Source of the DNA: a bacterium UBP8_UBA817 | GTDB taxonomy: Bacteria; Margulisbacteria; Marinamargulisbacteria; SXXA01; SICP01 | Reading direction: 5' to 3' | Length of the DNA stretch: 64,000 bases | Assembly (NCBI GenBank): GCA_945898045.1 | Contig: CAMDGG010000004.1 | Span: forward strand, 6,422 to 70,421 | Part shown: one piece after another, positions 1-64,000 of the stretch | How positions within the stretch are numbered: the stretch's first letter is position 1 | How the letters are laid out: each line of letters starts with the position of its first letter | The notes under the pieces: model-generated | What the model saw: only the letters and a program-made list of their open reading frames with translations | What the model was told of the DNA's origin: nothing | Databases searched by the model: none | Position numbers and translations under genes: made by a program

Positions 1-1950
1 GAAGTCGCCAAAACCTCGCACGGTGTTTTTATCTATGCTGAAGGCTTATCCGAAAAATTGAGCACGCTTCTAGAGTGGACGTCTAAAGATGTTTTGGGCA
101 CATTAACAGGGGCAGAATTATTCGGCACAGAGACACAACACCCATTATATGAACGGCCTTCTCCTGTAGTCACAGCAGAGTATGTCACGGCAGAAGATGG
201 CACGGGTATTGTTCACATCGCACCCGGACATGGACAGGACGATTATCAAGTGGGTCTTAAATATGACTTACCCATGATCATGCCCGTGGACGATGACGGT
301 CGGTTTACAGACGACGTTCCCGAGTGGAAAGGCCTCATGGTCTTTGATGCCAACAAACCCATCGGAGAAGCGTTGCAAGCCAACGGCTCTCTTCTTAAGT
401 TACAGTTTATTAAGCACTCTTATCCGTTTTGTTGGCGGTCTAAAACGCCTGTAATTTTTAGGGCCACTGAGCAGTGGTTTATTGGCATGGATCGGCACAT
501 TATGGATGGCTCCGAACCGATTCAGACGTTGCGGCAAAAGGCACTTTCTGGAATTTCAAAAACAAGCTGGTATCCGGCTTGGGGTGAAAAACGTATTACG
601 CCAATGATTCAAAATCGTCCGGACTGGTGTATTTCTCGTCAACGCTTTTGGGGGATTCCGATTCCGGTGTTTACGTGTCAGTCTTGCGGAAATCATGAGA
701 TGAAAGGTGCGTTTAATAAAGCTGTTGTTGATCTCGTCAAAACAGAAGGTACATTGGGATGGTTTTCAAAATCGACTCATGAGATTTTGCCTACAGAGCT
801 TAAATGTAGCCAGTGTGGTAAACGAGATTTTGAAAAAGATGCGAATATTTTAGATGTTTGGTTTGAGTCTGGGTCCAGTTTTGGATCGGTGATTAAAGGC
901 CAAGCCGATTTGTATTTGGAAGGGTCCGATCAACATCGCGGCTGGTTTCAATCGTCGCTTTTAATTGGGCTTGGCGGAACCGGAAAAGTGCCGTACAAGT
1001 CCGTATTAACGCACGGATTTTTGGTGGATGATAAAGGCAAAAAGATGAGTAAGTCTTTGGGTAATGTCATCTCACCACAATCAGTTGTAAAAGATTATGG
1101 CGCTGATATTTTGCGTTGGTGGGTGGCGAGTTCTGACTTCCGAAATGACATTAGTGTGTCCAAATCCATTTTGGATCAGAGTCGCGATACGTTTTCGAAA
1201 GTACGCAATACACTTCGATTTTGCCTGAGCAATTTAAATGACTTTGAGCAAGAAAATGTAGTGGCCTATGACAAGATGGATGAACTTGATCAATGGGTCG
1301 TTGCCAAACTTCAGGTGCTGATTCGAGAAACAAAAGAGTCGTTTGAGCGATTTGAATTTCATGGCATTGTGCAATCTATCCATGATTTTTGTGCGATGAC
1401 GTTGAGCTCTGCGTATTTGGATAGCGTGAAAGATCGCCTGTATTGCGATGCGATTAATAGCCCTAGAAGACGGAGCACACAAACGGCTATGCACGACGTT
1501 GTGGATACGTTATTAAAACTATTGGCACCTATTTTGGTATTCACCACAGAAGATGCATATAGCCATTTCAAGCCATTTAAGAAAAAAGACAGTGTCCATT
1601 TAGAACGTATGCCTAAAGCACAAGAACGACATGACACCACTGCGCTTTTGGCACGGTGGGATACGTTGTTGGAAGTACGCGCTCTTGCGTATCAACATTT
1701 AGAAAAAATGCGTGCCGAGAAAGTGATTCGCAGCTTTTTAGAAGTGGCTGTAACGCTTACGTTGCCCGCTTCAATCCAGTATGACGACTGGGCATCACTT
1801 TTAATTGTAAGCCAAGTCACGGTCGTACGCGGAGATAATATTACGGTTCATGCAGAAAAAATTATCGGAGAAAAATGTGAGCGGTGTTGGAAATTTCTTC
1901 CCCTCACCAACACTATTTGCGACAGATGCCAGGAGGCCATTTCATGTTAA
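1..1950 (+). CDS. ileS: Isoleucyl-tRNA synthetase, C-terminal ~650 aa (5' end lies upstream of the window)
   Basis: Reading frame is open from base 1. Class-I aaRS KMSKS loop (KGKKMSKSLGN). C-terminal CxxC..CxxC zinc knuckle (CERCWKF...CDRC). Confidence 0.93.
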   Translation, partial: EVAKTSHGVFIYAEGLSEKLSTLLEWTSKDVLGTLTGAELFGTETQHPLYERPSPVVTAEYVTAEDGTGIVHIAPGHGQDDYQVGLKYDLPMIMPVDDDGRFTDDVPEWKGLMVFDANKPIGEALQANGSLLKLQFIKHSYPFCWRSKTPVIFRATEQWFIGMDRHIMDGSEPIQTLRQKALSGISKTSWYPAWGEKRITPMIQNRPDWCISRQRFWGIPIPVFTCQSCGNHEMKGAFNKAVVDLVKTEGTLGWFSKSTHEILPTELKCSQCGKRDFEKDANILDVWFESGSSFGSVIKGQADLYLEGSDQHRGWFQSSLLIGLGGTGKVPYKSVLTHGFLVDDKGKKMSKSLGNVISPQSVVKDYGADILRWWVASSDFRNDISVSKSILDQSRDTFSKVRNTLRFCLSNLNDFEQENVVAYDKMDELDQWVVAKLQVLIRETKESFERFEFHGIVQSIHDFCAMTLSSAYLDSVKDRLYCDAINSPRRRSTQTAMHDVVDTLLKLLAPILVFTTEDAYSHFKPFKKKDSVHLERMPKAQERHDTTALLARWDTLLEVRALAYQHLEKMRAEKVIRSFLEVAVTLTLPASIQYDDWASLLIVSQVTVVRGDNITVHAEKIIGEKCERCWKFLPLTNTICDRCQEAISC

Positions 1951-2852
1951 CGATTTCAGGAACAGTTGCGTTTGATAGTATTCGTACCCCGCTAGGATCT
2001 CATTCCAAATTATTGGGTGGATCTGGTATGTTTGCGTCTGTAGCGGCGAGCTTGTTTGCACAGCCGTATTTGGTGAGCATTATCGGACAAGATTTTAACC
2101 CCGATTATATTGATTTTCTAAAGTCTCGCAAAATTGATTTATCCGGAATTACGCTCTCTGATGGACTCACGTTTCATTGGAGTGGGTTTTACGAAAAAGA
2201 TATGGGCCAAGCACATACGCTTGCTACCGATTTGAACGTTCTTTTAGAATTTGATCCACTCGTGCCAACCGCCGCACAAAATAGTCGTGTGGTTCTTATG
2301 GGAAATTTTGACCCGGCACTTCAGAAGAAAGCCATTTTGCAATTTAAAAAACCAGAGCTGGTTGTTGTTGATACAATGAATTTTTGGATTGAAAATAGCA
2401 TCGATGATGTACGCGCAATGTTGGCCTTGGCGGATGTCCTGATTTTAAATGATCAAGAATTGCGTTTATTAACCGGTGTGGACAATGTGATTAAGGCGTT
2501 ACCAGAAGCGGTAGCACTTGGTCCTAAACGTATTGTCGTCAAAAAAGGGGAACATGGTGCGTTGATGTATAACGGGTCAGATTATTTCATGTGCCCTGCT
2601 GTTCCGATTACGGAGCTTGTGGATCCAACAGGCGCGGGGGATACGTTTGCTGGGGCGTTTAGTGGGTATTTGTCGACCGTGCCGGTTTGGGATGAGTTGG
2701 CGTTTCGACGTGCGGTGATTTACGGTATTTTGGTGTCGTCACATACGGTGCAGGGCTTTAGTGTGGATGGGATTAAGTCCCTTACACTAGATCATCTTGA
2801 GAAGGCTTTTGAAACGTATAAGTCTCGGAGCATGTTGCCTAATTCGTTGTAA
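1944..2852 (+). CDS. PfkB-family carbohydrate/nucleoside kinase
   Basis: ATG at 1944 overlaps the ileS stop (ATGTTAA), with AGGAGG 8 nt upstream. PfkB signature DPTGAGDTFAGAF near the C-terminus. The track ORF start at 1884 is probably too early. Confidence 0.8.
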   Translation: MLTISGTVAFDSIRTPLGSHSKLLGGSGMFASVAASLFAQPYLVSIIGQDFNPDYIDFLKSRKIDLSGITLSDGLTFHWSGFYEKDMGQAHTLATDLNVLLEFDPLVPTAAQNSRVVLMGNFDPALQKKAILQFKKPELVVVDTMNFWIENSIDDVRAMLALADVLILNDQELRLLTGVDNVIKALPEAVALGPKRIVVKKGEHGALMYNGSDYFMCPAVPITELVDPTGAGDTFAGAFSGYLSTVPVWDELAFRRAVIYGILVSSHTVQGFSVDGIKSLTLDHLEKAFETYKSRSMLPNSL

Positions 2853-2885
2853 AATTTGTCGGTCACTGCCCTGCCGCTTATTCTT

Positions 2886-3152
2886 TTAAGCTACTTTTAT
2901 TTCACCTTCAACGAACCGATGAATAAGACTTGAAATCAGACTTTGATAGGGAAGCCCTGATTCAAATGCTTTTTTCTGAATACCCAGAAAATCATGTTCA
3001 TAAAGTCGAATGGTAATGCGCTTGTCTTTTTTAAGGGTTTTTTTGGCTATTTGTATACTGTCCTGACGTTCTTTTAACGTTGGTTTTCTTGTCTTTATTT
3101 TTCCACCATCGTACGCTTCCAGCAACTCTTTTTCTTCCTTATCTAATGTCAT
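2886..3152 (-). CDS. brnA: BrnA-type antitoxin (RHH/CopG-like)
   Basis: 88 aa. C-terminal RITIRL..LGIQKKAFESGLPYQSLISSLIHRF matches the BrnA pattern. 4-nt overlap with the upstream toxin gene. Confidence 0.75.
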   Translation of the reverse strand: MTLDKEEKELLEAYDGGKIKTRKPTLKERQDSIQIAKKTLKKDKRITIRLYEHDFLGIQKKAFESGLPYQSLISSLIHRFVEGEIKVA

Positions 3153-3433
3153 TTTTGCGCCTCCATTTCTTGCTTATAGTCTCGTGTAGCTTTTCGACTT
3201 GGAATAATTGTTTTTAGCAAAATATCCTCTTTCCTTATTTCAAAAGGCACTAAATAAATATAATCTTCCATGATCAAAAAATATATTTTCTGACCGGAGT
3301 ATTTTTTTTGATTTGGATGATCTGCAATTCGCCAGATATTTCCATAAGACAAGTGCAAAACAACCTGCTCAAAAGAAAGTCCTCTTTCAGCCTTCAAACG
3401 TTCATTTTTCTCTGAATTCCACTCATATCTCAT
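3149..3433 (-). CDS. brnT: BrnT-type toxin (DUF497 ribonuclease family)
   Basis: 94 aa. N-terminal YEWNSEKNERLKAERGLSFEQV and C-terminal IIPSRKATRDY are typical BrnT strings. Toxin-first gene order as in brnTA. Confidence 0.75.
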   Translation of the reverse strand: MRYEWNSEKNERLKAERGLSFEQVVLHLSYGNIWRIADHPNQKKYSGQKIYFLIMEDYIYLVPFEIRKEDILLKTIIPSRKATRDYKQEMEAQK

Positions 3434-3443
3434 TTGAGATTAT

Positions 3444-3464
3444 TGTACATTGAAAAGATGTACA
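3444..3464. promoter_or_regulatory. Inverted repeat TGTACAT-N7-ATGTACA just upstream of brnT (candidate operator)
   Basis: Perfect 7-bp arms at 3444-3450 and 3458-3464, 11-31 nt upstream of the brnT start. TA operons are typically autoregulated at such palindromes. Confidence 0.4.
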
Positions 3465-3515
3465 TCTGCAAGATTGTTAATTTAGGGTCGCATAGAAAAT
3501 ATCTGAATTTGAGTA

Positions 3516-3529
3516 TCCAGGTGCTTATT
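3516..3529. repeat. Junction motif TCCAGGTGCTTATT, copy A
   Basis: Identical 14-mer also at 4233-4246. Lies 18 nt 3' of the RHH gene stop (minus-strand sense). Confidence 0.8.
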
Positions 3530-3546
3530 CTATATTCTAGCTTACT

Positions 3547-3717
3547 CTACAAATCCTCAGGCAAAGGCTCTCGACTCTTCACTTTTTTAAGAACTGCAGC
3601 AAGTTTTTCAGAAACAGCATTTGCAATAAACTGATTGAGAGAAACATGATCTTTCAAAGAAATTTCTTTAGCTTTTTTATGAATAGAATCTGGCAATCGC
3701 ACACTTAAAATACTCAT
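3547..3717 (-). CDS. Small ribbon-helix-helix antitoxin (HicB/Arc-like), 56 aa, absent from the ORF track
   Basis: Hand translation: MSILSVRLPDSIHKKAKEISLKDHVSLNQFIANAVSEKLAAVLKKVKSREPLPEDL. The LRLPDSLH..A...G.S.NQFI..AV.EKL pattern is a classic RHH antitoxin. Its start overlaps the PIN stop (TAATG). Confidence 0.6.
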   Translation of the reverse strand: MSILSVRLPDSIHKKAKEISLKDHVSLNQFIANAVSEKLAAVLKKVKSREPLPEDL

Positions 3718-4031
3718 TAAATCACTCCTATCTTTTTTAGCAACATTTTGGGAGAGATAACAGAAATCCCCAATCTTTCGACACCTATAAAATCCCGCTC
3801 ATTATACGTCACAATAAATTTAGAACCCGATGAAAGCCCTGCCTCTAATACAAAATCATCTTTTGGATCTTTCAAATAGGGCCTCCACAAATAAAAAATA
3901 TCTGTTTGCACACAAACTTTACAGAGGTAATCTACAAAGTCATCGATATCTTTTAACGACAACCCAAAATCTCTATGCATACGCTTTAAAACATCTTCAT
4001 ACTCAAGCACGAGGGGCACTGCAACATGCAA
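3717..4031 (-). CDS. PIN-domain toxin remnant (TIGR00305-like), apparently N-terminally truncated
   Basis: C-terminal KDPKDDFVLEAGLSSGSKFIVTYNERDF matches the RDP.D..fL.lA.....d.IVTgD.DL pattern. TTG start. The usual N-terminal vvlDTNV strand is missing from this frame. Confidence 0.55.
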   Translation of the reverse strand: MHVAVPLVLEYEDVLKRMHRDFGLSLKDIDDFVDYLCKVCVQTDIFYLWRPYLKDPKDDFVLEAGLSSGSKFIVTYNERDFIGVERLGISVISPKMLLKKIGVI

Positions 4032-4232
4032 ACAAAGTCGCTCATGATTACATTTTTAATCAAAACTGTCTGAATTTGGATTCGTCAGATTAACAGATTA
4101 AGCTGGATAATAGATCAAAAACAGTCTCCGTGTTACCTGACTAATGCCTCTTTCTCCCATCCCACAAATCCAATAATCCTGAAAATCCAAATTCAGACAA
4201 GCTTTTAACCTGCCCCCTTTTTTCGTTTAGTG

Positions 4233-4246
4233 TCCAGGTGCTTATT
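4233..4246. repeat. Junction motif TCCAGGTGCTTATT, copy B
   Basis: Identical to 3516-3529. Lies directly 3' of the stop of the 4250-4795 ORF and is followed by a second GCTTAT. Confidence 0.8.
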
Positions 4247-4249
4247 TGC

Positions 4250-4836
4250 TTATGTATCTTCAGGAAATCCAAAAAATTCTTCTATAGCTAAAGGCTCATC
4301 TAAGTCCTTTTTAGCAATTTCTTCCTGCACTGCCATTTTCAACTCGTATAATTTAGAAATGTCATAATAAGCGTCTTTAATCGCTGCGTATTTTTTAATT
4401 ACGCTTGTGTTGCCCTTATTATTATTCAAAAATGCTAATACACCGTCTTTAATATAGCTTTCTACAAAGAAAGGAGAGTGTAGCCACTGATCCATGAAGT
4501 AATCCGGATGATTGCTAACTACTTCTAATTTTTGATCCGCAGATATTTTTAAATCTAGATTTTCAAACGCTTCTTGGATTTTTTGGAGAGCTTGTTGGTA
4601 CAGTTCAGTATCTAGGGCTTTGATATCTGGGAGCTTCATAACTAGTTTAGATAACCTCGCTATGTCTAATGGGTTTGATTGGACTTCTTCAAGAAATAAT
4701 CTATCTGACTCAACCCTCTTTGATTCAGGAAAAGACTCACTTGGAAGCTCGGCCAAAGTGAATTTTGAATTATAATCCTTGAGAGATCTGTACAACTTAC
4801 AAGCGCAACAATTTTTAGACTACGTTTCTTAAACAT
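4250..4836 (-). pseudogene. Lipoprotein gene with a frameshift just after the lipobox (or a sequencing error)
   Basis: ATG at 4836 has GGAG 8 nt upstream and encodes MFKKRSLKIVALVSC (n-region, h-region, lipobox LVSC). The 181-aa body (4250-4795, TTG-initiated in the track) continues in another frame from the same point. Confidence 0.45.
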
Positions 4837-4927
4837 TATTTTAACTCCTATGTTTTTCTGATTTAAACAGTAATTTGGCATTTATAATAATCGAAAAGTT
4901 ATGCCCAGAAATCCCAAAATTATCTAC

Positions 4928-5218
4928 CTAAATTTTTTGGTGCGCCTTGAGAATAATTTCTTGAAAGTACGGTTCGGTTTGGGACCAGTCTAGAATATCA
5001 ACTCTAAAGGGAAGATCCGATTCGGAAAAGGCGTGTTTTAAATTCATCATAATAGTGTCTGACAATGGTGTTTTGGTCATGATTATTAGATCTAGATCGG
5101 ATGTTTTTTTTAAGTTTTTCCCGTGGACTCTGGAGCCGAATGCGTGGACTTCTTCATGAGGAATATGGTTTTTTAGGATGTCTTTAACAATGGCGGATTC
5201 TTTTTCTGTCCAGTGCAT
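4928..5218 (-). CDS. Minimal nucleotidyltransferase (MNT) of a HEPN/MNT module
   Basis: 96 aa. GSRVHG..(x)..SDLDL is the NTase fold G[SG]-x9-13-DxD motif. Adjacent to the HEPN gene with a 3-nt gap. Confidence 0.8.
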   Translation of the reverse strand: MHWTEKESAIVKDILKNHIPHEEVHAFGSRVHGKNLKKTSDLDLIIMTKTPLSDTIMMNLKHAFSESDLPFRVDILDWSQTEPYFQEIILKAHQKI

Positions 5219-5221
5219 GGG

Positions 5222-5635
5222 TTAGGATAATTTGGCGAGTAGGAACTGGACTTCTTTTAAGAATTCGGATGTGATTTTATAGACTGACGAGGCTTTGTCT
5301 TCGCTGTAAGTATGTGAGGTTATGTTTCTTTTTTCACGAAATAGAAACCAGGCCTCTGGTGTAGAGACCAGTCCTTTTTCGAAGGAAACTCGAATCAGAT
5401 CTCTGTAGGATAAGCTGTCTATGGAGTAGATTGAGGCTTCCATGGATTCTAGCTTGCGGCGAATAAATTTGATGCTGAGTTCGTAGGTGTATTCGAATGC
5501 ATGGATAGAGGCTGCTCTGAATTGGCAAAAAAGGGCCTTGTCTTGTGCGGCAAGTGGTGAGTGACAATAGTCTAGGCTTGTTTGAAGTTGGCTTAGTGCA
5601 TTTTTTAATGAGGTGAGATCTAATGCGTCATTCAT
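5222..5635 (-). CDS. HEPN-domain protein (HI0074-type nucleotidyltransferase substrate-binding family)
   Basis: 137 aa. Rx4H HEPN motif (RNITSH). Family-typical N-terminal helix LKNALSQLQTSLDY. Confidence 0.78.
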   Translation of the reverse strand: MNDALDLTSLKNALSQLQTSLDYCHSPLAAQDKALFCQFRAASIHAFEYTYELSIKFIRRKLESMEASIYSIDSLSYRDLIRVSFEKGLVSTPEAWFLFREKRNITSHTYSEDKASSVYKITSEFLKEVQFLLAKLS

Positions 5636-5642
5636 AGTGCTT

Positions 5643-5702
5643 ATGATAAGCCGTTTCCACCCAAACCGCCAGGCCTTTCAAGACCAAATCTGGTTCATAT
5701 CT
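5643..5702. repeat. 60-bp direct repeat, distal copy (decayed duplicate of the coaX 3' end)
   Basis: 54/60 identical to 6926-6985 by hand alignment. Minus-strand translation is still RYEPDLVLKGLAVWVETAYH, against RYEPDLILKGLAVWVETAYHI* in coaX. Confidence 0.9.
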
Positions 5703-6852
5703 CCAGTATCTTTCCTGCCCACAAGTCTTTCAAAAATTGGCGCCAAGGCAAGATTTGTATACCATTTTGCAATTGGCGGGGCGCGTCATCTAAAGATACT
5801 ATAATATTTTTTTTAGGTTTAAATTCCTCGAGGAATCGATCAAACGGTTTGATATAGGTTGTTGAAATTTGTTCTTTGGCTTTGAATTCAATCGCGCATT
5901 GCATGTCACCAATAATGAGATCAATTTCATCATGGGTCCGGGTTCTCCAAAAACTTAGTTTGATTTTCTGATTCGTATAAGAAAGATAGGCCCTAATTTC
6001 GTTAATCATGAAATGTTCAAATGCTTTACCAAATTCGCTTGTTTTGGGCACAATAGGCGCCATGTGATGGAGCGCTCGAGTTAAGCCTGTATCAAATAAG
6101 TAAAATTTAGACGCCTCGATCAGTGGTTTTTTCTGTACTTTTCTCCAGGGTGGCAATCGATATCCCAATAAAGTATCTTCCAAGATCTGATAGTAATTCT
6201 GTACAGTTTTAGCGGAGATCCCACATTCTCTTGCTATATTTTCGTAGTTAATTAATTCTCCATTAGAGACCGCAACCACTTCTAAAAATCGGCTAAATCC
6301 AGTGATATTGCGTACCAAAGCTTCGGCCTGAATCTCTTGATCCAAGTAATCTAATACATAGCTTTCTAAAAAACGTGCGGGATGTTGGCTGTAATAATGC
6401 TGTGGGATTCCACCATGATTGAGAATACGATTTAAATCGATATCTCCAATTTCATCACTTGTTAGCGGAAACATTTCATATCGCCAGGCTCTACCACCTA
6501 GTAAGTTTGAGGCCCCTCGCCTCAGTTTTCTAGCGCTTGATCCACATAGAATAAATTTTGTTTTGGTATTTTCTAGGCACCAATGCACTTCGTCTAACAA
6601 GGCGGGCACTTTTTGAACTTCATCAACAATCACTAAGTCGAACTGTTGGGCTAGCACTTCTTCTCTCAAGAGATGGGGTGTAATCCGGAGTTTTGTGCAT
6701 AGCCGAGTATCTAAAAGATCATAAAATTTGGCATCGGGGAACTGGGTTTTAAGATGGGTTGTTTTTCCTACCTTACGTGGCCCCCATAGAAAGAATGCGT
6801 TATTTTCGGCAATATCAATTTTAAGTCGACGTTTTGTGGATGCCATTTCCAC
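5695..6852 (-). CDS. AAA+ ATPase with C-terminal DUF4143 / restriction-endonuclease-like domain (COG1373 type), paralogue 1
   Basis: Walker A GPRKVGKTT, Walker B LVIVDEVQ. C-terminal FWRTRTHDEIDLII..AIEFK resembles a PD-(D/E)xK core. Clearly paralogous to 17895-19067 and 27373-28515. Confidence 0.85.
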   Translation of the reverse strand: MEMASTKRRLKIDIAENNAFFLWGPRKVGKTTHLKTQFPDAKFYDLLDTRLCTKLRITPHLLREEVLAQQFDLVIVDEVQKVPALLDEVHWCLENTKTKFILCGSSARKLRRGASNLLGGRAWRYEMFPLTSDEIGDIDLNRILNHGGIPQHYYSQHPARFLESYVLDYLDQEIQAEALVRNITGFSRFLEVVAVSNGELINYENIARECGISAKTVQNYYQILEDTLLGYRLPPWRKVQKKPLIEASKFYLFDTGLTRALHHMAPIVPKTSEFGKAFEHFMINEIRAYLSYTNQKIKLSFWRTRTHDEIDLIIGDMQCAIEFKAKEQISTTYIKPFDRFLEEFKPKKNIIVSLDDAPRQLQNGIQILPWRQFLKDLWAGKILEI

Positions 6853-6882
6853 AGTCTATCATATGAATATCCGCATATGCAC

Positions 6883-6907
6883 TCCTGATATTTATGAAAT
6901 ATCAGGA
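6883..6907. repeat. Perfect palindrome TCCTGATATTT-ATG-AAATATCAGGA between coaX and the ATPase gene
   Basis: 11-bp arms with a 3-nt spacer. No flanking T-run, so more likely a protein-binding or recombination site than a strong intrinsic terminator. Confidence 0.5.
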
Positions 6908-6919
6908 ATTACTATACTT

Positions 6920-7642
6920 TTAAATATGATAAGCCGTTTCAACCCAAACCGCCAAGCCTTTCAAGATAAGATCAGGTTCATATCTGTCGATATTGATTGC
7001 ACTTTTTAGCACATCTAATCCGTTTCCGGTTCCAATAACGGTGACGGCGGGATCGTATTTTCTATATCTTGCGATGGCACCATTAATGAGGTCAATATAG
7101 CCGTAATAGAGGCCGGCCTGTACAGCGTCTTGGGTGTTTTTTCCGATGAAGTTTTCTCTTGGAGAAACATGGATGAGGGGAATTTTGGCGGTGTAGTCAT
7201 TGAGGGATTGAGAAGCGATATGCATGCCTGGGAAGATGGAGCCGCCTTGGTAGGTGCCGGATTTATCGACGTAGCAAAAGGTGATGGCTGTACCGGAGTC
7301 AATGATGAGGCTGCTGGATTTCACGAGTGAATAGGCGGCCATGGCATTGACGAGCCGATCTGCACCGAACTGTTCGGGAGTGGGAGAATTGAGCGTGATT
7401 CCGGAGATAGTGTCATGCCGGACGAACTGTACGTTGGGCAGTGTTTGAAGATAGAGGTCTATTTCTGGCACTACTGAGGAGACGATGAGAGGGAATTTAT
7501 TTTCTTTAAGAATGGTGCTGTTAATAAGATCTGATGTTTTAATTTGGTGTTTTTCGGATATCTTTTTTTGTTCGTATCGGGCAATGACTGTCGTTGAATT
7601 TCCGACGTCTAAAAGTAGGTGAGTACGCATAGTTGCTGGCAT
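6920..7642 (-). CDS. coaX: Type III pantothenate kinase
   Basis: 240 aa. ASKHA-fold motifs LLLDVGNSTT, DSGTAITF, GTGNG, typical of CoaX. Confidence 0.85.
   Translation of the reverse strand: MPATMRTHLLLDVGNSTTVIARYEQKKISEKHQIKTSDLINSTILKENKFPLIVSSVVPEIDLYLQTLPNVQFVRHDTISGITLNSPTPEQFGADRLVNAMAAYSLVKSSSLIIDSGTAITFCYVDKSGTYQGGSIFPGMHIASQSLNDYTAKIPLIHVSPRENFIGKNTQDAVQAGLYYGYIDLINGAIARYRKYDPAVTVIGTGNGLDVLKSAINIDRYEPDLILKGLAVWVETAYHI
6926..6985. repeat. 60-bp direct repeat, proximal copy (functional 3' end of coaX)
   Basis: See 5643-5702. Confidence 0.9.
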
Positions 7643-7668
7643 TATACTGGCTTGGTATAATCCTGAAC

Positions 7669-10600
7669 ATGCCTCATAAAATAAGCGTTACCGATACACT
7701 TTTAGCTCAATTTTCTACCTTGTACTTAAATTCAATTTCAAAAAGGTCTTTAGCGGAACATTCTTCGGAAGAATGGACGCAGTTTCTACACGAACGCTTT
7801 GCATTTTTTTCTGAGTTTGCACTTACTCCCGAAGGACAGTTTAGACTTTTACCTCCCGATCCTACTTCCCCTCGTCTACTCAACAAACGTGTTTTAGAAT
7901 ATGTTTGCCCCGATGCAACCTTTTTACTTTTAACGATTGAACGCCTTTTTCGTGACTTGGGCCTACAAATAACGCGCACATTGCATCCCATTATGACGCT
8001 TGAAGTCAATGCCGATGGCCAGCTTGTCGATCTCTCCAAACCGCTTCCTGGAACACAGCTTGTTGCGGTGATGTATATTGAGTTTGAAGACACGCATGAT
8101 GAGGCTATTTTGGCAGAGTTAGAGAATCGACTTCATTACCATTTACATGCGATACAGCGCGCCTATCAAGATCAAGCATCCATGATTGCGATGCTGCAAA
8201 AATGTAAAGCCGATATTTTGTCCCAATCGTTTTCGATTCATGAACCTAAGGAAGAATGGGTTAATCTTTTGGATTGGCTTTTAGATCAAAATTTTTCTTT
8301 TATGGGGGTTATTTCGTATGATTTACCGGCATCAGAGTCGTCTCCCGTTATCTGTGATACCAATACTGGACTAGGGCTTTTATCGACTTCTTTTTTATCG
8401 CAATTTCCTGCATTATCTGCCACAATATTCGCTCATACAGACCGGATGAGAACCTATCATCAACCCTTTGTTTTTAGTCGTCTTAATTTCACGAGCCCTA
8501 TACAACGTTTTGAAAAATTCATGCGGCTTAGCCTTAAGTTCCCTTCTGAAAATGGTAACGTTCGGGAGGTTATTTTCATTGGATTACTGCGCCAAAGCTC
8601 ATTGTTTGCAAAAAATATTGAGACGCCTTTAATTCATCTTAAAATGAAATCCATTTTCAAGCTCAAAAACATGTTGCCTGGAAGCTATGACTATAACGAA
8701 GTGATTCGCATTTTCACTTCCATTCCTAAATTTGAACTTTTTCGTCGCACCAAAGAAGATTTACTTCAAATGGTGGAAGATATTTTGTCGATCAATAACC
8801 CCAATGACATTTACTGTTTTTCTCGCAAAAAACTGGGCATTAAATTACCTATTATGATTGTTATTCCCCCCCGTCTCTATACCCCGGCTACCGTAACGAC
8901 GATTGAGTCTTATCTTAAAAAAGTGATTCCGCACACGGATGTAGAAATTCTGGAAATTCCTGGCGAAGAGCATTCGCGTTTACAGTTTTATTTTGAACAA
9001 TCTCCTGACATGTCCGATACCGTTGAGTGTGCGTCACTAGAATCTGAGTTGAGAGAGCGCATTAAACCTTGGGAAGATTTGTTTAAAGAAGCCATTCTTG
9101 CGGAGTATCCCGGAATGGAGGGCGAGAAATTATATCGACGTTACGTATCCGCCTTTCCTAATCACTATCGTGTGAGGTGTAATCCAAAGCATGGGGTGAT
9201 TGACTTGGTTTTCCTTGAAAAACTGTATCAGGAAAATGACATCCAATTTGGCCTTGTTCCCTTTATTATGCCCTCGTCGGTGTCTTCTGGAAAAACGTCG
9301 CTACTCACAATTTACAACAAAGAAAAGATCGAACTAATTTTGATTATGCCGATTTTAGAAAACTTAGGCTTTCGGGTTTTTGATGAGCTTACAACACGTA
9401 TTGGTACAGCCGAAAATGTGATTGCCTATTTACATAGTTTTCGATTTACAGATCTTGCCGGAAACAAAATTGATGAAGAAAAGCATCGTGTGATCTTAAC
9501 GGATTTATTGCGCGCTGTGTTTGATAAGCGTGCCGTAAATGATCGCCTCAATTTGTTAGCTCTCAATGCCGATTTGTCATGGCGTGCGATTACTGTTTTA
9601 CAATGTTATCGGAATTTTTTGTTTCAAATTACGGCTCCCACTTATACACGAGACAAGATCACCTCTACACTTCTTAATCATCCTGCATCGGCTCATTTAC
9701 TTTTTCAGTATTTCGAAACCAAGTTTTCTACTGACCCCAGCTTAGGAGATCCTGCACATCGTCAAAAAACGCTTCTTCCCAAGCTTGAAAAACAATTTCT
9801 TGAGAGTCTCCATGAAGTAAGTGAAGTCGCAGAAGATTTGATTTTTAGACGCCTTTTAAATGCCATGCAGAGCACGCTACGCACCAATTTCTATATTCCA
9901 AAATCCAATGGCGACGACTTTGTTTCTATCAAGATCGATTCGTCCCAAATACAACAAATGCCACTGCCTGTTCCGTACCGTGAAATCTATGTATATGATG
10001 CCGGTGTTGAAGGGTGTCATATTCGATTTGGTTCTGTTGCGCGTGGTGGACTACGTTGGTCCAACAGGCCAGATGATTTCCGGAAAGAAGTTTTGGATTT
10101 GGTAAAAACCCAGCAAACTAAAAATGTGGTGATTGTTCCTGTGGGATCTAAAGGTGGATTTATTGTTAAAAATCAGCCGACAGAGCGTCAAGCCCTGCAG
10201 GAAGAAACCCAACGTCAGTACAAGAAATTTGTAAGTGCACTTCTGGATATTACAGACAATTTTGATGTCTCAGGCCAAGTAAAGTCTCCTGAGCATGTTG
10301 TCCTGTACGACAAAGCAGATCCGTATTTGGTAGTCGCTGCCGATAAAGGCACGGCCACATTTTCTGATTTTGCCAACTCGGTTTCTGAGGCCTATCACTT
10401 CTGGCTAGGCGATGCGTTTGCCTCTGGCGGCACGTATGGCTATAACCATAAAGCGGTGGGAGTAACTGCTAAGGGGGCTTGGGAATGTGTAAAGTTGCAT
10501 TTCAGAGAACTAGGTAAAAATTGTCAAACAGAACCATTCACTGTGGCAGGAATTGGAGATATGGCTGGCGATGTATTTGGAAACGGCATGTTATTGAGCC

Positions 10601-12054
10601 CTGTGATTAAATTGGTTGCGGCGTTTAATCATATGCATATTTTTCTGGATCCGACTCCCCCGATTGAAAGTAGCTTGAAAGAACGCGAACGGCTCTTCAA
10701 CTTACCCACTTCTTCTTGGGAAGATTACGATGCTCAATTAATTAGTAAAGGCGGCGGTATTTTTTCTCGTAAAGCAAAAGAAATTACGCTAAGCCCTGAG
10801 ATCAAAGCGCTATTGAATGTTGACGCCGATGTTCTCACGGGAGAAGCTTTAATTACGGCTATTTTAGGAATGCAGGTAGACCTTTTATGGTTTGGTGGTA
10901 TTGGCACGTATATTAAGGCCAGCCATCAGGATCATTTATCGGTTGGAGATCCGGCTAATGACGCGGTACGTATTGATAGCACGCAGTGCCGAGCACGTGT
11001 GATTGGTGAGGGCGCTAACTTAGGCATTACACAGGCTGCACGTATCGAATTAAATCAACGTGGCGTGTCGACTAACACCGATGCTATTGATAATTCTGCC
11101 GGCGTAAATATGTCCGATTACGAAGTAAATATCAAAATTTTATTAAATCGATTAGTCCGAGAAGGGCTTATCGCCTCTGTCGAGGATCGCAATCACATTT
11201 TGACTGAAATGACAGATTCGGTAACCGCACATTGTCTGATTAATAATAATCAACAACACCGGTTAATTTCGCTGGATGTGCTTCGGTCTCAGTCACGACT
11301 GGATCTGTTTGTCTCATTGGTTTCTTCTCTTACAAGCAGCGGCTTATTGAGTCCCAAAACAGAAGCGATTCCAGAAGCCTCAGCGTTATCTGCTGCGCTC
11401 ACACCTCAGGGTACAATTCCGAGATGTATTTTGGCGGTTTTACAGGCTTATGTAAAAATGTCTGTTTATGATGGACTTGTACATTCCCCTGTTTTAGATA
11501 CGCCTTATTTCGAACCTTTTTATACGACTTATTTTCCTACAGAACTGCTTACCAAATTTCCTGAGCCTCTCAAAACTCACCAGCTCAAAAAAGAAATTTT
11601 GTGTACTGCGGTCACCAATAAAGTGGTCAACCAATGTGGCATTACGTTTTATCACGACATGGTGTGTCTCACCGATCGTACGATGGGAGACATCACGCTT
11701 GCTTATTTACTTTTAAGTGACGCCCTTAATACCGATGCCTTACGAAAAGACATTTTATCTTCGGCTACGTCTGAAGCAGATCAATACAAGGCCTTACTTC
11801 TCCTAGAAGATGCGCTTCTTGCACTGACACAGGATCTTTTGCAAGTAAGTATGATTCCCTTAACTGTAGCCTTTTCAAAAACCCTTGGCGCAAGTTTTGT
11901 CGCGATTAAGAGTAGGCTCGCCGACGATAACCGCGTGATAGTGGCACGGGATCAGTGGCTTGCACTTGGATTTGATCGGGATCTCTCAGATGTCTTGGCA
12001 GTTTTAGCACGTCCGGTGGTTTTAATTGACTTGTTATATTTGGGCCAAGCATAG
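7669..12054 (+). CDS. Large NAD-specific glutamate dehydrogenase (Bac_GDH, ~160-180 kDa class)
   Basis: About 1460 aa. Catalytic-core strings GGLRWS, VPVGSKGGF, VVAADKGTATFSD, GDMAGDVFGNGML, ANLGITQ. The ATG at 7669 (MPHKISV) avoids overlap with the divergent coaX. Confidence 0.9.
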   Translation: MPHKISVTDTLLAQFSTLYLNSISKRSLAEHSSEEWTQFLHERFAFFSEFALTPEGQFRLLPPDPTSPRLLNKRVLEYVCPDATFLLLTIERLFRDLGLQITRTLHPIMTLEVNADGQLVDLSKPLPGTQLVAVMYIEFEDTHDEAILAELENRLHYHLHAIQRAYQDQASMIAMLQKCKADILSQSFSIHEPKEEWVNLLDWLLDQNFSFMGVISYDLPASESSPVICDTNTGLGLLSTSFLSQFPALSATIFAHTDRMRTYHQPFVFSRLNFTSPIQRFEKFMRLSLKFPSENGNVREVIFIGLLRQSSLFAKNIETPLIHLKMKSIFKLKNMLPGSYDYNEVIRIFTSIPKFELFRRTKEDLLQMVEDILSINNPNDIYCFSRKKLGIKLPIMIVIPPRLYTPATVTTIESYLKKVIPHTDVEILEIPGEEHSRLQFYFEQSPDMSDTVECASLESELRERIKPWEDLFKEAILAEYPGMEGEKLYRRYVSAFPNHYRVRCNPKHGVIDLVFLEKLYQENDIQFGLVPFIMPSSVSSGKTSLLTIYNKEKIELILIMPILENLGFRVFDELTTRIGTAENVIAYLHSFRFTDLAGNKIDEEKHRVILTDLLRAVFDKRAVNDRLNLLALNADLSWRAITVLQCYRNFLFQITAPTYTRDKITSTLLNHPASAHLLFQYFETKFSTDPSLGDPAHRQKTLLPKLEKQFLESLHEVSEVAEDLIFRRLLNAMQSTLRTNFYIPKSNGDDFVSIKIDSSQIQQMPLPVPYREIYVYDAGVEGCHIRFGSVARGGLRWSNRPDDFRKEVLDLVKTQQTKNVVIVPVGSKGGFIVKNQPTERQALQEETQRQYKKFVSALLDITDNFDVSGQVKSPEHVVLYDKADPYLVVAADKGTATFSDFANSVSEAYHFWLGDAFASGGTYGYNHKAVGVTAKGAWECVKLHFRELGKNCQTEPFTVAGIGDMAGDVFGNGMLLSPVIKLVAAFNHMHIFLDPTPPIESSLKERERLFNLPTSSWEDYDAQLISKGGGIFSRKAKEITLSPEIKALLNVDADVLTGEALITAILGMQVDLLWFGGIGTYIKASHQDHLSVGDPANDAVRIDSTQCRARVIGEGANLGITQAARIELNQRGVSTNTDAIDNSAGVNMSDYEVNIKILLNRLVREGLIASVEDRNHILTEMTDSVTAHCLINNNQQHRLISLDVLRSQSRLDLFVSLVSSLTSSGLLSPKTEAIPEASALSAALTPQGTIPRCILAVLQAYVKMSVYDGLVHSPVLDTPYFEPFYTTYFPTELLTKFPEPLKTHQLKKEILCTAVTNKVVNQCGITFYHDMVCLTDRTMGDITLAYLLLSDALNTDALRKDILSSATSEADQYKALLLLEDALLALTQDLLQVSMIPLTVAFSKTLGASFVAIKSRLADDNRVIVARDQWLALGFDRDLSDVLAVLARPVVLIDLLYLGQA

Positions 12055-12134
12055 GTTCCATCACGAAATATGCATACATAGTTTTAAGGTGATTTGTCGA
12101 TTCCTTACTTATCAAACCAAGGAGGTCGATGATC

Positions 12135-12299
12135 ATGCAAGAGTTTAATGACAATTCCCAGAATGAACTATCAGGCCCCATGAAAGGGGTTCTCTTTCTT
12201 GAAGGGTTTCTATTTATGAAAAGTACGTTGATTAAACAAAACGATATTTTGGTCCAAAAGGCCTTTGAGGAACTCTATAAATATGTTTCAAAGAACTAG
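12135..12299 (+). CDS. Possible small protein (54 aa), absent from the ORF track
   Basis: AAGGAGG at 12119-12125, followed by ATG at 12129 and 12135. Hand translation MQEFNDNSQNELSGPMKGVLFLEGFLFMKSTLIKQNDILVQKAFEELYKYVSKN. No recognisable family. Confidence 0.25.
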   Translation: MQEFNDNSQNELSGPMKGVLFLEGFLFMKSTLIKQNDILVQKAFEELYKYVSKN

Positions 12300-12302
12300 G
12301 TT

Positions 12303-13160
12303 ATGCAGCCCGATATTCTAATGATTATTGGCCCGACGGGCATTGGAAAATCGGAGTTTGCACTTCAGAAAGCACGGGACTGTAATGGCGTGATTATTTC
12401 TGCGGATGCGTTTCAGGTATATAAGGGAATGGACATTGGGACAGCTAAAGTTTCGACTAGTGTTAGGGCCGAAATTCCTCATCATTTAATTGATATTAGA
12501 ACACCCCATGATGCTTATTCTGTGGCTGATTTTCTCACTGAAACACACGGTTTAATACACACTCTTCGAGAGCAAAAAAAACCGATTATTTTATGTGGGG
12601 GCACGGCATTTTATTTGTATGCATTTTTGTATGGATATCGATTCGATACGTTACCAGAAGATATGCCTGTTCTCAGAAAACGGCTTGAAGAACGTCTGGC
12701 GATTGAGGGCTTAGATGCATTAACGAAAGAACTAAAATCAGTCAGCACTGAGTGTATTGATTATCAAAATCCAAGACGCGTGTTACGTGCATTAGAACAC
12801 TATTATACAAAAGGAATGGTAGACGAAAAAACAAGAACCCCAGAGGCCCGCACCGATGTCAAAATTATTGGGTTGAGCGCGCCAAGAGAACAGGTTGTTG
12901 AACGGATTAACAAACGCGTCGATCAAATGATTGAAGAAGGATTGGTAGAAGAAGTCAAAAAGGTGCTGGAAAGTGGTGTCTCCGCAACCGCTCCGGCCTT
13001 ACAAGCTATTGGATATAAAGAAGTCATTCAGCATTTGCATGGTAGTCTCACCCATGCGGAAATGGTAGAATGTATTAAAATCAAAACCAGGCAGTTTTCT
13101 AAACGACAAATGACTTGGTTTAAACGGTTTCATCATGCAGAATGGATTGAGCTCTCCTAA
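12303..13160 (+). CDS. miaA: tRNA dimethylallyltransferase
   Basis: P-loop GPTGIGKS, FQVYKGMDIGTAK, HHLID, and the C-terminal RQFSKRQMTWF motif. Confidence 0.9.
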   Translation: MQPDILMIIGPTGIGKSEFALQKARDCNGVIISADAFQVYKGMDIGTAKVSTSVRAEIPHHLIDIRTPHDAYSVADFLTETHGLIHTLREQKKPIILCGGTAFYLYAFLYGYRFDTLPEDMPVLRKRLEERLAIEGLDALTKELKSVSTECIDYQNPRRVLRALEHYYTKGMVDEKTRTPEARTDVKIIGLSAPREQVVERINKRVDQMIEEGLVEEVKKVLESGVSATAPALQAIGYKEVIQHLHGSLTHAEMVECIKIKTRQFSKRQMTWFKRFHHAEWIELS

Positions 13161-14571
13161 ACGTTTTCTTCCCCACAAATTCCTTCAAGCGCTTTTTGTA
13201 TTCGCTGGATTTTTCCCGTTGGCTTTTGTTGTGTATGCGCCCAATCCTCTGAGCTCATTTAATGTATTTAAGTTTGGAGGTGTACTGCTTTTTTGCCTCT
13301 TTGTTTTTCTATTTCTCGAGCGCTTTTTATTCCATTTTTATCAACGTCTTCATAAACAGCCTAAGTATTTTGTCTTAATTTACTCCGTTATTTTCCTGAT
13401 GGTTTTGACATCGCGCCTGATGTTATTTATCCCCCACTCCCTCGTCTTTCTTATACCGATTTCACTTTCAGCTATGATTTTATCACTTCTAGCCACGCCT
13501 AATATTTCGCTTTTGGTGGGGACATTTATTAGCTTTCTAATTGGCATGGTGTACATGAATGACATCACGCTTTTTTTCTATTTTTTTATGGGCAATGCGG
13601 TCGGCACTTTTTCTACTTATAAACGGTACAAACGTGCCGAGTTAATCACGTGCGGCTATATTATTGGGCTTTTTAACATGGTGTTTATTTTGGCGATTGG
13701 GCTTTATCAGGGGCATATGGACGTCACCTGGTTTATTGGCAATATGTTCTTGGGATTTATCGGCGGGATTTTGTCTGCGATGTTATCTTTGGGGATTTTA
13801 CCTTACTTTGAAGGCGTGTTTAATATTGCAACGACGCAATCTTTATTAGAACTGAGTAATTTAGATCATCCACTTTTAAAACGGTTGATGCTGAGAACAC
13901 CTGGCACGTATCAACATAGCATGATGGTTGGAAATTTGGCTGAGGCTGCGGCAGAAGCCGTACATGCGGATCCAATTTTGGCTCGGATTGGGGCTTATTT
14001 TCATGATATCGGCAAGATGAAGCGCCCTATGTTTTATACCGAAAATCAATTTTCTGGAGATAATCCCCACACCCGTCTTTCCCCTCGCATGAGCAAAATG
14101 GTGATTGCGGCGCATCCAAGAGATGGGGTGGAATTGGCAACCAAGTATAAGCTGCCTGATATTATTAAAAAGTTTATTATCGAGCACCATGGCACTAGTT
14201 TGGTATCGTTTTTTTATACACAGGCCTTGCATACCGAAGCGTTTGAAGATTGTGAAAGTAGCAAAGATGAATTCCGATATCCAGGTCCAAAACCTAGTTT
14301 CAAAGAGTCTGGCATTGTGATGTTGGCCGATTCTGTAGAGGCTGCTGTCCGATCGATGGATAAGCCAACGTTACAGAAAATTGAGCATGTCATGGACACT
14401 ATTTTTCAGACAAAATTACAAGATGGCCAGCTGAGCGAATGTCCGTTGAGTATGCGAGAAATCTATACCATTCAGCGCACATTTTATCAGTTGTTTAAAA
14501 GTATTTACCATCACCGTATTGATTACCAGGAAGAAATAGATGCCATTATCGAACACACCAAATCTAAATAA
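13135..14571 (+). CDS. 7TM-HD (HDIG) membrane phosphohydrolase, PgpH/YqfF-like
   Basis: Multi-pass N-terminal half, then an HD domain (YQHSMMVGNLAE, GAYFHDIGK, HHG). Conserved yqfF-ybeY-dgkA neighbourhood. Confidence 0.8.
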   Translation: MQNGLSSPKRFLPHKFLQALFVFAGFFPLAFVVYAPNPLSSFNVFKFGGVLLFCLFVFLFLERFLFHFYQRLHKQPKYFVLIYSVIFLMVLTSRLMLFIPHSLVFLIPISLSAMILSLLATPNISLLVGTFISFLIGMVYMNDITLFFYFFMGNAVGTFSTYKRYKRAELITCGYIIGLFNMVFILAIGLYQGHMDVTWFIGNMFLGFIGGILSAMLSLGILPYFEGVFNIATTQSLLELSNLDHPLLKRLMLRTPGTYQHSMMVGNLAEAAAEAVHADPILARIGAYFHDIGKMKRPMFYTENQFSGDNPHTRLSPRMSKMVIAAHPRDGVELATKYKLPDIIKKFIIEHHGTSLVSFFYTQALHTEAFEDCESSKDEFRYPGPKPSFKESGIVMLADSVEAAVRSMDKPTLQKIEHVMDTIFQTKLQDGQLSECPLSMREIYTIQRTFYQLFKSIYHHRIDYQEEIDAIIEHTKSK

Positions 14572-15001
14572 TCCTGAGATTATTTTTAATATCGAAACAC
14601 CGCTTTCTGTCTCTTTTGACATGGAAAAATTTGTACATGCCGTTTTTAATCTTAAGCGCATTACGTGTGGATTCTTTGAGTTTAATTTTGTAAATGCTGC
14701 TATGATTGTATCGTTGAATCAGTCACATTTGGGACGTGATTATGTGACGGATATTATTACGTTTAATTTGGGAAGTTTGGAAGATATTGTGGGCGACGTC
14801 TATATCTGCGTCGAACAAGCCGCAGAGAATGCGGCCCATTATAAACATGATTTTGAAGATGAAATTCGGTTGTTACTCATTCATGGCATTTTACATTTAT
14901 TGGATTATCAGGATTATACAGATGAAGAAAAACAGATCATGGATGTCGAACAAACCCGATTGTTACAGGAAGCAAAAACTTGGCTCTTAAGAAACCCTTA
15001 A
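14540..15001 (+). CDS. ybeY: rRNA maturation endoribonuclease YbeY
   Basis: 153 aa. Metal motif region HGILHLLDYQDY, against the canonical HGxLHLxGYDH. Conserved position before dgkA. Confidence 0.82.
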   Translation: MPLSNTPNLNNPEIIFNIETPLSVSFDMEKFVHAVFNLKRITCGFFEFNFVNAAMIVSLNQSHLGRDYVTDIITFNLGSLEDIVGDVYICVEQAAENAAHYKHDFEDEIRLLLIHGILHLLDYQDYTDEEKQIMDVEQTRLLQEAKTWLLRNP

Positions 15002-15372
15002 AACCTGGATCTTTTCCTAAACGGGTCGGCGTTTCCCTGCGTGGGCTGGGATATGCCATTAAATCACAGCGACATATGCGGGTACATTTGGTCTGTACCT
15101 CTCTTATTTTTATAGTGGGTGTTTATTTTGGTTTAAGCACCATTGAGTGGGCCTTACTTATTTTAAGCGTGAGTTTGGTGGTGATTACAGAGTGCGTGAA
15201 TACGGCCATTGAGATTTCGGTTGATTTAACAACGCGGCAGTATCGTATTCGGGCTATGTTGAGCAAAGACATTGCGTCAGGTGCGGTAGTGCTAGCGGCA
15301 GTGCAGGCCTTGGCGATTGGATATTTGCTTTTTTTCCACCGATTTATTACCCTAATTAAAGGAGGATGTTAA
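14980..15372 (+). CDS. dgkA: Prokaryotic diacylglycerol/undecaprenol kinase
   Basis: 130 aa with three TM helices. Family-typical strings NTAIE and SKDIASGAVVLAA. Confidence 0.8.
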   Translation: MALKKPLKPGSFPKRVGVSLRGLGYAIKSQRHMRVHLVCTSLIFIVGVYFGLSTIEWALLILSVSLVVITECVNTAIEISVDLTTRQYRIRAMLSKDIASGAVVLAAVQALAIGYLLFFHRFITLIKGGC

Positions 15373-15376
15373 TCCC

Positions 15377-16681
15377 TTGGAATACAGTTTGCTACTCACA
15401 TTTTTTACATTTTGGATTTTCATTCTTCTTGCCGCATTTTTCTCGAGCGCAGAGACGGCCTTTACCTCCATCAATAAAGTAAAAGTGTATGCCATGAAAT
15501 CGCATCATGTGAAAGGGGCGTCTCTTTTGGTATCTCTTTTGGAAAATAGAAAGCGTCTTCTCACAGCCATTTTGATTGGAAATAGTTTTGCACATGTTGC
15601 GGCATCGGCTCTTGCGACGGCAACGCTATTGATTATATTGGCCCAATTTGGCATTACAGAATTTGCCATAGCCTTTGCGCTCATCACAGGAATTGTAACT
15701 CTTACACTCTTGGTATTTGGCGAGATCACACCTAAGTTTTTGGTATTAAAACATCCAGAACGATGGGCCCTTATCTATGCGAAGCCTATTTCTTGGGTAC
15801 TCATTTTATTCTATCCCTTGATTCAAATGCTGCAGGGCATTATCTGGGTGATTACAAAAATATTGCGGGTTCCGTTTGATGATGCTGGCAATGTATTAAC
15901 GACGGATGAGATTAAAGCCATGGCCACGCTTGGGCAAGAAGAAGGACTTCTCGAAAAAGAAGAGCAAGAGATGATTCATAGTATTATTGAATTTTCTAAC
16001 ACGATTGTGCGTGAAATCATGACCCCTCGTACCGATGCCGTGTGTATTGATGTGCATTCTACCGTGGCAGACTGTATCGATTTGATTACAGAAAAAGGCC
16101 ATTCTCGCATACCTGTTTATGACAGTAGTATCGATAATATCGTTGGGGTTTTATATGCCAAAGATTTGTTAAAAGTACCTATTGAACAACGCAGTTCTAC
16201 GTTAGAAGGACGTAGTCGAGAAACGGTCTTTATTCCTGAATTCAAAAATATTGAACCGCTCTTTCATCAGATGCGTCATGACAAGTTACATATTGCTATG
16301 GTGGTTGATGAACATGGTGGTTTTTCGGGACTGGTTACTATGGAAGATATTATTGAGGAAATTATTGGAGATATTGAAGATGAATTTGACCATGAGGAAT
16401 CGCCAGAATTTCTAGAGACGTCGCCTAACCATTTCTTGGTAGATGGGAAGATGAATATTGATGATTTAGGCGATAAATTAGGTGTGGATTTTCCTGAAAA
16501 CGAAGATTACGACACAGTGGGTGGTTTTCTCCTGGAAGCCATTGGAAGCTTTCCTTCTAAGGGGGCTCATGTCAGCTATCAAGATTTGATATTTACCGTG
16601 AAGGAGATTAACGAACGTCGTATCCTCACTGTAGAAATCGCAAAAAAACCTAAAAGTGCGACCGAAGCCTTGCTCTCCTAA
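15377..16681 (+). CDS. CNNM/CorC-family transporter (DUF21 + CBS pair + CorC_HlyC)
   Basis: N-terminal 4-TM DUF21, a CBS pair (IMTPRTD..HSRIPVY), C-terminal transporter-associated domain. TTG start per the track. Confidence 0.85.
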   Translation: MEYSLLLTFFTFWIFILLAAFFSSAETAFTSINKVKVYAMKSHHVKGASLLVSLLENRKRLLTAILIGNSFAHVAASALATATLLIILAQFGITEFAIAFALITGIVTLTLLVFGEITPKFLVLKHPERWALIYAKPISWVLILFYPLIQMLQGIIWVITKILRVPFDDAGNVLTTDEIKAMATLGQEEGLLEKEEQEMIHSIIEFSNTIVREIMTPRTDAVCIDVHSTVADCIDLITEKGHSRIPVYDSSIDNIVGVLYAKDLLKVPIEQRSSTLEGRSRETVFIPEFKNIEPLFHQMRHDKLHIAMVVDEHGGFSGLVTMEDIIEEIIGDIEDEFDHEESPEFLETSPNHFLVDGKMNIDDLGDKLGVDFPENEDYDTVGGFLLEAIGSFPSKGAHVSYQDLIFTVKEINERRILTVEIAKKPKSATEALLS

Positions 16682-16682
16682 G

Positions 16683-17831
16683 ATGTCATCTATTTGCAAA
16701 CATTTTCCGGATTGTGGGGGTTGTCGTACGATTGATGTGCCTTATGCGGATCAGCTTTTAGCAAAACAGGTTGATTTTATAGCCTGTGCAAGCCAGCATT
16801 TTCCAGAAGCCGTGCCGTTTATAGCCCCGATTATTGGCTGTGAAACGCCGCTTTATTATCGCAATAAAATGGAATATGCGTTTGGCTCTGACGAAACACG
16901 TGTTTACTTGGGTCTTAAGCGTCGGGGACATTTTGATCAGGTAGTTCCGCTTACAGAATGCTTTTTACTTTCAGATAAAATGGGCGATATTTTTGCGATA
17001 TGTAATGCGTATTTTTCGGAGAAACAAACCAGTACGTGGAACCCACGTAGGCATAGTGGATTGCTGCGACATTTATCTATTCGGCATTCGAAAGGTGATG
17101 ATCAGTATTTGCTTAATTTTATTGTGTCGGAAGCCTGTGCCGAATTAATTTTGCCTTTGGCTCAGTCATTGGCGGCTAAATTCCCTGAAATTGTTTCTAT
17201 TTTGATGAGTGTAAATGAGAGCCATGGGGATCATGCCCTATTCTCTTCTTCGGATATTTTGCATGGACAGGATTTTATTGAAGAATCTTTGGGTGAGGTT
17301 CGGTTTAAGATTTCACCCTTATCCTTTTTTCAAAGCAATCCGAGGCAAGCCGAAGTTTTGTATGATCAGATTCGCAAATTAGCGGTAGAATCGGCCTCAG
17401 ATCGCATCTTAGATTTGTATTGCGGGATTGGTAGCATTGGTTTGTATTTGGCGCGTCACGTCGGCTCTGTGATTGGCATTGAGGAGAATCCTTCAGCCAT
17501 TAACGATGCGCATGCAAATGCTGAGAGAAATGGCATCTCCAATGTTTCTTTTAAATTGGGAAAAGTGAAAAATATTTTAAAATTCGAAACGTTTGATGTG
17601 GATTGTATTGTGACCGATCCACCTCGTTGTGGCATGACCCCTAAGGCGCTCAAACGCATGATTGCGGTGGGTGCACCTCGTATTGTGTATGTATCCTGTA
17701 ATCCGGTGACGTTATTTCAGGAATTAGCTGTGATTTGCGAAAATGGGTATCGGGTGGACATCGTTCAGCCGGTGGATATGTTTCCGAATACATTGCATGT
17801 TGAGACGGTGGTTAAGCTCGTAAAAATTTGA
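16683..17831 (+). CDS. SAM-dependent RNA (uracil-5)-methyltransferase, RlmD/TrmA family
   Basis: N-terminal Cys cluster CKHFPDCGGC (Fe-S site of RumA type), FFQSN, DLYCGIGSIG, DPPRCG, SCNP. The ATG at 16683 follows the corC-like stop. Confidence 0.85.
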   Translation: MSSICKHFPDCGGCRTIDVPYADQLLAKQVDFIACASQHFPEAVPFIAPIIGCETPLYYRNKMEYAFGSDETRVYLGLKRRGHFDQVVPLTECFLLSDKMGDIFAICNAYFSEKQTSTWNPRRHSGLLRHLSIRHSKGDDQYLLNFIVSEACAELILPLAQSLAAKFPEIVSILMSVNESHGDHALFSSSDILHGQDFIEESLGEVRFKISPLSFFQSNPRQAEVLYDQIRKLAVESASDRILDLYCGIGSIGLYLARHVGSVIGIEENPSAINDAHANAERNGISNVSFKLGKVKNILKFETFDVDCIVTDPPRCGMTPKALKRMIAVGAPRIVYVSCNPVTLFQELAVICENGYRVDIVQPVDMFPNTLHVETVVKLVKI

Positions 17832-17859
17832 CTCCAGCCTAAAAATAACACGTAAATAT

Positions 17860-17888
17860 TTGACTTTGGATTAAAAATTACGTATTAT
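17860..17888 (+). promoter_or_regulatory. Sigma70-type promoter TTGACT-N17-TATTAT, 6 nt before the ATPase ATG (leaderless-type)
   Basis: -35 at 17860-17865, -10 at 17883-17888, ATG at 17895, no Shine-Dalgarno in between. Confidence 0.55.
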
Positions 17889-17894
17889 GCTGCC

Positions 17895-19067
17895 ATGCTT
17901 GAAAAACGCTATTTACACAATCCCATCATAGAAGATCTCCAAGAAAAGATGGTTTTTATTGGCGGCCCACGGCAGGTTGGAAAGACTACGCTATCTCAGG
18001 AAATTATTGCCACAACTTTCAAGCATAGCGCTTACTACAACTGGGATAACCTACAAGACCGAAGCGTTATTTTAAACTCAGAATGGCCCTCTGATGCAGA
18101 GCTTATTATTCTTGATGAAATTCATAAATCCAGACAATGGAAAAGCCGTATTAAGGGCGAATATGATAAGCATAAACATGACTATAAATTTCTTATTACG
18201 GGTAGTGCTCGGTTAGATCTCTATCGAAAAGGTAGCGATTCCTTACAAGGCCGCTACCATTATTATCGGCTTCATCCCTTCTCTATTGCAGAACTTTTGC
18301 ATTATAAAAATAAATTCATTCCGTTTTCAGCATTCTCCTTCCATCAAAATAATCCTATAGATTTACTTGCCCCCCTTATTAAATTTGGAGGCTTTCCAGA
18401 GCCTTTTTTAAAACAAAATGATCGTCATTTAAGACGATGGCAACAAGACAGAATTGACCGGTTATTTCGAGAAGACATTCGCGACATGGAACAAATTCGA
18501 GAGCTCAATCATATGCAATTACTTATCGAATATCTTCCCAAAACGATCGCGTCACCTTTTTCGATTAATACTATTCGCGAAGATTTGGATGTCAGCCATA
18601 AGACGGCTGGTCATTGGATCGATATCTTAGAGTCTTTTTACTATCATTATCGTATTTATCCATTTGCGAGCAAAACATTCCGGTCACTCAAAAAAATGCC
18701 GAAGCTATATTTATGGGATTGGTCACAAACGGAAACAGAGGGAGCAAGATTCGAAAATTTAATCGCATCTCACCTCCTAAAATTCGTCCATTTTCTACAC
18801 GATTATGAAGGCTTCAAAGCAGAGCTATGGTATCTCAAGGATACGGAAAAACGAGAAGTGGACTTTCTGGTCACAGTAGATAAAAAACCTTGGTTTGCTT
18901 GTGAGGTAAAACTAACTGATCAAAATATTTCACCCTCCACTTTCTACTTTAAAGAGAAATTAAATATCCCTTATGTTTTTCAAGTGATCAAGACAGATCA
19001 AGTGGATTTCACAAAAAATGGAGTACGCGTGATATCCGCCTCTAAATTTCTGGGGGGACTGATTTAG
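17895..19067 (+). CDS. AAA+ ATPase with DUF4143 domain, paralogue 2
   Basis: Walker A GPRQVGKTT, Walker B LIILDEIHK. C-terminal EVDFLV..ACEVK nuclease-like core. Confidence 0.85.
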   Translation: MLEKRYLHNPIIEDLQEKMVFIGGPRQVGKTTLSQEIIATTFKHSAYYNWDNLQDRSVILNSEWPSDAELIILDEIHKSRQWKSRIKGEYDKHKHDYKFLITGSARLDLYRKGSDSLQGRYHYYRLHPFSIAELLHYKNKFIPFSAFSFHQNNPIDLLAPLIKFGGFPEPFLKQNDRHLRRWQQDRIDRLFREDIRDMEQIRELNHMQLLIEYLPKTIASPFSINTIREDLDVSHKTAGHWIDILESFYYHYRIYPFASKTFRSLKKMPKLYLWDWSQTETEGARFENLIASHLLKFVHFLHDYEGFKAELWYLKDTEKREVDFLVTVDKKPWFACEVKLTDQNISPSTFYFKEKLNIPYVFQVIKTDQVDFTKNGVRVISASKFLGGLI

Positions 19068-19121
19068 AAAGACTTACAGCTATCATTTGCTTTTTATCTG
19101 GAACTATTTTAGATTAGCTGA

Positions 19122-19520
19122 GTGAGTATTCCGAATCCTATTCCCCATTACGAAGTTGGCCATGAGACGATTGATTCTCATCATAAAGAGATTTTTCATT
19201 TGATATCCTCTTTGGATGCGGTGATTCATACGAATCGTCGGGAAAATATTGAGTCTATCATTGTGTTTCTTGAAAGTTATATGTTGGAGCATTTTGAGGA
19301 AGAAGAGGCGTTGATGAAGGCTGCGGGTTATGCCGATTATGAATTTCATCATCGTGAACATGAGATTTTTCGGCTGCGTGTGCAAGAACTTCGGAAGTTT
19401 TATACGAGTAATGCCCCCAATACACATTTGGTTTTTAATATTCGTCGGTTTGTGGATCGGTTGGTGGATCATATTTTAACGGTAGATAGCGGTATTGCGG
19501 GGATAGCGCATCAGTCATGA
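19122..19520 (+). CDS. Hemerythrin-like metal-binding protein (bacteriohemerythrin)
   Basis: YEVGHETIDSHHKEIF, LEHFEEEE, HHREHEIF, LVDHILTVD: the His/Glu/Asp ligand pattern of hemerythrins. GTG start. Confidence 0.75.
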   Translation: MSIPNPIPHYEVGHETIDSHHKEIFHLISSLDAVIHTNRRENIESIIVFLESYMLEHFEEEEALMKAAGYADYEFHHREHEIFRLRVQELRKFYTSNAPNTHLVFNIRRFVDRLVDHILTVDSGIAGIAHQS

Positions 19521-19957
19521 AAAAACATCATAAACAATTTGAAGCGTATCTTGAAAAAACTGGGGGGCGTTATACGTCTCAAAAACAGGGTATTTTCGAA
19601 GAAATTTACAAGACTAAGACGCACTTTGAAGTGGAGTCTTTTATCGATAAAATTCGAGCTAAAGATAAGAAATTTTCTAGAGCCACGGTCTATCGCACGA
19701 TTAAGCAATTGTTGGATGCGAGTTTAATTCAAAAAATTACCACGCAAGACGGCAAAGTGTTTTATGAACGAACGCTGGATCTTCAGCAGCATGATCATGT
19801 GATTTGCAATGTCTGCGGACGCATTCTTGAGATTCATAACGAGCAGATTGATTTATATTTATCTGCGATTTGTAAAGAAATGAAGTTTGAGCCAGAGTAT
19901 CGGTCTTTGCATATTTATGGGAAATGCGAGACGTGTACTAAGGCACTTTCCCGATAG
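19517..19957 (+). CDS. fur: Fur-family metalloregulator (Fur/PerR/Zur type not distinguishable)
   Basis: Winged-helix SRATVYRTIKQL. HDHVICNVCG...GKCETC structural Zn Cys pairs. ATGA overlap with the hemerythrin gene. Confidence 0.82.
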   Translation: MKKHHKQFEAYLEKTGGRYTSQKQGIFEEIYKTKTHFEVESFIDKIRAKDKKFSRATVYRTIKQLLDASLIQKITTQDGKVFYERTLDLQQHDHVICNVCGRILEIHNEQIDLYLSAICKEMKFEPEYRSLHIYGKCETCTKALSR

Positions 19958-21035
19958 GAAAGCCTGGGGATTTGTAGACGATTTGTCGGTCTTCTGATTT
20001 GACGATGAACATGGCTTCTACGCCGATAAATTGCTGTATCCATTTGAGACCTTTTTCGGGGCCCAAGACCATGAGGGTGGTGTCTAGGACGTCTGCGAGC
20101 ATAGCTGTTGGAGCAAAAACGGTGACGCTGGTGACATTATTTCTAATGGGAGTGCCCGTTTTGGGGTTTATGATATGACAATAGCGGACACCATCTTTTT
20201 CGAAGAAATTATGATAATCTCCACTGGTAGAAAGCGCTCGGTAGGAAACGGGGTAAACTCTTATTGCGGAGGTTAATTCGGCATCTGGATCGGGCACGTT
20301 AATGCCAATTCGCCATGGTTTTCCATTGACGCGTGTGCCGCTTGTCAAAACAGCCCCACCTACCTCTACCATAAATCTGGGGTAGCGATTGGCGAATAAA
20401 TATTTTCCAATTTTATCGACTGCATAGCCCATGGCGAGCGAAGACACATCGAGCTGGACATCAGGATCTTTTTTTTGAAGCGTATTACCACTTACAATAA
20501 TTTTATCGAAACCAACGTATTTAAGCGTGTCTACGATTTCATTGTCGCTGGGAATTTGATAGTGTCCGTGTTCTGAAAACCCCCATAAATCTACGAGCGG
20601 TTTGATGGTAGGATCAAATGCACCCTGGGAAAGTTTGTAAATGGGCAAGGCCTGATTGATGACATCGCTTAGCACTTTAGAAATGGGAAAGGGTTTTTCG
20701 ATATCTGTATACCGATTAAAATTTGAAATTTCGCTATCTTGCTTAAACGTAGACATGCTGTCATTGATTTCTTGTAACGCTTTATCGACGTCGGCTTGTA
20801 TTTGGGTCGTTTTGGCAAACCGATACATATAGAGTTTGATGGTGTATGTTGTCCCCATCGTTTTTCCTGTGATGGTATGCTCTTGGGGGGTACGCCACCA
20901 ATAAATACTGGCCATCATCACGATACTAAAAAACGCTATTATCCAAACTTTAAGCGGAATTTTTGAGAGCAGTGATGAAAGCGTAAATTTACGTTTTTTT
21001 CTATAGGGTTTTTGTGGCATGGTCGTCAGAAGCAT
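19938..21035 (-). CDS. apbE: FAD:protein FMN transferase
   Basis: N-terminal membrane anchor, then the ApbE strings MGTTYTIKLY, FDPTIKPLVDLWGF, SSLAMGYAVD, MVEVGG, LSTSGDY. Confidence 0.85.
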   Translation of the reverse strand: MLLTTMPQKPYRKKRKFTLSSLLSKIPLKVWIIAFFSIVMMASIYWWRTPQEHTITGKTMGTTYTIKLYMYRFAKTTQIQADVDKALQEINDSMSTFKQDSEISNFNRYTDIEKPFPISKVLSDVINQALPIYKLSQGAFDPTIKPLVDLWGFSEHGHYQIPSDNEIVDTLKYVGFDKIIVSGNTLQKKDPDVQLDVSSLAMGYAVDKIGKYLFANRYPRFMVEVGGAVLTSGTRVNGKPWRIGINVPDPDAELTSAIRVYPVSYRALSTSGDYHNFFEKDGVRYCHIINPKTGTPIRNNVTSVTVFAPTAMLADVLDTTLMVLGPEKGLKWIQQFIGVEAMFIVKSEDRQIVYKSPGFPIGKVP

Positions 21036-22011
21036 AGCATAGGTCTATGCGATTTGGGATGCGCTTTTGAAGTCGTTTTCGAAGTGCCCACTGGTCTATA
21101 AACGGGGTGATTAGTTGAATAATGGCGATGGCCATCATGACACTTGCGGGTTTTTCTGTGATGTAGCGAAGGAGCATAGCCAGAACACCAATTCCTACGC
21201 CATAAATAACATGCGCGTCTTTAATATGGGGGCCTGACTCCCGATCCGTTGCGATAAAAAGGGTTGCAAAGAAAAATTGTCCTAGCAATAAAATCCACGC
21301 TGTTGGCAAGTCATGGGGTGCAAATAGTTTTAAAACAAAAATCGTCACAATGGCCGATAGATAGGCAGACAACATTATTTTTTTACTGATCATTTTTGAG
21401 CCGATTAGAATAGAAAATGCTATAAAAAGCCAGAGCGTGACGTGCCCCGATGTCCAAATGGGAGCGACTGTCATAGCGCTAGGACGGCAGGCATAGACAA
21501 TCAGCGCCGCGATGAGTGAGGGATGAAAATAATACTTCCATTGCTTCAGAAAGAGTCCAATAGCAAAGGCCCCTGCGACGAGCCATACTGGGACGGATGC
21601 AGGCAATATTAAAATATAAAGCGCGCCAGTTACAAGAAGCCCTTCTTGAATTTCTTTTTGTTTTTTCAAAGCTATAGTGATCTCTATCAAAAGACCTACA
21701 CCATATACTGCAAGTAACATGGGCATGACAGCAGAAAATCCGATACGCATGGCAGCGATAAAATGGATGGTCAGTTCTTGGTTTTTTAAAGCCTGATATC
21801 CAACGTTATAAATGCCAGCCAGAAGACACGGCAAGAGTGCAAAGAAAACGACGATGCGATGTCTTTTTACGGTGATAAAATCGCGTACATGGGGTGGTTT
21901 TTTTGTGGTAGCTCCGCTACTAAATAATGTGCTAAAGATAGCCTCCACGATGGGATAGAGGCGTTCATATTTTTGGCCTATTCTCACCTGATTTTCTATC
22001 CATTTTTTCAT
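21001..22011 (-). CDS. NqrB/RnfD-family membrane subunit (short, 336 aa)
   Basis: N-terminus YPIVEAIFSTLF..PPHVRDFITVKR..ALLPCLLAGIYNVG parallels NqrB (PL.EA.DTFLY..HVRD..DLKR..AL.P...G.YN.G). C-terminal ATDRESGP...IIQLITPFID parallels the TDPVT...N...PLID region. Confidence 0.72.
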   Translation of the reverse strand: MKKWIENQVRIGQKYERLYPIVEAIFSTLFSSGATTKKPPHVRDFITVKRHRIVVFFALLPCLLAGIYNVGYQALKNQELTIHFIAAMRIGFSAVMPMLLAVYGVGLLIEITIALKKQKEIQEGLLVTGALYILILPASVPVWLVAGAFAIGLFLKQWKYYFHPSLIAALIVYACRPSAMTVAPIWTSGHVTLWLFIAFSILIGSKMISKKIMLSAYLSAIVTIFVLKLFAPHDLPTAWILLLGQFFFATLFIATDRESGPHIKDAHVIYGVGIGVLAMLLRYITEKPASVMMAIAIIQLITPFIDQWALRKRLQKRIPNRIDLCYASDDHATKTL

Positions 22012-23390
22012 GATGAAACGCCCGTTTTTTCTAGTCTGGATCTGGCAGATTTAAAGGTTGCTGTGAGTTCGATTTTGGAGGGACAAATGTAAGAGCAAAG
22101 ACCACACTCCACACAATCCAAGAGACCGTGTTCGATGGCCAGATTTTCCTGGTTATTTTCGAGGTGTTTGTGAATAAACTGGGGTAATAGATTGACGGGG
22201 CACACCGGCATACAATCCCCACAGGAGATGCAATCACGCGGACTGCCTTGGAGCGCCGTGGTTAACGGATGTCGTCTTATGGGCAAAAGAGCAGATAAAA
22301 ATGCGGTTGTACTAGTTGGCCGATAGAGTCCTGGTTTGATGTAGGGTACCCATTCCTGATCAGTTTCTTCAGACAATACATTAACGCCATGTTCATCTGC
22401 GCCCAAAAAATCGTCTTGTGTCGTGGTGCGTCCGGTCATAATGCCGCCTGCGATATAGCGTGGATTTGGAGTGATCGTGGTCTCTCGAACAATGTCTTTG
22501 ATGGACATGCCGATGCGTGTTTTATAGTGCATGGGTTTGGATACGCCCGGCCCTCCGAGTGTAATGAGTTGATCTATGGGATAATGAGCAGTCACGATCC
22601 ATTCGGCAATCCGCAAGACATCTTGTGCGGTGATGTACCATGCATTATTGAGCTCCGAAGACGTTTTGGTATGATACAGAAATACACCAGGATCATTGGC
22701 GGGATAGTCTCCTATGATCTGATGGGTAATGAGTTCACGAAGTGCTGATTTAATACGTGGATTCTTTTGTGAGACGCCAATATATAGGTTGCCATTTGCG
22801 ATATTATTGAGGACAGCGACACCTATTCCGAATAACTCAATATGGTCTTTGAGCAGTACAGTGCCGTTGGGTAAAAAAGGTTCATCTTGATCGATTGAAA
22901 CATAAATGGCCGGCGGGATTTGTTTGGGATCTGGGATATTGCGAAAAGGGAATTGTCGAAAAGACGTCCAGAGTCCTCCGTCTAAAAGACTCGTCACCAA
23001 TGAGTCGCGAGTGACTTGCGATAATTGATACGTTGAAAGGCTCGTTTTTTGATCTGAAATTTGGAGTCGGCTTTCTTCTTTATCCCGCTTTATAACAATG
23101 ACATCCAGTGCATTTTTGGGGCCGTATCGAATATCACTAATTTGCCCAGACGCTGGAGATAGGATATGAACTTCGCGATATTTTTTGTCCGAAAAAAGGC
23201 GGGTTCCAATTTGGACATGATCACCGATACTGACGTGTAAACAAAGCTCGAAATTGGAAACTGAGGGAGGTTTAACGCCGATCAATTCTGGAGCCTCTAG
23301 CGTTTTGACTTCTAACGAAGGTTTTCCGAGACAGTTAATCTCGCATGTATTGGGAACCGTGATGGTTTTCATGAAACTTACTTGTGCCAT
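22008..23390 (-). CDS. NqrA-like subunit retaining an RnfC-type 2x[4Fe-4S] C-terminal module
   Basis: NqrA-like strings [45 protein letters not shown]. C-terminus has [12 protein letters not shown] and [12 protein letters not shown] (22080-22232). Confidence 0.72.
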   Translation of the reverse strand: [460 protein letters not shown]

Positions 23391-25168
23391 AATTGGTTTT
23401 GAATAATCGCTTGTTGTGACAATAAAATAGGTTTTAGTTCAGCTCTGAACGCTTTTAATTTAATAGACTCTAATTGCGAAACTAAGTTACGGTCTTCGCT
23501 CTGATCTGTTTCGAGATTGTAGATAAATTCTTCTCCTGTCTTGAGCCGACACATGTATTTATAGGGATAGGTTACGACGCTAATGCAGATACCGTTGTAG
23601 GGCTGAATGAGAGGAATAGGTCTATTCATGGCGCGCTTTTTAAAGAGGGATTGTCCTTGGAAATGATTAGACACTTTTTTGATTCCAACGAGATCTAAAA
23701 GTGTGGGTGCGATATCCAATTGAGACGCTGGTTCGGGTTGGGAAACGGGCGCAATATGTCCTGGCCATAAAAGAATAAACGGCGTTTTGAATGAATCTTC
23801 ATACGTGCCCACTTCGTTACGATCGGCGTTGCCACCATGCATAGGGTAACTGTGATCTCCCGTAATAACTATGATACTGTTTTTAAGTTCAGGCCGTTTT
23901 TTTAATTCTTCAAAAAAAGTTGAAAATTGGGCATCTGCCAATCCGATAGCATTGGCATAGTGCTCTACGATATTTTTTGGATTTTTGTAGTGCATCCGAC
24001 GATGAGCCGGCACTTCGAAATTTCCATGGCTGTAAATGGTTGCTAGGACAACGCATTGTGGTTTATTTGAGAGATGATTTTCATCCCATTTTTCAAATAC
24101 ATGCTTGTAAAATATTTGATCTTCTACGCCCCATTCTGACATAAATGCCTGATCTTCTGGCTTGGGATGACTGAGTGCATCGAGGTGCATCATGCCATGT
24201 TTTCTCATCATCATGCCTGTGTTATCAAAATCTGGATTTTTATGCGCTTGATAAAAAGAAGTTTCATATCCATTGTCTTTTAAAATTTCGGGCAGTGCTC
24301 TCGCCTCAATATGGGGGTAGCGGGTATAGACCATGCCTTTAAAAGAAGGGACTACAGAAAACAGGGTCGCAAAATGTCCTTTGGCGGTTTGTATAGAATT
24401 CCCGTAAAAACGTGGAACGTAGAGACCTTGTTTAGTGAGTGAATTAAAATACGGAGTATATTCAAATCCTTCTGGACTTTTCTGATTGATAAAAGAGGCA
24501 CTAAACGATTCCACCAAAATGATAAAAACATGGGGCGGTTTCTCTCCAGACTTTCGAAAATTTTGGGTACCGTAGGCAATCGACTCTTTCATGAAGGGAT
24601 ACGTCCCTTTGGGTAAGTGAACGGTATGGTCTGATCTGTAATACTGGACAATGGATTTTAAAAAAGTTGCAGGTTCGTCGAAGACGTTATTAAACGGAAT
24701 AAACATCAAAGAGAGGTAAGTTCCTGTGAAGAAAATACCTTTTACATGACGATATTTTGTGGGTTTTAATGCAAAAAAAGTGCGCCTGGCCATATAAACT
24801 AACCCACACGTTAGGATAACTGCGATGAGTGGATCTATTTTAAGTCCATGCAGAATGATGCTCGTTGCTTCTCTAGAAAATGCGGAATGAAAATTATCTG
24901 CAATGATGCTGTAATCAAAACTGGTGCTTGCTGTATAAAGATAACAGGATAATGCCCCGTAGAAAAAAAGGTATATAAACGAACAAGTCATCAGCGTCCG
25001 CGGTTTTTTTTCTAGGAAAAAACGGAGAATCAAATACGGCATCAAAATTGTAATATAGCTGATAAGAATGGCCGTTATGTGCTGCCGCCATACAAAATTA
25101 AAGATGATAGAGTAAGAGAGACATACCAGTTGTAGTGTATGAACAAAAAGAAGAACTACCCCAAACAA
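23378..25168 (-). CDS. Membrane-anchored sulfatase-fold transferase (LtaS/OpgB/phosphoglycerol- or phosphoethanolamine-transferase-like)
   Basis: About 5 N-terminal TM helices, then an alkaline-phosphatase-superfamily domain (VFIILVESF, TAKGHFA, ITGDHS). Start codon uncertain. Confidence 0.75.
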   Translation of the reverse strand: MFGVVLLFVHTLQLVCLSYSIIFNFVWRQHITAILISYITILMPYLILRFFLEKKPRTLMTCSFIYLFFYGALSCYLYTASTSFDYSIIADNFHSAFSREATSIILHGLKIDPLIAVILTCGLVYMARRTFFALKPTKYRHVKGIFFTGTYLSLMFIPFNNVFDEPATFLKSIVQYYRSDHTVHLPKGTYPFMKESIAYGTQNFRKSGEKPPHVFIILVESFSASFINQKSPEGFEYTPYFNSLTKQGLYVPRFYGNSIQTAKGHFATLFSVVPSFKGMVYTRYPHIEARALPEILKDNGYETSFYQAHKNPDFDNTGMMMRKHGMMHLDALSHPKPEDQAFMSEWGVEDQIFYKHVFEKWDENHLSNKPQCVVLATIYSHGNFEVPAHRRMHYKNPKNIVEHYANAIGLADAQFSTFFEELKKRPELKNSIIVITGDHSYPMHGGNADRNEVGTYEDSFKTPFILLWPGHIAPVSQPEPASQLDIAPTLLDLVGIKKVSNHFQGQSLFKKRAMNRPIPLIQPYNGICISVVTYPYKYMCRLKTGEEFIYNLETDQSEDRNLVSQLESIKLKAFRAELKPILLSQQAIIQNQLWHK

Positions 25169-26214
25169 CTCTCACCCAATTGTCCACATGCCGCGGAAAT
25201 ATCGTCTCCTTTTCGGAACCGAATCGTCACCGGAACGCCGCTGTTTTCAAGGAGATCCCGCACTTCGTGTAGACGTTTGGTAGTGACGGGCCGAAAGGGA
25301 ATTTTGGGATGCGGATTGAGGTTTATCAAATTGATTTTAGCTTTGAGATATTTTGAGATATTGGAGAGCTCTCTGATGGCTTGATCGTCTTCGTTTTTGT
25401 CTTGGATGAGCGTGTATTCTAGCGTTAGCTTTCTGTTATGCATGGTTTGATACTCATGCAAAAGTGCGACGACTTCCATGATGGGATTTCTGCTTTCTAT
25501 GGGCATTAGAACCACACGTTTGGAGGGGTTGGCATGACCTACTGAGAAAGCTAGATTTATATAATTTTTTTCTGAGATGAGTCGTTTGATATTTTGGATG
25601 TACCCAGAAGTAGAGACCGTCATTTTACGTTTACTGATATGGAAACTGTATTCAGCATTCATAAGATTAATCGCCGCAAAGACATTGTCATAATTTAGAA
25701 GCGGTTCGCCCATACCCATGAAAACTAAATTAGAAATGGGATGGCCTAGTTGATTGGCTAGTAGAATTTGTCCTACGATTTCATAGGACTCTAAATTGCG
25801 TTTGAATCCAGCAACGCCAGTGAGACAGAACTTGCAATCGACTGGGCATCCACATTGTGACGAGACGCACAGCGTGTTGTATTTTTTTTCTCTTAGGACA
25901 ACGGCTTCAATATATTTTCCGTCGTTTAGGGTAATAATCATTTTGGTTGCGCGCCCACCATCGGACTCTAATGTTTCGATATTTTTGAAAAAACGAATTT
26001 CAAAAGCCTCTTCTAGACGGGCTCTGATTTCTTTTGCGATATTGACCATTTCACTAAAATCAAGCTTAAATTTCTTGTAAATCCAATCTAAAATTTGATC
26101 TGCAATAAAGGGTTTAATATTCATTTCGGCTAATTTGGCGCGAAGCGTTTCCCTTGTGTAGCCTAAAATGTTAGTCTTTGTTATATCGGATGTGGTTTTC
26201 ATAAGTCCGGGCAT
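25156..26214 (-). CDS. rlmN: Radical-SAM 23S rRNA/tRNA A2503/A37 C2-methyltransferase
   Basis: CVSSQCGCPVDCKFCLTG radical-SAM cluster motif, GMGEPL. C-terminal catalytic Cys in DDISAACGQL. Confidence 0.9.
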   Translation of the reverse strand: MPGLMKTTSDITKTNILGYTRETLRAKLAEMNIKPFIADQILDWIYKKFKLDFSEMVNIAKEIRARLEEAFEIRFFKNIETLESDGGRATKMIITLNDGKYIEAVVLREKKYNTLCVSSQCGCPVDCKFCLTGVAGFKRNLESYEIVGQILLANQLGHPISNLVFMGMGEPLLNYDNVFAAINLMNAEYSFHISKRKMTVSTSGYIQNIKRLISEKNYINLAFSVGHANPSKRVVLMPIESRNPIMEVVALLHEYQTMHNRKLTLEYTLIQDKNEDDQAIRELSNISKYLKAKINLINLNPHPKIPFRPVTTKRLHEVRDLLENSGVPVTIRFRKGDDISAACGQLGESCLG

Positions 26215-26251
26215 TATAGCGGTAATTTTGAATTAATTGTAGGAGTGCATC

Positions 26252-27283
26252 ATGCGCATGTCAGATAAACCAGCCGTTGTTGAAAAACTTGAGGACTTTG
26301 TGTCCCAATTTGAAACGCTGAGTTCTATAGATCTTTTGAAAGAATCCATGTGGACGCTGCTACGTATGCACGATAGTAATAGCACCCGAAGTGATGCACG
26401 GATGGTGCGCCGGATTTTACGCGAAATTCGTGACACGATTAAAGTGTTTCACAAATTTAAAGATGTGAGAAAAGTATCTATTTTTGGTTCTGCACGCACA
26501 TTACCAACCGATCCGTCGTACATCATGACCGAAGCATTTGCGAATCAAATCACCCGAAAGGGCTTCATGATTATTACAGGTGCTGGCGGAGGCATTATGG
26601 AAGCCGGAAACAAAGGGGCTATGCCTAACATGGATTTTGGAGTCAATATTGATCTCCCTTTCGAGCAAGATCCCAATCCATTTATTGCAAATGATCCCAA
26701 GTTTATTAATTATCACTATTTTTTCACACGCAAATTAGCGTTTGTGAGAGAATCGGATGCGACGGTTTTGTTCCCTGGTGGATTTGGGACGCACGATGAA
26801 TTCTTTGAAATTTTAACGCTAGTACAAACAGGCAGAAGTGCCCCCCGTCCGATTATCATGGTCGCCCCAAAAGGCAACGACTATTGGAAAACGCTAGAGG
26901 CTTATATACGTACTGAGTTACTAGATAGAAATCTTATTTCTCCACAAGATTTATCTTTGTATTCATGTGTAGAATCTGCTGAAGAAGCCGTGCATGAAAT
27001 CACCCATTTTTTCCGGATCTACCACTCTGTGCGCTATATCGGGACACAAACGGTTTTTAGATTAAATACCGTATTACCAGAAGAAACGATGGCGAAACTT
27101 CAAACAGAGTTTGCGTATTTATTGCGGGATGGAAACTTCCAATTAGCCACGACGGAAGAAACTCCCGAAGACTGTTTAAATTATCCTGACAAACCCCGGT
27201 TAGTCTTTAATTTTAATCGTCACAATTATGGTGGACTGATTGAATTAATTCGGTTTTTGAATGATGCGGATGTGAAGATATAA
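26252..27283 (+). CDS. LOG/TIGR00730-family nucleotide 5'-monophosphate nucleosidase (long, PpnN-like form)
   Basis: ITGAGGGIMEAGNKGA and PGGFGTHDEFFE motifs of the LOG family. Confidence 0.75.
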   Translation: MRMSDKPAVVEKLEDFVSQFETLSSIDLLKESMWTLLRMHDSNSTRSDARMVRRILREIRDTIKVFHKFKDVRKVSIFGSARTLPTDPSYIMTEAFANQITRKGFMIITGAGGGIMEAGNKGAMPNMDFGVNIDLPFEQDPNPFIANDPKFINYHYFFTRKLAFVRESDATVLFPGGFGTHDEFFEILTLVQTGRSAPRPIIMVAPKGNDYWKTLEAYIRTELLDRNLISPQDLSLYSCVESAEEAVHEITHFFRIYHSVRYIGTQTVFRLNTVLPEETMAKLQTEFAYLLRDGNFQLATTEETPEDCLNYPDKPRLVFNFNRHNYGGLIELIRFLNDADVKI

Positions 27284-27338
27284 TTAAATTCTGCATTGGA
27301 TCCCCACGGACACAGAATAAAAAGAGGTGTCGAGATGA

Positions 27339-27366
27339 TTGCTAATCCCTAAAAAATAGATATAAT
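27339..27366 (+). promoter_or_regulatory. Sigma70-type promoter TTGCTA-N16-TATAAT, 6 nt before the ATPase ATG (leaderless-type)
   Basis: -35 at 27339-27344, -10 at 27361-27366, ATG at 27373, no Shine-Dalgarno. Confidence 0.55.
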
Positions 27367-27372
27367 GCGATT

Positions 27373-28515
27373 ATGATTCACCGAATTATAAATAAACCGC
27401 TGGCATTTAATAAAAGTTTCTTTCTGTTTGGTCCAAGGGGCACAGGAAAAACAACCTGGTTAACCTCTGTTTTTCCGGATGCAATAGTGATTAACCTATT
27501 AGAAGCTAGATTTTTCAACCCTCTTCAGGCCGACCCTGGAAGACTTTCGGATTTCATTCCAAAAGACCACAAAGGGTGGGTCATTATTGATGAAGTACAA
27601 CGCGTACCAGACTGCTTGAATGAAGTTCATCATCTCATCGAGACTCAAAAAATAAAGTTTGTTTTAACGGGATCTAGCGCACGAAAATTACGAAGGGCAG
27701 GCATAAATTTACTTGCTGGAAGAGCTATAAAGTATCACCTTTATCCTTTAACCGTTCATGAATTAAAAGAAAAGTTTGATATCAGAAAATCTTTAAAAAC
27801 AGGTCATCTCCCAGCAACTCTTTCCGAAGAATCTCCGGAATCATATCTCAAAACCTATATACAGATTTATTTAAGAGAAGAAGTGTTTCAAGAAAGTTTG
27901 GTTAGAAAAATATCGCATTTCTCAAAATTCTTGGAAGTAGCGTCCTTCTCACAAGGCAATTTAATCAACACGACATCCATAGCAAGAGAAGTGGGTGTCG
28001 ATAGAGGCACCATCGAAAATTATTTTGATATTTTAGAAGACCTCTTAATTGCTTATAGGATTCCTTGTTTTTCTAAAAAAGCCAAAAGGAAAACCGTAAT
28101 GGCTTCAAAGTTTTACTATTTTGATGTGGGTGTCTATCGTGCTATTAGACCCAATGGACCCTTGGATTCGCCAGACGAATTGGGAGGGGGCGCTCTTGAA
28201 ACGTTAGTTTTGCAAGAATTGATCGCTCTTAATGAATATTTCCAGCATGGCTACACACTCTATTTTTGGAGAACAATAGACGGAAAAGAAATAGACTTTG
28301 TTCTCTATGGCCCCAAGGGGTTAATAACTATTGAAATCAAAAAATCGGGTGCTATAAGACCAGAAGATCTAAAAGGAACGTTACTTTTTCAGAAAGAATA
28401 CCCAGTAGCCAAATCGTTTATCTTTTACGGTGGAAAAGTAAGGGAGTATAGACAAGGCATAACCTGTATCCCAGTAGAAGAGGCATTACAAAGTCTTAAT
28501 GACCTATTAGACTAA
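27373..28515 (+). CDS. AAA+ ATPase with DUF4143 domain, paralogue 3
   Basis: Walker A GPRGTGKTT, Walker B WVIIDEVQ. C-terminal EIDFVL..TIEIK. Closest in sequence to paralogue 1 (for example LTGSSARKLRR / LCGSSARKLRR). Confidence 0.85.
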   Translation: MIHRIINKPLAFNKSFFLFGPRGTGKTTWLTSVFPDAIVINLLEARFFNPLQADPGRLSDFIPKDHKGWVIIDEVQRVPDCLNEVHHLIETQKIKFVLTGSSARKLRRAGINLLAGRAIKYHLYPLTVHELKEKFDIRKSLKTGHLPATLSEESPESYLKTYIQIYLREEVFQESLVRKISHFSKFLEVASFSQGNLINTTSIAREVGVDRGTIENYFDILEDLLIAYRIPCFSKKAKRKTVMASKFYYFDVGVYRAIRPNGPLDSPDELGGGALETLVLQELIALNEYFQHGYTLYFWRTIDGKEIDFVLYGPKGLITIEIKKSGAIRPEDLKGTLLFQKEYPVAKSFIFYGGKVREYRQGITCIPVEEALQSLNDLLD

Positions 28516-28644
28516 ACTGCAAATTAAAAATTCAAATCAATAAGGTTGTACACTTCGTTTTTTTCCTTTTGATTTACATTTACAGCACCACCCTCTAAAA
28601 TTTATTATAGTAGATAAACTTACAGTCGTCTCTCGGAGGACATC

Positions 28645-29283
28645 ATGATCAATAGCGATATTTTGATTCTTTTTTCACAAGCGGGTATTATGAAAATCCC
28701 TCTTCTACTTTGTTCTGTTTGGGGGCTTTATTTGGTAATTCATGGGCTGCTTTTCTTATTTTTCAATCGCATTAAATTCGACATGGTTGATCAGCTAAAA
28801 GCCAGATATTTATCGTCTGGAAAACAATCTGCACTGCATGAACTTCGACATGAAAAAGGATTCCCGAGTCAAGTAATGGCGCACGCACTAACGATTACAC
28901 ATCTTGAAAAATCGGATATTAACGCTGACTTAGAACATTTTTTACACAAAGAAATCTCTGGTGTTGATCGGACGATTGCATTTTTGTCTGCAATTATTAC
29001 GGCGGCACCGATGTTGGGATTATTGGGAACGGTTTTGGGGATTATTAAAATTTTTGATGTCGTTTCTGGCACCGCTATTGGTGGAGATATTACAAAGCTG
29101 TCCGCAGGTGTTGCTGAGAGTTTATTGACTACTGCAGCGGGTCTTTTTATCGCTATTCCTTTGATTTTTTTCCATCAGTATTTGTCCAATAAAGTAGATG
29201 CCTATTTGGTAGAGCTAGAACAGGTTGGTCATGATGTTGTCTTGTTTTGTCAGACGAATGAGCCTGGCGGAGGCCAAGGATAA
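28645..29283 (+). CDS. exbB: MotA/TolQ/ExbB-family proton channel
   Basis: Three TM helices and the family string APMLGLLGTVLGII..SAGVAESLLTTAAGL. Confidence 0.85.
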   Translation: MINSDILILFSQAGIMKIPLLLCSVWGLYLVIHGLLFLFFNRIKFDMVDQLKARYLSSGKQSALHELRHEKGFPSQVMAHALTITHLEKSDINADLEHFLHKEISGVDRTIAFLSAIITAAPMLGLLGTVLGIIKIFDVVSGTAIGGDITKLSAGVAESLLTTAAGLFIAIPLIFFHQYLSNKVDAYLVELEQVGHDVVLFCQTNEPGGGQG

Positions 29284-29284
29284 T

Positions 29285-29704
29285 ATGAAGCGGTTTCGGA
29301 ATTCTGGCCGTGCGTCCGGCGTCCGTATAGAACTTGCACCGTTTGTAGATATTGTGCTCGTTCTTTTAATTTTCTTTGTTGTAGCCGCTAGTTTATCGAT
29401 GCATCAAAAAGGGTTACAAGTAAAATTACCAAGCGCCTCAACGGGAACCGATACACAGAAAGGCATTGTGTTAAGCGTAGATTCGTCTGAACATATTGCT
29501 TTAAATGAAGCACCTACAACAATGCAAACCTTGGCTGCTGATATCGCCCTACTTGTAAAAGCCGATCCGAAGACACATGTCATTATTCATGCTGATCAAT
29601 CTGTTCCGTATCATGTTGTGGTTGAGGTATTGGACCATGTTAGATTGGGCGGATGTTTCGATGTGGTTTTAGAAGCTCATGACACCAAACAACCAAACTC
29701 TTAA
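29285..29704 (+). CDS. exbD: ExbD/TolR-family protein
   Basis: ATG at 29285, 1 nt after the exbB stop, with GGAGG upstream. ELAPFVDIVLVLLIFFVV single TM with the conserved Asp. The track ORF start at 29225 is probably too early. Confidence 0.85.
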   Translation: MKRFRNSGRASGVRIELAPFVDIVLVLLIFFVVAASLSMHQKGLQVKLPSASTGTDTQKGIVLSVDSSEHIALNEAPTTMQTLAADIALLVKADPKTHVIIHADQSVPYHVVVEVLDHVRLGGCFDVVLEAHDTKQPNS

Positions 29705-30311
29705 GTATACCTCTTTGGCGGTGAGCATTGCGCTGCACGCCATTTTATTTTTCTTTTCATTTCCGTATATTAAGACGGTAGTATCGGATTCTGAGCCAAC
29801 TCTTTATAGCGTGCCCGTTTCTCTATCTATGTCAGCACCTCCAACTCTTGAGCCCACGCCCGAAGCACTCCCTACCCCACCCCCTCCAAAAACCCCGCCA
29901 CAGAAAAAGGCGCAATTAACACCACCGCCGGCACCACCTGCGAAACCGTCTCCGGCACAAACAAATCAGGCATCTGCAAAATCAGTTCCGTCTACCACAC
30001 TTCCAGGGACAGAATCTACACCGTCTGAATTACCTGGAGATCGAAAGTCTGCGATTCCATCATCTCCGATTGTTCCGGTCTATCCGAAATACGCTTTGAA
30101 TTTTGAATGGACAGGCACGGTTGTGGCAGAATTTACAATTGATGAGACAGGAAAAGTGGTCGGGCATAGACTGATTCGTACGAGTGGTCATGACATCCTT
30201 GACGAATCTTTTATTCGGTCTGTCACTTCACGTCATTTTGAGCCAAAACGTGTTCTCGGAAAATTTGTATCCGATACCATTCAACTGCGTCATGAATATA
30301 AATTGAGATAG
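29679..30311 (+). CDS. tonB: TonB-family energy transducer
   Basis: N-terminal anchor, Pro-rich spacer (PPTLEPTPEALPTPPPPKTPP...). C-terminal TonB_C fold string YPKYALNFEWTGTVVAEFTIDETGKV. Confidence 0.8.
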   Translation: MTPNNQTLKYTSLAVSIALHAILFFFSFPYIKTVVSDSEPTLYSVPVSLSMSAPPTLEPTPEALPTPPPPKTPPQKKAQLTPPPAPPAKPSPAQTNQASAKSVPSTTLPGTESTPSELPGDRKSAIPSSPIVPVYPKYALNFEWTGTVVAEFTIDETGKVVGHRLIRTSGHDILDESFIRSVTSRHFEPKRVLGKFVSDTIQLRHEYKLR

Positions 30312-30320
30312 GAGTTATTG

Positions 30321-32258
30321 ATGAAATTACGACTATTATTATTGGCAGTTTTATTTGGATCACTTTCTATTTTACAAGCAGAGAATTTGTCTGTTGAAAA
30401 TGAATTTATTAAACTCATCGTCAATAAGGGCCCGGAAGATCTTGGTAGATTTGCGATAGAAACTACCGGCGGAGATCCTAAAAATTCGAAAGATAATAAT
30501 CAGTCTTTAATTTATGGTCAGCCTGTTCCGTGGACTTCTTATACAACGGTTCGTATTGACGATCATGATTTTGTTTTTGGTGGACAGGGTCATAAGTTAA
30601 GCCAACGCTCTGGACAACCGATTACGTTTGGAACCGTTGTGTCACAAACTGTGCAACCCTCTAGTATTGTTACTGTATGTCGATTTGAGGATGTTCTTGT
30701 AACACAAACGCTTTCCTTTATTCGTAACGTCTCTACAAAAGTGATGGATACTGCACAGATTTCGTATTCAGCTGTAAATAAAGGCTCTGTTCCGCATAAC
30801 GTTGGGATTCGTATTATGATGGATACCAAGTTGGGTAGTAACGATGGCGCTCCGTTTCGGATTGGGACACATGCTGGCGATTCTGAGCAAAGCTTTCAGG
30901 GCGCGGCTTTATTTGACTATTGGCAAGCGTTTGACAACTTGGTTTCTCCTAACGTGATTGCGCAAGGTACGATTTATTCTGCGGAGCTGGGCATTGCCAA
31001 ACCGGACAAATTATATTTAGCCAACTGGGGAACGTTGTCCGACTATCCTTGGGATTTTCCGTATGAGCAGGGTCGTTCGTTTATACGAGCAGGTGAGGCA
31101 GAAAAAGATACGGCTCTTGCGCTGTATTGGAATCCCACCACATTGGCTCCGCAAAAATCACTGCAAGTCTCTACGTTGTACGGCTTGGGGGGGTTAACAC
31201 TTTCTCCAGGATTACTAAGTCTTGGGCTTACTGCACCTGCAGAAATTCATAGTAGTTCAAAACGGCCTTTTTTAATGATGGCATATGTTTCAAATTCTGG
31301 GGGGTATGATTCCCAAAATACGATTGTAACAGTTACGTTGCCAGAGGGATTTTCTCCTGTAAATGGGAAACGCACTTTCAATCTAGGAACCTTGCATTCA
31401 GGTGAGACGCGACAAATTCCAATGCAAATTGTGCTGGATACCCCACCGGCTGGCATTAAAACACTCAAAGTGTCCGTCCAATCCGACACGCTTGAAAGCA
31501 ATACACTTTCCAGAAAAATAGAGGTCTTGGCTCCTCCCAAAATCATCTCTAAACTACGTGTCCCTGTTTCTAAAACAGCCTCTATTAATGCCTACACCGA
31601 TGTTGTTGTGTCCGTGACCAATCCAACCACGCATACACTTCATGATATTGATGCTGAAATTAAACTTTCTGATCCTGCTAGCCTTGCAAGCTTTGAAGTC
31701 CCAAAAAAATCGCTTAAGTCTCTGCGCCCAGATCAAACGGTTTTACTGCATTGGAAAATTAATTTAAATACTTCCGAAAAAAAATCGGTTCCGATCTCTG
31801 TCTCTCTAGACTCATCAGCCACTAAACCAGACCTATTACAAGGAACAATACAAACAGGGCCAGACCCTTTTTCGGCGCATCTCTCACTGAGTGACACAAA
31901 CGTTGACACTGGCAGTTTTTTCTTCGCTGAATTCTCACTGCACCAGGCCCCTGCATTGCTAGGAGATACCTATGAAATTTTATATGATCCCGAGGAACTC
32001 ACATTGCTTCGGGTCAGTGAGGGGGCACGTTTTGTGGATCAGCCTAGCGCCTATTATGATACGGTGACAAAGACCCCCGGACGGGTTGAAATTGCTGATT
32101 TAAATACAGGGGAATCTATGTACAGACTCGATGTATGCAAGCTACATTTTCGCACCAAAAAACCAGGCGCTTCTAGCATTAAGTTAGTACATGGGGGCAA
32201 GGTGATTGAGACAGTAACTGTAAATAGTGAAACACAAAACAAAGGAGATTCTGAATGA
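30321..32258 (+). CDS. Secreted 645-aa protein with CARDB/DUF11-like middle repeats and a C-terminal cohesin-like domain
   Basis: Signal peptide MKLRLLLLAVLFGSLSILQA. YVSNSGGYDSQNTIVTVTLPEGF (CARDB-like). C-terminal FFFAEFSLHQAPALLGDTYEILYDPEELTLLRV...LHFRTKKPGASSIKL (cohesin-like). Confidence 0.55.
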   Translation: MKLRLLLLAVLFGSLSILQAENLSVENEFIKLIVNKGPEDLGRFAIETTGGDPKNSKDNNQSLIYGQPVPWTSYTTVRIDDHDFVFGGQGHKLSQRSGQPITFGTVVSQTVQPSSIVTVCRFEDVLVTQTLSFIRNVSTKVMDTAQISYSAVNKGSVPHNVGIRIMMDTKLGSNDGAPFRIGTHAGDSEQSFQGAALFDYWQAFDNLVSPNVIAQGTIYSAELGIAKPDKLYLANWGTLSDYPWDFPYEQGRSFIRAGEAEKDTALALYWNPTTLAPQKSLQVSTLYGLGGLTLSPGLLSLGLTAPAEIHSSSKRPFLMMAYVSNSGGYDSQNTIVTVTLPEGFSPVNGKRTFNLGTLHSGETRQIPMQIVLDTPPAGIKTLKVSVQSDTLESNTLSRKIEVLAPPKIISKLRVPVSKTASINAYTDVVVSVTNPTTHTLHDIDAEIKLSDPASLASFEVPKKSLKSLRPDQTVLLHWKINLNTSEKKSVPISVSLDSSATKPDLLQGTIQTGPDPFSAHLSLSDTNVDTGSFFFAEFSLHQAPALLGDTYEILYDPEELTLLRVSEGARFVDQPSAYYDTVTKTPGRVEIADLNTGESMYRLDVCKLHFRTKKPGASSIKLVHGGKVIETVTVNSETQNKGDSE

Positions 32259-32614
32259 AAAAATATAAATTGATGGTGTTATTAAGTGTCCTTATCCTAA
32301 CGGTAGGGAGCGTTGTTCTTCGTGCTGAGGAAACTGATCAAAAAAGTCTGAGTCAGTCTGATGTACAAGAACTTTCTGTCCTTTCAAAATCTTTCAAAAA
32401 TTATCTCACAAAAGTAGAAACCGCCAATAAGCTAACGGAGCTTAAAGTGACCAAGCTACAAGACGATCAAGTGGCTTTAGACGAGGACATGAGCGTTGTA
32501 CAGGCCGAATTGGAAGAAAAAATTGAAGCTCTCAAAAAAGAAAATGATGAGAAAAACTTCTGGATGATTATTGGCATTGTCGCTGCGGCTACCTTAGGAT
32601 TGGTTGCCAATTAA
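32255..32614 (+). CDS. Signal-peptide coiled-coil protein with a C-terminal TM anchor
   Basis: ATGA overlap with the upstream gene. MKKYKLMVLLSVLILTV signal, heptad-like acidic middle, C-terminal FWMIIGIVAAATLGLVA. Confidence 0.5.
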   Translation: MKKYKLMVLLSVLILTVGSVVLRAEETDQKSLSQSDVQELSVLSKSFKNYLTKVETANKLTELKVTKLQDDQVALDEDMSVVQAELEEKIEALKKENDEKNFWMIIGIVAAATLGLVAN

Positions 32615-33305
32615 TACGCGAAATCAGACCCTTATTGAGGGCATTGTAGCCAATCAAAGAGTATCTAGCGGGTACATTTTTTATGGCCCTCTGGGTGCGA
32701 ATCTTGAGGCTGCTTTGTTTTATTTTGCAGATCGTTTGCAGTGTACAGAATCTGCCGGAAACTTGTTTGTGTGTCGATCAGAAAAATCGATTGGTATAGA
32801 TCAAATTCGACAGGTTCAGGAATCTGTAAAGTTTGGTGCTGTTTCTGGCCACTATTTGGTGGTAATTATCCCAGAGTGTGATCGTCTTACGACTGAAGCG
32901 GCGAATGCGTTTTTAAAAACGCTTGAAGAACCACTTCCGGGCGTTTGTTTTTTATTGTCTACGCATCATCTGTTTCGAGTATTACCTACAGTGCGCTCTC
33001 GGTGTCAGCTTTTGGATTTTCCTGTAGAAACTGAGATCGTTTCGGATTCGTCACTGCTTAGTTTCCCGGATTTATTGGCACTTTCAGAAATGGATCGGTT
33101 TATACTTTCAGAAACGTTGTCGCAAGATAAGACACAAATTGACGCCCACCTGAGGTCTTGGATACAGTATGCAATCGACAATCCAGACGCACTTAGACCA
33201 CGAGATTTTGAGGCTGTAAAAATGATGATCGAAATTCTTCTACAATTACAGTATAATCTAAACCAACGTTTGCAATTGGACGCTTTACTTGCGAGGTTAT
33301 CATGA
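32604..33305 (+). CDS. holB: DNA polymerase III delta-prime subunit
   Basis: YIFYGPLG, NAFLKTLEEP, TVRSRCQ: clamp-loader delta-prime signatures. Confidence 0.8.
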   Translation: MPINTRNQTLIEGIVANQRVSSGYIFYGPLGANLEAALFYFADRLQCTESAGNLFVCRSEKSIGIDQIRQVQESVKFGAVSGHYLVVIIPECDRLTTEAANAFLKTLEEPLPGVCFLLSTHHLFRVLPTVRSRCQLLDFPVETEIVSDSSLLSFPDLLALSEMDRFILSETLSQDKTQIDAHLRSWIQYAIDNPDALRPRDFEAVKMMIEILLQLQYNLNQRLQLDALLARLS

Positions 33306-33646
33306 CATCCTGCCTATTTTGTAAGATTGTTAATGGTACCATTCCAGCAGATATTATTTACAACGATGGCGATGTATTGGCCTTTCGGGACATTGCTCCC
33401 AAAGCCCCTCACCATATTTTGGTTATTCCGAAACAACATTTAAAAAATGTGTTAGGACTGACCGAAGAACATGCTCGACTGATGGTTCAATTGTTCGCAG
33501 CTATTGATCGCATTTCAAAGGAACTGGGTGTTTCCGATTCAGGATTTCGAATCGTAACCAATACTGGAGAAAATGCGGGGCAAACAGTGGATCATCTTCA
33601 TTTTCATCTACTGGCAGGGCGCTCATTTTCATGGCCCCCCGGTTAA
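33302..33646 (+). CDS. HIT-family (HinT-like) nucleotide phosphoramidase
   Basis: CLFCKI, HHILVIPKQH, and the histidine triad HLHFHLL. Confidence 0.9.
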   Translation: MTSCLFCKIVNGTIPADIIYNDGDVLAFRDIAPKAPHHILVIPKQHLKNVLGLTEEHARLMVQLFAAIDRISKELGVSDSGFRIVTNTGENAGQTVDHLHFHLLAGRSFSWPPG

Positions 33647-33662
33647 CTTAGGAGGAATTTAC

Positions 33663-33863
33663 ATGGCACGTCAGGAAAAAAGACCCGGAGAATCAATCGA
33701 TTCTGTTTTACGGAAATTTAAGAGAAAGTTGAAAAATGAAGGAACCCTACAAGAACTACGTTTACGCGAGTTTTTCGAAAAGCCTTCTGATCTAAAAAAA
33801 CGTAAAAAGAAAGCTGCAGAACGTCGCACCAAGCAGCAGCAAAGTGCGAGTGACGTTTTTTAA
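33663..33863 (+). CDS. rpsU: 30S ribosomal protein S21
   Basis: GGAGG 8 nt upstream of the ATG at 33663. ESIDSVLRKFKRKLKNEGTLQELRLREFFEKPS is the canonical S21 sequence. The track ORF start (33573) is too early. Confidence 0.9.
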   Translation: MARQEKRPGESIDSVLRKFKRKLKNEGTLQELRLREFFEKPSDLKKRKKKAAERRTKQQQSASDVF

Positions 33864-34980
33864 GTTAATTCAATTTCGTTTTCGCCCATTTACACTTCTC
33901 GACCGCTATTTATTTCGTCAATTTGCAGGCCCATTTATGATTGCCATAGGTGGGTTTGCATTAATTGGCATTGTGGATATTTTGATGTATTTGGTCGACC
34001 TGGCTATTTCTCAAGGCATCCCCGTTTTTGTCACATTTCGTCTTCTTCTATATAAACTCCCTGCCATTATGGTGCTCTTCTTTCCCATGGCGGTTCTTTT
34101 TGCTGTGATGCTGGTGCTTATACGTATGGCCAAAGACAATGAGCTCACGATCTTACAGGCCTCTGGGGTTATGATTGGACGGGTGCTCGCCCCACTCCTC
34201 TTACTCTCCGTTTTGGTTTCTGGTCTTTCTTATGTCACTAATGAAAAAGTGGTGCCTTGGACCAACCGTGTTTCTGACACACTGATTCGACGTGAAATCA
34301 CTAAAAAACCAATTCTTGAAGTCGCTGAAAATGTCATTTTCAAAGTCCCTGGAGACCGGTATTTTTATATTAAATCTGTTGATCCCGCCACTACGACATT
34401 ACGTGGTATTTTTATTTTTGAAGAAGGCCCTCTGTTCCCCCGGATTACGACCGCAAAATTGGCCCATTGGAACGAAAAATCTTGGACTCTGGAAGATGGT
34501 GCTATTTATGAAGTAAATGATAATGGGCATTTGGAATTTTTTGATCATTTTAAAAAGGCGACGATTCATGTTGATCAAGAATTGAGTGCGTTTTATGAAC
34601 AGCATAAATCTCCTAAAGAAATGAACTCCGCTGAATTGCAAAATAAAATCCAGGTCTTATCTAGTGGCGGAATTAATACGCGTACTCTTCAGGTGGAACT
34701 TGCACTCAAAAAAAGCATTCCTATAGCCTGTCTTATTTTTGGTATGATTGGCATTGCGTTTTGCTTAACATTTGTACGCACCGGAAAAGACTGGTGGGGG
34801 GTTATTGTGGCCATTTGTGCAGCTGTGTTGGTTGTTGGATTTTATTTCTTTATTGTCGCGATATTTCGCGCCCTTGCTAATGATGGTCATTTGACGCCTT
34901 TTTTGGGAGCATGGATTCCTAATTTAGCGTATGGATTTGTAGGTGGTAGCGTGATTTTGTATCAGTCTATTTTTAAATAA
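33844..34980 (+). CDS. LptF/LptG-family LPS export permease (YjgP/YjgQ)
   Basis: LDRYLFRQFAGPF N-terminus, 3 TM helices, a periplasmic beta-jellyroll, then 3 more TM helices. Confidence 0.85.
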   Translation: MRVTFFKLIQFRFRPFTLLDRYLFRQFAGPFMIAIGGFALIGIVDILMYLVDLAISQGIPVFVTFRLLLYKLPAIMVLFFPMAVLFAVMLVLIRMAKDNELTILQASGVMIGRVLAPLLLLSVLVSGLSYVTNEKVVPWTNRVSDTLIRREITKKPILEVAENVIFKVPGDRYFYIKSVDPATTTLRGIFIFEEGPLFPRITTAKLAHWNEKSWTLEDGAIYEVNDNGHLEFFDHFKKATIHVDQELSAFYEQHKSPKEMNSAELQNKIQVLSSGGINTRTLQVELALKKSIPIACLIFGMIGIAFCLTFVRTGKDWWGVIVAICAAVLVVGFYFFIVAIFRALANDGHLTPFLGAWIPNLAYGFVGGSVILYQSIFK

Positions 34981-34981
34981 C

Positions 34982-37462
34982 ATGCCTTTTATTTTACCGA
35001 CTACAGACTCTGTATCTCTCAATGCAAAAGACCAAGCGTCTCGAGAATTTGACTTGGGCCTACTCATGGTGCGCCGGAATCAAACATTGGAAGCCCTAGA
35101 ACGCTTTAAGCGTGTTATCGCCCTAGACCCCAAGCAATTACCTGATGTCTTAATCGTATTGTATAAGCGCTTAAATGCGCAATTTGGGTTGATGGGTTTG
35201 CGTTTACTCATTGCGGATTTGTATTTTCATTGCAAGCTGTATCCAGAAGCGTTACACGAGTTGGAAGAAGCGGTAGATATAGATGCAGATTATACGCAAT
35301 CGTATCTACTCCTGAGTAAACTTTACAAACATTTTCCTGACAAAAATGTGGTGCGCCCTCTCTTTGAAAAAGCGTTCGAAAAAGGGCTTCGAGATGCCGC
35401 TATTTTGGATCTTTTGCCTAAGCTTTATCTTGAAACAGGACACTATGAACAAGGCGTTTCGTTTTATGAGACATTGGTTTCAGAGCAACCTAGTAGCCAT
35501 CACTACAAAGCCCTACTTTCATTCTATTTCTATTCTGGACAGCATTTGGAAGCCGCTAAGATTTACGAAAAACTGTCTACGGAATCACCTGAAGAAATTG
35601 GCGTGATGGCCGAAAAATGTGAAGAATTGGTGGCGCTTAATCCTGAGAACGCCCAAATTCGTCGCATTTTAATCTCGATGTATATTAAAGGCTTTCATCC
35701 TTTAAAAGCTCTGAACCATTTGGAGCATTTAATACGACTCGGTCAGGTAGCGCGCGCAGAAGCGATTCAAGAATTGCGTGACATGCTGTCGTTGTTTCCA
35801 AATACCCATGATATTTTGCTGTATTTATCGGATTTACTCATCCAAGAAAACGCGTTTTCAGAGGCCGTTTCTTTGTTGCAATTGACCTCTGAACACGTAC
35901 TCAGCCCCGAAGAATTTATTCCAATTATTCGTCTTTTGAAACGGGTATTGAGTTTGTATCCCAATCAGATTATGGCGCTCCAACTCCTTTCTGACATTTC
36001 GTTTAAACAACATCATTATGCAGAAAGTTTGTCTTACATCACCTTGCTTTTGGTGGCAGAATCCTCGGAATTTCAGTTTATTGAAACGCGACTTTTAGCG
36101 TTGATGGATCAGGATCCCGACTTGGCATTGGATTGTCGTTTATGCCTTGCACGCGTGGCGTTTAAGAAAGGTGAATTTGCGCAATGTACGGTAGAGGCCA
36201 TGAGACTTAGACATACCAAGCATGATTTAGCTGCCACGTTTTTATTGTCGGAATTGGCGCTAGCGCAAGGCCAGCATCAAGACGCCTTATCACTTTTATT
36301 TACGGCCCTTGAGAGTCATTCTGAGTCTTGGGAATTACATGAACGGATTCAGGATTTACAAGATCAGCATGTTCAGGCCTCTTTAACGTCCCTCTCTGCG
36401 TCTCAACCCTCTGCTGACGGATTATTAAAGACAGGTATTTTGTATTTATACGTTGGAGATTTTTATAAGGCACTCGATCACTTCCAGAAAATTGGGTCGG
36501 GACATACACTTTTTACAGAAGCTCAGCTCTTAATTAGTCGATGCTTTTTAGAAATGGGTCGATACGATTTGTCGGTGAGCCAACTCACGCGTCTGTTACA
36601 AAGCCAGGGTGACCACTTACCGTTTCAAAATCGGGTTCGGTATTTGATGAGTATTAATTATTTACATATGGGTGATCTGTCCCAGGCCATGCATTATTTG
36701 GAAAAAATCATGGAATATGATGTTAATTTCCCGAATGTTCAATCTTTAATCGCACAGAAAAAAAATGAAAGCTTTTTGGATCTTCGTGGCCTCATGCTAG
36801 GCGCGTGCTTAGATACCCAAGAGTCGCTAGCCGTCTTTAGCATTCAAAATCTTGAAAACGAAACGTTTGCCCACTCCAATACACTCAGTTTTGCGCATCC
36901 GCATAATAATAATGGTGTCGCACATGTTCTAAAACGCAATTTAAAAACGGCTGAAGAAGAATTTAAATTGGCGCTACAAATGGATGATTCTCTCACGGCC
37001 ACGCATTGCAATTTGTCGGTACTCTATTTACTCAAACAAGAGTTCGAGCCGGCCATGTCACATCTTGCTCGGGCCTCTGAGCACGCGCGTAAATTGGACG
37101 CGATTGGCCTTACAAAAGGACTGGCCTATATGATGCAATCACAACCAGAAAAGGCTCTTGTACAGTTTGAAGCTGCTTACACACTCAACCCTCATAATCC
37201 ATTGGTCTTATTTAATTTAGGCGAATGGCATTATCGCAAACATCGACTCCAAGATGCGGTTCGCTATTGGCGTCAGGCATTGGCAACGGGTCATGTGTTT
37301 CATTTGCTGCATCGCAGATTACGATATTTAAGTTTAACACCCGAGACGCTTGCCCATTGGACAGAACTTTTCACATTATCGTTTATCCCTTACTTTTCAA
37401 CTCCCCTAGTAATCCATAAAAAAGTTGTCTCTCCGCCCACTTCTCTGACTTTATTTGAGTGA
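34982..37462 (+). CDS. Large TPR-repeat protein
   Basis: 826 aa with recurrent 34-residue A/L/Y-pattern helical repeats throughout. No catalytic motif seen. Confidence 0.65.
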   Translation: MPFILPTTDSVSLNAKDQASREFDLGLLMVRRNQTLEALERFKRVIALDPKQLPDVLIVLYKRLNAQFGLMGLRLLIADLYFHCKLYPEALHELEEAVDIDADYTQSYLLLSKLYKHFPDKNVVRPLFEKAFEKGLRDAAILDLLPKLYLETGHYEQGVSFYETLVSEQPSSHHYKALLSFYFYSGQHLEAAKIYEKLSTESPEEIGVMAEKCEELVALNPENAQIRRILISMYIKGFHPLKALNHLEHLIRLGQVARAEAIQELRDMLSLFPNTHDILLYLSDLLIQENAFSEAVSLLQLTSEHVLSPEEFIPIIRLLKRVLSLYPNQIMALQLLSDISFKQHHYAESLSYITLLLVAESSEFQFIETRLLALMDQDPDLALDCRLCLARVAFKKGEFAQCTVEAMRLRHTKHDLAATFLLSELALAQGQHQDALSLLFTALESHSESWELHERIQDLQDQHVQASLTSLSASQPSADGLLKTGILYLYVGDFYKALDHFQKIGSGHTLFTEAQLLISRCFLEMGRYDLSVSQLTRLLQSQGDHLPFQNRVRYLMSINYLHMGDLSQAMHYLEKIMEYDVNFPNVQSLIAQKKNESFLDLRGLMLGACLDTQESLAVFSIQNLENETFAHSNTLSFAHPHNNNGVAHVLKRNLKTAEEEFKLALQMDDSLTATHCNLSVLYLLKQEFEPAMSHLARASEHARKLDAIGLTKGLAYMMQSQPEKALVQFEAAYTLNPHNPLVLFNLGEWHYRKHRLQDAVRYWRQALATGHVFHLLHRRLRYLSLTPETLAHWTELFTLSFIPYFSTPLVIHKKVVSPPTSLTLFE

Positions 37463-39909
37463 TGATTACTGGACGTCTCAGTAGTTTTCTTTTAGTACTT
37501 ATACTAAGCACGTCTCTTCTTTCTGCCGAATCCAAAAAATACAAACTTCATTCAGATCAACTCTCCTATTCAGAAGATCATAAAATTATGATTGCATCTT
37601 CCAACGTGTTATTGAGCGTTGATGACATTAAGTTGAGCACTCCCAAATTATTCGTCAATGTAGAAGCGCAGCAAGCGTGGGGATCAGGCAATATTGTCTT
37701 AACGCGTGGATCAGATTCTGCGTTTGCATCTGGCATTCAGATTCAGCTTAAAACCTCTACATTTACATTGGAAGATTTCCGCACCCAAATGAAAATTCCA
37801 GACAGTAAAGACGTTATGTTTGTTCATACTAAAACACTTACCGACATGCCCAATCATCAGTCCGGCACGTATGCAGAAATGACGAGCTGCGACTTGTTAC
37901 ATCCCCATTATAAAATTAAAGCTAGGCAGTTTGATTACTTTCCTGGAGACCGAATTACGGGATCCGATGTGGTCTTGGATTATCCTGTTTTTTTTCTACC
38001 GCTTCAGGTCTGGGCACCTTTTTATACGTATGAGTTGGGCAAGCGGCATATTATTTGGAACTTCCCTACTATTGGACAAAAAAATACGCCCGGTTGGGGG
38101 TGGTTTATGCAAAACACAATTGATTATGATCATCTTAATGGCAAAGATTCCAGCGTACTTGTAGACTTTTTTCAATTCAAAGGCGTGGGGGTTGGTATCG
38201 ATCATCAGTATGATATTGGCAATGCAAACTATGGAACGGTATCTACGTACTATTTACGGGAACAAGATACGGGTCTTCAAAATTATCGTGTCGGCTTTCA
38301 GCAATCATATCGGCTCAATAACGTCTGGTCGGTATCAGGCGCCTATAATCTCATCGATGCAGAACGCATTAACTCTCGGGGACGTGATCATCGTGAAGAT
38401 CGGAGCGTAACCTTGGCTTACAATGATTTGGGAGATGTGATGAATCTTAAACTTTCAGATTCACAGAATTTCAAACAATTTACACGTGATTTTATGATAA
38501 ATTTGGACCGGTCATTTAATCAAGAAAAACAATACAGTATTTCGTACGTACTTAATGACAACTTTATTCTCCGCAATCAAACCGTTTCTTCCCGAGCCGA
38601 ACATATTTTACGTCTTCCTGATGACAATACACTGACCACTCGGCTCGCTTATGACAGCCGAGATTCTGAATTGGATACGGTACCTGCCGATACGCGTCTG
38701 CAAGCAACGACAGAATTTTTCCATCAATTTGATACCCGTCTTTCTGCCAAAGTTGTGATTGATCACTTATTTGACTTAGATGGCCGCCGCGTCACCACCG
38801 ATAGTTTTAGTAACGCCAATAACTTTTTTTTCAAACAACCCGAGATTACGTTAATGTATTCTGACCCTAGCCTGCATGGATTTTCTGCCAACAGCACGTT
38901 GATTATGGCCCGTTACCAAGAGGTGCAATATAACCGTTCTTTGAACGAACAAATTACGTTTCCGACGTCTTCTCAATTTGGATTGGAACCCAACACCTAC
39001 ATCTTTCGGCAAACGCTTGAAAGAAGCTTTGCAGGGTTACCCGGAAAAGGCACGCTTCATTTAAATGTTGGATATGAACAAATGATTTTCAAATCACCTG
39101 GTTTTGGGTTATTTGAAGGAGACGCACTTTACAAACTTTCTTTTGCACCCTCTTATACGGCTTCATTTTGGGACTTTCTTAAAACCACTACAACCTATCA
39201 ACGTCGATTTATTCCCCCCGAAAGTAACTCTCCGTTTATCACGGCGTTTAAAGATGATCGGCTTAATACTAATTTCTTAGACCAAGCGTTTACGCTATAT
39301 TATTTGGACAGTAACCGATTTTCTTGGGAAAACCGCATTGGATATGATTTTGAACGTAATCAATGGAATCCCTATATCACCACACTTATTTTGAAGCCGT
39401 CCTCTTTTTGGGGAGTCCGGATTGGAACTGGCGTAGATATCAATCGCTTAAATGCTTATTTATCGCATCGTGCTGTTGCATTTAAAGATGCGACTATTTT
39501 ACAACCCTTAACATGGACCCTAGATATAGCGCCTTCCAGCAACACGCGTTTTTCCATGAACCATTCACACGATTTAAACCAAGGATATATTCGCCAATCT
39601 AATCTTTTGTTTAAACATGTATTGGGAAGTGACAAGGATTATGAGTGGTCGTTTGAGACATTGTTCACGTATGATACACGGGGTAGGGTCCAACAGTTTG
39701 ACCCTAGCAAATATGCCGTTCAAACATTTAGTTTAGTCAAAAATGAGCACTGCCGAAAAATAAAAATCAGCTATAATAAGCAGATTCAAGAAATTCAACT
39801 CTTATTCACCATTAACGCTTTCCCGAATGACTCTTTTGGATTTACCAAAACACGGAATAACATAAAAATACAAGGTGCACTCGCTAATGATGCTCAAGAA
39901 CGCTTTTAG
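37459..39909 (+). CDS. LptD/OstA-like outer-membrane beta-barrel protein
   Basis: Signal peptide. OstA_N-like beta-jellyroll start (KLHSDQLSYSEDHKIMIASSNVLLS..GNIVLTRG). Long alternating beta-strand region. C-terminal aromatic residue (..QERF). Located between lptF/G and lnt. Confidence 0.55.
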   Translation: MMITGRLSSFLLVLILSTSLLSAESKKYKLHSDQLSYSEDHKIMIASSNVLLSVDDIKLSTPKLFVNVEAQQAWGSGNIVLTRGSDSAFASGIQIQLKTSTFTLEDFRTQMKIPDSKDVMFVHTKTLTDMPNHQSGTYAEMTSCDLLHPHYKIKARQFDYFPGDRITGSDVVLDYPVFFLPLQVWAPFYTYELGKRHIIWNFPTIGQKNTPGWGWFMQNTIDYDHLNGKDSSVLVDFFQFKGVGVGIDHQYDIGNANYGTVSTYYLREQDTGLQNYRVGFQQSYRLNNVWSVSGAYNLIDAERINSRGRDHREDRSVTLAYNDLGDVMNLKLSDSQNFKQFTRDFMINLDRSFNQEKQYSISYVLNDNFILRNQTVSSRAEHILRLPDDNTLTTRLAYDSRDSELDTVPADTRLQATTEFFHQFDTRLSAKVVIDHLFDLDGRRVTTDSFSNANNFFFKQPEITLMYSDPSLHGFSANSTLIMARYQEVQYNRSLNEQITFPTSSQFGLEPNTYIFRQTLERSFAGLPGKGTLHLNVGYEQMIFKSPGFGLFEGDALYKLSFAPSYTASFWDFLKTTTTYQRRFIPPESNSPFITAFKDDRLNTNFLDQAFTLYYLDSNRFSWENRIGYDFERNQWNPYITTLILKPSSFWGVRIGTGVDINRLNAYLSHRAVAFKDATILQPLTWTLDIAPSSNTRFSMNHSHDLNQGYIRQSNLLFKHVLGSDKDYEWSFETLFTYDTRGRVQQFDPSKYAVQTFSLVKNEHCRKIKISYNKQIQEIQLLFTINAFPNDSFGFTKTRNNIKIQGALANDAQERF

Positions 39910-40600
39910 GCTTATCGTACTTGGAAGTTTTCTTCTGAGTATGGGGTGTGCCAGAACAGTTGAAGAAAAAAATAAAGTCTTGGATTTCAATGTGCGCCTT
40001 ACGTTTGCAGGTCCCGTTAATCTTACAAACTTTCGTTATTATGTCATCCTATCCCCAATGCCTATTTCTATACCTGCTATTGTACCTAGTCGATATTTTC
40101 CCACACCTGGAGAAACGCCTGGATTCGAGACTTCATTCGACGTCAATAACATAGAAATTATTAACAATAATGGGATCAATTTTTATTATCGAAGTTTTTT
40201 CTCAACCTGGTCTGACTATATTGCCATCGGACCTGGTTTAATTGCACGCCACTACCCTTCTGGCTCGACAACTTTTGATGCCACCACCACCAATAATGCT
40301 CGATATCAGACCAATATTAATTTTGTCCCCATACTATCCAATAGCCCAAGCAATACCCTCAACTTACGATTTCCCATTCAATCTCTTTCTCCGGAATTTG
40401 AGCGCATCTATTTTAAATTTGTCATCGTCAAAAGAACAGATTCTTCGCTCACTGGCTATGTTCAAGATGGTTTAGATGATTTTTCTTTACCTATCGAAGC
40501 AAAATCAGGCACTATCATTGGCCGAGGAATACCTCACGCGCCTTCAGGGAGCCCTGAACCAGCCGCTTGGTTAGAATCTTGGGAGATTACCATATTTTAG
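39887..40600 (+). CDS. Lipoprotein of unknown function
   Basis: MMLKNAFRLIVLGSFLLSMGC: signal peptide with lipobox LSMGC. No recognisable domain. Confidence 0.5.
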   Translation: MMLKNAFRLIVLGSFLLSMGCARTVEEKNKVLDFNVRLTFAGPVNLTNFRYYVILSPMPISIPAIVPSRYFPTPGETPGFETSFDVNNIEIINNNGINFYYRSFFSTWSDYIAIGPGLIARHYPSGSTTFDATTTNNARYQTNINFVPILSNSPSNTLNLRFPIQSLSPEFERIYFKFVIVKRTDSSLTGYVQDGLDDFSLPIEAKSGTIIGRGIPHAPSGSPEPAAWLESWEITIF

Positions 40601-42036
40601 GCGCACTCATTTCGGCCCTTTTATATAGTTTGACCTTTCCGCCGTTTAATTTTCATTGGCTTGTATTTGTTGCATTGGTGCCGTTGATTTGGGTAGTCTC
40701 TCGGCCTCAATCTTTAAAGAAACAGTTTCTAAACGGTTTCATTTTCGGCACAATCGTCATGGGTATTTTTCATGGCTGGCTATTTTCATTGACCCCCTTC
40801 GCACCACTTTGGGGACTACTGATTTTATGGAGTGTGGTCTCTGTTTATTACGGCCTCTTTTATGGTGCGGGCATGTGGGTTTTTGGGTGGCTGAAACCGT
40901 ATTGCCCTAGAATAATTTTATTGCCGGCAGTATGGATCGTTTTTGAATGGTTACGTGCGTTAGGACCTTTTGGGAATACAGCAGCCAGTGCGGGTTACAC
41001 CATGACAACGTTTCCACATTTATTGCACTTGGCATCTGTTGGTGGGCTGTATGGATTGTCGTTTTTTGTGGTGCTTGCGAATGTTGTTTTTATCTCTCTA
41101 TTCAAAAGAGAAGGACGATGGGGATTTGGTTTACTTCTACTGTTAGTCATAGCTTCCTTCACACTTTTCAATTCCCCTGAAAAGAAATCTTTAAAGCCGA
41201 TCTCTGTCGCCATTATTCAAGGTAATCATGACCAATCCATGAAGTTTTCTTTTGGACGTTTTCGAGAGATTCGAGATAGCTATCTGGATCTGTCACGTAC
41301 TAGTAAGCATGCTGACGTCATCATCTGGCCAGAAACCATCACGCCCCAATTTAATTTAGATAACGCCCTATTTTTAGATTCTGTTCGAGATATAGCCCAA
41401 ACGCAACACAACCTCATTTTATTAGGCACGCCCTACTTAGATCATTCGCATTTTTACAATGCCTTAGCCGCTGTTGGCTATCATGATACGGAGCCCTTGG
41501 TTTACCACAAGTATCGATTAATGCCCTTTGGCGAATATTGGCCGCTACGTTCTGTTCTCATAAAGGCCTCTTTGGGCAGCATTCTTCCCCAAGAAGATTT
41601 TACGCCAGCCAGTTCTAGCCGTGTCTTGAAAACCGCAGACTACACCATTGCCAACGCCATTTGCCTGGAATCTATTTATCCATGGTATGTCCGAAAACAA
41701 GTGTTAGAGGGTGGACAATGGATCACCGTTGTTGCCAATCACGCCTGGTATTTTAACTCGTCAGCCGCCGCCAAACATCTTCAGATGGGACAACTACGCG
41801 CTGTTGAGAATCATCGTTATTTGGCACAAGCATCCAATATGGGGATTTCGGCTATAATTGATCCAAATGGACATATACAAAAACAAACGAAACTTAATAG
41901 CGCGGCCGTTTTGCAAGATGTAATTTATGTGGGATTGCCCCTCAGTTTTTATACGCGATTTGGAGATTGGATTGTGTGGGTGTCGGGGGGATGTCTATTA
42001 CTCTCTTTTTTGCGACGCCTTAAAACCCCACTTTAA
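40567..42036 (+). CDS. lnt: Apolipoprotein N-acyltransferase
   Basis: Multi-TM N-terminal half. CN-hydrolase triad context (IIWPET, YHKYRLMPFGEY, ICLESIY). Confidence 0.88.
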   Translation: MVRILGDYHILGALISALLYSLTFPPFNFHWLVFVALVPLIWVVSRPQSLKKQFLNGFIFGTIVMGIFHGWLFSLTPFAPLWGLLILWSVVSVYYGLFYGAGMWVFGWLKPYCPRIILLPAVWIVFEWLRALGPFGNTAASAGYTMTTFPHLLHLASVGGLYGLSFFVVLANVVFISLFKREGRWGFGLLLLLVIASFTLFNSPEKKSLKPISVAIIQGNHDQSMKFSFGRFREIRDSYLDLSRTSKHADVIIWPETITPQFNLDNALFLDSVRDIAQTQHNLILLGTPYLDHSHFYNALAAVGYHDTEPLVYHKYRLMPFGEYWPLRSVLIKASLGSILPQEDFTPASSSRVLKTADYTIANAICLESIYPWYVRKQVLEGGQWITVVANHAWYFNSSAAAKHLQMGQLRAVENHRYLAQASNMGISAIIDPNGHIQKQTKLNSAAVLQDVIYVGLPLSFYTRFGDWIVWVSGGCLLLSFLRRLKTPL

Positions 42037-42051
42037 AGTGGGGTTTATTTT
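42023..42051 (+). terminator. Rho-independent terminator overlapping the lnt stop
   Basis: AAACCCCACTTT/AAAGTGGGGTTT perfect inverted repeat followed by ATTTTA. Confidence 0.7.
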
Positions 42052-42323
42052 AATACTTTCTTTGGTATGATAAGTACATATGGAGAATTTACATCACTCG
42101 CTTGAATCTAAAATAGTAGATCGCAATTAGTCACAGCTCCCTTTGGCACTGTTTCCAAAAAAATCCCAAAACAATTTCTGTTCATACCGAAGACCATAAA
42201 AACTGGAAAGTCTCTCCCCACCACCTCTCCAAAATTCAAACGGCTCGTTGAAATTTCGGAACTAACTTACGTCGTGCGCCTTTAAAATTGAAACCCTTTT
42301 TGAAATAAGGTACCATTGCAAAC

Positions 42324-43151
42324 ATGAGCGCACTTCCTTCTATTAGAAACATTGCTTTGATCGTTCTCTTTATTTTGGTGATGTATTTTTTTAACAATCA
42401 AGCAGGATCAAAATTAAATAGCAAAGGCTTCTCTTTTGATAATGGTTCTGGGTTAGTCACTATCGCACCAGCAACGGATGGCACTCCACGCATACAGGCG
42501 CTAACGGCACTCATGACGCCTAGCGGTGTTATTATAGATGAGAATATCCCTACAGAATCCCTCATATTTTTAGCCACGCCTAACATGACCACAAAGTTAA
42601 CCGCTCGAATGCTCGGCGTTGTTTCCGCCTTTGCTTATATTCCTCCCGCGTCATCAGGTTGGCTGGTGTGTGATGGAACAGCCTATTCCAGAACAACCTA
42701 TGCAAATTTATTCAGTAAAATTAAAACAGTATACGGAAACACGGATGGCACGAACTTTAAAGTGCCTGACCTACGCGGTCTATTTATTATGGGCACGATA
42801 GAAGGAGGTACTGCAGTAGGCCTAAAAAACACATCAACCGCGTTTCAATCCCATACTCATGCCCTTTCAGCTGGTTCCAGTGTTAGCTCAGGCGGAGGCC
42901 CACACACACATACCTATCATAACAACTTAGGCAACAAGTCTCAGATCGATGACGACAGCACAGACGTCTTGGGATATGAATATTTTACTAATGCGACAGT
43001 TACCACTACACAGCCATCTGGTGCCCATGCTCATACATTGGATTTGCTTACGCCCAACCTGAGTGATTCCGCACTAAATGCAACAGAATCCACCCTTGAA
43101 AATAGACCCATCAATGCAGCAGTCATTTATTGTATTTATGCAAATCCATGA
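42324..43151 (+). CDS. Phage tail-collar domain protein 1 (membrane-anchored or secreted)
   Basis: N-terminal hydrophobic anchor. Collar motif AYIPPASSGWLVCDGTAYSRTTYANLFSKI...FKVPDLRGLFIMG. His-rich HTH/HAH strings. Confidence 0.8.
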   Translation: MSALPSIRNIALIVLFILVMYFFNNQAGSKLNSKGFSFDNGSGLVTIAPATDGTPRIQALTALMTPSGVIIDENIPTESLIFLATPNMTTKLTARMLGVVSAFAYIPPASSGWLVCDGTAYSRTTYANLFSKIKTVYGNTDGTNFKVPDLRGLFIMGTIEGGTAVGLKNTSTAFQSHTHALSAGSSVSSGGGPHTHTYHNNLGNKSQIDDDSTDVLGYEYFTNATVTTTQPSGAHAHTLDLLTPNLSDSALNATESTLENRPINAAVIYCIYANP

Positions 43152-44098
43152 GGATATCCATGCCCCATCTACTTAAGATTACGCTATTAATAATCATTCT
43201 AATATCCTCTCAAGCTTTTTCCGAAGAGGCTTATTTAATAGAAAATGAAATTTCTTTTTCAAATGGCTCTACCATAACACAAGTTACAAAAAACACGCTT
43301 ATTCCTACGCCAAACGCCTCTCCTACGGTTCCGGATAATGCGTCTCAAATCATGAAATTACATGGTCAGTTACTTTTACACAACGGGTTGCTGATTGATA
43401 ACTCCTTTGTAAAAGCAAAAGCGTTTCTTGATTCTTGTGTAGGTATGATTTCGGCTTTTGCATCTACAACTGTTCCCTATGGATGGCTTTTATGTGACGG
43501 GGAGACCTACACAACAACTTCAAATTGTGAATTACAAGCTTTAGGAGATGCGATTCGTACTAATTGGGGAGGCACTGGCACCTATACCTCAGGTCATTTT
43601 GTTGGAAAATTCAAGGTCCCCGACCTAAGGGGCATGTTTTTACGAGGGGCTGACTCTATGAATGTAGATGCGAGTGGTCAGCCTAATGGAGTTGCACCTT
43701 CTGGAACAGACCCTGAAGCGCGTTTTGTCGACTCTACATTTTCTGTGAGCAGCACTAAAAAAGTGGGCTCCTATCAACCCGATTCTTTTATTCAACATGG
43801 TAGCACTCATCTACTTTCTTTAAGTACTTACAGTACAAATCATACCCATAATATTGCAAATATTCCGGGTCTATTCGTAAGTCATCAACAAGACTACGAT
43901 GCAGATGAGGATGAACATATTGCCTGGTTCAGAAGTGATGAGAATGGGAACCCCTTTGAGACCGACACCAGTTCCACTATTCATAGACACATTGTAACAC
44001 TTCCCAATAACAGTACGCTTACAAATACTAGTACTACCAATTCTGATACAACTTCACACCCCAAAAATTATGCGGTTGTATATGGCATTCGGTTTTAG
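43148..44098 (+). CDS. Phage tail-collar domain protein 2 (secreted)
   Basis: ATGA overlap with gene 1. Signal peptide ..LLIIILISSQAFS. PYGWLLCDGETY...FKVPDLRGMFLRG. NHTHNI and IHRHIV strings. Confidence 0.8.
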   Translation: MRISMPHLLKITLLIIILISSQAFSEEAYLIENEISFSNGSTITQVTKNTLIPTPNASPTVPDNASQIMKLHGQLLLHNGLLIDNSFVKAKAFLDSCVGMISAFASTTVPYGWLLCDGETYTTTSNCELQALGDAIRTNWGGTGTYTSGHFVGKFKVPDLRGMFLRGADSMNVDASGQPNGVAPSGTDPEARFVDSTFSVSSTKKVGSYQPDSFIQHGSTHLLSLSTYSTNHTHNIANIPGLFVSHQQDYDADEDEHIAWFRSDENGNPFETDTSSTIHRHIVTLPNNSTLTNTSTTNSDTTSHPKNYAVVYGIRF

Positions 44099-44112
44099 GA
44101 GCAAGAGATAAA

Positions 44113-44865
44113 ATGATAAAGAATTTTTGCACAGTTTTCTTATATGTTTTTATATTAATTTCAGGGATAAATTATACTGAAACTTATTTTCAAAAAAATC
44201 AACTTCACTTTGATAGCGGGAAAACAGGATTCATACCCTCAACACCCAATCTGACTTCTTCTGCTACTAAAACCGTAGGGGGTCTGGCGCTTGAAAACGG
44301 TATCATTATTTCTGGCCAGTTACGCACGCTACTAGATTATGTCACTCCTTTTGTGGGAGCCATCATGCCGTTTGCAGTCACTAACAATGCAAACATACCA
44401 GAAGGATGGATCCCTTGTGACGGCAGAGAGCTCAGAATCAGCACCTATCCCACACTGTATAAAGCAATAGGTACAACATGGGGAACAGCAAGCAATCCGA
44501 GCCTTCTCTTTAAAGTGCCCAATTTATACGATTATTTTATTCAAGGGACTAGTAGTACAAGAGCACTCGCTTCCTCACAAACGAGTGCTATTGCTAAGCA
44601 TGGGCACACCATTTCAGGAACAGCCCAACTTGTCCTCTCCTCTCATTCACATGGTATTTTTCCGTCGGGTCATCTCCCATTACCGACATTGATTGAGGGA
44701 CCAGATGATAACGGGTACATTAAGCATGATGTTGACCCTATTGTAGATTCAGGCTCCACCGATGATACACATACACATACGATAGAGGTTGCATCTGCAG
44801 GGGGCACCGAAATGCTTCCTAAACGGATGTATCTTAGCTATTGCATCAAAGCTACGCCTTTTTAG
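44113..44865 (+). CDS. Phage tail-collar domain protein 3 (secreted, divergent)
   Basis: Signal/anchor. PEGWIPCDGRELRISTYPTLYKAIGTTWG...FKVPNLYDYFIQG (the DLRG motif has degenerated to NLYD). HGH, HSH and HTHTI strings. Confidence 0.75.
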   Translation: MIKNFCTVFLYVFILISGINYTETYFQKNQLHFDSGKTGFIPSTPNLTSSATKTVGGLALENGIIISGQLRTLLDYVTPFVGAIMPFAVTNNANIPEGWIPCDGRELRISTYPTLYKAIGTTWGTASNPSLLFKVPNLYDYFIQGTSSTRALASSQTSAIAKHGHTISGTAQLVLSSHSHGIFPSGHLPLPTLIEGPDDNGYIKHDVDPIVDSGSTDDTHTHTIEVASAGGTEMLPKRMYLSYCIKATPF

Positions 44866-45803
44866 CTTTGGTTTCTCGTGCAGTCACCCCCTATAGGATC
44901 TCGATATTTATAGTTAAAGTCGTATACATATTCTCTGTAGGGTTTTTAGGTGTCTACCGTATCACTAACACTAGTTGGAATACAGGTATTTGGTGGGATG
45001 CGCATCTAAAAATGATGGGGGAGTATTCTGCTATCACCTATCTTTTTTCACTTTCTGCACTTAAATGGAATCTTATCGTCCTTATTCCTGTTATTGAGAT
45101 TTCTACCTTTTTATTACTTAGAAAACATGGCTTCGCTAAACATCATTTGTATCTATTGTTTTTTTACCACCTTTTTATTTTTCTTATTCTTACTCCCAGG
45201 AACGCTCCCCTGGCTCTTTACTGGACTCCTTTTTTGCAAATGACTTGTTTATTATTTTTTCTCCCTAAGAGCACGGTTCTCTTTGTTAAAAGAGGAATCT
45301 CAAAATCCTTATTATCTACAATTTTTTCTTCACCTCCTCCGTATAAACCTCAGATTTTAATCCCCTCGTTACTCATCTTTGTCATAGTGCAATGCAGTCT
45401 ACCGCTATGGCCTTATTTATTTTTTCATGAAGATATTAATTGGACCCTTAAAGGAACTCATTTTGCCTGGCGCATGAAAATCAATTCAATCAATCACGAT
45501 GCCACTCTAGTCGTTCTAAATAAAAAGACAAGGGAACAAATTAGTTACAATATAGCTCAAATAAATTTTCGCCCCAATGTCAGCAAATATTCCCCTTATG
45601 CACTTATTTATTATGCACATGCGCTAAAAGACTCTTATGCTAAAGAAGGACAAGATGTTGCTATCTATGCAAACGCATTTGCGTCTTTAAATTCTCGACC
45701 TTATTATCGGTATATTGATCCAACTGTGGACCTCAGCATGACGTCCTATCATTTTACAAAATCCAATTCTTTTATTATACCGAGACCCACTCATGATGAT
45801 TAA
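44841..45803 (+). CDS. Membrane protein with a VKGC-type lumenal domain and only a degenerate/short HTTM part
   Basis: LPLWPYLFFHEDINWTLKGTHFAWRMKINS..IYANAFASLNSRPYYRYIDPTVDL parallels human gamma-glutamyl carboxylase LPYSHFLTQGYNNWT..YSWDMMVHS..WVSINDRFQQRIFDPRVDI. The N-terminal TM region keeps only a weak KHHLYLLFF (NNHxYL-like) string. Confidence 0.6.
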   Translation: MHQSYAFLALVSRAVTPYRISIFIVKVVYIFSVGFLGVYRITNTSWNTGIWWDAHLKMMGEYSAITYLFSLSALKWNLIVLIPVIEISTFLLLRKHGFAKHHLYLLFFYHLFIFLILTPRNAPLALYWTPFLQMTCLLFFLPKSTVLFVKRGISKSLLSTIFSSPPPYKPQILIPSLLIFVIVQCSLPLWPYLFFHEDINWTLKGTHFAWRMKINSINHDATLVVLNKKTREQISYNIAQINFRPNVSKYSPYALIYYAHALKDSYAKEGQDVAIYANAFASLNSRPYYRYIDPTVDLSMTSYHFTKSNSFIIPRPTHDD

Positions 45804-46842
45804 ACAGCGGGCCATCGCTTTTTTATATAATTCAATGGATGCATCTTCCCTTGCTTTGTTTCGTATAGGGTTTGGGATTATTCATCTAATATGGACATGG
45901 AAATATTTCTCTTCAAACCTCTTTTATTTTCAGTATGTATACCCCTCCATCTTACTCCCCTACCCCTGCATGGAATGGTTACCAAGGCTACCAGGTTATG
46001 GCATGTATCTTCCATATCTTGTGGTGTTCATCTGTTCTCTTGGTATTACTTTGGGATTGTTTTTTAGACTAAGTGCCATCGGCTTTTTTATTAGTTATCT
46101 TTATATTTTTTCATTAGATTTCACAGGATACAATAATCATTTCTATCTCGTCGTTCTTTTAGCGTTCTGGCTCATCTTTATGAACGCGCATACAACAATG
46201 TCCATGGATCGATATCTAGGTCGCATAGAGAACTTTAACCACATTCCTTTTTGGAATATTTGGATAATCAGATTTCAGTTAATTATTGTCTACTTTTTTG
46301 GTGGTTTTGCAAAAGCAATGAATATCGATTGGTGGTTACACGCATCCCAACTCAACAACATGCTTTCCTCATTTTATGGTAATTCAATTTTATATTTTCT
46401 ATCCCATACTTATACTGCATATTTTCTAGCATGGTCTAGTATGATATTTGATTTAGGAATTGGAGGACTCCTCTTTTTCAAAAAAACACGTGGGATTGGG
46501 GTTTGTCTCATCATTGGATTTCATGCATTTAATTATTTCATACTATTTTCACCCTATACCGGAAAAACAAGCATAGGCATTTTCCCTTTCCTGGGTATTC
46601 TTACAGGACTCATGTTTCTAGAACCTAACTTTCCTAGACAATGGTTTACAAAACTTTCTACTTGGGTTGAATCAAGTTTAGAAACAGATACTGTGAGTCA
46701 ATCACGTGTACAAACTATTTTTTCAATTGTAGTTTGCATAGTAATAGGGAGCCTACTGGTTATTCTCCCTATCGCTGCTTGGCTAACCCACACCGCGCTG
46801 CCTTTTACATGGATAAATGCCACTTTAATACCCAAAAACTAA
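45793..46842 (+). CDS. HTTM-domain protein (vitamin-K-dependent gamma-carboxylase-like membrane core) lacking the lumenal domain
   Basis: LALFRIGFG, YNNHFYLVVLLAFWLIFMNAHTTMSMD, HIPFWNIWIIRFQLIIVYFFGGFAKAMNIDWW parallel VKGC [66 protein letters not shown]. Confidence 0.8.
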   Translation: MMIKQRAIAFLYNSMDASSLALFRIGFGIIHLIWTWKYFSSNLFYFQYVYPSILLPYPCMEWLPRLPGYGMYLPYLVVFICSLGITLGLFFRLSAIGFFISYLYIFSLDFTGYNNHFYLVVLLAFWLIFMNAHTTMSMDRYLGRIENFNHIPFWNIWIIRFQLIIVYFFGGFAKAMNIDWWLHASQLNNMLSSFYGNSILYFLSHTYTAYFLAWSSMIFDLGIGGLLFFKKTRGIGVCLIIGFHAFNYFILFSPYTGKTSIGIFPFLGILTGLMFLEPNFPRQWFTKLSTWVESSLETDTVSQSRVQTIFSIVVCIVIGSLLVILPIAAWLTHTALPFTWINATLIPKN

Positions 46843-46844
46843 GT

Positions 46845-48938
46845 TTATTTGTCGGCAGGCTCTACGCGTAGATATCCACCACTTACTACATCAGCATATT
46901 CTGTATTTGTCGCTGCATAATACACAGGATCTTCTAATGCTCCCTGCAGTGTCCTTGCATCATATAGCTCTGATTCCTGATATAGCTGTGATTCCTGCAT
47001 AGCAATATCATAAGTTGGATTAGAAACTGGGACGACTTTTTTAAGTGGCGTAGGCAATAGGTAAGGGTTATCACCTTGCTGACCAGGTCTAGCTGACGTT
47101 GGAAGTGCTGGTGGGCCATTATCGCCAATTTCTTCATAATGACTATCATCTTCGCGCATAATATAGACTGGATTTTCAATAGGTTTTAAGGGCCTCCCAC
47201 CCTCAAGTTCTCTAGGACTTTGGTTACGTATTGTATTTGTACGATGGGTCACTTTTGCGGCAATCACCAAAAGCACTAAAATAATGATGCCGACCCCAAC
47301 AACAAGTAACAAATAGGGTAGAGAAAGCACACCCCTGCTACCTGAACTAGATGAATTTTCAGCGTCCGTGCCATTTGTGATTTGCTGTAACGCTGATGAT
47401 GTGATCCCAACTACAACACTAGTAACTGTAGTTAACAAACTACCATTAGAAATAGGAAAAAAACTAGAGGAAAGAGTGGGCGTGATTGCTTTTGATGTAC
47501 TGGTTGGACGAGAGGTTGATGACGTGTCTGTGGGTTGCGTTATAGTCGGTAAGGGAGCTGCTGTCACTGCAGGAACTTCCTCGCCATGTGAGATTGCTTC
47601 TACCAAATTAACAAATTGACTTTTAACTCCTTCAACAGTGTCTGAAAATGCGATATTAATGGCTCTTTTTGTGGGGTCTTCTGGAATAATCATCACTAAA
47701 TTATTAGTAGCCGGAGCCCCTAAATTATCGGCTTCGTTTTGGACAAAGGAGGATGTTCCTAATTGACTTCCTACAATTTTAACACCCTTAAACATACTCA
47801 CTGTTACATTTCCGCCTTGTGCTAAAAGTACTTTTAGCTGGTCTATGGGGATTAATGTCACAGATTCTTCCAATAGAGAATATGCACCCAGCGGAACCAT
47901 GTCTGCTCTTGTGATAGGGGAATAACGATAATTTACATTAACATCCTCGCCTATCATCGTTCCAAACCCATCGGGCCCATGTAGAACAAGCTTTGAATTT
48001 ACGTTACACAGTCCATTTGGGGTATTATCTAAAAATGTCACTTGATCTAAACCTGGCTGACCTACTAACAACGTGCTATCAGAATACGAAGGCCCCAGAT
48101 TCAAAACACCTAATGCTGTACCAGCCTGGGATCCATTGGCCAATTTAAATACAGTTGATCCGGTTAAATCGCTTGAAAGATTACAAACATCTTGTGTTCC
48201 CAGTTGAAATAAGCGATGTTCTCCAGAAGACAAAGACCCAAGTTTACTCTGAGGGATAAAGACCACTGCACTTTTTGCTGGCACTCCAAGATAGACCCCA
48301 TTACTATAAGCTGCACTCTTAATTGAAAGTGGAGACTCGCAATCGATTGAAACACCTGTATCCGTTAGATTACCTACGGCATTAAAAACTCTTAATCGAC
48401 TATCATTTTCTATCATACAAGTTAGGCCGCTATTTCCGGCATCAGATCGGAACCACCGCAATTTAGTTCCGGTAATAGATGTAGGCTGAGGTGTAGATAC
48501 ACCGTTATATTCCATTGAATAAATATGATCAAGGCCATCCGCAACATTATGCAGAACTAAATATACAGGCTTACTAGAACCTCCTAGCTTTACATCTTCA
48601 ATTTGAAACCCACTTGGCATAGGAATCGTCCAAACTACGCGCTGACCTGTCTTATCAGCTAAATTTGTGCTTACAAACAAGGTGTCTCTTTGCGGATTTG
48701 AATGAAAAAAAGCACCGGTCTTTATTCCTACTAGCTGTCCTGGGTTTTGTGGATCAGGGAGAGAGCTTGCAGCATCTTTTCTTCCTACAGCAATGGTGCC
48801 GACAGGCCCCTCAAAAACTATTTGTGCAGCCCTTAATTGATCCAGATACACTGTTACAGAACTTGTTATATTTGGATAGCTATCCCCTGCCCCACGCCTT
48901 TCTATCACATGTGGCTGTATAGAAATTACTTTTTTCAT
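46845..48938 (-). CDS. 697-aa single-pass protein with receptor-like architecture and a tyrosine-motif tail, function unknown
   Basis: No N-terminal signal. Ser/Thr/Pro stalk. One TM (~47253-47321). 134-aa C-terminal tail (46848-47249) with NPVY, HYEEI, NPYL, NPTY, EDPVYYA, TEYADV. Has its own promoter. Confidence 0.7.
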   Translation of the reverse strand: MKKVISIQPHVIERRGAGDSYPNITSSVTVYLDQLRAAQIVFEGPVGTIAVGRKDAASSLPDPQNPGQLVGIKTGAFFHSNPQRDTLFVSTNLADKTGQRVVWTIPMPSGFQIEDVKLGGSSKPVYLVLHNVADGLDHIYSMEYNGVSTPQPTSITGTKLRWFRSDAGNSGLTCMIENDSRLRVFNAVGNLTDTGVSIDCESPLSIKSAAYSNGVYLGVPAKSAVVFIPQSKLGSLSSGEHRLFQLGTQDVCNLSSDLTGSTVFKLANGSQAGTALGVLNLGPSYSDSTLLVGQPGLDQVTFLDNTPNGLCNVNSKLVLHGPDGFGTMIGEDVNVNYRYSPITRADMVPLGAYSLLEESVTLIPIDQLKVLLAQGGNVTVSMFKGVKIVGSQLGTSSFVQNEADNLGAPATNNLVMIIPEDPTKRAINIAFSDTVEGVKSQFVNLVEAISHGEEVPAVTAAPLPTITQPTDTSSTSRPTSTSKAITPTLSSSFFPISNGSLLTTVTSVVVGITSSALQQITNGTDAENSSSSGSRGVLSLPYLLLVVGVGIIILVLLVIAAKVTHRTNTIRNQSPRELEGGRPLKPIENPVYIMREDDSHYEEIGDNGPPALPTSARPGQQGDNPYLLPTPLKKVVPVSNPTYDIAMQESQLYQESELYDARTLQGALEDPVYYAATNTEYADVVSGGYLRVEPADK

Positions 48939-48970
48939 ATCGTTCCCCCCCAGGATCTTTGTATTCGAAT

Positions 48971-48999
48971 TATATAGTCAGGTGACGCTTGAGTGTCAA
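48971..48999 (-). promoter_or_regulatory. Sigma70-type promoter TTGACA-N17-TATATA(AT) for the 697-aa gene
   Basis: Minus strand: -35 at 48999-48994, -10 at 48976-48971. G-rich RBS (GGGGGGGAA) 5 nt before the ATG at 48938. Confidence 0.6.
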
Positions 49000-49040
49000 T
49001 CTAGTTTATGATTATCCCATCCCTGTGAAGAAAGTCGTTG

Positions 49041-49856
49041 CTATAGCTTAAAGATATTCTCTTCAACAAACGGACTTTCTATTGTTTCCGATACAATTTC
49101 TTGAGTCGCAAATGCTGATTCTGATGGCGCGCTTGGTTCTGAAGAGAAGGCCGATTCAGAGAAGGGGTCCAAGTCATCCATAGACCCCAGAGAATCCATG
49201 TCATCGTCTTCTTTTTGCGGGGGCGTTACTTTTGGAAGAAGAACATCTTTGCGTTCGTTGGCTTGTTTGATGAGCGAGTCGATGAGGGAGTCCACAACTC
49301 TGGAGGAGAGAGGCATTTTTTCGACGTCTATTTCCTGAACTTTTTCGTATTGGGTTAGCGGGAGGTAGTCGGTAATTTTTGCACGGATATTTTCGTCTAG
49401 GTGGTGTAGAACAAACGCTATTATTTGAATTTTTTGTTCGGATAATACTTTGGCGATGGCAGGTATATTTTCAAATTTATCGGGAGTTGTAGGGTCTGGG
49501 GCCGTTTGTGGGGCAGCCTCTTCTGTATCATCCATCGATCCAAATGTATCGTCTGTTTTAAAAGGATCATCTGATGTTGCAACAGGAGTGAAAGACATGT
49601 CTGCCATATCAGGTTTAGGGGGTTGTGGGAGTCGGTTTAATGACGCTCTCATGCCTGATTGATGTTGGGCTTTTTCTGCTTTTTGTAGTGCTTCTGCAAT
49701 GATGTCATGGCGGGTTTCTTTGTCGTAGTCGTGTCCGTCGTCTATGGTGCCTGTGAGCATCCGCGCACTTTCTGGAGAGAGGTGCTTTAGTACGTCTTTT
49801 GCACGGTCTTGTAATAACGATAAAAGAAGTTGCGCTTTTTCTATTCCATTAAGCAT
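49041..49856 (-). CDS. FliG-like protein (N and ARM-M parts only, acidic disordered C-terminus)
   Basis: GIEKAQLLLSLLQDRAKDVLKHLSPES resembles FliG_N. LSEQKIQIIAFVLHHLDENIRAKITDYLP resembles the FliG middle domain (EHPQ replaced by EQKIQ). No FliG_C sequence. Canonical position after fliF. Confidence 0.55.
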   Translation of the reverse strand: MLNGIEKAQLLLSLLQDRAKDVLKHLSPESARMLTGTIDDGHDYDKETRHDIIAEALQKAEKAQHQSGMRASLNRLPQPPKPDMADMSFTPVATSDDPFKTDDTFGSMDDTEEAAPQTAPDPTTPDKFENIPAIAKVLSEQKIQIIAFVLHHLDENIRAKITDYLPLTQYEKVQEIDVEKMPLSSRVVDSLIDSLIKQANERKDVLLPKVTPPQKEDDDMDSLGSMDDLDPFSESAFSSEPSAPSESAFATQEIVSETIESPFVEENIFKL

Positions 49857-49858
49857 CG

Positions 49859-51376
49859 TTATCCCTCGTTCTCGGATTCTTTGATCCAGGTATCCATGAT
49901 TTCTGCTAGTATTTCTGGATGTGTTTGCGACATATTTTGGACACGCTCCAGGTTATTTTCATAGTCAAAATTAGTGTCAAATTCGGCACGTTCTTGGTTG
50001 AGTAAGCCAGGAATAGCTTCTTTACCTTGTCGGAACCGTCGAATTCCCCAATAGGTTATCATTCCGGCTAGTAGCGACCCACCAATAAGACCTGCCCAAC
50101 GCCAGTTTGTTTTACGTTTCTTTAAGGCTTGCTGACGCCGTATTTCATCTTCCGTGATTTGAAAGAAATCAGCCCTTGTGAGGAGAATATTATCTCTGTT
50201 TCGATTGTACCCAATCGCACCGGCTACGGTGTTAAATATTTGCGATTTTAATTCGGCATCCAGGAAAATATCTTTATTGTTTCCGTCAACAACAACACTG
50301 ACCGTGAGGCGCAAAACTTCTGGCACTTTACCCTCTTCTACGCTACCTAAATCAGCGGTGAGACTGAGCTTAAAGCTTCCTACGGGTAGGATGCCAAGAA
50401 GCTGACGGATTGCTTTGTCTTCTAATTCTTTTTCATATTTTTGTTTGACTTCAAGCCATTTGTTCATTTGTTTGAAATCAGGGACTACAGGAGTGCCCAT
50501 CTTGGCTGTTTCAGTGGGCGTTGCTTCAGATGTTTCAGGCCCCTTTCTAGAGGTATCCCGTTGGGCCATGCGCTCAAAAATACCGGCCGAAATAACCTTA
50601 CCTTCGGTGTCGATTACAGAAACGTTTTCAGGTTGCAGATTTTCTACTGCATTTGCGACAAGCTGGATCACACTGAATACGTTTTCGTCTGTTAGTTCAT
50701 AGCCAAGTTTCCTGCGGACGAGAATAGATGCCGTTACTGGAGGCTGGGTTACGGAGAAAAGGCGTTGTTCAGGAAGAACAATTTGCACTTTACTACTTTC
50801 GATGCCGTCGAATTGGATAATTGCGCGCTCTAATTCTCCGGACAGAGCTCTTAAGAATCGAATTCGCTTATCAAACTCTGTAATACCTAGGGTCTGTGTA
50901 TTATCTAGCAATTCAAAGCCCTTAGAACCACCAGAAGGGATGCCTTTTATGGCGAGCATACTTTTGGCTTTTTCGAGTTCTTCTTCATCGACTAGGATGG
51001 TGTAGTTGGCCCCGTTTTGCTCGGTTTCAAAATCGATATTATCAAAACTGAGCTCTTTAATAATATTGGTCTGTTGCTCAATTGTGAGCTGGCTAAATAG
51101 TTTTTTATATTTACCTTTTTTCTTTTTTTTCTTTTTTTCTTGCTTCTGTTGTTCTGCAATCTGTTGTTTGGTCATGTTCTGAGTTTGCGCTGGTTTATCT
51201 TTCACTCTTAGGGAATACAGAATGGAACCCATTCCAAAGACAGCGCCAATAATAACGATAGTAATGATGATGCGTTGACGCGACCAAAAACTAGGTGCTT
51301 CGCCTATTATGTCCTGGTTATCGTCTGGACCGTAGTCGTCGACATTTTCTTCATTATCAAAATCTATTTCAGCCAT
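49859..51376 (-). CDS. fliF: Flagellar MS-ring protein
   Basis: YscJ/FliF family strings LFSQLTIEQQTNIIKEL, AKSMLAIKGIPSGG, RALSGELERAI, ASILV. N- and C-terminal TM helices. Confidence 0.85.
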   Translation of the reverse strand: MAEIDFDNEENVDDYGPDDNQDIIGEAPSFWSRQRIIITIVIIGAVFGMGSILYSLRVKDKPAQTQNMTKQQIAEQQKQEKKKKKKKGKYKKLFSQLTIEQQTNIIKELSFDNIDFETEQNGANYTILVDEEELEKAKSMLAIKGIPSGGSKGFELLDNTQTLGITEFDKRIRFLRALSGELERAIIQFDGIESSKVQIVLPEQRLFSVTQPPVTASILVRRKLGYELTDENVFSVIQLVANAVENLQPENVSVIDTEGKVISAGIFERMAQRDTSRKGPETSEATPTETAKMGTPVVPDFKQMNKWLEVKQKYEKELEDKAIRQLLGILPVGSFKLSLTADLGSVEEGKVPEVLRLTVSVVVDGNNKDIFLDAELKSQIFNTVAGAIGYNRNRDNILLTRADFFQITEDEIRRQQALKKRKTNWRWAGLIGGSLLAGMITYWGIRRFRQGKEAIPGLLNQERAEFDTNFDYENNLERVQNMSQTHPEILAEIMDTWIKESENEG

Positions 51377-51391
51377 GGGTTCTATTTATGC

Positions 51392-51958
51392 CTACACTTG
51401 CATATTTTTTAATTCATTAAAGGCTTGTGTTACTTGGGTCACTAACGTGACGGCAAACGAAATTGCAACGCCGACTTTTGCTTTTTCAATACTCATTTCT
51501 TCAATTGAGATTTCACCACGTGCATATTGCTCCATCAGCTGATCTGATTTTTGCTCCATACTACTGATGCGACGAAATAGGTCTATGCCTTTATCAATAA
51601 AAAACTGAAACGGCGTCACTTCTAAGCGTGAGGTTTTGAGGCCTTCTTGATTAATATTTTTAGCTGTAAAAATAGGACCGTTTTGTTGATTGGCCTGCGG
51701 AATCACAGGGTTTAGTGTAGGGTCATTAATTGCTTGGGCTATTAAGTTATCCGATATTTCACCATCTACGGCTGAAATCTCGATGGGCTTTATTTTTTTT
51801 GTGGGGTTTTGTACAGCTGCTGGCGCGATCTCCATCTGTGCAACGGCCTCTTTTAAAATATCCTGAAACGGCACCATAGATTGGAGTGTATTAGTGACAA
51901 ATTGCGGTCCTAGTTGAGATGTTGCAGGCAGGGTTCTTTGAATAGTTTTAATGTCCAT
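51392..51958 (-). CDS. fliE: Flagellar hook-basal body protein FliE (long N-terminal extension)
   Basis: C-terminal 70 aa (..MSIEKAKVGVAISFAVTLVTQVTQAFNELKNMQV) match the FliE consensus ending ..AYQEIMRMQV. 188 aa against the usual ~100. Confidence 0.7.
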   Translation of the reverse strand: MDIKTIQRTLPATSQLGPQFVTNTLQSMVPFQDILKEAVAQMEIAPAAVQNPTKKIKPIEISAVDGEISDNLIAQAINDPTLNPVIPQANQQNGPIFTAKNINQEGLKTSRLEVTPFQFFIDKGIDLFRRISSMEQKSDQLMEQYARGEISIEEMSIEKAKVGVAISFAVTLVTQVTQAFNELKNMQV

Positions 51959-51965
51959 AGGTCTC

Positions 51966-52421
51966 TTATTTCATGATATCAATAAAATTTTGATAAAGGG
52001 ATTTAGATGTTCTAAATGCAGTAGCATTGGCTTCAAACATAACTTCTGTATAGCTCATACTAATCATTTCGTCTGGCAAATTAACGTTGGGATAAGAAAT
52101 ATAACCGTCTGCACTTGCTTGCGGCGCACCTGGATCATATTGCTTACCAAAAGGTTTGTTACTTTTTTCTATTGAAGCAACACGGACGCCATTTTTATCT
52201 GGAACTAAAACAGCATATCGTTTTTGCCAGGGCAATCCGGTTTCTTCGTCTTCGAGTGTTGTAAGATTGGCTATGTTTTGTGCGTTTAAAGAGAGACGTA
52301 GTTTTTGTGCCATAGCTCCGGATGCACTAAAACTAAAAGCCTTGTCTAAATCCTGAGCTAATAACCCCGTGTTAAGGAGGGCTATAAAAGCAATTATTTG
52401 AAAGGTATTTTTTATCTTCAC
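51966..52421 (-). CDS. flgC: Flagellar proximal rod protein FlgC with an N-terminal signal-peptide-like extension
   Basis: SASGAMAQKLRLSLNAQNIANLTT, YDPGAPQASADGYISYPNVNLPDEM, FEANATAF match FlgC. GTG start. The first 24 aa are MKIKNTFQIIAFIALLNTGLLAQD. Confidence 0.8.
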   Translation of the reverse strand: MKIKNTFQIIAFIALLNTGLLAQDLDKAFSFSASGAMAQKLRLSLNAQNIANLTTLEDEETGLPWQKRYAVLVPDKNGVRVASIEKSNKPFGKQYDPGAPQASADGYISYPNVNLPDEMISMSYTEVMFEANATAFRTSKSLYQNFIDIMK

Positions 52422-52441
52422 TATAAAGTTTAGTATACTAT

Positions 52442-52828
52442 CTATTTTCCAAGGGTTACAACATTTTTCAGTGTCTTTGCCTTATTACCCCAAATTGTGG
52501 TGAGTGCGGATAGATGTCGGTTATTTCGTGCCATTTGGGAGAGAACAAATTCTATGACGACTTCTTTTTGTTTGTCGGAATTTACGGGGAGCCTGGATAG
52601 TAGTCTAGCTCTATCCTCCGGGGGTAGAAGCGCCACCAAATCTACACCAGGTGATGCAGCATTGGCCAGAATATAGGAATAAATAGCTTGTTTTTGAGAC
52701 CCGACATGCATGCCTTCTTCAACCGCAAAATAGTAATCACTATAGAAAAAACGCTCGAGTGTTTGTGCGGTTGTATGTGAACCGAGCATATTTAGAATAA
52801 GTAACGTGCTAAAGAGCATTTTTTTCAT
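52442..52828 (-). CDS. flgB: Divergent FlgB-like rod protein with an N-terminal signal-peptide-like extension
   Basis: QKQAIYSYILANAASPGVD parallels R..V.A.NIAN.dTPGY. Position immediately before flgC. N-terminus MKKMLFSTLLILNMLGSHTTAQT. Confidence 0.55.
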   Translation of the reverse strand: MKKMLFSTLLILNMLGSHTTAQTLERFFYSDYYFAVEEGMHVGSQKQAIYSYILANAASPGVDLVALLPPEDRARLLSRLPVNSDKQKEVVIEFVLSQMARNNRHLSALTTIWGNKAKTLKNVVTLGK

Positions 52829-52833
52829 TGGAA

Positions 52834-53577
52834 TTAAATTTTCCCCTTAAGCTTTTTTCTTAATTTTTCTAGAATTTTCATATGCATTCTACTAATCGTA
52901 CTTCGCGAGAGATTGAGATGTTTGGCAATTTCTTTTTGCTTAAATCCTTGCACATAAAAGAGTTCTACTATTTTTTGCTCATCATCATCAAGCGTATGAA
53001 TTTCTTCCCACAAGGTATTTGATTTCTCATCGATGTGTTCAAGTTGCGGATCCTTTGTCCCTTCCATTTCGGAAACAATATCTATGTTTTCTAGAGACAT
53101 TAGGCACATAACGGCAGAATTTTCGACAATACGGTCGAGCCCCTCTTTAATTTTATCGGGACTCCCTTGCTCTAACTGATCTAGAGCGGCTTCTGCTAAG
53201 TCTGCAATACGTTCTTGGTTTCGGGTACGCTGGTCTTTGTACTCGGATGGATTTCTGTACCGCCATTCTGTGCGGATTTTATCAAAAATTTCGCCTCTGA
53301 TGCGATAAAATGCATAGGTTTTAAATTGAGAGCCCTTTGTTTCATCAAAATTATGATAAGCATTGATAATTCCTTCGACACCCCAACTCACAAGATCAGC
53401 GAACTCGATACCTGGGGGCATTTTTCCACTGCCGACGATATTAGCCGCTATCGCTTCTATCATGGATAGATGCTCTTTCATAAACTCTTCCGACAACTGA
53501 TTGGTTTCGGAAAGGGCTTTGGGCTTGGGTTTTACTGATGCGTGCTGCAGTTTATGAATGTCCAGTTCTTGGCTCAA
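52834..53577 (-). CDS. fliA: Sigma-28-type (FliA/WhiG) RNA polymerase sigma factor
   Basis: Sigma-70-family regions 2-4 (FADLVSWGVEGIINAYHNFD, YAFYRIRGEI, LSRSTISRMHMKILEKLR). Embedded in the flagellar cluster. Confidence 0.78.
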   Translation of the reverse strand: MSQELDIHKLQHASVKPKPKALSETNQLSEEFMKEHLSMIEAIAANIVGSGKMPPGIEFADLVSWGVEGIINAYHNFDETKGSQFKTYAFYRIRGEIFDKIRTEWRYRNPSEYKDQRTRNQERIADLAEAALDQLEQGSPDKIKEGLDRIVENSAVMCLMSLENIDIVSEMEGTKDPQLEHIDEKSNTLWEEIHTLDDDEQKIVELFYVQGFKQKEIAKHLNLSRSTISRMHMKILEKLRKKLKGKI

Positions 53578-53586
53578 GATCTCATC

Positions 53587-53985
53587 CTATTTTTTAAGTT
53601 GGTCTGACGCAATTTGTTTTAAAAAAATTTTCTTCATTTTTAAGGCATCTTTTTTGGCCATCATTTGTGCCACTTCTTTCATTATGATGCCATTATACAT
53701 GTCATTATTTTGGCGAATAGATGCCAGATCTTCGTCATCTTCGTCTTCGCTTGAGTCATGAAATTCATTATTCATTAATATAGGCTCTAGAAATAATTTT
53801 TGTATGAGTTGTGCTTGCGCGAGTTCGGCAGTTTTTTCAGGGTCTTTGGATTGAGATTTTTGCTCTGCGTCGTTCAACATAAAATTGACATCCTGGGCAC
53901 TGTATATCCCTGAGATATCCTGTGCAAATACAGGAACAGCAAGAAAAAAAAGCCCCATACAAAATATACAACTTTTACGAATCAT
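53587..53985 (-). CDS. Rod-binding (FlgJ N-domain-like) periplasmic protein
   Basis: Signal peptide ..FLAVPVFAQD. LIQKLFLEPILMNN and MYNGIIMKEVAQMMAKKD resemble the Rod_binding pattern (FEA.FL..MLK.M ... MY.dm....lA). Position after flgI. Confidence 0.45.
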   Translation of the reverse strand: MIRKSCIFCMGLFFLAVPVFAQDISGIYSAQDVNFMLNDAEQKSQSKDPEKTAELAQAQLIQKLFLEPILMNNEFHDSSEDEDDEDLASIRQNNDMYNGIIMKEVAQMMAKKDALKMKKIFLKQIASDQLKK

Positions 53986-55082
53986 ATTAGTTCAAGCTGA
54001 CCAATGAGTGCACCTGATTCTTTGAGCGCTTGTAAGATAGAGATGAGGTCTTTTGGGGTAGCCCCGATTTCATTAAGTGCGTTTACTAACCCAGTCAGCG
54101 TAGCACTTGGATTTAATAAAACAAGTTTAGAAGGTGTTTCTTCTATAGAAAGCGGGCTTGAGGCCTCTGCGGTGGCAGCATTTCCTCCAGCTTCATTAGT
54201 AATGCGAACGGAGATATTGCCATGGGTTAATGCAACAGGGAACAGACGTACCATTTCGCCAATCACAATGGTGCCGGTTCTGGGATTAATCACAATTTTT
54301 GAAGAAGCATCTGGGATAATTTGGACATCTTGTAATTTCGCGATGGTTTCGACGAGATCGGCTGATTCTAGATCTGCCAAGGGTATTTTGATAGTATTGG
54401 CATCAATGGCTTTTGCGCCTGGAAATCCGGCCTCAACAATGGCTTTGGAGGCTCTAGACGCGGTGATGAAATTGGTATCATTTAAGACAATGGTGATGTT
54501 GTGCTGATCTTCGAATGTCACAGGCACTTCTACTTCCACAACCCCACCACCTGGCACACGACCTACTGTTGTTTGATTTTTTTGATAGCTAGATTGTGCC
54601 GAAGATTCTGAAATACCGCCTACAATCACAGACCCCTGTGCAATGGCATAGGGTTTTAGATCTGGCCCCATGAGTTGAGTTGGGAGTAATTGGCCTCCCG
54701 CTAAACTGAGACTATCCCCTAGAGCAGAAACAATCACGGGAATAGACTGTCCACGTTTTGCAAATGGAGGGAGTGCCGCACTCACCATAACAGAGGCTAC
54801 GTTTCTAGAACCAAAATTTTTACCTCCCACAGGCACACCTAGTTTATTAAGAAGGTTGGCAAGGGATGCATCTGTAAATCCGGTATTTTGACTATCGCCC
54901 GTATTACGCAATCCCACCACTAGACCATATCCGATTAACTGGTTACTTCTTGCCTCTACGATATTAGCCATGTCTTTTAGTCGTACAGATTGACTACCAA
55001 GAGACGACAACTGCGCATGGGTCACGTCAATTAAAGTGAGACTTAGGAATCCAATTAGGAGTTTTTGACTTATTTTTTTCAT
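53982..55082 (-). CDS. flgI: Flagellar P-ring protein
   Basis: Signal peptide. VRLKDMANIVEARSNQLIGYGLVVGLRNTGDS is the canonical FlgI N-terminus. Confidence 0.9.
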   Translation of the reverse strand: MKKISQKLLIGFLSLTLIDVTHAQLSSLGSQSVRLKDMANIVEARSNQLIGYGLVVGLRNTGDSQNTGFTDASLANLLNKLGVPVGGKNFGSRNVASVMVSAALPPFAKRGQSIPVIVSALGDSLSLAGGQLLPTQLMGPDLKPYAIAQGSVIVGGISESSAQSSYQKNQTTVGRVPGGGVVEVEVPVTFEDQHNITIVLNDTNFITASRASKAIVEAGFPGAKAIDANTIKIPLADLESADLVETIAKLQDVQIIPDASSKIVINPRTGTIVIGEMVRLFPVALTHGNISVRITNEAGGNAATAEASSPLSIEETPSKLVLLNPSATLTGLVNALNEIGATPKDLISILQALKESGALIGQLELI

Positions 55083-55696
55083 TAAAATAACCAGTTAAAC
55101 ATTCTTGAAAGAACACCAGACGATTGTTTTTGTGCTACATCGCCAGTACCGTTCAATGCGATTTCCGCGTTGGCCAATTGATAAGAAAAGATCGTATTTC
55201 TGGGTGAAATATCCTGCGGTCTTATGATGCCCGCAATCCTAATCGTTTGAACTTCATTATTTACTTTGAGTTTATGTTCACCAATGACATAGAGATTTCC
55301 AGTGTCTAGCACTTGGGTTACGATGGCTGTAATCGTAGCTTTTATTTGACTTTTTCTTGAGGTTTGACCGGCACCTCTATAATCATCGCCGCCTCTCAAA
55401 TCAAATTCAAATTGTTTTCTGTTATTTTCATTTCCTAGCAAATTGGCAATTTGTTCCCATGAGGAAAGGAGGTTGGTAGACAACTGAGATGCTTTGGATG
55501 TTTTTGTGGTGGCCTCTTGAGCAGCCGTGGTGGATTCTATAATTTGAACAGTGATGCTGTCGCCCACGTTAATTTGACGTTGCGCAATCGAATAGAGTGT
55601 TGATTGGCCATTCCAAATGCTATCACTTGATAATGGACTTGCGCAAAGAACCAACACAAGAAAACTAGTAGCCAGATAATTTGACATGTTGCTCAT
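55082..55696 (-). CDS. flgH: Flagellar L-ring lipoprotein
   Basis: Lipobox LVLC. INVGDSITVQIIES, VTQVLDTGNLYVIGEHKLKVNNE, IAGIIRPQDISPRNTIFS match FlgH. Confidence 0.85.
   Translation of the reverse strand: MSNMSNYLATSFLVLVLCASPLSSDSIWNGQSTLYSIAQRQINVGDSITVQIIESTTAAQEATTKTSKASQLSTNLLSSWEQIANLLGNENNRKQFEFDLRGGDDYRGAGQTSRKSQIKATITAIVTQVLDTGNLYVIGEHKLKVNNEVQTIRIAGIIRPQDISPRNTIFSYQLANAEIALNGTGDVAQKQSSGVLSRMFNWLF

Positions 55697-64000: not shown

What the first reader, a model, noticed from the sequence alone, without database searches (positions are those of the whole stretch)
42324..46842. Three tandem secreted tail-collar proteins transcriptionally coupled to two vitamin-K-carboxylase-like (HTTM) membrane proteins
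Five same-strand genes follow a strong terminator and a 290-nt intergenic region. Their junctions are tight or overlapping: ATGA at 43148, a 14-nt gap, a 25-nt overlap, an 11-nt overlap. Genes 1-3 each have an N-terminal anchor or signal. All share a short post-signal strand (FSFDNGSG / ISFSNGST / LHFDSGKTG). Each has the phage tail-collar receptor-binding motif (GWLxCDG...FKVPDLRG, degenerate NLYD in copy 3) and His-x-His strings (HTHTY, NHTHNI, HTHTI). Genes 4-5 are VKGC/HTTM homologues. HTTM proteins are membrane enzymes or maturases: VKGC carboxylates Glu in secreted proteins, and the HTTM-family SdpB of B. subtilis is reported as required to mature the secreted SdpC toxin. This suggests the HTTM pair modifies or matures the three tail-fibre-like proteins into a surface adhesin or contact-dependent factor. 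I do not know of a described tail-collar plus HTTM system.
Basis: partly seen in the sequence, partly recalled or inferred. Interest (0 to 1): 0.62.

Follow-up and report, generated by a model that had tools for sequence, protein, structure and literature searches.

The report
Tail-fibre triplet with carboxylase-like membrane pair
An uncultured freshwater Margulisbacterium keeps three exported phage-tail-fibre-tip proteins in one operon with an active/inactive pair of vitamin-K-carboxylase-like membrane proteins; this cassette recurs only in its own class, is not in the papers searched, and may be a new protein-maturation system, though no experiment yet links the two halves.

Summary
In detail: five same-strand, tightly packed ORFs follow the lnt terminator.

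- **Genes 1-3** are paralogous Pfam Collar proteins. They have Sec-type N-termini and in-register HxH motifs, and they match the T4 gp12/gp37 receptor-binding tips.
- **Gene 5** is an HTTM core. It keeps the equivalents of human VKGC His160 and Lys218 but has lost the lumenal domain.
- **Gene 4** is a catalytically dead paralogue. It has lost its N-terminal helices but keeps the lumenal domain.

The cassette recurs in at least six genomes from three families of the same class. The flanking genes differ in each, and the order of the two HTTM genes is swapped in some. Collar orthology is position-specific.

Outside the lineage the link is absent: 0 of 78 HTTM loci from other phyla have a collar gene nearby, and no HTTM was found in viral contigs. 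No searched paper mentions both families.

All five genes are under purifying selection, yet the island is far more diverged than its flanks.

Most likely the three collars form a heterotrimeric fibre tip, as shown for a virophage. The complementary HTTM pair would then modify and/or dock that tip on the periplasmic face. The chemistry, the substrate and the route to the surface are all inferred.

The parts
42023..42046 (+). Intrinsic-terminator-like hairpin ending lnt. It is followed by a 287-nt spacer (42037-42323) that close relatives lack.
   Evidence: 10-pair stem followed by a T run; in relatives L053 and L054 the lnt stop and the col1 start are about 15 nt apart.
42324..43151 (+). col1: 275 aa. 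N-terminal hydrophobic signal or anchor, FSFDNGSG strand, Collar domain (aa 109-155, nt 42648-42788), HxH at 42852-42860, 42903-42911 and 43026-43034, and a C-terminal NRPINAAVIYCI strand.
43148..44098 (+). col2: 316 aa from the ATG at 43148 (the longest ORF starts at TTG 43130). Signal peptide ending AFS|EE, ISFSNGST, GWLLCDG, FKVPDLRG, HTH at 43841-43849 and HRH at 43982-43990.
44113..44865 (+). col3: 250 aa. Signal peptide, LHFDSGKT, GWIPCDG, degenerate FKVPNLYD (a signature of the third-position gene), HGH, HSH and HTH at 44599-44607, 44644-44652 and 44770-44778.
44841..45803 (+). Gene 4: 320 aa. A catalytically dead VKGC paralogue that lacks about the first 125 residues of the HTTM fold. 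It keeps the later TM helices and the lumenal (periplasmic) domain (aa 172-316, nt 45354-45788). The start codon is uncertain.
   Evidence: PF22777, 90 bits; no HTTM hit. His and Lys motifs absent across the whole paralogue clade; the AF2 model's 16 best PDB hits are all human GGCX; dN/dS 0.23-0.30, and the relative has the same truncated start.
45793..46842 (+). Gene 5: 349 aa. HTTM core with YNNH (His116, nt 46138-46140) and GGFAK (Lys174, nt 46312-46314), which correspond to human VKGC His160 and Lys218. The lumenal domain is deleted.
   Evidence: 204 bits. (invariant H116 and K174). (human GGCX, E=1e-34). (348-354-aa truncated relatives). (dN/dS 0.13).
46845..48938 (-). Convergent 697-aa orphan single-pass membrane protein, probably part of the same variable island. 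Its S/T-rich stalk, TM helix and PVSNPTYD...YD..TL.G tail match proteins that follow the cassette in G002 and G003.
   Evidence: hhalign probability 94.7%, E=6e-8. (62% aa identity and dS 0.84 against the relative, like the cassette and unlike lnt).

Best explanation
This is a five-gene operon specific to one class of Margulisbacteria (Marinamargulisbacteria-like).

It encodes three exported, position-specific paralogues of the phage gp12/gp37 receptor-binding tip. Each has a short shaft, a collar and a head with HxH metal sites. They most likely co-assemble 1:1:1 into a heterotrimeric fibre tip outside the cytoplasmic membrane.

Two VKGC-like membrane proteins act as one unit. Gene 5 supplies the catalytic HTTM core, with the Lys and His retained. 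Gene 4, a dead paralogue, supplies the periplasmic lumenal domain, which in human VKGC holds the substrate. This heterodimer most likely binds the exported collar proteins on the periplasmic face. It would then modify them by menaquinone/O2-dependent, carboxylase-type chemistry and/or dock and assemble them.

The island varies strongly between strains, which suggests that the product meets external partners such as cells, particles, phages or grazers.

Shown here: domain identities, the complementary truncation, the conserved cassette, position-specific orthology and purifying selection. Inferred: the heterotrimer, the physical or enzymatic link, the chemistry and the location.
For: - **Domains:**
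- **Fibre-tip homology:** the collar profile matches the T4 gp12 receptor-binding domain end to end, including the HxH zinc motif (1OCY, E=2e-17), and the gp37 tip. Foldseek ranks gp12, a cyanophage fibre and gp37 first. The PHROG matches are to tail-fibre tips.
- **Heterotrimer:** the three genes form separate clades by position across families f1 and f13, with position-specific signatures. Three consecutive PF07484 proteins of virophage DSLV2 form a 1:1:1 heterotrimer (PMC12724248). A natural 505-aa protein fuses three collar modules in one chain.
- **HTTM pair:** gene 5 keeps the His160 and Lys218 equivalents. The gene 4 clade has lost them. Relatives carry both genes full length at 444-458 aa, whereas this genus carries complementary truncations.
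- **Linkage:** the cassette is conserved in at least six genomes. Its flanks differ: lnt, rpoN, murG and thyA. The order of the HTTM genes is swapped in G002 and G003.
- **Selection:** dN/dS is 0.11-0.30 for all five genes. dS rises from 0.14-0.40 in the upstream genes to 0.7-3.4 inside the island.
- **Cofactor:** MenA is found in 10 of the 14 HTTM-bearing genomes, including the same genus. Heme O synthase in this genome points to use of O2.
Against: - No experiment or RNA data exists.
- The collars have no Glu-rich, Gla-like region and no recognisable VKGC propeptide (sequence inspection).
- In G027 neither HTTM gene keeps the catalytic Lys.
- This genome has a second collar triplet on contig C3 with no HTTM beside it, and G087 has collars but no HTTM.
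- HTTM genes without collars occur in the same class (G007, G012, G022, G044, G052).
- MenA and VKOR were not found in this 84%-complete MAG.
- No outer-membrane export route is encoded in the operon.
- The AF2 monomer model of col1 is confident only in the collar.
Confidence: 0.5

Rival explanations
1. Scaffold only: the HTTM pair is a non-catalytic membrane dock or chaperone. It would tether or assemble the fibre and perform no covalent chemistry.
For: One paralogue is always catalytically dead, and in G027 both lack the Lys. The part kept in gene 4 is the lumenal domain, which in VKGC binds the substrate. The collars have no Gla-like region.
Against: The active-type paralogue keeps YNNH and GGxAK at only 27-35% overall identity in f1 and f13. 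Gene 5 has dN/dS 0.13. This genus kept the catalytic core while deleting that core's own lumenal domain.
Confidence: 0.2
2. No direct interaction: the collars and the HTTM pair are merely neighbours in a variable envelope island. The HTTM pair would act on something else, such as the anchored S/T-rich protein next door, a lipid or a small molecule.
For: Collar triplets occur without HTTM and HTTM occurs without collars in the same class. None of 78 HTTM loci in other phyla has a collar nearby. Anchored orphan proteins with a shared tail motif also flank the cassette in family f1. Known bacterial HTTM enzymes can act on non-protein substrates, for example MloH in malonomycin synthesis (cited in bioRxiv 10.64898/2026.08.19.745780).
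Against: Adjacency persists with overlapping or gaps of at most 20 nt in three families. It survives changed flanks and a swap of HTTM gene order. The anchored proteins are not found next to the G023 or G027 cassettes.
Confidence: 0.17
3. Anti-phage or anti-grazer decoy: the cell exports a tail-fibre-tip mimic that masks its own receptor or binds incoming particles. The HTTM pair would be an accessory.
For: The module is homologous to phage receptor-binding tips. The island is hyper-diverged between near-identical strains, as expected in an arms race.
Against: There is no match to any PADLOC defence model. No phage or mobile-element genes flank the cassette. Three position-specific paralogues have been retained over long divergence.
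Confidence: 0.07
4. SdpABC-like toxin system: the HTTM proteins process the secreted proteins into a killing factor.
For: SdpA and SdpB are required to process secreted SdpC (PMC6818787). The genes here likewise pair an HTTM protein with signal-peptide proteins.
Against: There is no SdpA-like protein, no hydrophobic C-terminal toxin segment and no immunity or regulator pair nearby. The collars end in the conserved collar beta-strand.
Confidence: 0.04

Closest known systems
Tripartite heterotrimeric tail proteins of virophage DSLV2 (PMC12724248, J Virol 2025)
   Same: Three consecutive same-strand PF07484 genes with positional orthology. Both have the gp37/gp12-like collar-plus-head architecture, and a 1:1:1 fibre was shown biochemically for DSLV2.
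   Different: The genes here are cellular, not viral. Each carries a Sec-type N-terminus instead of a capsid-attachment end. They are linked to HTTM genes, which the viral contigs searched lack.
T4 gp12 short tail fibre and gp37 long-fibre tip (PDB 1OCY, 2XGF)
   Same: Collar domain, a returning C-terminal strand, and an HxH motif aligned with the gp12 metal site.
   Different: The phage proteins are homotrimers of a single gene on a long shaft, as known from the literature and from the PMC12724248 text. Here there are three short paralogues (250-316 aa) with signal peptides and no baseplate.
[quoted passage not shown]
   Same: HTTM core with the His160 and Lys218 equivalents (gene 5) and the lumenal domain (gene 4). 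In both cases the clients are exported proteins carrying signal peptides.
   Different: One polypeptide in animals, but two complementary fragments plus a dead paralogue here. No propeptide or Gla-type Glu cluster is seen in the candidate substrates, and no VKOR was found.
B. subtilis SdpABC / YitPOM
   Same: An HTTM-family membrane protein co-encoded with a secreted protein whose maturation needs it.
   Different: No SdpA homologue, no toxin peptide and no immunity genes. The putative substrate is a trimeric fibre rather than a small hydrophobic peptide.
Bacterial HTTM with a separate DUF5819 partner; MloH (bioRxiv 10.64898/2026.08.19.745780)
   Same: The VKGC fold is built from two chains, with the extracytoplasmic part supplied by a separate protein.
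   Different: Here the partner is a degenerate HTTM paralogue that carries the canonical lumenal domain, and the operon also encodes fibre proteins.

Membership tests
Phage tail collar / gp12-gp37 receptor-binding tip (PF07484) | Collar HMM above the gathering score | tested here: met
   58.3, 44.3 and 56.6 bits against a cut-off of 24.
Phage tail collar / gp12-gp37 receptor-binding tip (PF07484) | C-terminal strand returning to the collar, after an intervening head with an HxH metal motif | tested here: met
   the profile aligns to 1OCY residues 11-195, including YHKHA and ETRPWN..NYIIK. HxH motifs are in register.
Phage tail collar / gp12-gp37 receptor-binding tip (PF07484) | Part of a virion (N-terminal shaft or baseplate attachment, phage gene context) | tested here: not met
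   The N-termini are Sec-type signals. The flanks are lnt and flagellar genes. Phage matches cover only residues from about 96 to the end.
Heterotrimeric tripartite collar fibre (DSLV2 type) | Three consecutive co-oriented PF07484 genes with position-specific orthology | tested here: met
   col1, col2 and col3 clades, with support of 81-97.
Heterotrimeric tripartite collar fibre (DSLV2 type) | 1:1:1 physical complex | not testable with these tools
   Only monomer prediction is available. The col1 model has mean pLDDT 65 and a disordered head.
VKGC / HTTM carboxylase | HTTM core with catalytic Lys218 and His160 equivalents | tested here: met
   Gene 5: PF05090 at 204 bits, with K174 and H116 invariant. 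Gene 4 and its clade lack both.
VKGC / HTTM carboxylase | Lumenal domain on the same polypeptide as the core | tested here: not met
   PF22777 is found only in gene 4, and gene 5 ends right after the core. Relatives have fused forms of 444-458 aa.
VKGC / HTTM carboxylase | Reduced vitamin K (menaquinone) and O2 available | tested here: inconclusive
   MenA is found in the same genus and in 10 of 14 HTTM-bearing genomes, but not in this 84%-complete MAG. Heme O synthase is present. VKOR is absent.
VKGC / HTTM carboxylase | Substrate with a propeptide followed by a Glu-rich Gla region | tested here: not met
   No Glu cluster appears after the conserved F.F.NGSGW segment. There is only a semi-conserved Glu near the mature N-terminus.
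VKGC / HTTM carboxylase | Carboxylase or epoxidase activity | not testable with these tools
   Needs biochemistry.
SdpABC-type maturation system | SdpA partner, hydrophobic C-terminal toxin peptide and sdpRI-like immunity | tested here: not met
   No such families or features are present in the five proteins or their neighbours.

The most novel reading that the evidence does not exclude
A bacterial vitamin-K(menaquinone)-dependent protein-modification system with a defined protein client. A split VKGC, made of a catalytic core plus a dead paralogue carrying the lumenal domain, would covalently modify an exported heterotrimeric fibre tip derived from a phage tail fibre. The result would be a strain-variable envelope or surface structure. 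As far as I know, this would be the first protein substrate identified for a prokaryotic VKGC homologue.
Probability: 0.2. Interest if true: 0.85.

Novelty: new variant of a known kind. Interest (0 to 1): 0.6.

Why it matters
VKGC homologues are common in bacteria, but I know of no protein substrate for any of them, and the papers searched describe none. The cases noted here are indirect (SdpB) or involve a small molecule (MloH).

This cassette offers a concrete candidate substrate. It also provides a natural split-enzyme experiment: one gene carries the catalytic core and a dead paralogue carries the substrate-binding domain.

It further shows that a phage receptor-binding module, in the three-gene heterotrimer form so far shown only for a virophage, has been domesticated by a free-living, small-genome bacterium and given export signals.

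If the link holds, it can be tested directly by co-expression and mass spectrometry. If it does not, the locus is still a clear case of a hypervariable envelope island in an uncultured phylum.

Tried and rejected
- **Wider co-occurrence:** the neighbourhoods of the three closest non-Margulis HTTM proteins contain no collar. Of 80 genome loci recovered with the HTTM profile, 0 of the 78 non-Margulis loci have a collar within 8 kb. The viral-contig scan found no HTTM. The JGI metagenome scan with col3 orthologues returned only an identical copy.
- **Searches that could not run:** collar alignments A1 and A2 and the lum4 alignment A4 were too divergent for the search for related loci.
- **Prophage or defence island:** no PADLOC hit, and the flanks are housekeeping genes.
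- **Lipoprotein idea,** raised because lnt is adjacent: none of the three signals has a lipobox Cys.
- **Sigma-54 promoter,** raised because rpoN precedes the cassette in G002: by eye on the sequence, a TGGCAC sits in the spacer but no GC lies at the right spacing. I did not pursue this further.
- **Spacer RNA or repeat:** no Rfam hit reaches its threshold, and the spacer has no second copy in the genome.
- **C3 triplet:** the 621-aa gene that overlaps the second collar triplet is a soluble orphan, not a hidden HTTM.
- **Pseudogene reading of genes 4 and 5:** rejected on dN/dS of 0.13-0.30 and on the same truncations in relatives.
- **Assembly artefact:** rejected, because three other metagenomes hold the same junctions.


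Full report
**1. Observation**

The ORF list reproduces the five same-strand genes: 42324-43151, 43130-44098 (with an ATG at 43148 forming ATGA with the col1 stop), 44113-44865, 44841-45803 and 45793-46842.
- a 14-nt gap after col2;
- a 25-nt overlap between col3 and gene 4;
- an 11-nt overlap between gene 4 and gene 5.

Upstream, lnt ends in a 10-pair hairpin with a T run at 42023-42046, followed by a 287-nt spacer. Every quoted motif is present.

Pfam gives Collar (PF07484) for genes 1-3. Gene 4 has only the VKGC lumenal domain (PF22777, residues 172-316). Gene 5 has only HTTM (PF05090, residues 12-279).

Contigs from three other freshwater metagenomes cover the col3/gene 4, gene 4/gene 5 and gene 5/downstream junctions without a single difference, so the architecture is not an assembly artefact. 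No RNA run holds the locus, so co-transcription rests on gene packing alone.

**2. The organism**

The window lies in a 1.24-Mb, 84%-complete MAG. The nearest named Lnt homologues are from Candidatus Margulisiibacteriota and Marinamargulisbacteria. That agrees with earlier scan notes. The runs that hold the locus are lake and other freshwater metagenomes.

**3. The three collar proteins**

An alignment of 17 cassette-type collars (A1) shows one shared plan:
- a Sec-type hydrophobic N-terminus;
- a conserved F.F.NGSGW strand;
- an L.NG..D strand;
- the collar (GWL.CDG ... F.VPDLRG.FLRG);
- a head with up to three in-register HxH motifs;
- a C-terminal E.RP.N.AV.Y.I.Y strand.

The profile matches the T4 gp12 receptor-binding domain over its whole length (1OCY, E=2e-17). 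The first HxH aligns with the gp12 YHKHA metal site. The profile also matches the gp37 tip (2XGF, E=1e-5).

PHROG hits are to the C-terminal tips of tail fibres. Phage tblastn hits cover only residues from about 96 to 273, at 30-40% identity.

The AF2 monomer model of col1 is confident only in the N-terminal helix, the collar and the last strand (mean pLDDT 65). That is expected if the head is intertwined in a trimer. Foldseek still ranks gp12, a cyanophage fibre and gp37 first.

**4. Heterotrimer inference**

A maximum-likelihood tree places the first, second and third genes of the window, G002/G003, G023/G032 and G036 in three separate positional clades:
- col1: 97/98 and 84/75;
- col2: 81/87;
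- col3: 95/83 and 93/90.

So the triplication predates the split of families f1 and f13, and gene order has been kept since. Positional signatures agree with the tree. The third gene has PDLR[ND][FY] in place of PDLRG. The second has HxxxH at the first metal site. The C-terminal tails also differ by position.

A published precedent exists. Three consecutive PF07484 proteins of virophage DSLV2 co-purify 1:1:1 and form fibres about 16 nm long (PMC12724248). In addition, a 505-aa protein in a lichen-fungus assembly fuses three collar modules in one chain. The heterotrimer is therefore well motivated, but it was not tested here.

**5. The HTTM pair**

Gene 5 aligns to human GGCX at E=1e-34. In an alignment with cassette and outgroup HTTMs, His116 (YNNH) and Lys174 (GGFAK) are invariant. 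From my own knowledge, these correspond to His160 and the catalytic base Lys218 of the human enzyme. The alignment register supports that assignment.

Gene 5 stops right after the core, whereas relatives continue into a lumenal domain (444-458 aa). Gene 4 belongs to a separate, Margulis-specific clade of HTTM paralogues that has lost both catalytic motifs. In this genus it also lacks roughly the first 125 residues. Col3 occupies that space, and relative L054 starts at the same point.

The 16 best PDB hits of the gene 4 AF2 model are all human GGCX. The genome therefore holds exactly one catalytic core and one lumenal domain, on two proteins. This argues that the two act as a heterodimer.

**6. 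Is the link real?**

Across 146 genomes of the phylum, HTTM occurs in 14 and Collar in 20. A collar triplet lies directly upstream of HTTM genes, with junctions ranging from overlaps to gaps of at most 20 nt, in these genomes:
- G000;
- G002 and G003 (family f1);
- G023 (f13);
- G032 (f13, broken by contig ends; a col3 fragment precedes the pair);
- G036 contig C36 (f13);
- G027 (f17).

Two metagenome contigs of the same genus show lnt-col1-col2-col3-gene 4.

The flanks differ in each case: lnt and an orphan here, rpoN in G002, murG in G023, and thyA with SLT-TPR in G027. The order of the two HTTM genes is inverted in G002, G003 and G027. Keeping the cassette together through these rearrangements indicates selection for linkage.

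The link is lineage-specific:
- The three closest foreign HTTMs have no collar neighbour.
- None of 78 non-Margulis HTTM loci (about 1 Mb of flanks) has one.
- IMG/VR contigs yielded no HTTM.

The link is also not obligatory. This genome has a second collar triplet (contig C3) without HTTM, which groups with G024. G087 has collars but no HTTM. Six genomes of the class have HTTM without collars.

**7. Selection**

Against a relative from another sample, dN/dS is 0.11, 0.24 and 0.16 for col1-3. It is 0.23-0.30 for the two halves of gene 4 and 0.13 for gene 5. None of the five is a pseudogene.

Synonymous divergence jumps at the lnt/col1 boundary. It is 0.14-0.40 in four upstream genes and 0.9-3.4 (saturated) in the collars. 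It is 0.7-1.0 in gene 4, and 0.84 in both gene 5 and the downstream orphan. Protein identity falls from 90-97% to 60-79%. The collars, the HTTM pair and the orphan thus form one hyper-diverged island in otherwise near-identical strains. That pattern is typical of loci exposed to outside selection.

**8. Cofactor context**

A MenA equivalog is present in the same-genus genome and in 10 of the 14 HTTM-bearing genomes. It was not found in this incomplete MAG. The two UbiA-family genes of this MAG are heme O synthase and an LA_0991-like protein. VKOR is absent. Menaquinone and O2 use are therefore plausible for the lineage but unproven for this genome.

**9. Mechanism and rivals**

The best reading (0.5) is that an exported heterotrimeric fibre tip is bound on the periplasmic face by a split VKGC-like heterodimer, which modifies and/or docks it.

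Points against a classical Gla system:
- No Glu-rich region follows the conserved N-terminal segment.
- G027 lacks the catalytic Lys in both genes.

A pure scaffold role (0.2) and plain neighbourhood without interaction (0.17) remain open. A decoy or defence role (0.07) and an Sdp-like toxin role (0.04) are less likely. How a periplasmic fibre would cross the outer membrane of this bacterium is unexplained. I take the cell to be diderm because it has lnt and, by an earlier unchecked note, exbBD-tonB.

**10. Novelty**

No paper in the searched library mentions HTTM together with tail collar. The parts are known families, and the three-gene heterotrimer has a viral precedent. What is new:
- the cellular, signal-peptide form of the fibre tip;
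- its conserved coupling to an active/dead VKGC pair;
- the complementary truncation seen in this genus.

An earlier scan note on another Margulis genome (e1-4950514) reached a similar picture. It is not independent evidence, but I reproduced its main points here on different data.

Noticed in passing
window 46845-48938 (-); L032:12600-17085; L031:3-1943: The 697-aa orphan shares an S/T-rich stalk, a TM helix and a cytoplasmic tail (PVSNPTYD...YD..TL.G) with the 774-, 673- and 647-aa proteins that directly follow the cassette in G002 and G003 (hhalign probability 94.7%). It therefore has relatives beyond its own genus and seems to belong to the same island.
   Followed up: partly
window 34982-46842 versus L053, L054 and L055: Synonymous divergence jumps 3- to 10-fold exactly at the lnt/col1 boundary. 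The island looks like an allelic replacement or a long-diverged haplotype in otherwise close strains.
   Followed up: partly
window 42037-42323: The 287-nt spacer with its terminator is missing in two same-genus contigs, where lnt and col1 are about 15 nt apart. The spacer has no Rfam match and no second copy in the genome.
   Followed up: partly
G000:C3:87190-89679 (L025:9173-11679, -): A second triplet of signal-peptide collar genes has no HTTM nearby. It is overlapped upstream by a 621-aa soluble orphan with no Pfam match. Two of its genes group with the two G024 collar genes and lack the third HxH motif.
   Followed up: partly
P0125 (505 aa; NCBI record named for the lichen fungus Letrouitia subvulpina): A single chain made of three consecutive collar-plus-head modules, that is, a natural pseudo-trimer. 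Whether it is fungal or a bacterial contaminant is unknown.
   Followed up: no
L034:10142-12384 (G027): In this cassette both HTTM genes are shortened (about 391 and 368 aa) and both lack the catalytic Lys. The branches are long, so their placement in the tree is unsure.
   Followed up: partly
G000:C10:21836-22897: A UbiA-fold protein matches the LA_0991 family, which is named after a Leptospira locus tag, below the family cut-off. No MenA, UbiA or MqnP was found in this MAG, although the same-genus genome G001 has MenA.
   Followed up: no
G024:C178, G036:C252, G032:C38 and C88, G001:C34: Cassette copies repeatedly sit at contig ends in MAGs. This fits assembly breaks at a strain-variable locus, and it means counts of collars without HTTM are upper bounds.
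   Followed up: no
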